A stretch of DNA of 59,301 nt, filler included, from Catajapyx aquilonaris (lineage: Eukaryota), in the NCBI GenBank assembly GCA_000934665.2. It is 2 parts of 2 records of this genome, joined end to end, with 100 filler letters (N's around TTAATTAATTAA, not from the genome) between each part and the next. Parts side by side here need not be neighbours in the genome. Positions count along the whole stretch, not along the records: positions 1 to 29,605 come from JYFJ02004768.1; 1 more part is not named here. One strand, given 5' to 3'. Below the pieces are notes generated by a model that worked only from the letters and a program-made list of their open reading frames with translations, searched no databases and was not told where the DNA came from. Positions 1 through 59,301 of the stretch are shown here, piece after piece. The translations under genes and the position numbers were made by a program. Positions within the stretch are counted from its first letter, which is position 1. Each line of letters begins with the position of its first letter.

Positions 1-3000
1 TGTGTTATGGGGATTGAATTAGATTATGTGAAATTAGCGTGGATGGGCCACCCGATTTGTTTAACGTCCGATAATCAGTGCTGGGAAAATGCAGACAAAC
101 ACGATTTCCCCAGTGGTGAAGCACGTTCTATCGTTGAAAATCGAAGCACTTGGTCATTCGGATCTGGTGCACGGGATTGGAGGCGCAAAACATGTACGGT
201 GTTCACCTGCCGCTTGAGGAATAATAAAAAAATTACCGCAGTGCAGGGTTTTTTTTAAATTGCTGCCTTATTATCAGATGAAGGTGCAATATCTGGGGCA
301 CAGATATTGCTCGGGTGTGGATATAACAAGGCTGGGTGTTGGAGTTTTCTTACCTGAACTTTTGCAGTTGGCAGCTCAGGGAGATAATCACTTTTGGGAA
401 TTTCATTATGTGGCTGACTGAGTTATTTTCTTTGGGCCGCAGCTGTCAGATGCAATAAAATACAATTTAGTAGCAGTAAATGGAACACTTGGCAGTACGT
501 CGCTCATACAAAAACGTCGGTCTGTGAGCTATAATCATAATGTTATGCAACAATAACTAAAGGCAAAAAAACTATGTGCAACACTCGAAGGAACGAATTA
601 TTTATTTAGAGGACATACCCAACTAGTGTAAATTTATACGTGCCATTGTGCCATTGCTATCGGTTCTGTATCTGACTCATTGATATATTTTATTTACTCT
701 TTGATAGTATGCAAATATCACGTTTATTTTACCCATGGCCGGCACTGTGGCTTCCATTCCAGCCGCTTTATATAAAATAAACGCTGGAGGATATTAAATG
801 TATAAATTAATTTCAACCCATGCTAATTTATACAAGCTTTTTCGAGCCAGTGAAATGAAATAAAACGACCGTACTTTCCACAAAATACAGGCCGAAAGCT
901 CAAAAAAATGTACAATGCAATGTCCTTGCATTAATAAAACATGCGTCAACAGCGGCAACTATAGAGGACTTTGTTAATTACAAATCGCCTTCCTGAACAT
1001 TATTGTAATCTGTACCGTATATTCCGCAGCCTTTGTTCATGTGTAGGCATTTCGAATGCGAGCACTTCAAAACTGCTGGTTAAAATTATGCAACAGAGCG
1101 CAATAAAATGTTTAATATGAAAGCGGATCACTTTTTTTGTAGGTTGCTGAATGCAGCCAAGAGATCTGCATAATTATATGAACAGCAGGCTCATCCCCAA
1201 CTGACAGTCCAGTCCAGGCTCGCATAATTCATTACACACAAGAACCTTACGACCTTCCAGAGAAAAACCACCAATCCTCCTAATGCGAAACCTTCCTTCA
1301 AAAGTCACGCCAGACCTTTGGACTTGAAACCAGTCCTGGCAGCCAACTCTAAAATTTTCATGTCCTAACACTCAGCCCTTGTCCTATTGAATCAATCGTT
1401 ATCTACCGTAAGAAAACTGAAATTGGAAATGGCATAATTAAATCAGCTTATTTCGTCAACTCTGCACTATTTCTGCCGCCTTGGAATAGTGCCATAGATT
1501 TGATGGACAAACTTGTGGCATGATTTAAGCAGACTAGCACTAATGACTGTTAGTATTCAAAGGAGGTTCTGAGCAAGTGTGAATCGCACGACGTTCTTGG
1601 GCGTGCCCAGCTCATCAGGCGCAATTTAGGCGAAGGGAAAATAATGGTCGGATGGCATCTGCTATTGGAGCCGCTGAAAGTGGACTTAGAGCCTTGTGGC
1701 ACTTGGAGAAGTCGTCACGTGCCATTAATTCTGGCAAATGGTTGTGCTGGGCCTGGGAGATCCCCACTTGCCATCAGGTTGATGATGCCTGTAGGGATCA
1801 CCGTCGGCTTGATTCCTCGGGCCTTCAATGATTTCAGACAGCCTACCCTTTTTTCCTGCTTCTCTCATTGCACTGCTCGCAGACCGATCGTTGCGATCAT
1901 TTGTTTCCCTTACACCCAGTTGTTCCTTGGATGCCAACCGCACACTTTTCCTTTGAGATGCTGGAAAATGGGGAGCACTAATGTTAGATGATTTAGGAAA
2001 GTAGGAGTAATTAAGCCTAACATGCTAAAAAACTGATGAGTATGTATCAACGTCAAGTGCAACTGGTCTTAATGACACGGTTAATGCTTTTCCAGTTTCA
2101 TCCTAAAATATAGATAACCTGTAAGTCTGAACAGTCATGCGCATTGCCTCCCGGATCAGGGGCAAAATTGAGGGAAATGAAGGATTATTATTACAAGTTA
2201 GTACCCGTAATGATAATATCAGTTTGGTCAGATGAGCCAAGTGTCTTTCTGAACAGAAAAGTTAGGAAGCTGCTCAAGGTTACTAATACATTATGATTAC
2301 ATTTGTTTTAAAATAACTTCTTTAAAACATTTTTATTATACTGTAGTACTGTACATGACACACAATGATGTTACTTGAAGCAACTTTGAGATAATGCATA
2401 CCCGCCGCGCCGTTTCACAAAAAATATGCAACAGTGACTTCTATGATCAATGAAAGTCAATATGTGGCATCACCAATCAACTATTACTAATCAATGATCT
2501 GCTAGGCAGAGCGTGAAACATTAATTAACACTGTAGATTGCTAACGTCAGATAAAAAGGGACTTTTGTAAACTGTAGCGTCATGTAACATCGTTAAAAAT
2601 TGAAGTTATGCTTCGACCTCATCTTGCACCCACTAATTTTTCTGCGATCAATCTGTCAGAATACCAATCAAAAATGTTCACATAACTGTAGGCTTTTGAA
2701 AGTTTCCTCGTCCACGTATGCTTGCTCTTCTGGTTCGGCTGATGTGTAAGTTTAGCAGTGTTCAGCACTGCGCCGGAGGTTAGCATAATGAGGTAAATTC
2801 ATCCATTATGCTAATGGCAGGAAATTGAGGTCCACAAATCGTTAACTTTGCATACCCAAGATCACACATCAAGCTGAATATTACGGAAGCTGCGATAGCA
2901 TTAAGCATACTCCACCCAAATCATCTTTGTGCAAATGCAGTTGCGTGCATACCAAGTGAGCATGGTGTAGCATTAATCTGAACCATTCGCTCATGTAACG

Positions 3001-6000
3001 AGTCCTTCCTCGCCGTACTTATATCTGCTAATTAGTACAAAATCTTTTTGCGTTGAGCCTTTGAGCCAAGCCTATATAGCCAACAACCACTGTCAGATTT
3101 TACGAGTTTGAGTGAGCGAGCCTGGTATTTTATGGTGCAAGTGCAGCCCTTTTGGATAAACTGCTCTATGCCCATAGCACGAGCAATGCGCTAGTGATGG
3201 ATGATGATGAAGCGAGGTGGAAATAACCAGAACGCGGACCCGTGAAGCAGCCTGGTTAGAGATACGGCTCAAAATCCTGCATATTGTTCATAGAGAGGCA
3301 CCGATTTGGCTCCGGATTTACCAATATCGGAATTATCTGCAGTCATCCACAGCAGTTATCAGCATCAGCCAACATTTTTTTGGGGGTATGAGTGCCATCC
3401 ACATCCTCCAAAAAAAACCGAGCCGCATTCTTTGAAAAATAGGGTTGGGAATATTGCTTCTCAGGATGGGACAGAATAGAATGGTATGAGGCCCAGGTGC
3501 TATAAATCAGCCCCGGTTGAGCATGGAAAGTCTCATCGCCCTCGTAAAAGTCCGGCCACAACTAAACATTTTTGCCTGCCTCTTGTTATAGGATGAAACG
3601 CCTTAGACTCAGAGCGTGCTTGAAACGACGTCTTTTGCATCGTACTTCCTATAGAATTACTTAAAAACACGGCCATAATGAGGCTGGCAGTACAGTCAAA
3701 AGCAGTGCGGTGTGGCAATGCTCCGTTGTCATCGTGGTTTTCCGGCCAACCTCAGTACGCAACAGAAACTTTATCTTGCGTCATAAAAGTGAACAAGTTG
3801 GACTCGGAAATCACCCCCTCCTCTAATTATCCGGAACAAGACAGCCTAGGATAACGAGAAGAAATGAAAATCCTATAATGAAACTCCTTACACCTCCATA
3901 ATTTTTTTTGTACCTCTTCCAGCCAACTTTTTGAAGAAACGCCCGCTGCTTTTTTTTGACCTACCTTTCAAAAGAAGAGAAATTTTCGGCTCTCTTTTCA
4001 TTGAATAGTGGTTCCGTCGCTTGGGTTTAGCTCCAGGAAATCCAGGCCGAGCAGCCGCAAAAGTCAAGCCAAGGAGCACTAATTGGGGTAGATCCAGAAG
4101 AGCAGGAGATATATCCAACCGAAATTCAGGTCGAAGGAAGAAGGCGAGAGATACAAGTCGGCCATTAGGGCACTGTATAAATATTGGATTGGAGAAAACT
4201 TTTGTCCGTTTCTTCGTTTATTTTGTTGGAGCTTAGGCTAGGGGAGACTGTATAGATCATACTTTTAGCTCTGTTCATTAGAGACGACTTTTGTGAAAGG
4301 CGAATTGCATATTTATACTGTATTTCCCCCGAAGGTACCCGCGAATGTTGTTCGAAAGTTGCGCAATTTATTGCTCCAGCTGCACATTCATTTCTATTAA
4401 TGCACTCTGAAAATTATCAAGTCGAACCAGGCACTTTCTGGCGTCTCTATCTACAATGACTATTGCAAACTACCTGCATAATTGCCAGGCTTTCTTGAAA
4501 CAAAAATGTCCTGCCGTCTTACTCCGAAGTGGTAACGATCTTCTGGCTTGTTTTAGTTAATATTCTCCAGTTTCTGTGGCCACAAATTATACGTATACGG
4601 CAGCTCAAGTTTTTGCGACCGAGAATAATAGATCAAAGTGTTTGGCAACAGAAAATGGATCGATTTCCGTTCGTGTGCAATTACCTGTGGAGACTTCCTT
4701 CTGAGAAAAGAATGGGACAGAGGATAGGGATGTCATGGCGTGCCGCCAAATCGATGGTCCCCAGCACATCGTGGCCGAGGACAAAATTTGGGCCACCTGG
4801 ACGTCCCCTTTTGATCTGACCACCTCCAGGGAAGAAATGGTTGTATAACACTTCACCCAAAACCATTTTTGTCCAATGACATCTCGTCAGGTGAAATACA
4901 GTGCTGCAGGTATAGCCCTGTATGAAGGACTTATTTTTTACTTTTGTTGTTGTTGACAGCACCAAGGACAAATATTAATGTAGAAAAAGTACTATATTGG
5001 ATAAACGAAATATTGGAGAAGAATTTCGTCGGATGCAATATCTTTGTGTGAAATTGAACCAGATGTAATTGGATAAAAATGCCGGACAATAAAGTTACGA
5101 CACTTTAGGAAGTAGGGTATCAATCTCCAGAGTTATAATCCTCCCTGTTATTGATATAACTGCTTGAAGCTGAGTGCAGCAGGATGGGCACCCCTGCACG
5201 CGTTGGAAGTGTTCTAATTAAACGAAGCAAACCCTTGGTGAGTGGAAATTAGCCACTAGATCCCAAGTCGAGAGGAGATGAGCCGCCCCATCATGAACCA
5301 GAAGATGCTTATAAGGAGGTTTGAAGTGTACCTTGTGCTCCAGATTCTATGGCGTAATTTATTGGCCTTTACGCTCATCCTTCATGCCAACCCGGCAGAG
5401 GGCTATTTAAAACGGACGTATTACTCAGTGAACCTCTCATGCACTTAGGGAGGTCGCGACAAAGGCTGTCAGAGATGAGACACTCTTTCACGGATATTGT
5501 CCTCCACCTATTTTATGGCTAATTTCAGAGCCCTTTTAACTATCTGGCTTTAGCACCAACAATAGAATGTACTACCAATTCTGCAGTGCTCACTTTTTTA
5601 CCTTTATAAGCCGATGAATGGCCATTAAAACAAATATCCTTCGTGATTAACTCATGATTAGCTTATAGGCCAATAGAACAAGGGACTGGCAGGGACCCAT
5701 GTTCTATTGAACTATTCAGCTGATAGGTTTTTTTCCTAACGAAAAAGGCTTGTGACTATGGTACACCATTCAATTACGCTATTGTGAATGCAAGGACACG
5801 GTATAGAGAGCACTTTGAAAAAAACATTTTGCCATTTTTACAAGCATGGCTGAGTCAGAGTTCCAAGCATGCAACCGAACCGTAATTATTCTGCACCTGC
5901 GAGCAAAGCGATACGGTAAAGCATAGACCAGTTGGTTAATTAAGCACGAGTGGCAAACTCTGTTAGTTCGTCTCAAGTGTCCGAAGCTCGAGTAAATTTG

Positions 6001-9000
6001 AGGCCATACAGAAGTTGTGTGCACTGCGTCCTTCGGGGCGTAGCTTGTTCCTCCTTAGTAAGGGTCCTTTTCTGTATGGGCATGCCACCTCTGGCCACAT
6101 ACGGCAGAGAAACATTAATTAATGTGTTAATATTGGCAGAGTGTCTAGCAGGAGCGCTCCTGTGATATTACTAGCAAGTACAAAGCCTAGATTTGTTTAC
6201 ATTCGCAGATTTTATGTAGCCTACCGTTCAGTATAAAATGTGTTCGGTTTAATAAATCTCCAGATGAAAATACCTCATTTTGTACAAAATTGGGAACCAC
6301 GTTGGGAACAAAAGAGATTTTCCTTGGAGTGGATAATACCAACCGGTGATGTTTTCTTAGGGTGATGCAGCAAAAACATGTTTTTGCTAGCTTGTTCCGC
6401 AGCACGAATTGTACAGGAAAGTGGTCTCGAAAAACGGGGTAAAGCCTCTCGGCAGTTCTACCCTTTTAAGCTATATAGTTGCATGTGCCATACTTTTTGT
6501 GGTGTCAGAAAAAAAAAGTCAGTAGGAGAGATTTGGCCTTTAGGCATTAAAATGTAACTTCGCCTTCTATTTAGACTCTTCATGCCAACTTGTTCCGGAA
6601 ACCTAAAGTGCAGAGCAACTGTCACAATTTGGTCAAAATGGTGTTAAATTGTGTTGCATAATCCTTGATGGTCATGCCAGTCTTCTGCACGACTATTCTT
6701 CTAAAAGGAGCTTTAAATTAGGGCATTTCCAAATTGTTCCATTGTTGATCGTTCTGTACTTCAGGCCTTCAATTGCAACAGAGGGCATCCCAGCACTACA
6801 TAAAGTGCCTATACGAGCGCAAAACCGCACTTACATAATTTACATCACAGCCGAGGCCAGTAATTAATTGTAACACAGTACAAATGAACATGCAACGAGG
6901 CTGGTTATGTACAAAATGTTACTCTCCCAATTAGTAACATGGTGACTATAACAACCCGACTGAATCCATATACAAACGACCCCCATTTTTAGTTGGATCC
7001 CTTCCACCCTGCAGACTCCATGAGTGTAAAATGATTTGAGAGGCTGTGTCCGTGCGGTGCGAGGCCGAGCCAACTCTGCTCTAGGCCAGGGTATAATGTG
7101 CGGCCATAACATTATGGAGGCCCAGAGAAAAGTTAACGGGCTGGTCATGCGTTGCGGCCACTGTCAGATTGACTTTTCGGACCAGGGGCCGCAATAACTC
7201 TTTCTCTAGAAAATGGGCCTGCCTCCCTGCACTGTGATGGCTTCTATTTTCCAATGCAGCCCAACTTGGCTTCGGTGCCAGGGGAGTCAAAAGTTTCGTC
7301 CAAATTAGTCGATGTTCCGGCTGCTAATTGCGATTTGCTGGGACAAACAGACCGCAGTTAAATTTTGGTGGAGTGCAAATTTGATTATCACGCCCCACTT
7401 GTTTCGGCCATAACAATTAGTGAATCCCCAGTTCGAGACGGTGCGTACAGCGTGCAGGACTAGTGTGTCAGGTTACAATGTTGTTGAGAGCACGCGAAGC
7501 GAATTACTTCATCATAACTCGGATTCAATTGCGGCCCCTTGGCCTTTTGCCAGCTCATCCAATTGTTAATACGGTTGGCTTCCTGGGGACCTGTACAGTG
7601 AAGAATGAGCTGAATTAATGCGCAATGTCAAAGGCGCCCCTTTCTGCAGCACCATAAGGAACGATTCGTGACCACTCCCAAGCAGGGCTTCGTCTTTTCC
7701 GAATGCTTCTAAGCACGCCATATGCACCACCCAATATGTCTGGAGTGTTTTATCACTATGATAGTACAAGGTCTTGTTGCAAATATTTTCTTGGTCTTAT
7801 CGGGTGGGTAAAGGGTAGGTTGTATCTTCTTTTGGAGAGTCTAGATGCTCTGCAGGAGAAGGGTGGTATGTTGTTATCTGAAATATTAATGGTGCGATAT
7901 GAACTATGTGAAGTTTAGCGTGCATGCAAGTGTTTGCTGTTATAATGTGCATGACATGTAAACTAACTGATGTTATGCCTAGATTTATGATTAAATTATA
8001 CGCGTTCGCTTGTGTATGAGGTACCTGTGTTTCTCTGAAAATTCAATTACAATTATGTGGCAATGTTTAATATGCCCAAAATGGTCTACGTATGTATAAA
8101 CACTTGAAATTCTGATCAGATTCGTATTGGAATGGCTTCGGAAATGAGTAATTCATATAGGAAGATTGCATTAGCCCTTTGGGATCCATAATTTTCAAAT
8201 ATTTTAGGAGACTGTACTGCCACAGCAATTAGGTACTGTAGCTATTTTTATTATGCAAAGTGGCGTGCACAATATTGTGCCAAACTCAATTTAGACCTAA
8301 ATTGTAATTCTGATTGGTCTACGCTTCGCAGGTCTTCACATACATTTTAAAATGAATGCATTTTCTCAATACAGTACCGTATACCTATTACCTGCACAAA
8401 TGCAATCTTACTGATGAACCTGTTGTTAAGTGACTTGTCATACAGTCCAAAAGTCGTCATTATGGTGATAGTCAAAGCAACTTTTTAGAGCACAAGAGAG
8501 GAGAGATTCCCCTCAGCTGGCATGTTTCACCGAGGGGTCCAATATTTACCATGCAAATTATCCTACGTCCGGAAAATGTGCACTCTCAGCTGTAGTCTAG
8601 GCATAGGACCTACTTCATATTAGCATGTTGCAAAGTTCATATGCCAAATGTATATTCCAGTGTACGGACACTTTCACAAATCTACCCTTAGCGTACTGTA
8701 TACTGACAGTACTGTACAATATTGTCATCGTGAAAGGCCAAATACTCTCATCTCTCCTTCATAAATAAATTCGTTCACATATTACTAATTAATTACTGTT
8801 AACACTCAATTTGCATTTTATTGATCTGATAAGAAATTTTAAATGTCAGAAACCGACTACATCCTTCACTGTAACTGCGTCTGTTTTAAGTGGATGCTTC
8901 TACGTAAGAAATTGAGTTGACTGAATTGCTAACAAACAGATAAAACGATAAGGATTTCACACAATTTGACTGACGGATCACCTCAAGCAGAGTATACGCT

Positions 9001-10350
9001 GTATACTTTCGGAATCCAACATGCCATTTATAGGAACAAGGTGGAAGCTTACCCAGTAATTTCGCGCCTGAATTACTGTTATTCTGCAAAATGCATTAAG
9101 AAAGTGTTCAAGGTTTTCCTGACTTTGAGTACAAGTAAGTGCGTGCCTTGCATTATATTCCCCACGGTTCTAAGAACACTTGTGCTAAGTTTCTGGATCA
9201 ATCTCACATTCTCCATCAGCCAGCACGCAACCTCCAAGTACAAAGTGTTTCGTTGGCTATCTATTGATTTATCTTTCCCCATCTTAATGAGCCCCATTCT
9301 CAGGTTCCTAAAAATCCAGCTATAGCTAAGCTCTTAATACTTCACCTAAACTATCGAGTCCCTTAGACCGTCACCGCACGTAAGGAGGCCGAAAATGGTG
9401 GCCAGGGAGACCACAGATAAATTCAACCATCAGACTTGAGAGTTGCATCGCGTACAGAATAAGTGGTTCTTAGCTCCACCTGATTTAAAGCACCTTTAGG
9501 GAAGTGCAGTCACGGATGAGGCCATTAAGCATTAAACTGGTGGAGAAGCCTCGGGAGGACCCAAGTGGTCTGTGCCTGCCAAACGATGACCGGTCAAGGA
9601 TGCGGTGCACGTTTTGTTGGCCAGTGGCAGCCACGCCCATCTATCTTCCATCCGGCGGGTCATCCATCACACGCCTGTACTTTAATATATGTGGCGTAGG
9701 TGTATTGTAGTAGTCTCACCTGCCGAATATCGATTCCAGCACACTCCCAAGAATCCTCAAGTGGGCTCTCCACTTTCTGAGTGCAACACGTTCAGCACCG
9801 CACGAGAATAGCCAATTAGGAATCTAGAGGGGGGGGGGGGGTCACCAGAAAATTTGTGCTCGATTTTCAACCTTTTGGGTCGTCTGGATGTGTGCAACAC
9901 GCCAGCAAAACGATGATGAAAACGCGCAATTAGTGAACAAGTGTCGTGCTCGTCACGCCTACATTGACGACATGCGGGTCAAACAAGGCACGTCGCATAA
10001 ATTAGCTGACATCGGACTCCGCTCTATTCATAGTTTGGAAACACGCCCCTATGGCTAGATCAATTTACAACCATTACATAGAGCATCCCGTACAAAGGTG
10101 GATAAGTTCGAATACAAACAAGATGGCAAATCACTTGAGTAGACTTTTTCATTCTTTTACCGGAAAACCGACAGTGGACGGTCACCAACAGCACTATGAA
10201 ACCTATTTTGTTCATGCGGAATCCAAATCCGAAAACTGGTTGTCTCCATCTGATACTTGTTCACGGACCGACCGACAGACCCGTTCTGTAAGACTTTTTT
10301 GTTGAAGAGAAAGCGTCTTTAAAACACCACCGCATTACAGTAACTGATTA

Positions 10351-10789
10351 CCCTTGTCCACCCGCAAATTGTGTCCGCCTTGTACTGCCCGGTTTGCCAT
10401 TTCCACTCCGAACAATCCGGGGGCCATTATTCCGGTCTCTCTCCAAATGTGACACAAGGCGGCTGTAGGTCCTGGCATTCTTCCGGGCCGCAATCACGAC
10501 CAACTCGACGGCACTTTTCCCGGACACTCCCATTATTCGCGCCTCTACCTTTTTATTCCTACTGTCCCGAGTTACGGTCCCCAACTGTGTCCTCATCTAT
10601 CCCTGTGTCCGGGTGCATGAGAGAGACCATCCGGTGCCAGATTTCTTTTACATTTTTAGTTCCTCCGAGGCCAATCTCGCCATATGCCCAGACGGCGACA
10701 TTTTGCAGCAGGTCCTAACAATATTAGGAACTATATGACGTCTAAAATTATCCCATGAGAAGTGATATATCATTCAGGTCGACAGAGGG
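10351..10789. mobile_element. Degenerate piggyBac-like MITE
   Basis: Left end ATTA|CCCTTGTCCACCCG, right end CAGGTCGACAGAGGG|TTAA (imperfect TIR, TTAA-type flank); interior rich in short TGTCC/CCGG repeats. Confidence 0.35.
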
Positions 10790-11657
10790 TTAACAGTGAG
10801 CTGGGACGGATCGTGCGATGGCAAAGACGATTGAGACCCTCGAGCCTACTGAATATTTCATGCTGCTGCTTCAGAGTGTGTATTTATCCACTCAGGTGCA
10901 AGAATAGGGCCGGAGGGATATAATTATAGCGGTGGATGTTCTTTCGCATCTTTCTACCTCACCAGGATATTTCTACTTCTGCTTTTTAGAGAGAAAGGTC
11001 CATAGTGGATCGTGCAACAGGGAGTGATCCGCAGGTTGAAGATGCTGAGCTGAATTACAATGATCATAGAGCCGCCTCACATATGGACTCGTAGACAGGA
11101 ATGAAAACCGAACTTTTTTGGGCAACCATTGATCCAATGAGAGGATTTTATAATATATTTAATCGATAGCACGGCAAAGGAACTGCCACACTCGAACTCT
11201 TATTCCCTACGGGGACATGAGAACTCTACATACACCTCCCAGGTGCTTTTCCCCGATGCCCAACACAAAGGTGGCAAAAATAGCTTTTCGCGGAACCTTA
11301 TTTGAATAACGAGATTCGCATTTGAAAGGCTAAACCCCGTCCGCTGGTGCATGTTTGTGAATGATGCTCTTGCTTGCACTCCTAAATCCCACACTCCAGT
11401 GTGTGTACCAAGCTCGGTATTCACACAGATGAGGATCCTGAATGATGAATTATATGCGGCAGGTGCAAGGCAGCCATGTTGGTTTGTACCACAACCGGCA
11501 AAGGCCACTGTTCCAAAATTCCGTGTCTCAGGAATAGACAATGTTAAGGAAAAGTGTATTCTACCATGTTTCATAATATAAACTTGAAGAAATGTCTGGG
11601 ACAATTTTTAACTACTGGTTGTTGTTGATTTCCAGGAGAGGCTAGACACCGAGCAAG

Positions 11658-14600
11658 ATGGCTTCGGCAACAGACCCCAAGTCTACGAAAGTAGTGAACA
11701 TCGAGAAATGTTCCAACTTCATGCGCCAGTTCAGGGACCCGCAGAGCCGCGAGCTCAAAAAACTGTCGGCCAACCAGTTCATGGAAGTGTGGAGCCACTA
11801 CGACAAGGACTGTAAGTACATGTCCTCCTCCTCCAAGTGTTACCTCCAGGCCGCTGAGACAGGACCAATTCATTAATCCCATGGCGATGCAAAGGCCACA
11901 CGAGCACAAACATTGCTCCGGTAATTAAGTCAAGCGCAGGAAGAGGGCTCTGGCATCGATTAGCTGATTACAAGCCCTGAGATCCACAGTCCTTAATTGA
12001 ACCCGACTAACTCTTGATGGCCACCAAAGGTGTTTCGGATGCGCCACATGCAATAACCCTGGCCACATGCAGCCGTTGACAACCCGATCCGATCAGCTTC
12101 CTGGATAAGGCGAGAAAAGACCTGATTAATGTTGCTACCAGCTTCGAAGCTTCTATCACTCTAGACAAGAGGATTAATTAGCGGAGAGATAGGCTCGGAG
12201 GCCCCCCCAAACTGCGGGTACAGTTGCAATTAGGTGAGGAGCTCCGTCAAATCCGTCACTATCCAGGACCGGTCCGGTTCTGAATGCAGTGGGGCTTCGG
12301 ATGAATTCTCGGGCTTCCAGCATGCTCACCTTAATGATGATGGATGCCTGGCTCCAACCGCTCTCGAGGATCTATAGGCTCAGGTTGTCGTACTGTCTTT
12401 CAATACAAGTGCGGCAATTTTCATTAGGAGCACGCTCCTGTCGCAACAACAGAGTTCAAACTTTGCAATGTCTGCAGTGCAGTGGGGTGAATCCTTAAGC
12501 ACACACTGTGGAGTGTCCAGACAGGAAAGTGGTCATTGAGAAATCACATCGTCCAGACAGGCCCTTGAAGGGTGAATCGGTTAGGTCAGAAGGCAATCCG
12601 TCTGTCTGCAAATCGATTTCACTTCCATCACCACCTTTGTGATGGGTCCAATACTTTGGTGCTCTGACGTTCCCATACAAAATGCATGCCACCTCTTTTT
12701 CCCTTATGGTTAAATCGCGCGGGAATTTCCTTCCTGTCACCTTATTTTCTACCTCGTAGGAAGATAGCATAGGAATTTGCCAACCTATAAGACCCCGTTG
12801 GCTGTGTTTACCCATCGCTTCCCTTGCATTCTTCACTCTTGGGAAAACTGTTTGGGAGATGTGAACATGGATGAGCACCTTTGATATCGATTATTCATAG
12901 AAACCAGTCCAAGGATCTTGCCTGTCGCAAAATACACACAGCACTGTACGACCACAGCTCAGGTAACTCATTTTAGTTTTGATGTTCTGTCTCCCAGAAT
13001 ACCTGCTCTGCTGGATGCTCCGGAACACCCATGAATAATGCAATATCTTACCTGCTTGTTAAGTCTAACCTTTTCATCGGGCCATTGGTAACCCAGGCCT
13101 TTTAAATATGCAACGTGTTAAATACATCATATAATCTACAACTGTAAATCTAACTAAGCGACAATAATAATGTTGAAACATTACTGATAAATTGACTCGA
13201 TTGAGCAAACACGCTGTGAGCAAACTCTGGAAATATATGCAAATAATGCGCAGTGCAGTACTGTACAAACTGCATATATGTTTTAATAAAGCACTACCAC
13301 CTGCAGGTTATACGCAGCTATACAGGCAAGCTCTAACATGTGTAGACTCTGTGTGTGAAAGTGAAACTCTCATGCGGCACAATGCTTTGTTTAGTGCGGA
13401 CTTGGATTCAGAAATTGCGATCAATTTTGCAAAAAGGGCATGTTTTCCCCACGTGTTAACATGCTGCGGTATTCCACCGTTCAAAAACGGATGAATCGAC
13501 ACTGAGCATAAAAGGCCCATTTTTATTGCAACTGCGGATATTCGGTCCCAGTTTTTATTGAACCTGATGGAACCGCGAATGTGAGAAACGGGTTATGGCA
13601 TAGCTCCAGGTATCTGCGTCGCCAGGCGCTGCTTGATCATTCCGCGGTTTATCTGGATGGGAAAGATGCCTTGAAGTGCAGACAGGTCTTCTCCCCAACT
13701 TTCCACATTTATTTCTTCCCCATTTTGGTCCCTCTCCAAGAACAAGCAATCCGGGACACACGGTGTCCCGGACGCCCTCTTGAGACAACGGTCATCTAAT
13801 AACCGTCGCAATGATTTCCAGGCAACGGCTACATCGAGGGTTCCGAGCTGGACGGCTTCCTGCGCGAGTTCGTGTCCAGTGTCAACGTGAGCGACGTTGG
13901 CCCAGAGGTTGGTCCCCATCGGGTATCATCATCTGGTCACTCCAATCTTACGTTCATTGCAGGTGGTGTCGGATGATATGCTGGCCGAGCTGAAGCAGTG
14001 CTTCATGGAGGCCTACGACGACAACCAGGACGGAAAGATCGATATCCGGGAGGTGAGCTTCTATATGGAAGCTGGCCCTCCCTATTGGGGAGGGGGGGGG
14101 GATAATTTCCTTTTTGCGCAGCACACGATAGTCACACGGCACCTATTATTCGACTGTTTTTTTACCATTCATTCTCCCGTGCGTGTATGTCGTAAACAGT
14201 CGGTATGTCTTTGGGCCGCGCCCTAGACTCGGGTTTTATTGTAGGGACGGGCCTTCATTTGCGCAGGGTTTTATCACCTCGTCAGCAGTGCGTCGGAATT
14301 CAAAATGTTCACCTTTGTGCACAGTTTTGCGACCTACGGATCTGCTACAGTGTGTATCTCCAGATGGCGAAAATGGAGTCTGTTCCAGGGCAGAATAACA
14401 AACGACCCCATTTCTCTGCATAATGTTCGCGTTTCTGCTGGACAAAATGTATAGATATGGGACTTACTGGGCTCTACAAGGAGTTTCTTGGTAACCTCTA
14501 AAGGCTCGTAAATTGTCTCTGACCGTATTATTACCTGGTGCGCCATCATGGAATGTGATATACACCGAAAGGCGTGTCCAGAAGTACGAGTACATAATCG

Positions 14601-17600
14601 CCTTTATGCAATGTAAACAAGGTAGTGTTCAGATGTCGTATTAGTATATTCCAGAGGTACATTCTGGAAATAGGATCAAGCCAGTGATACAGTGAATTGA
14701 AAAACTGTTACACAAAGCCCTCCTTGTAATTTATGAATGACGCTTACGGGCATCCATGCTTCAAAAGCACCGCGCAGACTATTATTTCATCCACCCCACT
14801 GTTGATTTTATGTCGAATGACGAATGTATTGAAACTGCCCGTAGCTGACTTATAGCAATGAGATGAACTGTGGATTGGAGTACTGTACCACCTTTGTCAC
14901 CCGAGCTGAGATTCGTCTAAAGAGTCATAATGTACCTGCCCCTGCAGTTTCTTCCAGTATCACTTGATTTATTTATCTACGTCCCGGAGACGAAGAACCA
15001 AGTTTAGTTTCGTAGCTCATGCCGCAGTTCCCTTGTCTCCCAAGATCAATTCCGCCCCCGTGAAATTGTTCTCCTTTTCTCTGGAGAAAATCCTTTCGTC
15101 CTAGCAGTCGAGCGAAGGTACCGTAAAGCAACAAAAAAGAGACATAGCCTGGAGGCAAGAGCCGTGGATTTCTGCCCCGGGGTTCTGGTGTTCGGGGACA
15201 GGGAACAGCGCACATTGCAGATAAACCGAGCCAATCCATATCGACCCAACGACCTGGAAGATAGCGAATCCCGTAATTATTATTCCGGCGCTTGATAGAG
15301 CAAGGCACCTATTGTTGTCCACATACTCTTGTTCCACTCGCCCAATTTTTATGCCGAGAATGGGACCCACCGTGGTCGTTATATCCGTGTGCAAGCCATT
15401 ACGCACCTTCAGGATCTAAACTATCCAGAGGATATGGCAGAGGGCACGACTATTAGGAGACTAGACGTTCGATGGAGCCACCCCCCTCTTCACTTATTAA
15501 AGGCAGCGCATGTCGGACGTAGCAGCTCATGAATGTTGCAGCAATGAGACAAGCGAGACTTGCGATGTCGCATTATCGGAAGGAAGGAGGCGGCTTTGGC
15601 CTTGCTGTCATTAGGAGGCCTTGCCCTTTGGGGATTACGTGTGCCAGCTAGCAAAGTGCCTCAATTTTTAATCGACATACTAGGGAGGTCGTTGAATAAA
15701 CATTTGTGCAGGTTGAAGCATAAATAATTGTTTTATTTGACAGCTGGCTCAACTCCTGCCCATGGAGGAAAACTTTCTGCTGCTCTTCCGGATCGACAAT
15801 CCCCTGGAATCCAGTGTGGAGTTCATGAAGGTACAGCCGCTTAGTACGGATTAGCCGAAAGCGAATAGCTAAAAAAAATCGTCTATTTACTCCCTTCATC
15901 CTGGTTTAGATATGGCGTGAGTACGACACAGATGGCAGCGGCTACATCGAGGCAGACGAGTTAAAGGTGAGAGCACACCATACTGCTGTGGCAACAACCT
16001 CATTTTAAAATGCAATTTCTTTCCAGAACTTCCTGCGTGATTTGCTCAAGGAGGCCAAGAAGATACACGACGTCTCCGAAGACAAACTGATTGAATACAC
16101 CGACACAATGGTAAGCGCAAATAATTCGCGGGTCTCAGGTGTACTTATCCTGTTAATATGACAACACGGTCGTGGAAGCCTCGTTCTACTGGATTAACTT
16201 CAGCTTTTCGCATGTTTGACTCCACCTCTCGCTAAACCTATTCTCCGCCAGCATTCACCACTGTCATTTTAACGTCAAATCAATGGCATCCGGTGCTACG
16301 GCTGGAGATCTAAATAAAACGGATCTAAGCGGAACGTAATGCTATAGAAGCGCCAAATTGGAAATTTCACTGATTGCATCACAGCTAGGTACTCCCTAGA
16401 ACTCCTTGGATCAGGGCCCATCCAGATGATTACCTGCCATCAGTGCCACGGGTTGAAGCGCGACAACATCCCAGACCCATTTTAATCATCTAATAACGGT
16501 CTCTTCATCCCAACCCTATTTCCTGGACACGTCCAATAATCGTACTCTTTAGAAAAGGGGGGGCTTCCGTAGCCATTTATATCCTTGTCGATCAATAGTC
16601 ATTTCACTCAACAGGTTAGACACGCGAAAGTTTTGAACGTAAGGTGTGGTCCAGTTGCGATTTTATTTAGAAAATATATATCAGAAGTCAACAGGCGTGA
16701 AATAGCTTCCGTCATTAAGCCGCAATCAAAAGCAACACGTTTTCATGTTAGTTTGGCAGAGACTTCCAATTAGCAACTTCCGTAGCGCTATGAATGCAGT
16801 GACGGAGCTGCAGGAAGCTCGTGGAGGAGATACCGAATTAATTGAAGCCAGCAGCAGGCGACGCCGCATTGTTGGGCGGGTACCGGGCTGTGTATCATAC
16901 ACGCACGATATTCATAATGAATTGGCTGGTGGCTTGGATGAGGCTTGATTGGAATTCCGGTTTTGCCATAAATTCAGTTCCTCCACAGTACAGTTTCAAA
17001 CTTGCGATGAAAAGAGCTGCTCGCATTTTGCGTTGTTCGAAAGCTTCCAAGCGCGAATATGAAGGAAATGGGATGCATTAATATTACTCTTGGACTCGAC
17101 ATCATGGTTTTGACTTCTTAAAGTAGCATGTATCAAAGGCTAATGATGGTGTAAATGTAACCTTGGCCTGTGGCAGCCAGCCTGAAATTAACAATGTAAA
17201 TTACGCTTTCAGAGTATTTCAACGTCGCTAATTTATCTCTCCAGTGATTTCTAAAGCCAGTCTTTCGAGGGGGGGGGGGGGGACAGATTGGAGGAGAAAA
17301 ATTAAGCCCACCTCAGAGCAAGTTGTAAGACTCGAGGGAAAGGAGATCGTGCCTCGGGGTAACTTTACCTAATTAGAAGGCGTACAAAAACCGACTTTAT
17401 TTCGCCCCATTGGATAATTCTCAAAGTGGGGATTAGAGCTGGACCGTGACTTTTGTTTGCCTCCAGCCGAGTCGCGCAGGGCTGATTCTCCCATACCGAG
17501 TGTGGAATGTCCTTATTCCCTCAGGGGTAGGTAACTAACCGACTGGTTTTGGTCCAACCCACACGCAAACCTCGATCAATTGACTTGATCGTTCTGCGGC

Positions 17601-20600
17601 AGCTAAAAAAGCCTGATTCGGGCTCAAAAGCTGCTTTGAACCTATTACATTTTTTTTACGGATGTGAAATATTCCCCTGCAAAGTGCACGTAACTGAATC
17701 CTCGCATTTATTTTTCAGTTGCAAGTGTTTGACGCCAACAAGGATGGAAAACTGCAGCTGTCTGAAATGGCCAAGTGAGTAGACCACACGTTTGTTCCAA
17801 AGCACATCAAAGCTGTATGTGCTTCAATAAGCGATATGCTGGCCGCTGACAAGTTTGCAGCCCCCTGTGTGCTTCGTTCCTCTTCAAAGGCGGCGGGACC
17901 TTAATTCCTAGCCATAGTTGGCTGCAAATGCTCATGCAAAGCCTCTGAATTGGCATAATTCGGAGTCCGGGGGTAGTCGAAGGGAATTCTAATCGGTGTT
18001 TTCCTGCTGTACTTTTTAGGAAGGAAAAAAACACGGCTGTTTTCCCATTACAACAAAGAGGATTCTTATTCCAATCAGAATTTTTCCACCAATCACGGTG
18101 CAAATGGAAAAGAGCTTGCCACGTTTTATCTAACTAATTGCCAGTGCCGGCTCTTTGTGAAATGTCATTGGCGACGACACTTTGCTACCCTTGTTTGAAT
18201 ATCCAGCACTGGGTTTTATCAGTAGGGAAACATGCAGCAGCCCATAAGTGTAGAAGCCAATTATAAATGTGCCCGAAGAAGCTGCAAAGCGCTAATGAAC
18301 TAACTTTTGTGTTTTCCTTCAGACTTCTCCCGGTGAAGGAAAACTTCCTCTGCCGGCAGATATTTAAGGTAAGTTTCTCCTGACATTCGTGACATGGCCA
18401 TGGCAATTATAATAAGCATCTGAAGGTGCAACAAGCGCTGTGTTCAGGATATGCTAACTAATTATGACATAAATGAAATAGTCAGACTTGCATTGTGTGG
18501 CGAGAATAATGGAAAATGTTTAAACCCTGCTGCTTCCAAAATCCTTTGAGTTACTACAGAGTTTTGTCTTTTTCGAATTGACAGGAGAGCGTGGCAGTAA
18601 GTAGGCAACTTCTTGTAACACCCGTACGGTACAGTACAGCCATGGTGACATGGCTATTTCGGAAACGTAAATGGTCTCGAGAGACAGACTGCGCTTTGGC
18701 ACCAATGCTTGTACTGTTGACAGATTGGGAGCAAACCGATGTTCAGTCCTCTCGGAGCACTTTTGATTGCATTGTGACACTGATCTTGACAAATGGGATG
18801 GTTGATCCGTCGCACCCATTGCACGAGTCATCCACGCAGTTCAATTGCTTTTGCGCCTGCTCGTTGTGATGAGTCGACGTAATTAATTGGAAGCAATCGG
18901 TGCAAAACGGGACAACAGGCTGGGAAACCACTCTTATTAGACCGTCACATTTTTCTGTACTTATTGTTTATTGTCAAGCCATGGGCACACTTTTTATGGT
19001 CCACAAAAAAGTCACTCGTTTACACATTGGAGTCATCCTGCCCATTAGGTGACCTGTGTGGCAATAAAGGCTGGGGGTTGGCATAATGGGCAGGAGAGCC
19101 CCATCTGAAATCACCAAAATAAGTATTGTCATAAACCTGGAATCCCAAAACATTTTGAACCGTTTTGTACCGACAGTGACCGTGTAGTTTAGTCATGTGT
19201 GTCGTGGTGTCTTAATATAAGAATTAGAAGGAAAAAAAAACATTATAAAATATTACATATTATGTCGCCTGCGAATTTTTTGAATGCGACTATTGATAAC
19301 AATAATTATTGACTCTGCGTATTTCTTTCAATAAATAATAGCCACCGTACTTTGACGTCGCCGTAAGATTCTGTTGGGCTATGTGGGCAACACAACTTGT
19401 AAAACGGTTTTCGTATCCTAAAATTCTGCACGCAAGACAGAACATGTTTACAAAATACACTATATTGATCAACCGTGTACTACGTGCAGGTTTGACAAAA
19501 ATTGGTGAAATGGGTCTAGTGTTTCTGAGTGGATGTCTCGTGGTGGATCGCGCTGCTTGATTTGTACAACTCACTTGGCTTGATACTGAGAGCTAATAGG
19601 GATTTGGCTAGATTGGCTGACGAGGCCTGTTGATGACATGAACACAGTATCCCGGAGCGATGAACATTGCAAGCCAGTAGCGTAGGGGACGGTGAGAAGG
19701 CGCCAAGAGTTTGAGCACATGAATTGTAAGCGGAGATGATTATACGTACATTTACATAGACAAGTCGTGCAACTTTTTTATTGACGGTCGTCCTTTGTGC
19801 TGCATGCCGACGTCTGTACGCGTGATGGTTGTACTGGTGCCTCTGTTGTGTGCGTTTGTACCGTATGTTTATGTGTGTGTGCGCCGTGTGACCTGTGCGC
19901 ATAGATTGGTGCTCCGGTTATGACATGACCTGTGCTCACCTTCCCTCCAATTGTTTTATTATAGCATAATTCAGCACCAATGAGTATGGTAAAGCCCTCA
20001 TCTTTGTCTCTACTGCATGTGCTAATCACTTGCATGGTCAGTTTCCACAACATCTTTCTCTTTCACGCTACCCTTGTACGCACCACTCATTTTTAATAAT
20101 CATGTATTCGATAATATACTTTTTACCATGTAATCCTGACAAGTATTTGCCTTAAATATAGACCTAAACTATTGCAACATCACTCAACATCACTGTATGA
20201 AATGTATGTGATATAATTTATCTATTGCGTTTTACTCATACTTTGATATCACTTGTATGCAGTAGATGGCACAAGTTGGCTACGATGCAATTAACTCTGC
20301 TCACGCAGTGCTTCCATGTGTCACTCGCATCAGTCCTTTTACACAATGTCACACCGAATTTTGGGCAGGTCATTTGCATGCCGACTGCATGCAGGCCTAC
20401 CAAGTGTCGTTCCAAACATGACCTGACTTCATGTGCACAAATCAAGCCTGAAAAATAAGGCTGCCACATTTATTGCCAGGCAGCGTACGTAGTCACACAG
20501 ATGAATAGTTCTGTTCATCAGTCGAGACCAGAGGCCTCCGAGACGTGCCGACACAATAGTTGCCTCGGAATTGCCTCCACATCATCACTCTTCGCTCATA

Positions 20601-21654
20601 CGACGGATGTAGTTTTCTGCATTGTACGTAGAAGACAGAGAAGTAGTCCACTCTTGTAGTACTACTTCCAGCATGAAGTAGGGTTTGGGAGAGGTTAGCA
20701 TAGTGCCATAGTGGCTACTGCACTATAGCATAGTCGATCGGCTTTGCACTCAGCCACAATAGGACCAACTGGCTTTCTTTTCTATTAAAAAATACATTCA
20801 TTGATTAACTGATCAGAATTATGCAGATATGGTGGTCCTGTTGGGGGTTACATACTGCGGATCACACAATGCTAGAGGATGTCATTTGACCCGTATCCTT
20901 CCAGGGAGCCACGAAGCTGACCAAAGAGGATATCGAGAGGGTCTTTGCTCTCTACGACCGAGTGAGTATCTTCAATTTAGAACAACACTTTCCGAGAGAA
21001 TCGTGAGCTATACATGCTCCCTTTTCATTCTCAGGACAATAATGGAACCATCGAGAATGAGGAGCTGAGGGGCTTTCTGAAGGACCTCCTGGAGCTGGTC
21101 AAGAAGGTACACTGTGCAGTGCGTACTTAACCACACACCGTGACGTGTCAGGCACAGCCAGAGCTGCATGTGCACTAGATATTGTTTGTTTTGTCCGCTG
21201 TTATATCATATGCTAACTTATTCTCGCATAACTTGCGTATTCATAACAGTCTTACATTCTTTTCTACACACTGTAAAATGATGAGAGATAGGCAAAATTA
21301 ACTTCACTACCATCAATAATTATTACAGTGTAAATAGTGACGACACGAGTCCAAACTCCCCGAGAGCAGAAATTATTTGCATGGTAGTTGGTGTGCTTGG
21401 CCAGTACGAGTTTGGTGTCGCATCTGTTGTAAAAGCATGAGGTGTTGGGCCATCAGGCGGCTGAACAACCTTCTCCGTTTGTTTACATCCAGGATTACGA
21501 CACTCAAGACCTGGCGGACTTTGAGGAGACGATCCTCCGCGGATGCGACTTCAACCGAGACGGGAAGATCAACAAGAAGGAGTTAACCATGATCCTCCTG
21601 GCCCTGTCCAAGCACAGCCAGGATGACGAGGCTGCAGCCGGGAGCAGTCAGTGA
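11658..21654 (+). CDS. Cbp53E: Calbindin-32 / Cbp53E-like six-EF-hand calcium-binding protein (calbindin/calretinin/secretagogin family), 11 coding exons, 316 aa
   Basis: Exons read by eye, all GT-AG with consistent phases: 11658-11811, 13822-13907, 13963-14052, 15744-15830, 15910-15966, 16027-16110, 17719-17774, 18323-18368, 20905-20961, 21035-21106, 21493-21654 (951 nt). Six EF loops: DKDCNGYIEGSE, DDNQDGKIDIRE, DTDGSGYIEADE, DANKDGKLQLSE, DRDNNGTIENEE, DFNRDGKINKKE. Family linker motifs LLPMEENFLL and LLPVKENFLC. An acceptor TTCCAG ending at 11635 suggests an upstream non-coding exon. Confidence 0.95.
18585..18596 (+). CDS. Candidate alternative 12-nt microexon of the calbindin gene (ESVA)
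   Basis: gttttgtctttttcgaattgacAG|GAGAGCGTGGCA|GTAAGT: pyrimidine tract, CAG acceptor, consensus donor, length divisible by 3, lying in a phase-0 intron (18369-20904). Confidence 0.55.
19905..19916 (+). CDS. Candidate alternative 12-nt microexon of the calbindin gene (IGAP)
   Basis: TAG|ATTGGTGCTCCG|GTTATG, preceded by a UG/UGC-rich stretch of about 138 nt with no AG dinucleotide (19765-19902); frame-preserving; donor weak. Confidence 0.4.
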
Positions 21655-23762
21655 AGAGTCTTATAATAATAATATATTATAACAACACTCTCTCCCAGTT
21701 CCCCCAAACACCCCCCTTAACATACAAACAAACAAACAAAAAAAAGTCCTGTAAACTGTAACCCCTCCCCTCCCTTTGAACCCGCTCCACATAACTATAT
21801 CATCCAATCACCACAAAAACTTCCTATACCTAGCTCCGCTATTGTTTGTTCTTGTGTCCGTTTCTTTATCTGGGGCTGGCTGGCTGGCTGGCTACGACCG
21901 GTACGAGGAGGGGCCGTACCGTATCGTACGTAAGTGCTTCTTGTCGCAGGCATGGCAGAAGGGCGTGGGGGTGGAATAATAACATCCATCCATCGGATGA
22001 AATCAGGTTGACCTCACCACGCAGAGACACCCGAGTGCCATTCGATCTCTGACGATTCCGTACCCGAGTACATGGCAGTACTTGAATACCAGCAGCCTCT
22101 TGAGTGTCCCTGTGTGGCTCTGGATCAGCTGACAAAGAGAGCTGCACAGAGTACTGTACGTACGTACGTTGTTATTTGCTGTTGACATGGCGGTTGTTGA
22201 AATCATACTATACATAATTATATTATAATGCTATTATTATTATTAATGATGATGATATATATCACGAGTCAAGTTGCATATCGGAGAGTTTGTGAGCCAG
22301 AAGTGTAGTGGGGTTTAAAATTGGGGGTCAGGCAGAGTGAGTCGATCGTTACTTTAAAAGAAAACAATGGCGGCAGTGTAGCGCAGTTCCCGCCATCTGT
22401 CTGAGCGTGGGGGAAGAAAAAGGAAAAAGGAAAATGTCCCCGAAACAGTGCTCTCTCTGTACACACTGCAGTTGACTAGGCCGGGATGGGGAGGAGGCAG
22501 TGGAGCAGTAAGCCAAAATAAACTGAAATGTATTTTAATTCGGGCCGGGGTTGCCGGTCAGTCAATATATGCGTTGTGGATTATTATCAACGAATCGATG
22601 TTGATTTGGCATGAATATTAACCAAGAGTAGGGATTATATCACAAGGATCATCACATTATCTTTCATCATCACCTGCATATGTGATGTACAGGTGACAGT
22701 TCACATTTCTTGCCAGTGCTCACCTCTTCCTGCAGGCCGTATTGATTCAGGAGTGCAGCATACCGAATTTGCAGTATTTCATAAACATATCTTAACGCCT
22801 CAAGTCCATATCTGTCTTAATGGCTGCTAGTGTTCCATTCAGGTAATACGTCTCTTAGCTACACCGGCCCATATCCGAATAGTTACCTGCGTTTACGATT
22901 CTGCATCGGAACAATAACCCTCGACACTAAAGCATAAACGATGAACAAGTCTTTCTGACAAACGAAGAATTGTTTAATTTTAGATTGCGCAGATCAAAAT
23001 CACAAACTTGTTGTACAACTTTCAAAACATCAAAACTTGCCTGCTGGAGACGTTTCTGAATCAAATCAGTAGCTCGTATACATGCCTGTAAACTTTCCAG
23101 TGATACTGTCATGCGGAATTATCAAAGCATCCTGCACCCGTCACTCACTTTTGCGACATATCGAACTTTTAATGTTTTGAAGACTGGATGGCAAGGGACC
23201 GATCAACTCATAAGAGAAAGACTGGTTTGTTTTTTTTCATTGGCAACAAACAAGCCGTGTTGTTTAAAAATATTTCACTGAGTGTTTGTCACAATGGCAG
23301 TTGGAACGTGCTGCATATCCCAGAGTTTAATAACAGCCAACATAGTATGATAATCCCTTGTTCCAATGAATTTTGGTTCAATATATGTCAGCCTCAAATT
23401 ACGTCCTGAATCAGCCTGGTTAATAATATATTTTGTTAGTAGACTCATTCCATTATGGAGGTGTGAAGTGGTTATAATTACATTGCATCCATTGGTCACC
23501 TTACACAGTTGACTGCCTATAAAGATGAGAAATTGTTTTACACATACTCCTGTTAACTTTTTGAAATGTTTATTATGAAAGTCGTAAATCATCAGTCAGA
23601 AACTACCAAATTGGTTAAGTGTTAACTATTAATGTATGGACTACACAAACAACTGTTGGAATAACCATTCACTCGAATATATCGGAGCAAATGTCATGTA
23701 AGCCACACGCAAGAAGAGTTCAGAAGACAATCAGACAGTCTGTGTTGGATTGCAAAGTTCCC

Positions 23763-23791
23763 CATCATCATCGCCACCACCATCATCATAC

Positions 23792-23837
<46 letters not shown>
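23763..23837. repeat. (CAT)n microsatellite in the probable calbindin 3' UTR
   Basis: Imperfect CAT/CAC units followed by about 15 perfect CAT units (23792-23837). Confidence 0.9.
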
Positions 23838-23838
<1 letters not shown>

Positions 23839-24912
23839 GAATAAACTATAGATTTGTTTCGCGCTTGCTCATTATAACCAAAGAAATCATCATCTTAGAC
23901 TGAATCAGAGGCCACTCATAAAACGATAAAACTGCACTCGTTAGTATGCCGGTCTAGTAGGCTCATGTACTGTACTGCGTAATTAATGGATATTGCGTGT
24001 ATGTGGGTGTTGTCACAGCCGCACTGCTGCAGTATTGTAATCACAAACCGTATATTTTTTACTGTACTGCAGCCCCGGTGAAATATTTTTACTCGACTAT
24101 GGTGTGATGTACCGTTTTCACACACTTGCACAAGAAGAGTTTTGAATTTTTGAGCGTTTCTTTTTTTTTGGTTACTTCAATTAGGCCAATTCTCTCGTGC
24201 AATTTCATTACAAATTTACAACTACGTGCATTTAGAATCACAAACCGTGTGTATAAATTTATTGCGGATATCGGCAAGACGACAGTGACGTATACTTCCT
24301 TCATGCCAAACATTTGTGATGCGTTGTACTACTACTTCTGATACTCTTTCTTATTGTTTCACTTTCTTTGTACGAAGATGGGCAAAAAAACTCCAAGGGA
24401 GTAGCATCGTGAGAAAGAAGAAAAAAACATGAGGTAACAACGCACAAGTGAGACTTGAACTGATTTCAAACCCATTCTGAGAGATATATCTGCTGCATAA
24501 AAATACGTTGATATATTATATTCCTCGCCAGTTCACCATCTTATTTTCCGCATGAAATGGCTGACTCCTCCTGGGGGGGAAAAATATGGTGCTGCTAATA
24601 TTGTAGTGTAGAACTGTGTCTTCTACTTATGACCTTAGGCTTACAAGTCACACTTCGTCATAAGCTAAGGTAGTTGCCAAGGCTGTGTAAAAGTCAGTCC
24701 CCATAAAATATAGATACGGCCAATGGTTGTCCCGCGGCAAAAAAAATGAGATTTAAAAAATGTGCAAGGGAATTTTTTCCCTGTGTGCCACAATGGTACG
24801 TACTGTACATGTCTCTTCGCTCATACTTTTGCGCTCTCCTTCACTGTACCTCTTCTTGGGTGGGTTAATTCAGCTGCGTAGTCATGTATGTGGCTGTCGC
24901 TGCATGAAAAAA

Positions 24913-24918
24913 AATAAA
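24913..24918 (+). terminator. Candidate distal polyadenylation signal of the calbindin gene
   Basis: AATAAA followed about 25-45 nt later by a T/GT-rich tract (gttttcctttcataagtttgttt); faces a minus-strand AATAAA at 25030-25035. Confidence 0.45.
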
Positions 24919-25029
24919 GGCTGAGGTGGGATTACTCTGAGTTTTCCTTTCATAAGTTTGTTTAGGAGCCCTCGACTTTTTACATGTCCAGCAAAAAACT
25001 GATTTTGTAAACCACAACTTTAACGATCC

Positions 25030-25035
25030 TTTATT
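25030..25035 (-). terminator. Candidate polyadenylation signal of SMYD4
   Basis: TTTATT on + (AATAAA on -), about 500 nt after the SMYD4 stop codon. Confidence 0.45.
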
Positions 25036-25528
25036 GGTCTCTTAGATTGATTAAAACAGGGTATTGCGCTTGATGATGCTTGTGGAAGTGAGCATGGTAG
25101 TAAATTTTTGCAATGTTAAAATTTGCCAGACAGTGCGGCCAATAACTAATGTGTCGGCAACAAGTCGGCACATTAATATAATAACAAATGAAGCAATTGC
25201 ATTAGAAAAATATATTGATGAATTTGACAGACTCTGCTCTGAATACAAGCACCTCCAGGCAAAAATATAATAAAAACAAATCTTAGTCGGGATATGGGTT
25301 CGGCGCAACAATTAATAGTCGTCAGTTTCATGTCCTCTGCTTTCAGAGCACTTAGGCAGCATTGGTCATTGTTGACTATAGCGCAAATTATTTTTGTTCA
25401 GTATTTTGTACAGTGGGGTTTAACATATCATTGCAGATTCATACATGATAACTTTGGATAACTGAAAGCTGACTGAGAAAATAATATTCTTTCACAGACT
25501 GATTCTCTAAAAAGTATTAAATAGCCTT

Positions 25529-28191
25529 TTATGGGCTTTTATGGCCATTGGCAGAAAAAGAGAAGGAGGCGACTCGGACATTTCCAGCGGCCAACAAGCA
25601 CTTTCTGAGGGCCTCCTGGCATAGATGATAATCGCGGTATGGAGGCACCAATATGGAGTCCAAGAGGTACAGGTTGCGACAGAAGACAGGTACGGCCTCC
25701 TCAATCTTCCTTTGAGACAGCAGCTCCACCCCGTTGTTGAAGAGCGCCTCCGTCTTCTGCAGAGCCAGCAGTCCCTTCAACATACTCGTGCTCCGACCGC
25801 AGTTCTTGCATTTCATCACAACCTCTGTCGGAGATTCATCCGCCGAAGCAGAGCCTCCCAAAGGCAGCGCACATTTGGGGTTGGTGCACCGGAACCGCAG
25901 GCTGTCTCCTATTGGCACCAAGACAAACGAGAGGAAACGAACAAAACAAAAAATTTAGTCGACGTCGCAGTAGTTAAGACTTGGCGATGCTACATACCTT
26001 TCATGTCAGCGAATGTCGGCCAATCTTCCAAGCATGCGCGGCACTTGCATACGAACCAGTACTGATCCAAAAGACGTTTCTGACGTTCTCTGCGTGGCGT
26101 CTGCGTGTAGACCGGACCATAGTTCTCACCTACCACATCTCCTGGAGCGATGTTTCGAACCGCCCGTACCACCACGGTGTTCCGGCTAAAGTACCTGAGA
26201 AGCAGGAGGAACGGAAATGACATCAAGGCAACAGCTGACACCCGCGACATTGGTACTTGCCTGATAATGGAAGGTTCGCACGAGTGATTGAACATTGCAA
26301 GTGTAGGGTATATCCCAGCACCTATCCGCATAGACTGAGCCCCGTCCACGTGTCCCTTCCCAACCATCTGAAATTCGGCAATTTCATGAGCGTTGAACTG
26401 CAGGATTTGAAGGAAATGAACTATCATGTCGGCTATGAACGCTTCGTTTGGGGTCAGCTCAGCGCCTGAGAATTTATGGGGTAAGTATAGTAACCGCAGG
26501 ATGCAGTTACAGTAGGAAATCCGGACATACCTTCTTTATTACTAGTGTCATCCGGAAAGTACGAGGTCAATCGAAGGCATCGTACAAGAAAGGCGGACAT
26601 GAGGCAACGGTGAAACAAATCCTCTGGACTCCGATGTTCCTCGTGGCTCACCAACTTGTAGAGTGTAGCGTAGCTGTAACTGTCGTACACTTTGGATATC
26701 CCGCTAGTTTCGGAAGGCTCTTTTGTCAGCTGTGACCTCATGCCATACAGCGTGTCAAACGATGTCTGAGTGACCATCCGCAGTGCCAGGTAACATGTCA
26801 GCGACATCCCAGACGCCACCAGAAGACTCTGTATTTTACATTCATACTTGTGCCAAGATGACATGGCGTCGTTGCAGCACTCGGGGCTGCAGAATATCAC
26901 ATTGCAGCAATCCTTGCACGGCACGGGAGCGACCAGACTACAAAAAGTAGTATGATCCAGGTTAGCAATAAAATCCCCCACTAAAAACCAGACTGACTAG
27001 AACTTGTTAGACCACTCTATAAAAAGACGCATTATTTCGCCACTGGACAAAGCAAAAAGCCTGTAAATAATGATGGAAGAGACCCTTGAAAGCATCTGGG
27101 GCAGTGTGTCCTTCCGCGATCCGACATCAGCACCGAAGCAAAGGCCCTCTCCACAAGCAAAGTATCACCAGGTCTCAGTGGTTGAGCAGCAACCACGAAC
27201 CGTCCTTCGTCTTCACTTCGCTTCATCTGCACCATCCTGGAGGCCGCAGGGATGAACTGGTTTTGTCCACCAGTCACATTGGGAGGATCCGGTGTGATGC
27301 TTCCGAGACTCCCTGCCAGGAGCATCGGAGACGTTGGACGACCACCAGCACCAGCAGCTTCTGTGCAACATACGCTAGTACTACAGTACAATGCAAGACA
27401 TGCTGGTAATTGGGCGAGTTCACTGCGAGTTTAACCATTCCGAATAAAATATATTTAATGAGCGGTTATTTCGGGCATGAACTATTTGGCTCACCAGATT
27501 GCCTAGCTTTGTCGATGCTGCAAAGCAAGGAGTGGAGGTCAGCATCCCACCGGTCAGACTTCTCTGGGGGCATGTTGGACGAGGGCAGGGCCTGCAGAGC
27601 TTGAGAAGCAGCTTCCTTGGCCGGCTGCAGGTTGCCCAGCTGCAGAAGGCATCGGGACCGTCTCTCCAGAAGTTTGTACCGCAGCTCGGGAGGAAAGCCG
27701 GCTTCAAAAGCCTGGGCGATGTCCGACAGCGCCAGAGACCATTGGGACATTCGAAACAGGGCTGCTGAGCGGTTGCCAAGAGCGATGGCGTAGGACCTCC
27801 GACCCTCCTCTGCAAATTGGTTCAGATTATTGCATCAATTGGTTTGTTTTTGTTGTTACGTACCAGTGTCAGACGGTTGCTTCAGAATGCTCTGGGAGTA
27901 CAAATGGAGGGCACGAGTGGTATTGCCTTTGGAAAATTCTTTGTTCCCTTCTTCTTTGCTGCGCAAGGCTTCAGGGGCGCTCTTGGCTTGGAAGAATGGC
28001 TGCAGATTGAGTCCCTGCAGGGCCGGCAGTCGAAATACCCATCGGACTCGGTCCATTGGACTGACGAAGGACTGGAATTCGGTCCATTCTTCATCTGACA
28101 GCTCCGTCCTCGCTCTTGTGTGTATCGGCCGGAAGAATCCTTCCGACTTGTCTTCCTTTAGCATCTCGATTAGTCCTCTGCAGACCTGCAT
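25529..28191 (-). CDS. SMYD4: SET and MYND domain-containing lysine methyltransferase, SMYD4 type (N-terminal TPR, split SET with MYND finger, post-SET), 7 exons, about 702 aa
   Basis: Minus-strand exons: 28191-27864, 27809-27495, 27360-27084, 26937-26531, 26465-26261, 26194-25998, 25908-25529 (2109 nt, frame consistent). Motifs: TPR (KEEGNKEF...LYSQSI; ALGNRSAALF), EGRFVVAA..L.PGD.LLVE (SET-N), MYND CPRC..CKDC..FCSPEC..WHKYEC, QFNAHEI, GAGIYPTLAMFNHSC, ENYGP, post-SET FVCKCRAC. The start codon could be 28191 or the next Met (28164). Confidence 0.92.
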
Positions 28192-28249
28192 CGTTTAAGG
28201 TAAGGAACAGAGTAGTGGATGTGTCCTTATGGGGAAGTTTCCTGTTCTC

Positions 28250-28464
28250 CAGGGGTCGAAATATTCGGATGCAAAGGTGCAATTTGCACTCCAAACTGAG
28301 CCTTGGAGTGCAAAGTTTGCACTCCAATTGGCACTGCTTTTAAACATGGCTATACCAAGGAATTAAAAATTAATTCGCTCTGAGTAAGCGATTTGCCCTT
28401 CAGATTAAAGTCGTCTAGAGTGCAAACTTTGCATCTGGACAAAAATGTTAAAATTCGACCCCTA
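28250..28464. mobile_element. hAT-like MITE just upstream of the SMYD4 start codon
   Basis: TIR CAGGGGTCGAA ... TTCGACCCCTA; internal inverted/direct TTTGCACTC(CAA) repeats; near-duplicated flanks CTGTTCTC / CTGTCCTC. Confidence 0.6.
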
Positions 28465-28880
28465 TACTGTCCTCTCAACGTCTCGATATTTTTTCTGCGG
28501 AGGATTTTTTTTTGTTAGCAAAAAAGACACACGAAAAAATCAGAATTGCGCCTTTATGTTATAGGGGAAACTGTAGCCGGTTTTCCACCGGAAAAAGACA
28601 GCATAAGTAAAAACTGCGCGTTCATTCAGGACGGCCAGTACAGAAATGAGATCCCAACTGTAACTGTTAGGCGAAAGATATAAAAAATCTTTTAATACGG
28701 TAACTGAAACCCATTTCCCATGAAATGGCATAAACTAAAATTCAACGAACCTGGCATTTTTTGTGCCTTTTGCCCGCAACAAAAACCATGCAAAATGCAA
28801 TAACCCGGCAATATCGATGAAGTCATCATACCCTTGACTTCGTCACATATACGCTTTGGGAAATGATCGAGTGGTTCTAA

Positions 28881-29007
28881 GGGCCGGTTTCACCGAGCTC
28901 AGTATATGATAAAACCAGGATATTTCTCAAAATCCCTATCTATTTGTATGGATTTTCCTAAAAAAAAACCTGGTTTTATCATATACCAAGCTCGGTGAAA
29001 CCGGCCC
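28881..29007. mobile_element. PIF/Harbinger (Tourist-like) MITE, 127-bp hairpin
   Basis: TAA|GGGCCGGTTTCACCGAGCT...AGCTCGGTGAAACCGGCCC|TAA: TIR arms of about 39 bp and 3-bp TAA target duplication. Confidence 0.85.
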
Positions 29008-29605
29008 TAAGAGATCATTTTAAGTAGAGGCAATCATGGGTATCCGCAGCATAGTTACCGAGATAACGTCCTTCAAACACAGGGTATAAAATATCCTGGC
29101 ACGCATATGCGTCCCTCCAACCGACCTTGACTTTTCCATTAAGGTGCTACAATGTAATTTAATTTTAATTTACGATCCTGTTAGGTGTATTATGGAATGA
29201 CCTACGGCTCTAGGCGATGGAAGTGTCGTAAGCAGTATCCGAAACCTACGGTATAAGCAGGAATAACGCACTTTTTTATTTAATGTTAATTATCTCTGTA
29301 ACTATGCGGCGGAGACCCATGATGAGGGTACTTAAACTGATTGCCTAGGACCTCTCTATCATTTCCCAAAGCGACGGTACGTTACATTTCCGAACCCTGT
29401 ATAAGCCTATACTCGGCCTCCTCGGATATCCTCCTCAGACCCAAAAGAGTTCTATTCAACATGCATATTCCAGATTTTGTGGCTAGATATACTTTCGCAC
29501 TGGGAACAAAAAAAACCATCATACACATTTTTCGAGATTCTGGACCATTGTTAGTTAGAGCTTAGAGGATTGTATTGCATGCAATACATTGTGTCTTAGA
29601 ACTTC

Positions 29606-29705
29606 NNNNNNNNNNNNNNNNNNNNNNNNNNNNNNNNNNNNNNNNNNNNTTAATTAATTAANNNNNNNNNNNNNNNNNNNNNNNNNNNNNNNNNNNNNNN
29701 NNNNN
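29606..29705. other. Assembly gap with artificial six-frame stop linker
   Basis: 44 N + TTAATTAATTAA (29650-29661) + 44 N = exactly 100 bp. Confidence 0.97.
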
Positions 29706-29929
29706 CGGGAACTGATATCTTAAAACGGAATATGCCAAAAAAATCCAAAAAATATGAGCGAATTTATTATGTAGTTTCCAAAATGAAGGCTAGTTCCCCA
29801 TTTTGTTGCTTTCAAGGAAGATCCTATTTAATCTGGTAAAACTTGTCTGAGGGTTCAGTTATATTGATAACCTTCTAGCAAGGCTCTGTGTGTGTTTCTG
29901 CTATTCACAGCAAGTGAATTATATTACAG

Positions 29930-37719
<7,790 letters not shown>

Positions 37720-38373
37720 ACTATTTTGATTGAGCATTTGGTTTAAAAGCAGAGCCCACTTATTTAGCACAGGTGCATGAGGAGATTATCTGAAAAATGG
37801 GCTGTCACTACAGATGTATGGGAAAGCCCCATTTTCTGGTTTGAAGGTTTAGCTCACTTGCAGCATGTGAAGTGCCCACTTTGTGCATTGGCTCTTGTAT
37901 TACCGGTGAAGTGTGCAGTGTCAGGTGAAGTCAAGTCCTTTTTTAAGAGTAAGCTCCTCATATGCAGCAGGTTCCACTCATTTGCTGCGACAAAGAGTTG
38001 GATCCACTGCTCGTGCAAATGTACCTGGATGCATGAATAGATAAGGGGAATGGGTCTCCCAGTAACGTCTCTACCATGGTCAAGTGGGCTCTAATGCAAA
38101 TTCCAATGCACTCAGTATTGTAGTAGGAACTACTACAAGCGAGATTAATAACTGGCATTTTGTTTTCTCTAGGTTGTACATCCACCATTGTATCAGATGA
38201 CTGATACAAGTAACAAAAAGTGATAACTAAGTTGTACTCATAAGAAGAATCTCTACTTTCATGAATGCCAAAAAAAAACCTGCATCTCAAGCAAAATACT
38301 CAAGCTCTGGTTGTTTTCAAATCTTACGGAACAAGCCTGACACGAGGCCTATAATTGCGTCCATGATGTAGAC

Positions 38374-38946
38374 TAGGGGTCCTCAAATTTTATTACTCGA
38401 GTTCTATTCTCAGAAATCATCACTTTGCTGTGGGCCACATGATTTTGAAAATGATAAATGGGATCAAAATTAATTGATGTAGGTTATGCAGGATACAGCC
38501 TGTTATGAGATAGAGTTCAGCTACCAGTAGGTGTAGTATCACTGTTATACAAATGTGTCATAATAATTTACACCTCTACTATGAGCCATATATGGAATCT
38601 GCCCTGGCTACCTCTCAGCAAAAGGAAGTATGGCAAGAAGGATTCTCCTCTTTTGTGATAATTATTTTTTAAAACTTACAAAAACATCGTCTACATGTAG
38701 TAAATGCATTTGAGGAGGGAGGCAGGAGTTGCAGGTTCTTGAGGAATCTGTTAAGTCATTTCCATTGATACTAATTATGCAATTTGACACATGAAGTATT
38801 TTAAATTGAAGAACAAATCGATACCTGCCACAATACAATTCTCTGGGTTGACTTACATGTTTAAAGAAACCCACAATAGCAATCAAGTTGCTGAACATCA
38901 CTTGAGGACGACATGTGACCTGCAGGCCACAGTTTGAGGATCCCTA
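38374..38946. mobile_element. Old non-autonomous hAT element in the probable 3' UTR of the PLEKHH-family gene
   Basis: TIRs TAGGGGTCCTCAAA / TTTGAGGATCCCTA; degenerate 8-bp TSD ATGTAGAC / AATTAGAC. Confidence 0.65.
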
Positions 38947-39724
38947 AATTAGACTCTAATTGGAGTAGAGTGGTAAAAAGATTGGGGTAAACAAAAGAAG
39001 GAAAAAAAGATGTCTCGACTCAGGAGATTTTAGCATTATGAGAGTATGAAGGAGCATGATAAAAAGACATCCTGGTAGTATCCTTCAAAGGCAATGACTT
39101 GGTTGGGTCTACCAGTTTTCCAGGCTGTCCAAAAGTTTAATTTTGTCACACAAGTCAGTATTTTTATGAATCATTGCCATTGAATTTTTTTTTTGTCAGT
39201 GTACATAGATATGAATGTATGTAAAATGTACAGAAATGGTTTTCACCCATTTTTGGATATGAAATACGAAGCTAAGTTTTTTGCTCAGAAGAGAAAGCGA
39301 TTGTGTAGGTCATTTTTTGGGGGATTTCGAGATATTAATTTTCTAGTCTCGCCATTTTGGGAAAAAAGTGAATGAAAAGGAATTTTTGTACTGTAACACT
39401 AGTCATAGGACCTAACCCCTCAGCTTGTGGCCCCCCGCCCACCCAATTTGGCAGATTTTGTAGCTACACTTCTACTTTCTCCTCCTTTGTGCAAATGTTG
39501 CGCTCTACAACGATAGGCAGCTTTTGCCAGTGTTGCTTTTAGTCGAGTCCTTGTGTGAGCCATATTGTGGGCCTCTTGGAAGAACCAGATCTGACCAAAA
39601 AAAAATCATAAATAAATAAAATATGATGCATGTAAAGTTGTGCAAAATTGGAAGATACAGCCTTGTGATGAACATTTAAGTGCCTCATATTGAGATGAGT
39701 AATGCTGAGCTTGGCGTGTTGTAT

Positions 39725-39946
39725 GGCGGGACCTCCTTTCTCTCTCTTACATTGGCTTTCAAAAGCCAGGCAGCCAATGAGAGAGATAAAGGGGGTCCCC
39801 GCCCTGGCCAGGTAGCTAGAGTGAGAGAGTGAGAGGGCCCCCGCCAGAGAGAGGGGATCGGCCAAGGCGGAGCCCCCTCCCTCTCTCACGCTGGCTGCTT
39901 GGTATTGGCCAGCCAGCCAATGAAAGAGAGAGAGAGGGCCCCGCCA
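39725..39946. repeat. GC-rich array of inverted/direct repeats (MITE-like interior)
   Basis: Units GGCGG(G/A)..CC(CT)n ... (GA)nGGG(T/C)CCCCGCC arranged as two hairpins plus a half unit, with CAGCCAATGA repeated. Confidence 0.55.
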
Positions 39947-40173
39947 CAAATAGGATGGGGAGACTCGACTTTACATGCATCTGGAAAAAAAAAAGATGTC
40001 TATGGGTGAAGTACCAGTATTTTTTATTGACTTACTTTGGCTTCTCATTGTTTCCATTTGTACAAAAATAAGGAAACTTGTACGTACCACTCGTGCATTT
40101 TTTGTAGTATTTCTTTTCCCACTTGCATTTTTGTCAAGTGAAAGCAGACTCACTCTGTTCCTTGACAGTGTGG

Positions 40174-40213
40174 AATAAAAGAACCTAATTACAAGAACAG
40201 TACTGGTAATAAA
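40174..40213 (+). terminator. Candidate polyadenylation signals of the PLEKHH-family gene
   Basis: Two AATAAA hexamers (40174-40179, 40208-40213) about 2.5 kb after the stop codon. Confidence 0.4.
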
Positions 40214-40861
40214 TTATAAGATGAATATTTCATACTTGTTTCAGTGACTTTCTAAATCTCGAATCACTCCAGCCAGGCTTAAGGCCAGTATCGACGTATA
40301 AGTTTCTCGGACACGAGTCCTCTTGAGCGAGGAATCTTGTCTGTCGAGACGGACTGTATGTCGCCTCAGGGCCCCTCTGGTCCTCGGAAAGGGGATTAAA
40401 GTTGAAAATGTTCTACTTTTCCTCGTTCCTTGGATCCGGGCATGTGCAGCAGTTGGCTCCTCGAGAAATCTTTTACGTGGATACCGGCCTTTGCTCTTGC
40501 TCTAGCAGATACTTCTGACTTGAAAAGCAGAGGTCATGGTCAGCTTTCACAAGGAGGTAAGCAATGCAGGGGTTTTGTTGTGACCATTCTGGGAGTTGTG
40601 CAGGATCGATATATCAGCATGCAAATAAGGCTGGTTCCAGTCTGCAATCAGCTAAGGCATCACGTCATTTATTCTTTTAACATGCATTTTTGTAGTTTGT
40701 GGAATGCACGCTTTGATCCCTTGGGCCCAATGCATCATTCTTTATGTACCAGTATTGCTTGTAATGTGTGTGATGTAGAAAAGTGCAATGTGCTTTTAGA
40801 ATGGTAGGCCTGTGTGTCTGAGCAGGTTGGTCAGAGTATTGTTGTAGATGACAGCTGTTAT

Positions 40862-41283
40862 GTCTGTTATTGTACGGTGCGGAGGTATGGGGCCACCGTA
40901 CTAGGGTGAAGACGTTCCGGACCCGCCTGATGTCTGCTCTCCGCCCCTTTTTGCTGATGGCCACAAGAACGTATAGGACAACGCCCAGCTCTCTTCTTTG
41001 TGTCCTGAGTGGAACCATCCCCCCGGCGTGGCAGGCGCAGGCCATTTGGGAGGCGCGTAGGACTGTCAGCACTGAAGCAGTGAGGGGGCTGGTGAGGATC
41101 CCGGTCCCTGTGCGCGACACCCTGCCGCCGTGGGAGTGGAGCAGACCTAACATCTGGACGTGGAATGGGACACCAATCGGAGTGGACCACCTCTACTTCA
41201 CGGACGGTTCGGTCATGAAGCGGGGCGCTGGAGGAGCCGTGGTGACCATGGATGCTGGATTGCGGGTTGTCGCAACGCACAAT
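40862..41283 (+). mobile_element. Non-LTR retrotransposon fragment (R1/LOA-like; end of RT thumb to start of RNase H)
   Basis: Open frame LLYGAEVWG...ATRTYRTTPSSLLCVLSGTIPP...LYFTDGS..RGAGGAVV: YG..VW and YRTTP..L.VL.G..P motifs followed by the RNase H (Y/F)TDGS motif. Confidence 0.85.
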
Positions 41284-42245
41284 TAACCAGTTGTGCAATG
41301 CAGCTGCAGCTCAAACAATGAGTGTAGTTTTTGCAGGAGATAATAAAATGGGAGACAGGAAGACCTAAATCATGAGGCCAGAATGCCAAAAGCATTTTCC
41401 ACAACACTCCTTGCCCTCGAAAGTCTGTAATTAAATAATCTTTGCTTTTGATTCAGTCCATGGAAAGGCCAGGGTTTCAAGAGGTAAGTGTGGAGGGGAA
41501 AGGGATCATCTCCAACAAAAAAATTGGGCATATTTGGCTTCACTCGGCTCACTTCACATGGGTCAGGAATGCCTAACTTATTATTGGCAAGTGTGTGAGA
41601 CAATGTGCTGCTCCTGAATACCCCCAGCATCGCCAACATGCCCATTTGCCCCAACATCCAGATAAACTTGTAATTAGTGTCTACTGCTGCCAGCATGATT
41701 ACCCTATGCCACTTTGGGCTCCCATACCATATAATTGAAATAATTGGCACCTGAATTTTCAGAGTGCTGCATGACAACGTGCTTGTAATCGAGAGCACCT
41801 ACACATAGCAGTAAGTTCCACTTGTCGTTCAAGTCCTCTGCAATGGCTTCCCATTCCTCGTGGCTATGTGGAACCTGTAGGAAAATAAAGAAATTATGTT
41901 TACCATCATTTGCAATTACAGTACATATTAAAGACCACGGACAACTCCGAACTGGCTTTACCTTAAGGCAGGTACGGTCGTAGATGGCAGTGGTTACTTC
42001 TGGCATAATCCTAGATAAGAGTTCATTTGGGCATCTGCACAGGAAATCACATGCTGGAGTATTATTTATCCCCTGTGGCGAGGTACCGCAGGGTGGCTGC
42101 CAGGTGGTGCTCAGCTGGGTGCTGCATCATGGTGTCTTGTTTCGATATCTGTGGTTTCACCATGTAGCACAGTTCATCAAACATTTGCAGAGTCATTCTC
42201 ATATAGGTGGGTAGTCAGACAGACCTTCTTCCCTCAGTTATTACC
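41284..42245 (-). pseudogene. Degenerate PIF/Harbinger DDE transposase (HARBI1-like) with a retained 87-nt intron
   Basis: Fragments KQDTMM..AE..LAATLRYLATG; VP.S.EEWEAIA...KWN...CVGALDYKHV; LAAVDTNYKFI; VGDDPFPL...LLKPW...RLFNYRLSRARSVVENAFGILA; ALHNWL. Frameshifts and stops present. Intron GTAAAG (41961) to TTTTCCTACAG (41875). Confidence 0.88.
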
Positions 42246-42258
42246 AAAGAGTTCTGCT

Positions 42259-42311
42259 ATTATATTATATATTATATATATTATATTATATATTATATTA
42301 TATAATATAAT
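42259..42311. repeat. (TATAT/TATTA)n AT-only simple repeat
   Basis: tatattatatattatatatattatattatatattatatta... Confidence 0.8.
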
Positions 42312-42499
42312 AGCAGAACTCTTTGGTTATTACTGTTATATGTGCATTTGTTCATATTTCCATGACACCCATGGGTGAACAAAGCAGCGCTGCTTTCTTG
42401 TCTGCATCTGTAAGTTATTTATTTGCATACATGAATGGTTGCATTTCAGACAGAAAATACTGCTTAAATATACTTGTACTGTATTATTTGTTTCATTTT

Positions 42500-42840
42500 T
42501 TTTAACGTTACCCCGGGCTAGGGCCATGGGCCCCTTTAGGGGGGTGGATTACCACCATTATCCTTCAATTTTCTTATTATTTTCTTCTAACACCAGTGCA
42601 AGGATGAAAGGACAAGAGGTAAGGATAGGGATTTTCGGGGAGGGAACATGGGTGCAAGTGCAATGTCTGAAAATGGGTCATGTGCTGTTCCCCAGGAGGT
42701 TAGGTTGCCAGACACCTCCTTGGTGCAGGTCAGAGACCCTCCTGACGCAGGTGAAAGGAAAGTTCCCCAGGCGGGGATCGAACCTGGGGCCTTTCACACA
42801 GCAAGCCGAGACGTTACCATCACGGCCACCACACCTCCCC
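42500..42840 (-). mobile_element. tRNA-derived SINE (head B, tail type 2)
   Basis: Head GGGGAGGTGTGGTGGCCGTGATGGTAAC...GGTTCGATCCC on -; 15-bp TSD TATTTGTTTCATTTT (42485-42499 and 42841-42855); homologous to the copy at 53129. Confidence 0.88.
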
Positions 42841-43249
42841 TATTTGTTTCATTTTCACATACTAGTCACTGTACATGTAACTTGGTAATTACTATTAGGC
42901 CTATAATTATGTGAGAGCTAATGCAGCCCATGTATTCATGCAAATTTTAACTTGCACATATTAGAATTAGTTGCCGGTTATTTTTTGCGATTGGAGCTTA
43001 AGCTGGATCCAGTACAATAAACAATTTTAAAATACTCCTTCGGTTCCCAACTAAACTGAACAGGGCCGACGAGGATTCTCCTATTTGTAAAGCCCTACTG
43101 GGACGTAGTAAAACAATCATGGGTAGACAAGTTAAAGGACCTTGCTGAATGGATTCAACCACAAAGCAATTAGCCAGAATTGATGTTACCAAGACGTTAC
43201 CCTAACCTTGCTGGAGGATATTAACACTAGAAAATGTCTCGCAGATCTA

Positions 43250-43930
43250 GCGGAAAGTTGCTACCGCGAGGATTTGGACCAAGATTTGGACAGACTCACA
43301 AGAACCAAATGTCTAATGTGCAGTGAATCAATTGACAGTACCTGACAGTACTCTGCAAATCTCCCGCGGCCGGCATTTGATATCAGATCCGCTAGTGCCT
43401 GTTCCCGCCGCAATTCCGGCAGTGGAGCTGTGTGCCGGAAGCGTGTAGTGGCCACTAGAAGCGTGCGGAGAAAGGACGAAGCGCCTCTGGAAGCGCTCGG
43501 AAGTGCCGACCAAGTGCCGACTGCCGAAGAAGTTTAGAAAGTACCGGTTGGTAGCTTTCTCTCGAGTGGCGATTTGGGCCGGGAGCGAAGGGAGTAGGGA
43601 GATAGCTGGGGAGATAGTACGTCGTACGAGGTTATTCTGAAGCGGTGTCCGACCGGGTGGTTTCTGAGCCGACGCCTGTGATACGTTGACAATTGGCGCC
43701 CCTGCGGCATCATGATGGAGCTTGCAGGATGAATCCACTCACGTAAGTGTCTCGCTGGGTGTTCCAGAGTAGAGCAGGGGGTAGCCCGGTTTTCCAGACG
43801 GAGCGCCAGTTAGGTAGTTGATACGGGGGACTTGGAGCTGTTGGTGGAGAAAGTTCGGTCAGGGCGTGACCTGGTGACCCAGTGGAGGGAGGGCGGGTGG
43901 GGCCTGCTTATACCGTGTGTTGTTTACAGG
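43250..43930 (+). promoter_or_regulatory. GC/CpG-rich promoter and first-exon region of RBMX2
   Basis: Abrupt rise in GC and CpG around the first coding exon, in contrast to CpG-poor flanks; transcription start not determinable. Confidence 0.55.
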
Positions 43931-46900
43931 AACGAGAATTCCGATATGCTGTTCCCCACTTTCATGGTATGTACTCGTAAAACGAATGCTGCTTTCCGTG
44001 GTTTTATTGGAAAAATCAGACTTGTGACAAGCAGTCTAGACCAGTGGTTCCCAAGCTTTTTTGTTGCATGCCCCTTTTCAAATATGTCGAGACAGTTTGT
44101 ACCTCCACTCCGACCTGTTACCTGAAAATAGTCATTATTGTGGGCACGTATAAAGTGATGGGTGTGCTTTCTTTCTTTCATAATTTTTGGATAATATTGG
44201 GCACAAGAGTGGTGTCAATTTTTAAGCCTGAGGTCTTTCTCAGCTCCGAGTCGATGACGGTACTTTGTTTTCATGGACGTTGAAGGTGTGTTTACATGTG
44301 AGCGACTTGACAAGCAAAGTCACCAATATTGTTTGATGTGAAAGTAACAATCAATTTTTGCCTCCAACTATACTGGTTACTCAGGTTACTCAGCATTGTT
44401 ATCGCTCGGATATGACATTGCGGGATCAAATCGCTCACATGTAAACGCCTCTTAATTTTAAAAAAGCAATCCCCCACAGCTTCACATAATTAGGCAGTTA
44501 ATAATGGTATAAAGTACTTCAGAGCACTGGTTGCCAGGCCTGGATAGGCTCCCATTTTTCAGGCCAAAGTTCAGAAGGTTTTTTTCACATTTCAAACTTC
44601 CATTTGTAGAAATTTTTATGGCCTTTTCCTGATTTTGCACTGACATGTTTGGGAGGGGTAAAGAAATTTCAAACTCCTGATACAACTGATTTGCATGTCC
44701 ATCTATAATTTCTAAACTGCTGTGCCAATTGATTTATGTGCTCCAATATATTCTCTGACCTTGCACAGTGTTGGACATTAATCGAGGCATACTGCTAGCA
44801 ACATTTTCCGAAGCGGCAGAAGAAGGAATCGAAGATAAGGATACTGCAAGATTCCTTCGTCTGCCGCTTCGGAAAATGTCGCTAGCAGCATGCCTCGATT
44901 AATGTGCAACACTGTACATAACATTCCCAAAACTGGAATTTTTTTGATCATTCCTTCGATTTTGTTTTTCACATGAAATGTATTGGCGGTGATGTCTTGA
45001 AGCCCTTTGTTTCATTCATTGAGACTGGATTTTTTTTAAGGCCAAGTAGATCAGCCTCTGGAGCCTAAGTTTATTTTCAAATCCTTCACAACATTGCAAA
45101 GCGCAGTGGTAGAATTTAACCAGATATTACGAAAAGGACTTCACTCAAGACTTAACTATACTTTTTGGCATTTTCGAGTTAACACTGCCATGTTGCTTCT
45201 TGAGTTTCAATGTGCGTGCCAAAACAATGAAAATGGCATCAGCCAGAAAATGCTTCTGCATATAATATTCAATAAAATTAGGGGAGGCGGAGTGGTGCTG
45301 CGGTAACGTATGTGCCCATGGATGTTAAGGTCCCGGGTTCGATCCCAACCCGGGGACACCCCCTTCATCTCGTGCAGAGTTCAGAGTCACCTCTGGCTTC
45401 GTCTCGAATGGTATTTCCACAGACTAAACCACCCAGGGGAGTTCACTAAAAATGGCCACCACGTCAGATGCACTGCACTTGCACATCCCCTCCTGTCATC
45501 CTGCCCGTGGGCCCGGGCGCTTCTCAATGGCTCCAACTTGTACACTATGTACGATCAAATAATATAGGTCTGTGCCTAAGGTGCCGAAAGGTGAAGCACT
45601 ACCCCCACAATTATTATTAATTATTATATTATATATTCGATAAAATTATAGCAGAAAGAAAGATAGGAATGAATAGGACCATTTTTTGGGATTTTCTCAG
45701 AAGTTGGTTCATTCTTGTTGAATCAGAATAATAATAATAATAATTGTGGGGGTAGTACTTCACCTTTCAGCGTTCGGCACGGACCTTTATTATTTGATCG
45801 TACATAGTGTACAAGTTGGAGCCATTGAGAAGCGCCCGGGCCCACGGGCAGGATGACAGGAGGGGATGTGCAAGGTGCAGTGCATCTGACGCTGTGGCCA
45901 TTTTTAGTGAACTCCCCCGGGTGGTTTAGTCTGTGGAAATACCACCCGAGACGAAGCCAGAGGTGACCCTGAACTCTGCACGAGATGAAGGGGGTGTCCC
46001 CGGGTTGGGATCGAACCCGGGACCTTAACATCCGTGGGCGCATACGTTACCGCAGCACCACTCCGCCCCCCTGAATCAGAATATTATGGTTCCCACAAAT
46101 GTACAGACTGAACCCCATTGCACGATATCTTTCGCATACCCCCAAAATTGTATTCGAGTACTCCCAGGGATACGCCAGTTTGAAAACCACTGGTCTAGAC
46201 AGTTGCACGACAAATCTTGTGAAATAGAACGTGCTATTTGGTTTAAGTGCAGTTTAGCAGCAATATCACAGCTTGTTTCTTAAGATATGGCATTGAGATT
46301 AGTTGTACAGGTGACTAGTTTCACAAATTTGGCTTCAAGTGAGAGAGGTGGAAAATTGGAGATTACAGGACAGTTTTCGTGTGGCAGCAGAATCGAAGGA
46401 TTCCACCTCAATCCGGTTCAGTCGTTAGGAAGCGAGTCGGGAGCTGGCATTAAAGGAGATGCGACTGTTTATTTGAATGCACTTCCATGAAGATGAGGTT
46501 GCTATTCTCTTGCAATACTGGCCATGATCAGCTGCCACTAATTTTCCACCTCACGTGTAGAATTGGTGAAACAGCCTTTACAGCATCTTGAAAGCTCTAT
46601 TGATAGTTATGGTTGTGTCACATTATTATAGCAACTGTCACAGTGATACTGCAGCTTTGTGTCTGCTTCATAATTGTATTTTTCCATTGCTGCATCTTGT
46701 TACGGAAATGGTTGCATTTGCCTCGTGAAAGTGATTGGGTGGAACTTTCGTCTTTTCTGTTAGCAGTGACGTAGCAGTACTGATACTTAGCAGCTGCTAA
46801 GCTTACTGCTAAATATGGAATTTTCGTCATACTGCTGCTATCCTCTTTTTGTAAGCAGCTGTGAAAGGCCTGGATAGAAGAGGTGGCATGTCAGCACCTG

Positions 46901-49900
46901 TTGTCAAATGCACGACATATGACCGTATCTTGTGATTCCAAGACAAGTCTGGAGCCTCATGTAAAAACCATGTAACTCAAGATACTGGGTTTTTACTTGT
47001 AGGCCACAATTGGACGGGTCTTTTCAAGCTCTATCCACTGGTACAAACCACGTCTCTCTAACTTGTTTTCCTGCAAAGTTATTCAAGTTTTTCAAGTATG
47101 ATTTATGCGAGAACTAATGGCAGATCACGAACTTTGAGGTGCAATATCTCAAAATGGCCAAATCAGAGATACATGGTTTTTACATGAGGCTCCAGAAGTG
47201 TATTTTGGGCCATATTGGTTATGGCAAAGGTCAATGACCTTTCAGAGAAGAGGTTCAGAGAAGGGTAAATGGAGGGTTCCTGTCACATCGGCCATGTTTC
47301 CTGCCTTAGTAGTATGTTACAGAGACCTAGGGTGATTTCAAACATACTGCTTGTTAGCAGTAACTGTGCTTAGGAGTGATACAAAAATTCCACACCACTG
47401 ATAATTTATTGTGGACAGAGCTAGCAGTATGTTAGCAGTTAGACGAAAATTCCACCCATTCTTTATGTGGATTACAGAATGCTCAGAATGTTACGTATGT
47501 TGTATTCCTGCAAGCTGCAGCTTATTCCAATGTTGGCAATTCCTGCCTAAAAATGAACTTACTAGTGGAACTTTTTTTAAAAAGTAATCCTGGTAGCTGA
47601 TACTTGGTTGCCATTATGGAACAAATTTGAAACTCAACTTTGTACTAGTGGAGACATTTCTTTGAATTTCTCTCTTTCGCTTCCCCCTCCCACTGTCTCC
47701 CCCTCTCGCTTTTAAATTGGACATAGCCTTTGCCTCTTTTTACTGTGTTTAACAATGTATTTCTTCATGGTCAAATAAAATTACCTACTTTTGCTTGCAG
47801 AAATGTCCGCAATGTGAAGAGGTTGAGTGAGCGGGCTCTGAAGCAAGGTGGCAACAGCTCTTGGCATAACCAGTATAAGGATAGTGCTTGGGTTTTTGTT
47901 GGAGGACTGCCTTTTGGTCTGACAGAAGGAGATGTAATCTGTCTCTTTTCACAGTAAGTTGATAACAAAGAAGAGGGCCGTTTATTTTTTTGCAAAAAAT
48001 ACAAGGCCCATACAGGTAGGCAAATAGGCACACTCGCACACACTATCGACAGAGCGCTCTTGGAGCCAAATGCACAGGAGTCATGGGTGTGGCAACCTCT
48101 CCAGGTCCCCAGGGATTTTATCATGGATCTTGCTTAGTGCTTCCACACCCACTGTACTCCCCTGGCTTGGCCTCCAGTGACTTTGTTTGTTTGTTTGTTT
48201 GTAATACCCCGTGATAGGGCCAGGGGCTATCTTAGTGGAGGGGGGGGGGGGTTCCCAAGGGAAGGCACTCTTAAATATCAGTTTTCTCTTCGCCCTGGGC
48301 AGAGAAGGGAGTGCAATTCTGCCCGGACATGTCGGGTGAAAAGCGGAAAAAGACCCGACCAAGCGAAGGTGACTGGGACGGGGACGGGATTTGAATCCCG
48401 GACCTCCCACTTGGCTGGCCAGTAGAATAGCCACAAGACTACCATTCTCCCCGCCTCCAGTGACTTTCATCTGTTTGAATATAAATGGTGTAAATGAATT
48501 CAGGGGACAAACTTCTAGGGGTAATAGAGGGGACCAAGACAAACATATTTGACAGAGGAAACTGTGTCCTGAAACGCCATCTAGAGGGGGTTCATAGACA
48601 AGGAACGGGTGCACTCAGATGCGTCAGACGGGCGGCGTTAGCGAGCGGACCGTTTAGTTGCTAGGTGGTGAGCGAATTGTACACAACTTCGCAATTCACC
48701 ATAACCTGGCAACAACAGAGTTGTTGTTTATTATCTGCGCGCTATCTGGCATACTGACTTTAGTTGCTAGGTGGCTCTGTTGTTTCCGGGTTATGGCGAA
48801 TTGCGAAGGTGTGTACAATCCACGTGCCACCTAGCAACTAAACGGTCCGCTCACTAATGCCATCCGCCTGACACGTCTGAGCGCACCCGTTCCTTGTCTA
48901 TGAACCCCCTCTAGATGGCGTTTCCGGACACGGGTTCCTATGTCAAAAATTCTTGTATTGGTCCCCTCTGTTACCCCTACAAGTTTGTCCCCTGAATTCA
49001 TTTACACCCTGAATTTAAAACGTCCCTTCGCTGATGCCATTTCGAGAACATTGTTGACTATAAAGAGTTGTCCGGGAGTCGGTGCGCCGCACCACCAAAA
49101 AGTGGTTCCTGGAGGCCCTGGAGAGGTTGGCATACCCGTGGTGCCAGTGCATTCAGCTCCAGGAGGATTCTATCTATAATATGTGCCTATTTGCCGACCT
49201 GGATGGGCGCTGTGTCTGTGGCAAAAAAACCAATTGTAAATCATTTTGGTACTGCCCTCGTAGTTAGATTGCCTAAGTATTAATTTTGTTCATTGATTTT
49301 CTCAGGTACGGTGAAATTGTGAATGTGAACCTTGTCCGAGACAAAGGAACAGGAAAATCGAGGGGATTTGGCTTCGTGTGCTACGAAGATCAACGCAGCA
49401 CCATTCTAGCCGTGGATAACTTCAACGGGATAAAGGTTTGTTGTGCTCTTTCTTTTCGCATATTGTTTCCGTTAGCATACTGGTGGGTGTATTGGAACTG
49501 GAGAGCCATTCCATGCGTAACAATGTTCCCTACTGGACATAATAGCAGTCCATTAGAAAATTCAGAATCAACACCAGTGGTGAGCTAATGCACCGCTAAA
49601 GTCCTCACTAACTAGTGTCTTGGTCCTGAGCAGCGCCACACTAGTTGCTCTCATTCACAATTGCCTCCCGGCCTGCTTGGAGGAGCCCGCCAGGTTCAAG
49701 AAGTTCACTAGCACCTAGCGGTCACGGTGTTGCCGCGATGTCACACTCAGGTTTTCAGGCATCGTCTGTGCGATAAATGAGCTTTTAAATATTGATACAT
49801 GCCTTATTAGATTTTAGCACATTTTATAGGCCTAAAAACACATTTTAGATATGGACAATTAATAATGAAGGATTTACGGAAATTTTCGGAGCTGGGGAAA

Positions 49901-52900
49901 CAAATAAAGAGCGTCAGCCGCCTCTGTTTGGTTGCAGCACTTGCGTTGCAGACACGTTGTAGACAAGTCACATGAGACAAGTTAATAGCGTCATATCTAT
50001 TATCTGGTGGGATAATGGTAGGAAAGGGGGGTGAACGAGGTGTGATCCCGGTGTGAACCAAACACGCACCTTTAAATAACGCCTCTCCGCTGATGGTGCT
50101 CCGACCCTGTCTTTTTTGAAGTATATTATTTTTCTTTAATCAACGTCCATGAAGATAGCCACTGCCCTAATCAGAATACGAACAGTTTTCCTGCTCCGTA
50201 AATATGTATGCCAGGACCGTATTGCTCACATACGGCTATATTAGCAGAGCAGAGTCCAGCAGCCATTGCCTGCCCGGGGTTAGCACAATGCAAAAGAAGG
50301 GTCCCCCCCTTCTCTAAGTTTTGCCTTAGTGTACCGCTTTACCAGGATCGCGCTAGCCCTGATTTATGACCGCACTAGGCCTAAAGCGTGACTGTATGAG
50401 AATTTCCTTAGTGCACTGGGTCACGTGGTTTAAAGTACTGGACTAAACTCTTTCTGTTGACTCTGCATATGCCCCAATAACTTTGGGCTAAGGCACTCCC
50501 CATGGCACACTCAGGAAGACTCGTTCCATCTAGTGGTGAATAATGGAACTTCTACTTGCCCAACACCAGTGAAGTTCGCCTAGCACGAAAATCACCTGCA
50601 TGTCGATGTTACAAATACGAATTACTTGAGAATGAATCATGTTTTAATCGCACAACTTATATGCTAATGAGCCTCATGGAAGAGCAATGTTGGGGCGAGA
50701 TATCAATGCATTTGTCAGTGGAACAAGAAGAATAGAACAGTATTTATTTAGCACGCCAGGGGCAATGGAGTTCGCCCAGAGCGCTAAACGCGCCACAAAG
50801 TTCGCCCACTGTTAAATACAGACTTTTCCGGTTGTGCCAGATGAAAAAAAAAAAAAAAGTGCAGGTCTTTTTCCCTGCACCATAATGCTGTTACTCATTG
50901 CACTCGGTGTCTGAAAATAACAATCACAGTAGGTGGTAAGCCCATTCCTCCAGAGGTACACAAGGTGAAATGGAAGATCTCTGAAGAAGGAAAGTCTGCT
51001 TATGTGGTTGCTCAAAAAGGGCATATGCCATGCTCAATGGCTAGGGGCATCGCATGAAGTAACAAAACTACAAGAATCATTCAGAAAAACCTTATTATGG
51101 ACGTCATCAGGCAACAGCAGCAAGGAAAAACCGAGAGATGAGAAAAATGTGTCGCAATATCGGCGAAAGGAGCAGCGACCATCAATTTCAAAATGGTCAG
51201 ATGTGACCCAAAAGGTGGTCCACACAACAACCTGTCGACTTTGCATCCATGACATGAAGTTGAACTTTTATGTGCAACTTCTCAAAGACTAACGGGGAAT
51301 TCATGAAATCAGGGCCTGCCCTCTTGACAATAGGCCAAGAAGAAGCCACCCTTAAAGGCACTGGAACAGGAAAACGACTTGCTTGGGAGAAGGGATGGAA
51401 GCATTGGGCACATCAGATGTGGTATTAGTCATGTTTCACGATGAATTAGTCAGTACAGGGACATCCATAATCGAGTACTGCAAACAAAAGAAGAACCGTA
51501 TCATCCCAATGTCTCACTAGAACCGTCAAACATGCACACAGCATTATGGTGTGGGGATGCATGGGTAGTGTTGGCCTTGGAAACTTCCCCGGCATCAATG
51601 GCACCATCGATACAAGCATGTTTCAGGAGATTTTGAGAGACCATCCGCTGTGTGCACCCTCAACAGCAACCTTACATCCGAATATCAACGCAATATTTAA
51701 ACAGGACTTTGCATCTTACCAAAACAGCGGAAGCAAGTGGCTGGCAGACAAGGGGATTGACATTTTACGTAGCCATCGAGCAGCCTGGACCTCAATCCGA
51801 TTGAGACAGACTGGCAAATCATGAAGAAGGTACTTTAGAGGAATCATCTTTGCACCAAGGCATCAATTGTGGGCCAAACTATGGGAGGTTTGGGACACCA
51901 TCACTCCAGCCGAGTGCCAGAGCTCATTCAACACATGTTGTGTTGTGTGGAGGCCGTCATTGCTGCCCATGGCGATGCCACCTGCTTCTAGGCGAACTTT
52001 GTGGCGCGTGTAGCGCTCTGGGCGAACTCCATTTCCCTTGGCGCGCTAAATAAATACTATTCTATTCTTGTTCCACTGACAAATGCATTGATATCTCGCC
52101 CCAACATTGCTCTTCCATGAGGCTCATTAGCGTATAAGTTGTGCGATTAAAACATGATTCATTCTCAAGTAATTCGTATTTGTAATATCGACATGCAGGT
52201 GATTTTCGTCCTAGGCGAACTTCACTGGTGCTGGGCAAGTAGGACCACTTCTTCAGCAGGAAAAAGAAATAGTGTAAATCATTTACGAACGTGCCTCGTA
52301 CTCGGGCTAGTGCAGTAGTTGTCTAAATGTCAGGACCATGTGATTCTGATACTGATGGCTGGGCAAAGAGGTCACCTTGCCAGATCCTGTACATCCCATG
52401 CAGACTGAAATGAATGCATGTGTGGTAAAACCAAATGGAAGACGGGGTATTGAAGTTTGGCGAAATCCTAATTAGCACCAAGTTCTGCTTGTTTGTCAGC
52501 GTACTCTGCATTCATGAATGCCATCATGTTGCATTCCACTGTCTCTTGCTCTCTCCCGACATATTTTTGTGTGGTGCTTGGTAAAATGCCCATTATTGAC
52601 AACTTGTAGTCAAATGTCATGCTTGCAACCCACACCCTTGCAGTAAGGATAGATCCACCACATGTTTTTATCACATAGCCTGCACCATTTAAATACTGGT
52701 ACGAGCCATCGCTGTTCTGAGTACAGCACAAGTTTCTAAGGGGCTAGGACAGGGTTATTCAACTAGTATATGGCAAGGTCCAGGACACCCCTTCCCCCCC
52801 CCCCCCCCCCCTGCANCCCCCCCCCCCCCCCCCCCCTCCCCTGCAACCAACTTCACGAAATCTGGTGTGTGCAAAGTTATGACAATTTGCAAGCGGGATT

Positions 52901-55900
52901 CCAAATGGTCTTGTGACAGATAGCTTCGGAAATTATTTTTGATCCTGTCCTCTGCGTCAACTTTCCTCCTATTCTTCACGGGTGCCCCAAACTACCCTTT
53001 TGACTTACACCACATAAGAACTGATAACTTGGAAAACCAGCAACTATCTGCACCAAGACCAGAGGAGAAGCCCCATCGGGTAGAACCAAAATATGGGAAG
53101 AATTAGATATAAGGATATGCGGCTGATAGGGGAGGTACCGTGGCCGAGATGGTAACGTCTCAGCTTGCTGAGTGAAAGGTCCCAGGTTTGATCCCCGCCT
53201 GGGAGCTCCCTTTAGCCTGCGTCAGGAGGGTCTCTGACCCGCACCTTGGAGGTGTCTGGCAACCTAACCTCCTGGGGGGACTGCACATGGCCCAAACTTG
53301 TGACATTGCACCTACACCTGTGTCCCCTTCCCAAAAATCCCTATCTTTACCACACGTCCTTGTTTCGTCGCACCGGAGAGTGAAGAAAAAAAAAGTATTA
53401 CAAAACTGATGGTGGTGTGCCACCCCCCAAAAAGGCCCATGGAGGCCTATCACAGGGTAAAATACATAGAATATACAGGGTGTAAATGAATTCAGCCGAC
53501 AAACTTGTAGGGGTAATAGAGGGGACCAAGACAAACATATTTGACATAGGAAACCGTGTCCGGAAACGCCATCTAGAGGGGGTTCATAGACAAGGAACGG
53601 GTGCGCTCAGACACGTCAGGCGGGGGGGGGTTAGCGGTCAGACAGGTTAGTTGCTACGTGCAATTAGAAATACGGCAGCAATCAATTTATTTATTACGGC
53701 CGTATGGCGTGACGTCACGCTGTACGGCCGTAATAAATTACTGCCGTATTTCTAATTGTTTTATAAAACCGACCGGGGTAGTCGCCACCTACGATTTTTC
53801 CCCACCCCCTCGCGCTCGCTTGACCCGTGACTCTGATACACCCTGTATACAGCTGATAGTTTCCGTCCTTTCCCAGTAGTGGGCCAGTAAATTGATCCCA
53901 TATGGTAGCCTACCCCTTTCCTACGAACGACGGGGTGTCCGTTCAAGTAGGGGTCATTTCTTGGAAGTGAAAACATGTACAGAAAGGATCAGGGGCCTAT
54001 CTTAGGCAGGACATGTTGAAACATTTTTCCATGTGTGATATGACTGTAGTTGTATATCGTCGCAGTCAAATAAGGAGCCCGCCTGCTAATCGGGAGGTCC
54101 TGGGTTCGAATCCCGGGGCCAGCGACCCTGACGATAGTTTTCTGTGGTTTTCCATGGTCCCCTCCAGGACAATTACAGGGTCGTTTCCGTAAAAATAGCC
54201 CACAGCCGCTTCCTTCCTTCCCTATCCCTGGTCCCATCCAATGGTGGTAATCCACCCCCCAAAGGGAGCCAAAGGCTCTTGCACATGGTATGAAATAATA
54301 TCGTCGCAGTCCGGACAAAATTGCACTGCGGTCCGCCAGTTGAATTGCCCTGGGCTAGGATGTTAAAGTCTCGGTTAGCATTGAATTACTCTTAACTTTA
54401 GGCACTCAAAGTGGAACATTGTCTTTTTCCAGCAGGCTACTGTGTGTGTGTCTCTCTCTGCCTAGAAATCTTTGCTGTGGAATTACTGTACTTGTACATT
54501 GCAATATTACTTGTTAGTGATGGCAATGTCAAATTAGACTATTTCGCCATTGCCATCGATTTGAGCACTTGGTTTGTTCATTCCTTTCCCCAGTGGTCTG
54601 GAGGTAATAAATAGTGAAACTAATTAGGCTCTCATCGAACTTCAATACCCCATCTTCCATTTGGTTTTACCACATATGCATTCATTTCAGTATGCACGCG
54701 ATGAACAAATCGGATCTGACAATGTTACCTCTATCCCCAGCCATCAATATTGGGATCACAAGCTGTCAAGGGATTAACCACTCAACTGTAAAGTGTACAC
54801 TGGAGTACCAAATTCAAGGAGAACCAAGGAGCCCCAAAGAGTAAGGTACCTAAGGAGTACCTGGGAGTACCACTGCAGGTGTACACCGGAGTACCAAAGT
54901 GGTTAACCCCTTGCAATCGGTACACTTATGCCCAAATGAAATTACAGATCCGATAGCTTCAAATGGATTGTTAGGAGCCCTTTTAACGTGTGCTAACGAT
55001 CTGTTAGGAGCTATCGAATCGGTAATTTCGTTGGTGCAATCGGGCATTAGACAAGGTTCCACTGTACTAACCGAAGTATAGCTGTTTGCCACCTCCCTAA
55101 CAGAAAAGCAGTTGGGTGGGTGGACACTTTTGTCTCAGGGGCATGCACATATCCATCATCGTCTACGTCGTCAATGGTTGCTCCGTCGGCATTTCTCACC
55201 CCTTCATTTTTGACTTGTTTTGGGCCAAAGAATACATTGACTGCCGGTTGACTTACTGGTGAGAAACACCCTGTATAAAATGTCTTAATGGAGGGAAAAT
55301 GGAGTCACATTTTCATGTATACAGGATGTTCCAAGTACATTAGTACTTATAGGAAGTTTTGCTCCAAGCTGTAATTTTTTTTTTAGCTTGTTGTTCCCTG
55401 ATCCAGGTGCTCTGTTATACAGGGTGTTCCAAATTCGTGGACTCTTTTTTTTATAACTGATATCGCCAGATAGGATTAATTTTTTTGTAGCTTGTTGTGC
55501 TCATAACCACATGCCCCATACTATAGCAACTGCTATATTCGGCCCCCTCAGTGTAATGGGAAACCTGGATTGAGGCACAACACACTACAAAACAATAACT
55601 TCCATCGGCTGATATTAGTGATATTGTCATTGGTCTTCTAACTTGTAAGAGCCAATCAGAACGAGTGCCTATTGTTGGCCATGGCTGGCCAGATGAAGTG
55701 GAATTGTAGAATTCGAATTCGCTGTTTATTTTAAGAATGGGTTATAAGCATTTTGATTGCATATTACTGTGAAGGTTTACAAATGTATCATCTTCAATTA
55801 ATTTCCGTCTGTTAATTATCTCGGGCAGCCCTATGACACTCCTCGAATACGGTAGTGTAATAACTGTGTCCCATCATTCGCTAAGACGCCATCTTGTTCA

Positions 55901-58065
55901 AGGTGCAACTCCTGTGGTAGGTAGCGGTACAGTACCTAAAAGTACTAAAGTGCTAAAACTAAGTACTAAACTAAAGTACTATAGTAGCGGGTAGTCTGCT
56001 CGATCTTCCTTTCCTTCCGCAGACTTACCACTAGAGTGCACCTTGAAAAAGATGGCGGATAGCGAACAATGTAGCGCCGTCAGCGCCAAATTCTCAGCCT
56101 GGCGGAGACACAGGCGTTAAACTACCGTATCCATACAAATAGGGGGGAAGTGACATGGGGCTGATCTCACCAGTTCTCACAAGCTTGTGAACATGCCTTA
56201 AGACGTGTACTGCTCACTTTACACCAGGGCTCCCCAATATTTTTCGATGGCGACCCCAGAAAATAGAATCGTAAAATTCGCGACTCCTCCTTCCAATTCT
56301 ATCCCCCCCATTGTCAATGACAATCATTGATAAATTAATAAAATATCTCGTTTGCAGGGATAATTTTCCAGAGAGAGAGAGAGAATGATTTTGTTAAAAT
56401 ATAGTCTGTTACCCTCCTTCATGACGCACAGTTTAGGAAGCCATGCTTTACTCAGTCCAAACTGCTAATACTTGATACACCATGTTCCAAACCACTGTTA
56501 TTACTACCAGTGTAGTCTTAAGATTTATGTGTACAGTGCGGAAAACGAAACGGCGATCTGACGTCATCAATGTTTCCATGGAAATACCCTCACAGAACAA
56601 TATGAGTAAGCAGTAGCAACAAAAAACAACGATGTAAGAAACTATGACGTAAGATCGTCGTTTGGTTTTCCGTTTTTTGTGTGTGGTTTTGTCGTTTTTT
56701 AAAAACAATCCAGGATTCATGTTGTGCAGAAAGAAAAGTTGTGAACTGTGGGTCTGGGAAAACAATATAGATCGAAGTTTCATGCTGAATTTTTACTACT
56801 GTACCGTAAGATGGGGGCTGTTTCAGAATGGGTGGAGAAAACATTCATGAAGTGTGCCATTAATGCAACAATTGGGAAAGAACATGGCAATCATGCTTTG
56901 TTTAGAAGTTGGTGAAATGCAAATGTAACTTGAATTTTCAAGTCTAACGCAAAGTGCTATTCTTCAGGTTTTAGGCAGGACCATCCGCGTGGACCACGTT
57001 GAGAACTACAAGCCTCCCAAGCACTCAGACAACATAGACGAGATTACGAAGCGATTGCGGGAGGAGGGGTGCCTACCACCTCCACCTTCCAAAACGCGGG
57101 GAGATTGCTCAGAGGAAGAGAAGGGCGAGGAGAAAGAGGAAGGAGAGAGGGAGGATCAGCTTGAAAACCAGAAGGTCAAGAAAATGAAGGTCAAACTTGA
57201 AAAGGTCCGAGCTAAGAGAGAGAAGAAGGACAAGAAGCACCGTAGGAAGAAAAGGAGGAGGCGAGACGAGTCTAGCTCTGATTCGAGCAGTGATGATTCG
57301 TCATCTACATCTGGGTCAGAGAGTTCAGCTGACAGTGACAGCAGTGATGAGAGGCACCTTAAAAGGCGTAAGAGATCAAAGAGGAGGTCAGAGAGCTCAT
57401 CCTCTGAAGAAAGGAAAGTGAAGAAGCGAAAGAAATCAAAGAAGAGGGACAGTTCATCATCCCCAGATGAAGAGGACAAAAAGAGGAAGAAGAGGAGGAA
57501 GGTCTTGAAGAAGAAGGGCAGTGAGGATGAAGCTGAGAATCGAAAAAGTAATTTGAGAGAGCAAGTTGTGCCAAAGGAGGAGTCAGGCATGAGAAATGTG
57601 GAAAGGAGGGCTGAAGATGCTAGAGTTCGAAGTCATGATAGGTTTTCGGACCGTGAGAGATTTTTAGATGGAGACAAAAGCAGGGAGAGGCTTTCAGATC
57701 AAGATAGAGGAAGGGAACGGCCACCTGATCTGGAGAGAGGATGGGAGAGGGGGCCAAACAAGGTCAGGGGTTGGGAGAGGTCCCGGGACAGGGATTGGGA
57801 GAGGGACCGAGACAGGATAAGAGACCGATTCAGACCTGATCTAGGGAGGTTCAATCCCGAGAGAAGGGCAAGAGACCGTGACATCAGAGACCGTGATGGC
57901 AGGGACCGTGACGTTAGAGACCGTGATGGCAGGGACCGTGCAGTCCGGGATAAGGATGATCGTGACAGGGATGCAAAGGGTCGAGATGCAAGAGACAGGG
58001 ATGGGAGAGAAAGGGGGGACAGAGACCGCAATAACAGCAGGGGAGAGAGGTTTAGGTCCCGGTAG
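43729..58065 (+). CDS. RBMX2: RNA-binding motif protein X-linked 2 (Snu17/Ist3, RES complex RRM protein) with long K/S/R/D-rich C-terminal tail, 4 exons, 464 aa
   Basis: Exons 43729-43742 (ATG AAT CCA CTC AC|GTAAGT), 47801-47953, 49306-49435, 56968-58065 (1395 nt). Protein MNPLTNVRNVKRLSER...[93 protein letters not shown], the characteristic RBMX2 N-terminus and RRM. Confidence 0.95.
44766..44914. mobile_element. 149-bp hairpin MITE (Tc1/mariner type) nested in the hAT element
   Basis: CAGTGTTGGACATTAATCGAGGCAT...GGAATC / GATTCC...ATGCCTCGATTAATGTGCAACACTG|TA: arms of about 64 bp with a short spacer. Confidence 0.8.
45281..45632 (+). mobile_element. tRNA-derived SINE (head A, tail type 1, (TTA)n end)
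   Basis: GGGGAGGCGGAGTGGTGCTGCGGTAAC...GGTTCGATCCC; TSD ATATTC(A/G)ATAAAATTA (45265-45280 and 45633-45648). Confidence 0.9.
45731..46071 (-). mobile_element. tRNA-derived SINE (head A, tail type 1), tail-to-tail with the preceding copy
   Basis: Reverse complement of the 45281 copy; own TSD TGAATCAGAATA (45719-45730 and 46072-46083). Confidence 0.9.
46948..47196. mobile_element. MITE with 27-bp terminal inverted repeats
   Basis: TCTGGAGCCTCATGTAAAAACCATGTA ... TACATGGTTTTTACATGAGGCTCCAGA. Confidence 0.7.
48185..48452 (-). mobile_element. tRNA-derived SINE (head C, (AAAC)n end)
   Basis: GGGGAGAATGGTAGTCTTGTGGCTA...GGATTCAAATCCC on -; (TTTG)n on +; 15-bp TSD GCCTCCAGTGACTTT (48170-48184 and 48453-48467). 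Confidence 0.85.
48484..49011. mobile_element. About 530-bp fold-back Tc1/mariner-type MITE in RBMX2 intron 2
   Basis: Arms of more than 200 bp: GGTGTAAATGAATTCAGGGGACAAACTT...CTTCGCAATTCACCATAACC / GGTTATGGCGAATTGCGAAG...TTTGTCCCCTGAATTCATTTACACCCTG; TA|CAGGGTG terminus seen intact in the copy at 53476. Confidence 0.85.
50555..52239 (+). mobile_element. Full-length but dead Tc1-family transposon (1685 bp) with about 250-bp IR/DR-type TIRs
   Basis: TA|CTTGCCCAACACCAGTGAAGTTCGCC ... GGCGAACTTCACTGGTGCTGGGCAAG|TA; TIRs 50555-50806 and 51991-52239; transposase relics MVWGCM...INGTIDT..FQEIL, IFKQD, SLDLNPIE..WQIMKK (DD34E-type), frameshifted. Confidence 0.92.
53129..53463 (+). mobile_element. 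tRNA-derived SINE (head B, tail type 2)
   Basis: GGGGAGGTACCGTGGCCGAGATGGTAAC...GGTTTGATCCCC; collinear with the reverse complement of 42500-42840; tail GGTGGTGTGCCACC...GGGTAAAA. Confidence 0.85.
53476..53845. mobile_element. Chimeric Tc1/mariner MITE: left arm of the 48484 family, internal palindrome, different right end
   Basis: TA|CAGGGTGTAAATGAATTCAG... matches the 48484 arm to about 53660; palindrome 53661-53758; ends ...ACACCCTG|TA. Confidence 0.7.
54068..54297 (+). mobile_element. 5'-truncated tRNA-derived SINE (head D, tail type 2)
   Basis: B box GGTTCGAATCCC; tail ATGGTGGTAATCCACCCCCCAAAGGG; 14-bp TSD ATATCGTCGCAGTC (54054-54067 and 54298-54311). Confidence 0.85.
54778..54902. mobile_element. 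Small TTAA-flanked (piggyBac-like) MITE with internal GGAGTACC tandem repeats
   Basis: TTAA|CCACT ... AGTGG|TTAA; about 7 degenerate GGAGTACC units and a duplicated GTGTACAC.GGAGTACCAAA. Confidence 0.5.
55850..56127. mobile_element. Tc1/mariner(pogo)-type MITE
   Basis: TA|CGGTAGTGTAA..CTGTGTC ... GACACAGG..TTAAACTACCG|TA, inner inverted CGCCATCTT.TTCAAGGTGCA / TGCACCTTGAAAAAGATGGCG, central AAAGTACT repeats. Confidence 0.7.
57871..58030 (+). repeat. Coding 15-bp-period tandem repeat producing (RDRDx)n in RBMX2
   Basis: AGAGACCGTGACATC AGAGACCGTGATGGC AGGGACCGTGACGTT AGAGACCGTGATGGC AGGGACCGTGCAGTC, then degenerate units. Confidence 0.8.
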
Positions 58066-58127
58066 AAGGTTCACACTGCAGTTTGTGAGGAAGTAGTGGG
58101 GAACCTGCCAGTTGCAAGGTTGAGTCA

Positions 58128-58307
58128 AATAAAGCAAGCCAGTTAATGTAGACAGACATGATTGCAAATAAATGTCCGAACCCTAGCATCTGAGAGGGGC
58201 CTTAGAGTTATTGTTTGTCCATTTATTCACAACCATATCCATGTGTTGTTTACTGGCTCACATTTTGACTGATCCTTGCATACTTGATGTCTAGGCATAT
58301 CAATAAA
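58128..58307 (+). terminator. Candidate RBMX2 polyadenylation signals
   Basis: AATAAA at 58128, 58167 and 58302, downstream of the stop at 58065. Confidence 0.5.
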
Positions 58308-59081
58308 TAATGTAAATTCCTTTTTGCAAACTTGTACATTTTAAAATTACCCAACTGGAACTCAATAATGAAAGTATTCATCTTTGCCTATTTTTCAGAG
58401 TAATAGCCCTAATTTTTTTGACCAGGTAGATGAGTTCCCAGCTCATCACCCTACTGCTAAATGTCCTGCCTGCCTTCAAACTGGAAATCTGATGCTAATC
58501 TCTAAATATTTTGCAATTGAGGCATTCCTGACAAAAACAGCCTATATCCTCCTGAGACCTGGTGTCAACATAATTATATCGACATATGTCGACATAAGCA
58601 AATAAATTTTTTGGCGCCTACTAGTGATGCCAACAGAACTGTAATCTGTTGGTATCCCATGATTACAATCTGACCTCAATTGGTGTAGACACCTAGTGTT
58701 GAATATCTGACTTTGGCCGCGAAAATTGAATCACTTATGAAAATGGCGGATTCCGCTGCTGAAGTTAGGCGCTCATCTGATAAGTTTTATTTATTTACTC
58801 ATATTTAGAGTGCAATTTTCACAATACAGTGAATGTCCTGGGATTCTCAAGGAATGTGTATTAGGAAATACGAAAAGATGTGTCTGTAACAATCTTTGTT
58901 GCTGTAGAGAATTCGTAATTTTCTTTTCTTCCTGAGACCAAATGTCCATTTGAATGGACATTTGAATGAACATCCGAAATAATTATTTTTAGCTGAATGG
59001 ACTGGCATATATTTAAGTGCCTGTACCTGTACACCCATAAGGAAGTGTGCTTTGCATTGTACAGTTCAATTTTAAAACCTA

Positions 59082-59301
59082 CGAGGAGTGATCAAAAAGT
59101 AAGGTCTCCAAGGCTGTAACCTTCATTCTGTAAGAACACAAATGACGAAACTTACAGGGTACATGAGGACAATGGACATCTACTTTTCTACCTAGTTTCC
59201 ACAGCGAAGAACGCACTTGTCCCATCGCCAGACCAGTTTCTCAATCCCTTCCCAATAGAAAGGGGTGCCCTGTTGACAGCACCAGTCACGCAGCCTTCTT
59301 C
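59082..59301 (-). mobile_element. 3' end of a mariner element (runs off the window)
   Basis: TA|CGAGGAGTGATCAAAAAGTAAGG TIR; minus-strand translation ...PFYWEGIEKLVWRWDKCVLRCGN*VEK*, the typical mariner transposase C-terminus with a premature stop. Confidence 0.88.

Follow-up and report, generated by a model that had tools for sequence, protein, structure and literature searches.

The Calbindin-32 Gene of Catajapyx aquilonaris Has Its EF4–EF5 Linker Intron at a Position Where Arthropod Homologues Carry Alternative Microexons

Calbindin-32 Gene and the Linker Intron

The window analyzed here, that is, the whole stretch of 59,301 nucleotides from Catajapyx aquilonaris, contains the arthropod orthologue of the calbindin-32 gene (Cbp53E), which encodes a neuronal Ca2+ buffer and sensor. 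The gene comprises 11 coding exons and six EF-hands, the loops of which are readable in exons 1/2, 3, 5, 7, 9/10, and 11. The spliced exon model gives a protein of 315 aa that is 85–90% identical, over at least 300 residues, to calbindin-32 from beetles, springtails, cockroach, and Daphnia. Exon 11 alone yields matches with E values of 1e-25 to proteins named calbindin-32, and its match to the Pfam EF-hand, taken by itself, lies below the curated cutoff. Among the solved structures, a homologue (P0061) matches secretagogin (2be4, 6jlh) and calbindin (6fie, 2f33) with E values of 1e-62 to 1e-72. The gene is a member of the hexa-EF-hand calbindin/calretinin/secretagogin family.

The intron considered in the following separates exons 8 and 9 (Table 1). 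It is of phase 0, as stated in the first-pass annotation of this DNA: exon 8, the residues of which match the homologue motif ..ENFLCRQ[IV]FK, closes on a whole codon (..RQIFK), and exon 9 opens on one (GATKL..). Both outer edges of the intron, i.e., the end of exon 8 and the start of exon 9, are supported by RNA contigs. The GTTGGT donor at position 13908, to which the donor of one of the cassettes discussed below had been likened, is in real use, with RNA giving a 55-nt intron there; 55 nt is also the length of the shortest intron of the gene. No repeats were found inside the linker intron, and the region 18300–21000 gave no Rfam match up to E = 1.

Table 1. Exons, Candidate Cassettes, and Other Features of the Linker Region (Positions in the Window)
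Feature	Position	Strand	Details
Exon 8	18323..18368	+	46 nt; end ..RQIFK; donor AAG/gtaagt; RNA joint 17774->18323
Intron, phase 0, EF4–EF5 linker	18369..20904	+	2536 nt
ESVA, candidate 12-nt cassette	18585..18596	+	cag/GAGAGCGTGGCA/gtaagt
AG-free zone, T/G-rich	19765..19902	+	138 nt; 8 TGC; upstream of IGAP
IGAP, candidate 12-nt cassette	19905..19916	+	tag/ATTGGTGCTCCG/gttatg; weak donor GTTATG
HNSAPMSM, 24-nt cassette absent from the first-pass annotation	19965..19988	+	donor GTAAAG
Intronic stretch with unspliced cover by one RNA contig	20089..20550	.	460 nt; depth 3.65
MAQ, candidate 9-nt cassette	20266..20274	+	tag/ATGGCACAA/gttggc
Exon 9	20905..20961	+	57 nt; GATKLTKEDIERVFALYDR; RNA joint 20961->21035; homologue alignment

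Insertions at the Same Junction in Homologues

Alignment of arthropod calbindin-32 isoforms, which had been proposed as a check, does reveal insertions after RQIFK. In 74 of the 232 parsable homologues (243 fetched), an insertion of 3–10 residues sits exactly between ..R..FK and G[AS]TKL; the individual counts (EGIE 16, EGID 10, VSE 6, EGFE 4, EGME 4, VSQ 4, DGIE 3, plus others) come from a sample that is biased, as the second search used an EGIE form as the query. The main types are of 12 nt (EGIE, EGFE, EGID) and 9 nt (VSE, VSQ). The isoforms of Agrilus planipennis carry VSE followed by EGFE (X1 and X5), EGFE (X2), VSE (X3), or no insertion (X4), and those of Cloeon dipterum carry EGIS (X1), VSE (X2), or none (X3). 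A spider (SAAE), a barnacle (GDSEW), decapods (VSQ), springtails (EGLE, VSE), and a millipede likewise have insertions at this junction, and divergent 12-nt forms from other lineages include SAAE, TVVE, and YGDE. The cladoceran-type proteins have no insertion in all 14 of the 14 listed, and the mite-like loci have no intron at the linker position. The intron at 18369–20904 occupies the phase-0 position between ..R..FK and G[AS]TKL.. at which homologues carry alternative microexons.

Among the closest known systems is the Cbp53E gene of Drosophila melanogaster, for which Table S2 of PMC8797185 lists an exon of 12 nt (VastDB event DmeEX0003740), with type MIC and group eMICsens. The 314-aa isoforms of Drosophila have EGID exactly between ..RQVFK and GATKL.., and from this and from the exon length we infer that DmeEX0003740 is the EGID exon. 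The first-pass proposal of microexons in the calbindin linker is in this respect right in kind, given the insertions of the homologues and the eMIC-sensitive microexon of Drosophila; its cluster of three cassettes is not supported as stated.

Candidate Cassettes in the Intron

The three cassettes singled out in the first-pass annotation, ESVA, IGAP, and MAQ, are indeed present at the positions of Table 1, where they belong to the 23 stop-free, AG/GT-flanked cassettes of 9 or 12 nt in the intron. When all stop-free AG/GT cassettes of 3–30 nt (multiples of 3) are counted, 63 are found in the intron and 66 on its reverse complement, and dinucleotide shuffles (n = 300) give 68.2 ± 8.8, with 220 of the 300 reaching 63. 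The cassette density is 24.8 per kb, compared to 22–41 per kb in the other introns of the gene. Among the 300 shuffles, 23 contain an AG-free run of at least 138 nt, and a run of 165 nt is present in intron 1. The number of cassettes is at the chance level, and the three carry no statistical signal.

VSE/VSQ and EGxE are absent from the peptides encoded by the AG/GT-flanked cassettes of this intron. A codon-pattern search for VS[EQ], [EDQ]G.[ES], and G[DEM][LIE] returned five matches, all of which are out of frame or without the needed AG/GT flanks, and no cassette conforms to the peptide patterns VS[EQ] or [EDQ]G[IFLM][EDS], ESVA being the nearest and IGAP sharing only the G. This is where the window differs from the NCBI isoform sets of Agrilus planipennis (X1–X5), Cloeon dipterum (X1–X3), and Thrips palmi (X1–X3), which have 9-nt or 12-nt insertions at the same phase-0 junction: their insertions are VSE and EG[IFLM][ES/D], and no such cassette exists in the window. 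Likewise, the Drosophila microexon shares the gene family and the 12-nt length with ESVA and IGAP, but neither of these two encodes EGID or EGIE. The 12-nt peptide shows little variation among hexapods, and the window protein is otherwise ca. 88% identical to the hexapod proteins. A blastn comparison of the intron with 37 metagenome loci showed no conserved island, the best match being 29 nt long (E = 0.01) and located outside the cassettes.

ESVA has the best classical signals, with 70% pyrimidines upstream and a GTAAGT donor, and together with its GAR first codon these make it the nearest to the conserved 12-nt exon. Its architecture is similar to that of the EGIE exon found in three near-identical termite-gut metagenome contigs (..tctcttcaattacag/GAAGGGATAGAA/gtaagt, 3756 nt before exon 9) and of the EGDI exon of another locus (L013), which is 12 nt long and lies behind a 136-nt AG-free zone. 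The AG-free stretch upstream of ESVA is only 21 nt, and the 30 nt ahead of its AG contain no TGC. In terms of likeness to the known insertions, ESVA and MAQ are the top scorers in their length classes: ESVA has a BLOSUM score of 9 against EGIS, reached by 3.1% of null cassettes, and MAQ a score of 7 against VSQ, reached by 5.9%. Likeness of this degree to EGIS is expected about a quarter of the time for one or more of the nine 12-nt cassettes, and we have discarded the peptide likeness of both as evidence, as it is insignificant given the 9 cassettes of 12 nt and the 14 of 9 nt. IGAP is the only AG/xGxx/GT cassette in the intron, and its likeness to the known insertions is poor (score of 2, reached by 33% of null cassettes).

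The microexons that depend on SRRM4/SRRM3 in neurons are described in PMC8797185 as frame-preserving exons of 3–27 nt that belong to neuronal genes and are preceded by UGC motifs and long AG-free zones. In flies, eMIC exons follow a long AG-free zone with UGC close to the 3′ splice site, and they combine a strong upstream donor with, unlike mammalian microexons, a weak 5′ splice site of their own. IGAP has all four of the fly features as given in that source. The zone upstream of it is AG-free and UGC-rich, as had been noted, its TGC content corresponding to 59 per kb vs 23 per kb intron-wide, and two of its TGC lie within 25 nt of the AG. IGAP is the only one of the three cassettes that combines an AG-free zone with UGC near the 3′ splice site. 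The resemblance to the vertebrate SRRM4/SRRM3 microexons concerns size, frame, UGC, and the AG-free zone.

For MAQ, the AG-free run that had been reported upstream does exist and is 99 nt long, but it ends at a CAG (20260–20262), and it is the second AG of cagtag that would serve as the MAQ acceptor. With the first AG as acceptor, the MAQ exon would contain an in-frame TAG. The sole parallel to this arrangement is a tandem acceptor variant in Thrips, QGME/GME.

RNA Contigs

The only available RNA run (X1) is small and of unspecified tissue, and its spliced contigs are 99–100% alike to the window. Apart from the junction of exons 8 and 9, all coding junctions between exon 2 and exon 11 are bridged by these contigs, and none of them crosses the intron at 18369–20904, either by the direct junction or through any cassette. 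Contig 2 terminates exactly at 18368, where exon 8 ends, and contig 4 begins one letter (G, 20904) ahead of exon 9. There is zero contig cover over ESVA, IGAP, and 19965–19988, which is uninformative about their use because the contigs expected from such junctions are only pieces of up to 30 nt. The contig that covers part of the intron without splicing misses two letters at 20270, inside MAQ; this would break the frame, and at a depth of 3.65 it may be an error.

Logan contigs end at branches of the k = 31 graph, and the contig ends were analyzed on this model by simulating the k = 31 graphs of isoform mixes, with (0,1) as the target end pattern. The simulations show that the pattern is reproduced by exon skipping combined with inclusion of IGAP, of 19965–19988, or of 20817–20831. 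It is not obtained for skipping alone, for skipping with intron retention, or for skipping with ESVA or MAQ, so that placing either of the latter directly before exon 9 is incompatible with the contig ends of this single run. IGAP is thus the only one of the three cassettes that is compatible with them, and the same contig-end letter constraints are satisfied by 19 stop-free cassettes that keep the frame and measure up to 200 nt. On this model, the contig stops give at best a weak hint of an alternative path, one compatible with IGAP and not with ESVA or MAQ.

Alternative Explanations and Proposed Microexon Use

One alternative is that no cassette is used, exons 8 and 9 being only joined directly and the three cassettes being chance AG..GT pairs. 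This agrees with the chance-level density (63 cassettes vs 68.2 ± 8.8 in the shuffles and 66 on the reverse complement), with the lack of an EGxE or VSE cassette in the intron, with the insertion-free cladoceran-type proteins (14/14 listed), and with the fact that no contig of run X1 includes a cassette. However, two contigs stop at the exon edges of this intron, whereas the remaining junctions between exons 2 and 11 are bridged, a pattern of ends that the simulated skipping, alone or with intron retention, fails to give, and microexons occur at this site across hexapods, decapods, barnacles, and a spider. We consider direct splicing only to be rather improbable. It is similarly unlikely that a microexon is used but is one outside the three, most plausibly the 24-nt cassette at 19965–19988. 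This cassette fits the contig-end letters (C at the start and TG at the end), carries a better 3′ signal than the other fitting cassettes (75% pyrimidines upstream and 58 nt AG-free before the acceptor), and has a donor that is no worse than the GTACAG and GTACAC donors of the gene itself. On the other hand, no 8-residue insertion or HNSAPMSM-like peptide occurs among the 232 parsable homologues. The cassette also lies 48 nt past the IGAP donor, and since the shortest intron of the gene is 55 nt, the two could hardly be separate exons of one transcript.

The original proposal treats ESVA, IGAP, and MAQ together as neural microexons whose combinatorial inclusion is controlled by the eMIC. Combinatorial inclusion has a precedent in the two microexons annotated in this way at the site in Agrilus planipennis, but the top scores of ESVA and MAQ among the 12-nt and 9-nt cassettes have to be set against several observations. 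If ESVA corresponds to EGxE and MAQ to VSE, their order is reversed compared to VSE-then-EGFE in Agrilus; a CAG that would bring in an in-frame stop precedes the MAQ acceptor; the RNA contig without two letters inside MAQ, if not an error at its low depth, also disagrees; and simulated forms in which ESVA or MAQ immediately precedes exon 9 do not give the observed contig ends. A cluster of three is not supported, no contig of run X1 has any of the three spliced in, and MAQ in particular is disfavored. We regard this proposal as extremely improbable.

The explanation that we favor, and which we hold to be likely, is that calbindin-32 has a conserved alternative-microexon intron at 18369–20904 and that Catajapyx aquilonaris splices at least one short alternative exon there. 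Use of one or more microexons of any identity in this intron appears very probable. As to the individual cassettes, IGAP is quite possibly such an exon, ESVA and the 24-nt cassette at 19965–19988 are improbable ones, and MAQ a highly improbable one, while the chance that all three are used is next to nil. Microexons at this position would insert a few residues into the loop that leads from the exit helix of EF-hand 4 to the entry helix of EF-hand 5, possibly with an effect on Ca2+ binding, its cooperativity, or target binding. In other arthropods, a 9-nt exon (VSE/VSQ type) is followed by a 12-nt exon (EGIE/EGFE/EGID type), with one, both, or neither being included, and the 12-nt exon of Drosophila responds to the neuronal eMIC (Srrm234) splicing activity; IGAP may be regulated in a similar manner.

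It is worth mentioning that full-text searches of the literature, in which some papers were judged by title or abstract, returned no paper discussing a linker microexon site in calbindin-32. As far as these sources go, the site is so far known from a row of Table S2 of PMC8797185 and from automatic isoform annotation. The feature is of a known kind, to which Catajapyx would add a new member. Isoforms of this gene that escape models made without RNA probably exist, and sequence signals alone cannot pick which. The expectation that standard gene finders would overlook such exons is borne out in part, although the RNA-guided annotation of NCBI lists such isoforms in many species.

With its occurrence in the hexapods, crustaceans, spider, and millipede sampled, the EF4–EF5 linker site would offer a clean system for the effects of a linker change of 3–7 residues on Ca2+ binding or on the choice of partners. 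We also entertain, as a speculative possibility, that the microexon has turned over at a fixed position of the protein, the EGxE exon, otherwise near-invariant in hexapods, having been lost and the unrelated IGAP, with its full set of eMIC-type signals, being used instead, possibly together with ESVA as a diverged form. If so, the trait of calbindin-32 conserved among arthropods would be the tunable length of the EF4–EF5 linker rather than the inserted sequence.

Gene Model and Position of the Linker Intron

The contigs of X1, the only sequencing run found for the window and of a kind not on record, are spliced, match the window at 99–100% identity, and place the junctions of the calbindin-32 gene listed in the table below. 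Including exon 1, the gene model comprises 948 nt (315 codons) and is 85–90% identical to calbindin-32 from beetles, springtails, a cockroach, and Daphnia, and solved secretagogin and calbindin structures are matched by a homologue with E values of 1e-62 to 1e-72. The GTTGGT donor at 13908, named in the first-pass annotation, is truly spliced in the RNA, the intron spanning 13908–13962. It is an unusual donor; decapod isoforms (Procambarus X3, Macrobrachium X2) insert 9–10 residues exactly at the exon 2/3 junction, after ..GPE.

Features of the calbindin-32 gene and cassettes of its intron 18369–20904
Feature	Position	Details	Source
Exon 1	ATG at 11658, donor after 11811		gene model
Junction	13907/13963	55-nt intron, donor GTTGGT	X1 contigs
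Junction	14052/15744		X1 contigs
Junction	15830/15910		X1 contigs
Junction	15966/16027		X1 contigs
Junction	16110/17719		X1 contigs
Junction	17774/18323		X1 contigs
Junction	20961/21035		X1 contigs
Junction	21106/21493		X1 contigs
ESVA cassette	18585–18596	cag/GAGAGCGTGGCA/gtaagt	sequence reading
IGAP cassette	19905–19916	tag/ATTGGTGCTCCG/gttatg	sequence reading
MAQ cassette	20266–20274	tag/ATGGCACAA/gttggc	sequence reading
HNSAPMSM cassette	19965–19988	24 nt, not in first-pass annotation	

Exon 8 (18323–18368) closes with the K codon of ..RQIFK and exon 9 (20905–20961) opens with the G codon of GATKL.., so that any stop-free cassette between them keeps the frame if its length is divisible by 3. 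Exon 7 encodes the EF-hand 4 loop. The insertion point follows the exit helix of that hand and precedes the entry helix of EF-hand 5, the loop of which is split over exons 9 and 10. Because it sits between these two helices, the label "EF4–EF5 linker" is correct.

Insertions at the Linker in Other Arthropods

A set of 243 homologous proteins came from two homologue searches together with two cluster look-ups; 232 of them could be parsed at the junction, the other 11 being fragments, genomic read-throughs, or motif variants. Aligning isoforms for insertions after RQIFK, the check that had been proposed, was positive: 74 of the 232 have residues inserted precisely where ..R..F[K] meets G[AS]TKL, a share inflated by the second search query, which carried EGIE. 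The 12-nt type comprises EGIE (16), EGID (10), EGFE (4), EGME (4), DGIE (3), and single cases of EGLE, EGIS, QGME, YGDE, and SAAE, and the 9-nt type VSE (6), VSQ (4), and single cases of GDL, GEL, GDI, and GME. Longer insertions occur in bugs (ELTTE, EITSE, DITTE), mosquito-like proteins (EGRIDEE, EGKIDEE), and a barnacle (GDSEW), and a millipede has insertions of 6–10 residues, as does one unnamed protein. The insertion is absent in 14 of 14 cladoceran-type proteins among those listed, and in five mite-like metagenome loci exon 8 continues straight into exon 9, the intron being absent.

The isoforms of Agrilus planipennis carry VSE+EGFE (X1, X5), EGFE (X2), VSE (X3), or neither (X4), and thus use two microexons combinatorially, VSE first; those of Cloeon dipterum carry EGIS, VSE, or none. 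EGID is found in ten Drosophila-clade proteins of 313–315 aa, annotated as isoform X1, isoform B, or hypothetical. Table S2 of PMC8797185 lists for Cbp53E the 12-nt exon DmeEX0003740 (type MIC, group eMICsens), which we infer to be the Drosophila EGID exon. This entry backs the suggested link to microexons of the eMIC type.

Among 37 metagenome loci encoding relatives, three near-identical termite-gut contigs (L006–L008) read ..ttcttcatttctcttcaattacag/GAAGGGATAGAA/gtaagt, encoding EGIE, with 38 nt free of AG upstream and 3756 nt ahead of exon 9. Locus L013 has cag/GAAGGTGACATC/gtaagt (EGDI) in a 912-nt intron, preceded by 136 AG-free nt; L015 holds a possible DARE cassette, and transcript contigs carry TVVE in L004 and GEL in L018 and L020. 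The conserved 12-nt exon thus typically opens with a GAR codon and is flanked by a pyrimidine tract and a GTAAG donor, and in some lineages a long AG-free zone lies upstream.

Candidate Cassettes in the Window

The site in intron 18369–20904 is real and interesting. The three cassettes of the first-pass annotation are all present, but the claim that they form a cluster of microexons is unsupported. Stop-free AG/3–30 nt/GT cassettes with a length divisible by 3 number 63 in this intron vs 66 on its reverse complement, 24.8 per kb vs 22–41 per kb in the other introns of the gene, and 68.2 ± 8.8 in dinucleotide-preserving shuffles (n = 300), 23 of which contain an AG-free run of at least 138 nt. 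The number of cassettes is no more than chance, and the three are not singled out by sequence statistics alone.

Like the conserved 12-nt exon of relatives, ESVA is 12 nt long, begins with a GAG codon, follows a stretch with 70% pyrimidines, and has a GTAAGT donor. Among the cassettes of the intron it comes closest to known insertions (BLOSUM score 9 to EGIS, attained by 3.1% of 320 null 12-nt cassettes), a level expected by chance about 1 time in 4 given the nine 12-nt cassettes of the intron. MAQ scores 7 to VSQ, which 5.9% of null cassettes reach. VSE precedes EGFE in Agrilus, whereas in this intron ESVA comes first and MAQ last; with the order reversed, no more than one of these likenesses can reflect homology. 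The AG-free run proposed upstream of MAQ is 99 nt long but terminates at a CAG, not at the AG of MAQ itself; the acceptor is the second AG of cagtag, and splicing at the first would place an in-frame TAG inside the exon.

IGAP is unlike any known insertion apart from the G at position 2, and is the sole AG/xGxx/GT cassette of the intron. The AG-free zone described for it is borne out (138 nt, 19765–19902, with 8 TGC inside). PMC8797185 characterizes fly eMIC exons by an extended AG-free zone, UGC close to the 3' splice site, and a weak donor of their own paired with a strong upstream one; IGAP shares these features, its strong upstream donor being that of exon 8 (AAG/gtaagt).

In X1, every junction from exon 2 to exon 11 is crossed unbroken except that between exons 8 and 9. 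Contig 2 extends from exon 2 into exon 8, of which it takes in exactly 46 letters with nothing past them; contig 4, followed backwards from the 3' UTR, passes exons 11 and 10 and has 58 letters at exon 9, i.e., exon 9 and one G. Each contig (built on 31-letter words) is presumably a path through a k = 31 graph, terminating where the graph branches. Transcript mixtures were simulated on such a graph and scored as the letters found past exon 8 and ahead of exon 9, the observed value being (0, 1). Skipping alone gave no break, and skipping mixed with intron retention, ESVA, MAQ, or IGAP gave (1, 2), (1, 0), (0, 0), and (0, 1), respectively. The value (0, 1) was also given by cassettes 19965–19988, 19965–20036, and 20817–20831, and, counting cassettes that are no longer than 200 nt, stop-free, and in frame, 19 satisfy the letter rule. 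As a weak hint at best, the contig ends, from one run with no tissue on record, point to an alternative exon in this intron, speak against ESVA or MAQ as the immediate neighbour of exon 9 in this sample, and are compatible with IGAP.

For each of the candidates ESVA and IGAP, one independent line of evidence speaks in favour and another against; the 24-nt cassette at 19965–19988 is a serious rival. MAQ is unlikely to be a used exon. Another X1 contig (460 nt, depth 3.65), which covers 20089–20550 unspliced, has a 2-letter deletion relative to the window at 20270. This position lies within MAQ, whose frame the deletion would break; given the depth, it may be an error.

Since annotated isoforms in many species and the Drosophila catalogue already document linker microexons, the window case would be at most one more example. 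A search of paper texts found no discussion of the site.

Other Observations on the Locus

The segment 20089–20550 is the only intronic stretch of the gene covered by a contig. Pre-mRNA, a stable piece of the intron, or a transcript of its own could account for this cover, and an Rfam search gave no match in the segment. Contig depth is 35 over exons 9–11 and the 3' UTR vs 10.6 over exons 2–8, which may reflect 3' bias or an extra transcript beginning inside intron 8. The 3' UTR is longer than 2.1 kb, reaching at least 23759.

At the 5' end, 278 letters of contig 1 before 11636 match nothing within 10500–24500 and therefore represent a 5' UTR exon further upstream. Contig 1 terminates at 11762, within exon 1, and contig 2 opens with 2 unaligned letters ahead of exon 2; these breaks (11636–13822) suggest alternative first exons or a polymorphism close to where exon 1 ends. 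The N-termini differ among isoforms of relatives, e.g., Cimex and Agrilus.

Exon 4 (15744–15830) encodes ..LLLFRIDNPLESS.., in which I replaces the F found in 29 of 29 aligned homologues (invariant column F136 of alignment A1). Decapod isoforms (P0073/P0076, P0115/P0111) differ in the 19-residue segment encoded by exon 5 (15910–15966), for which they have two alternatives that look like mutually exclusive duplicated exons; the flanking introns of the window (79 and 60 nt) hold no second copy. A Cimex lectularius isoform (X5, P0024) is without the entire exon 9 segment (19 residues), ..RQIFK being joined straight to DNNGT..; X1 gives no sign of this form, the exon 9/10 junction being crossed unbroken. 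Further along, 90 N letters around 29600–29700 lie just ahead of an open frame (29918–30301, + strand) that encodes a PH-domain-like segment and therefore indicates another gene downstream.
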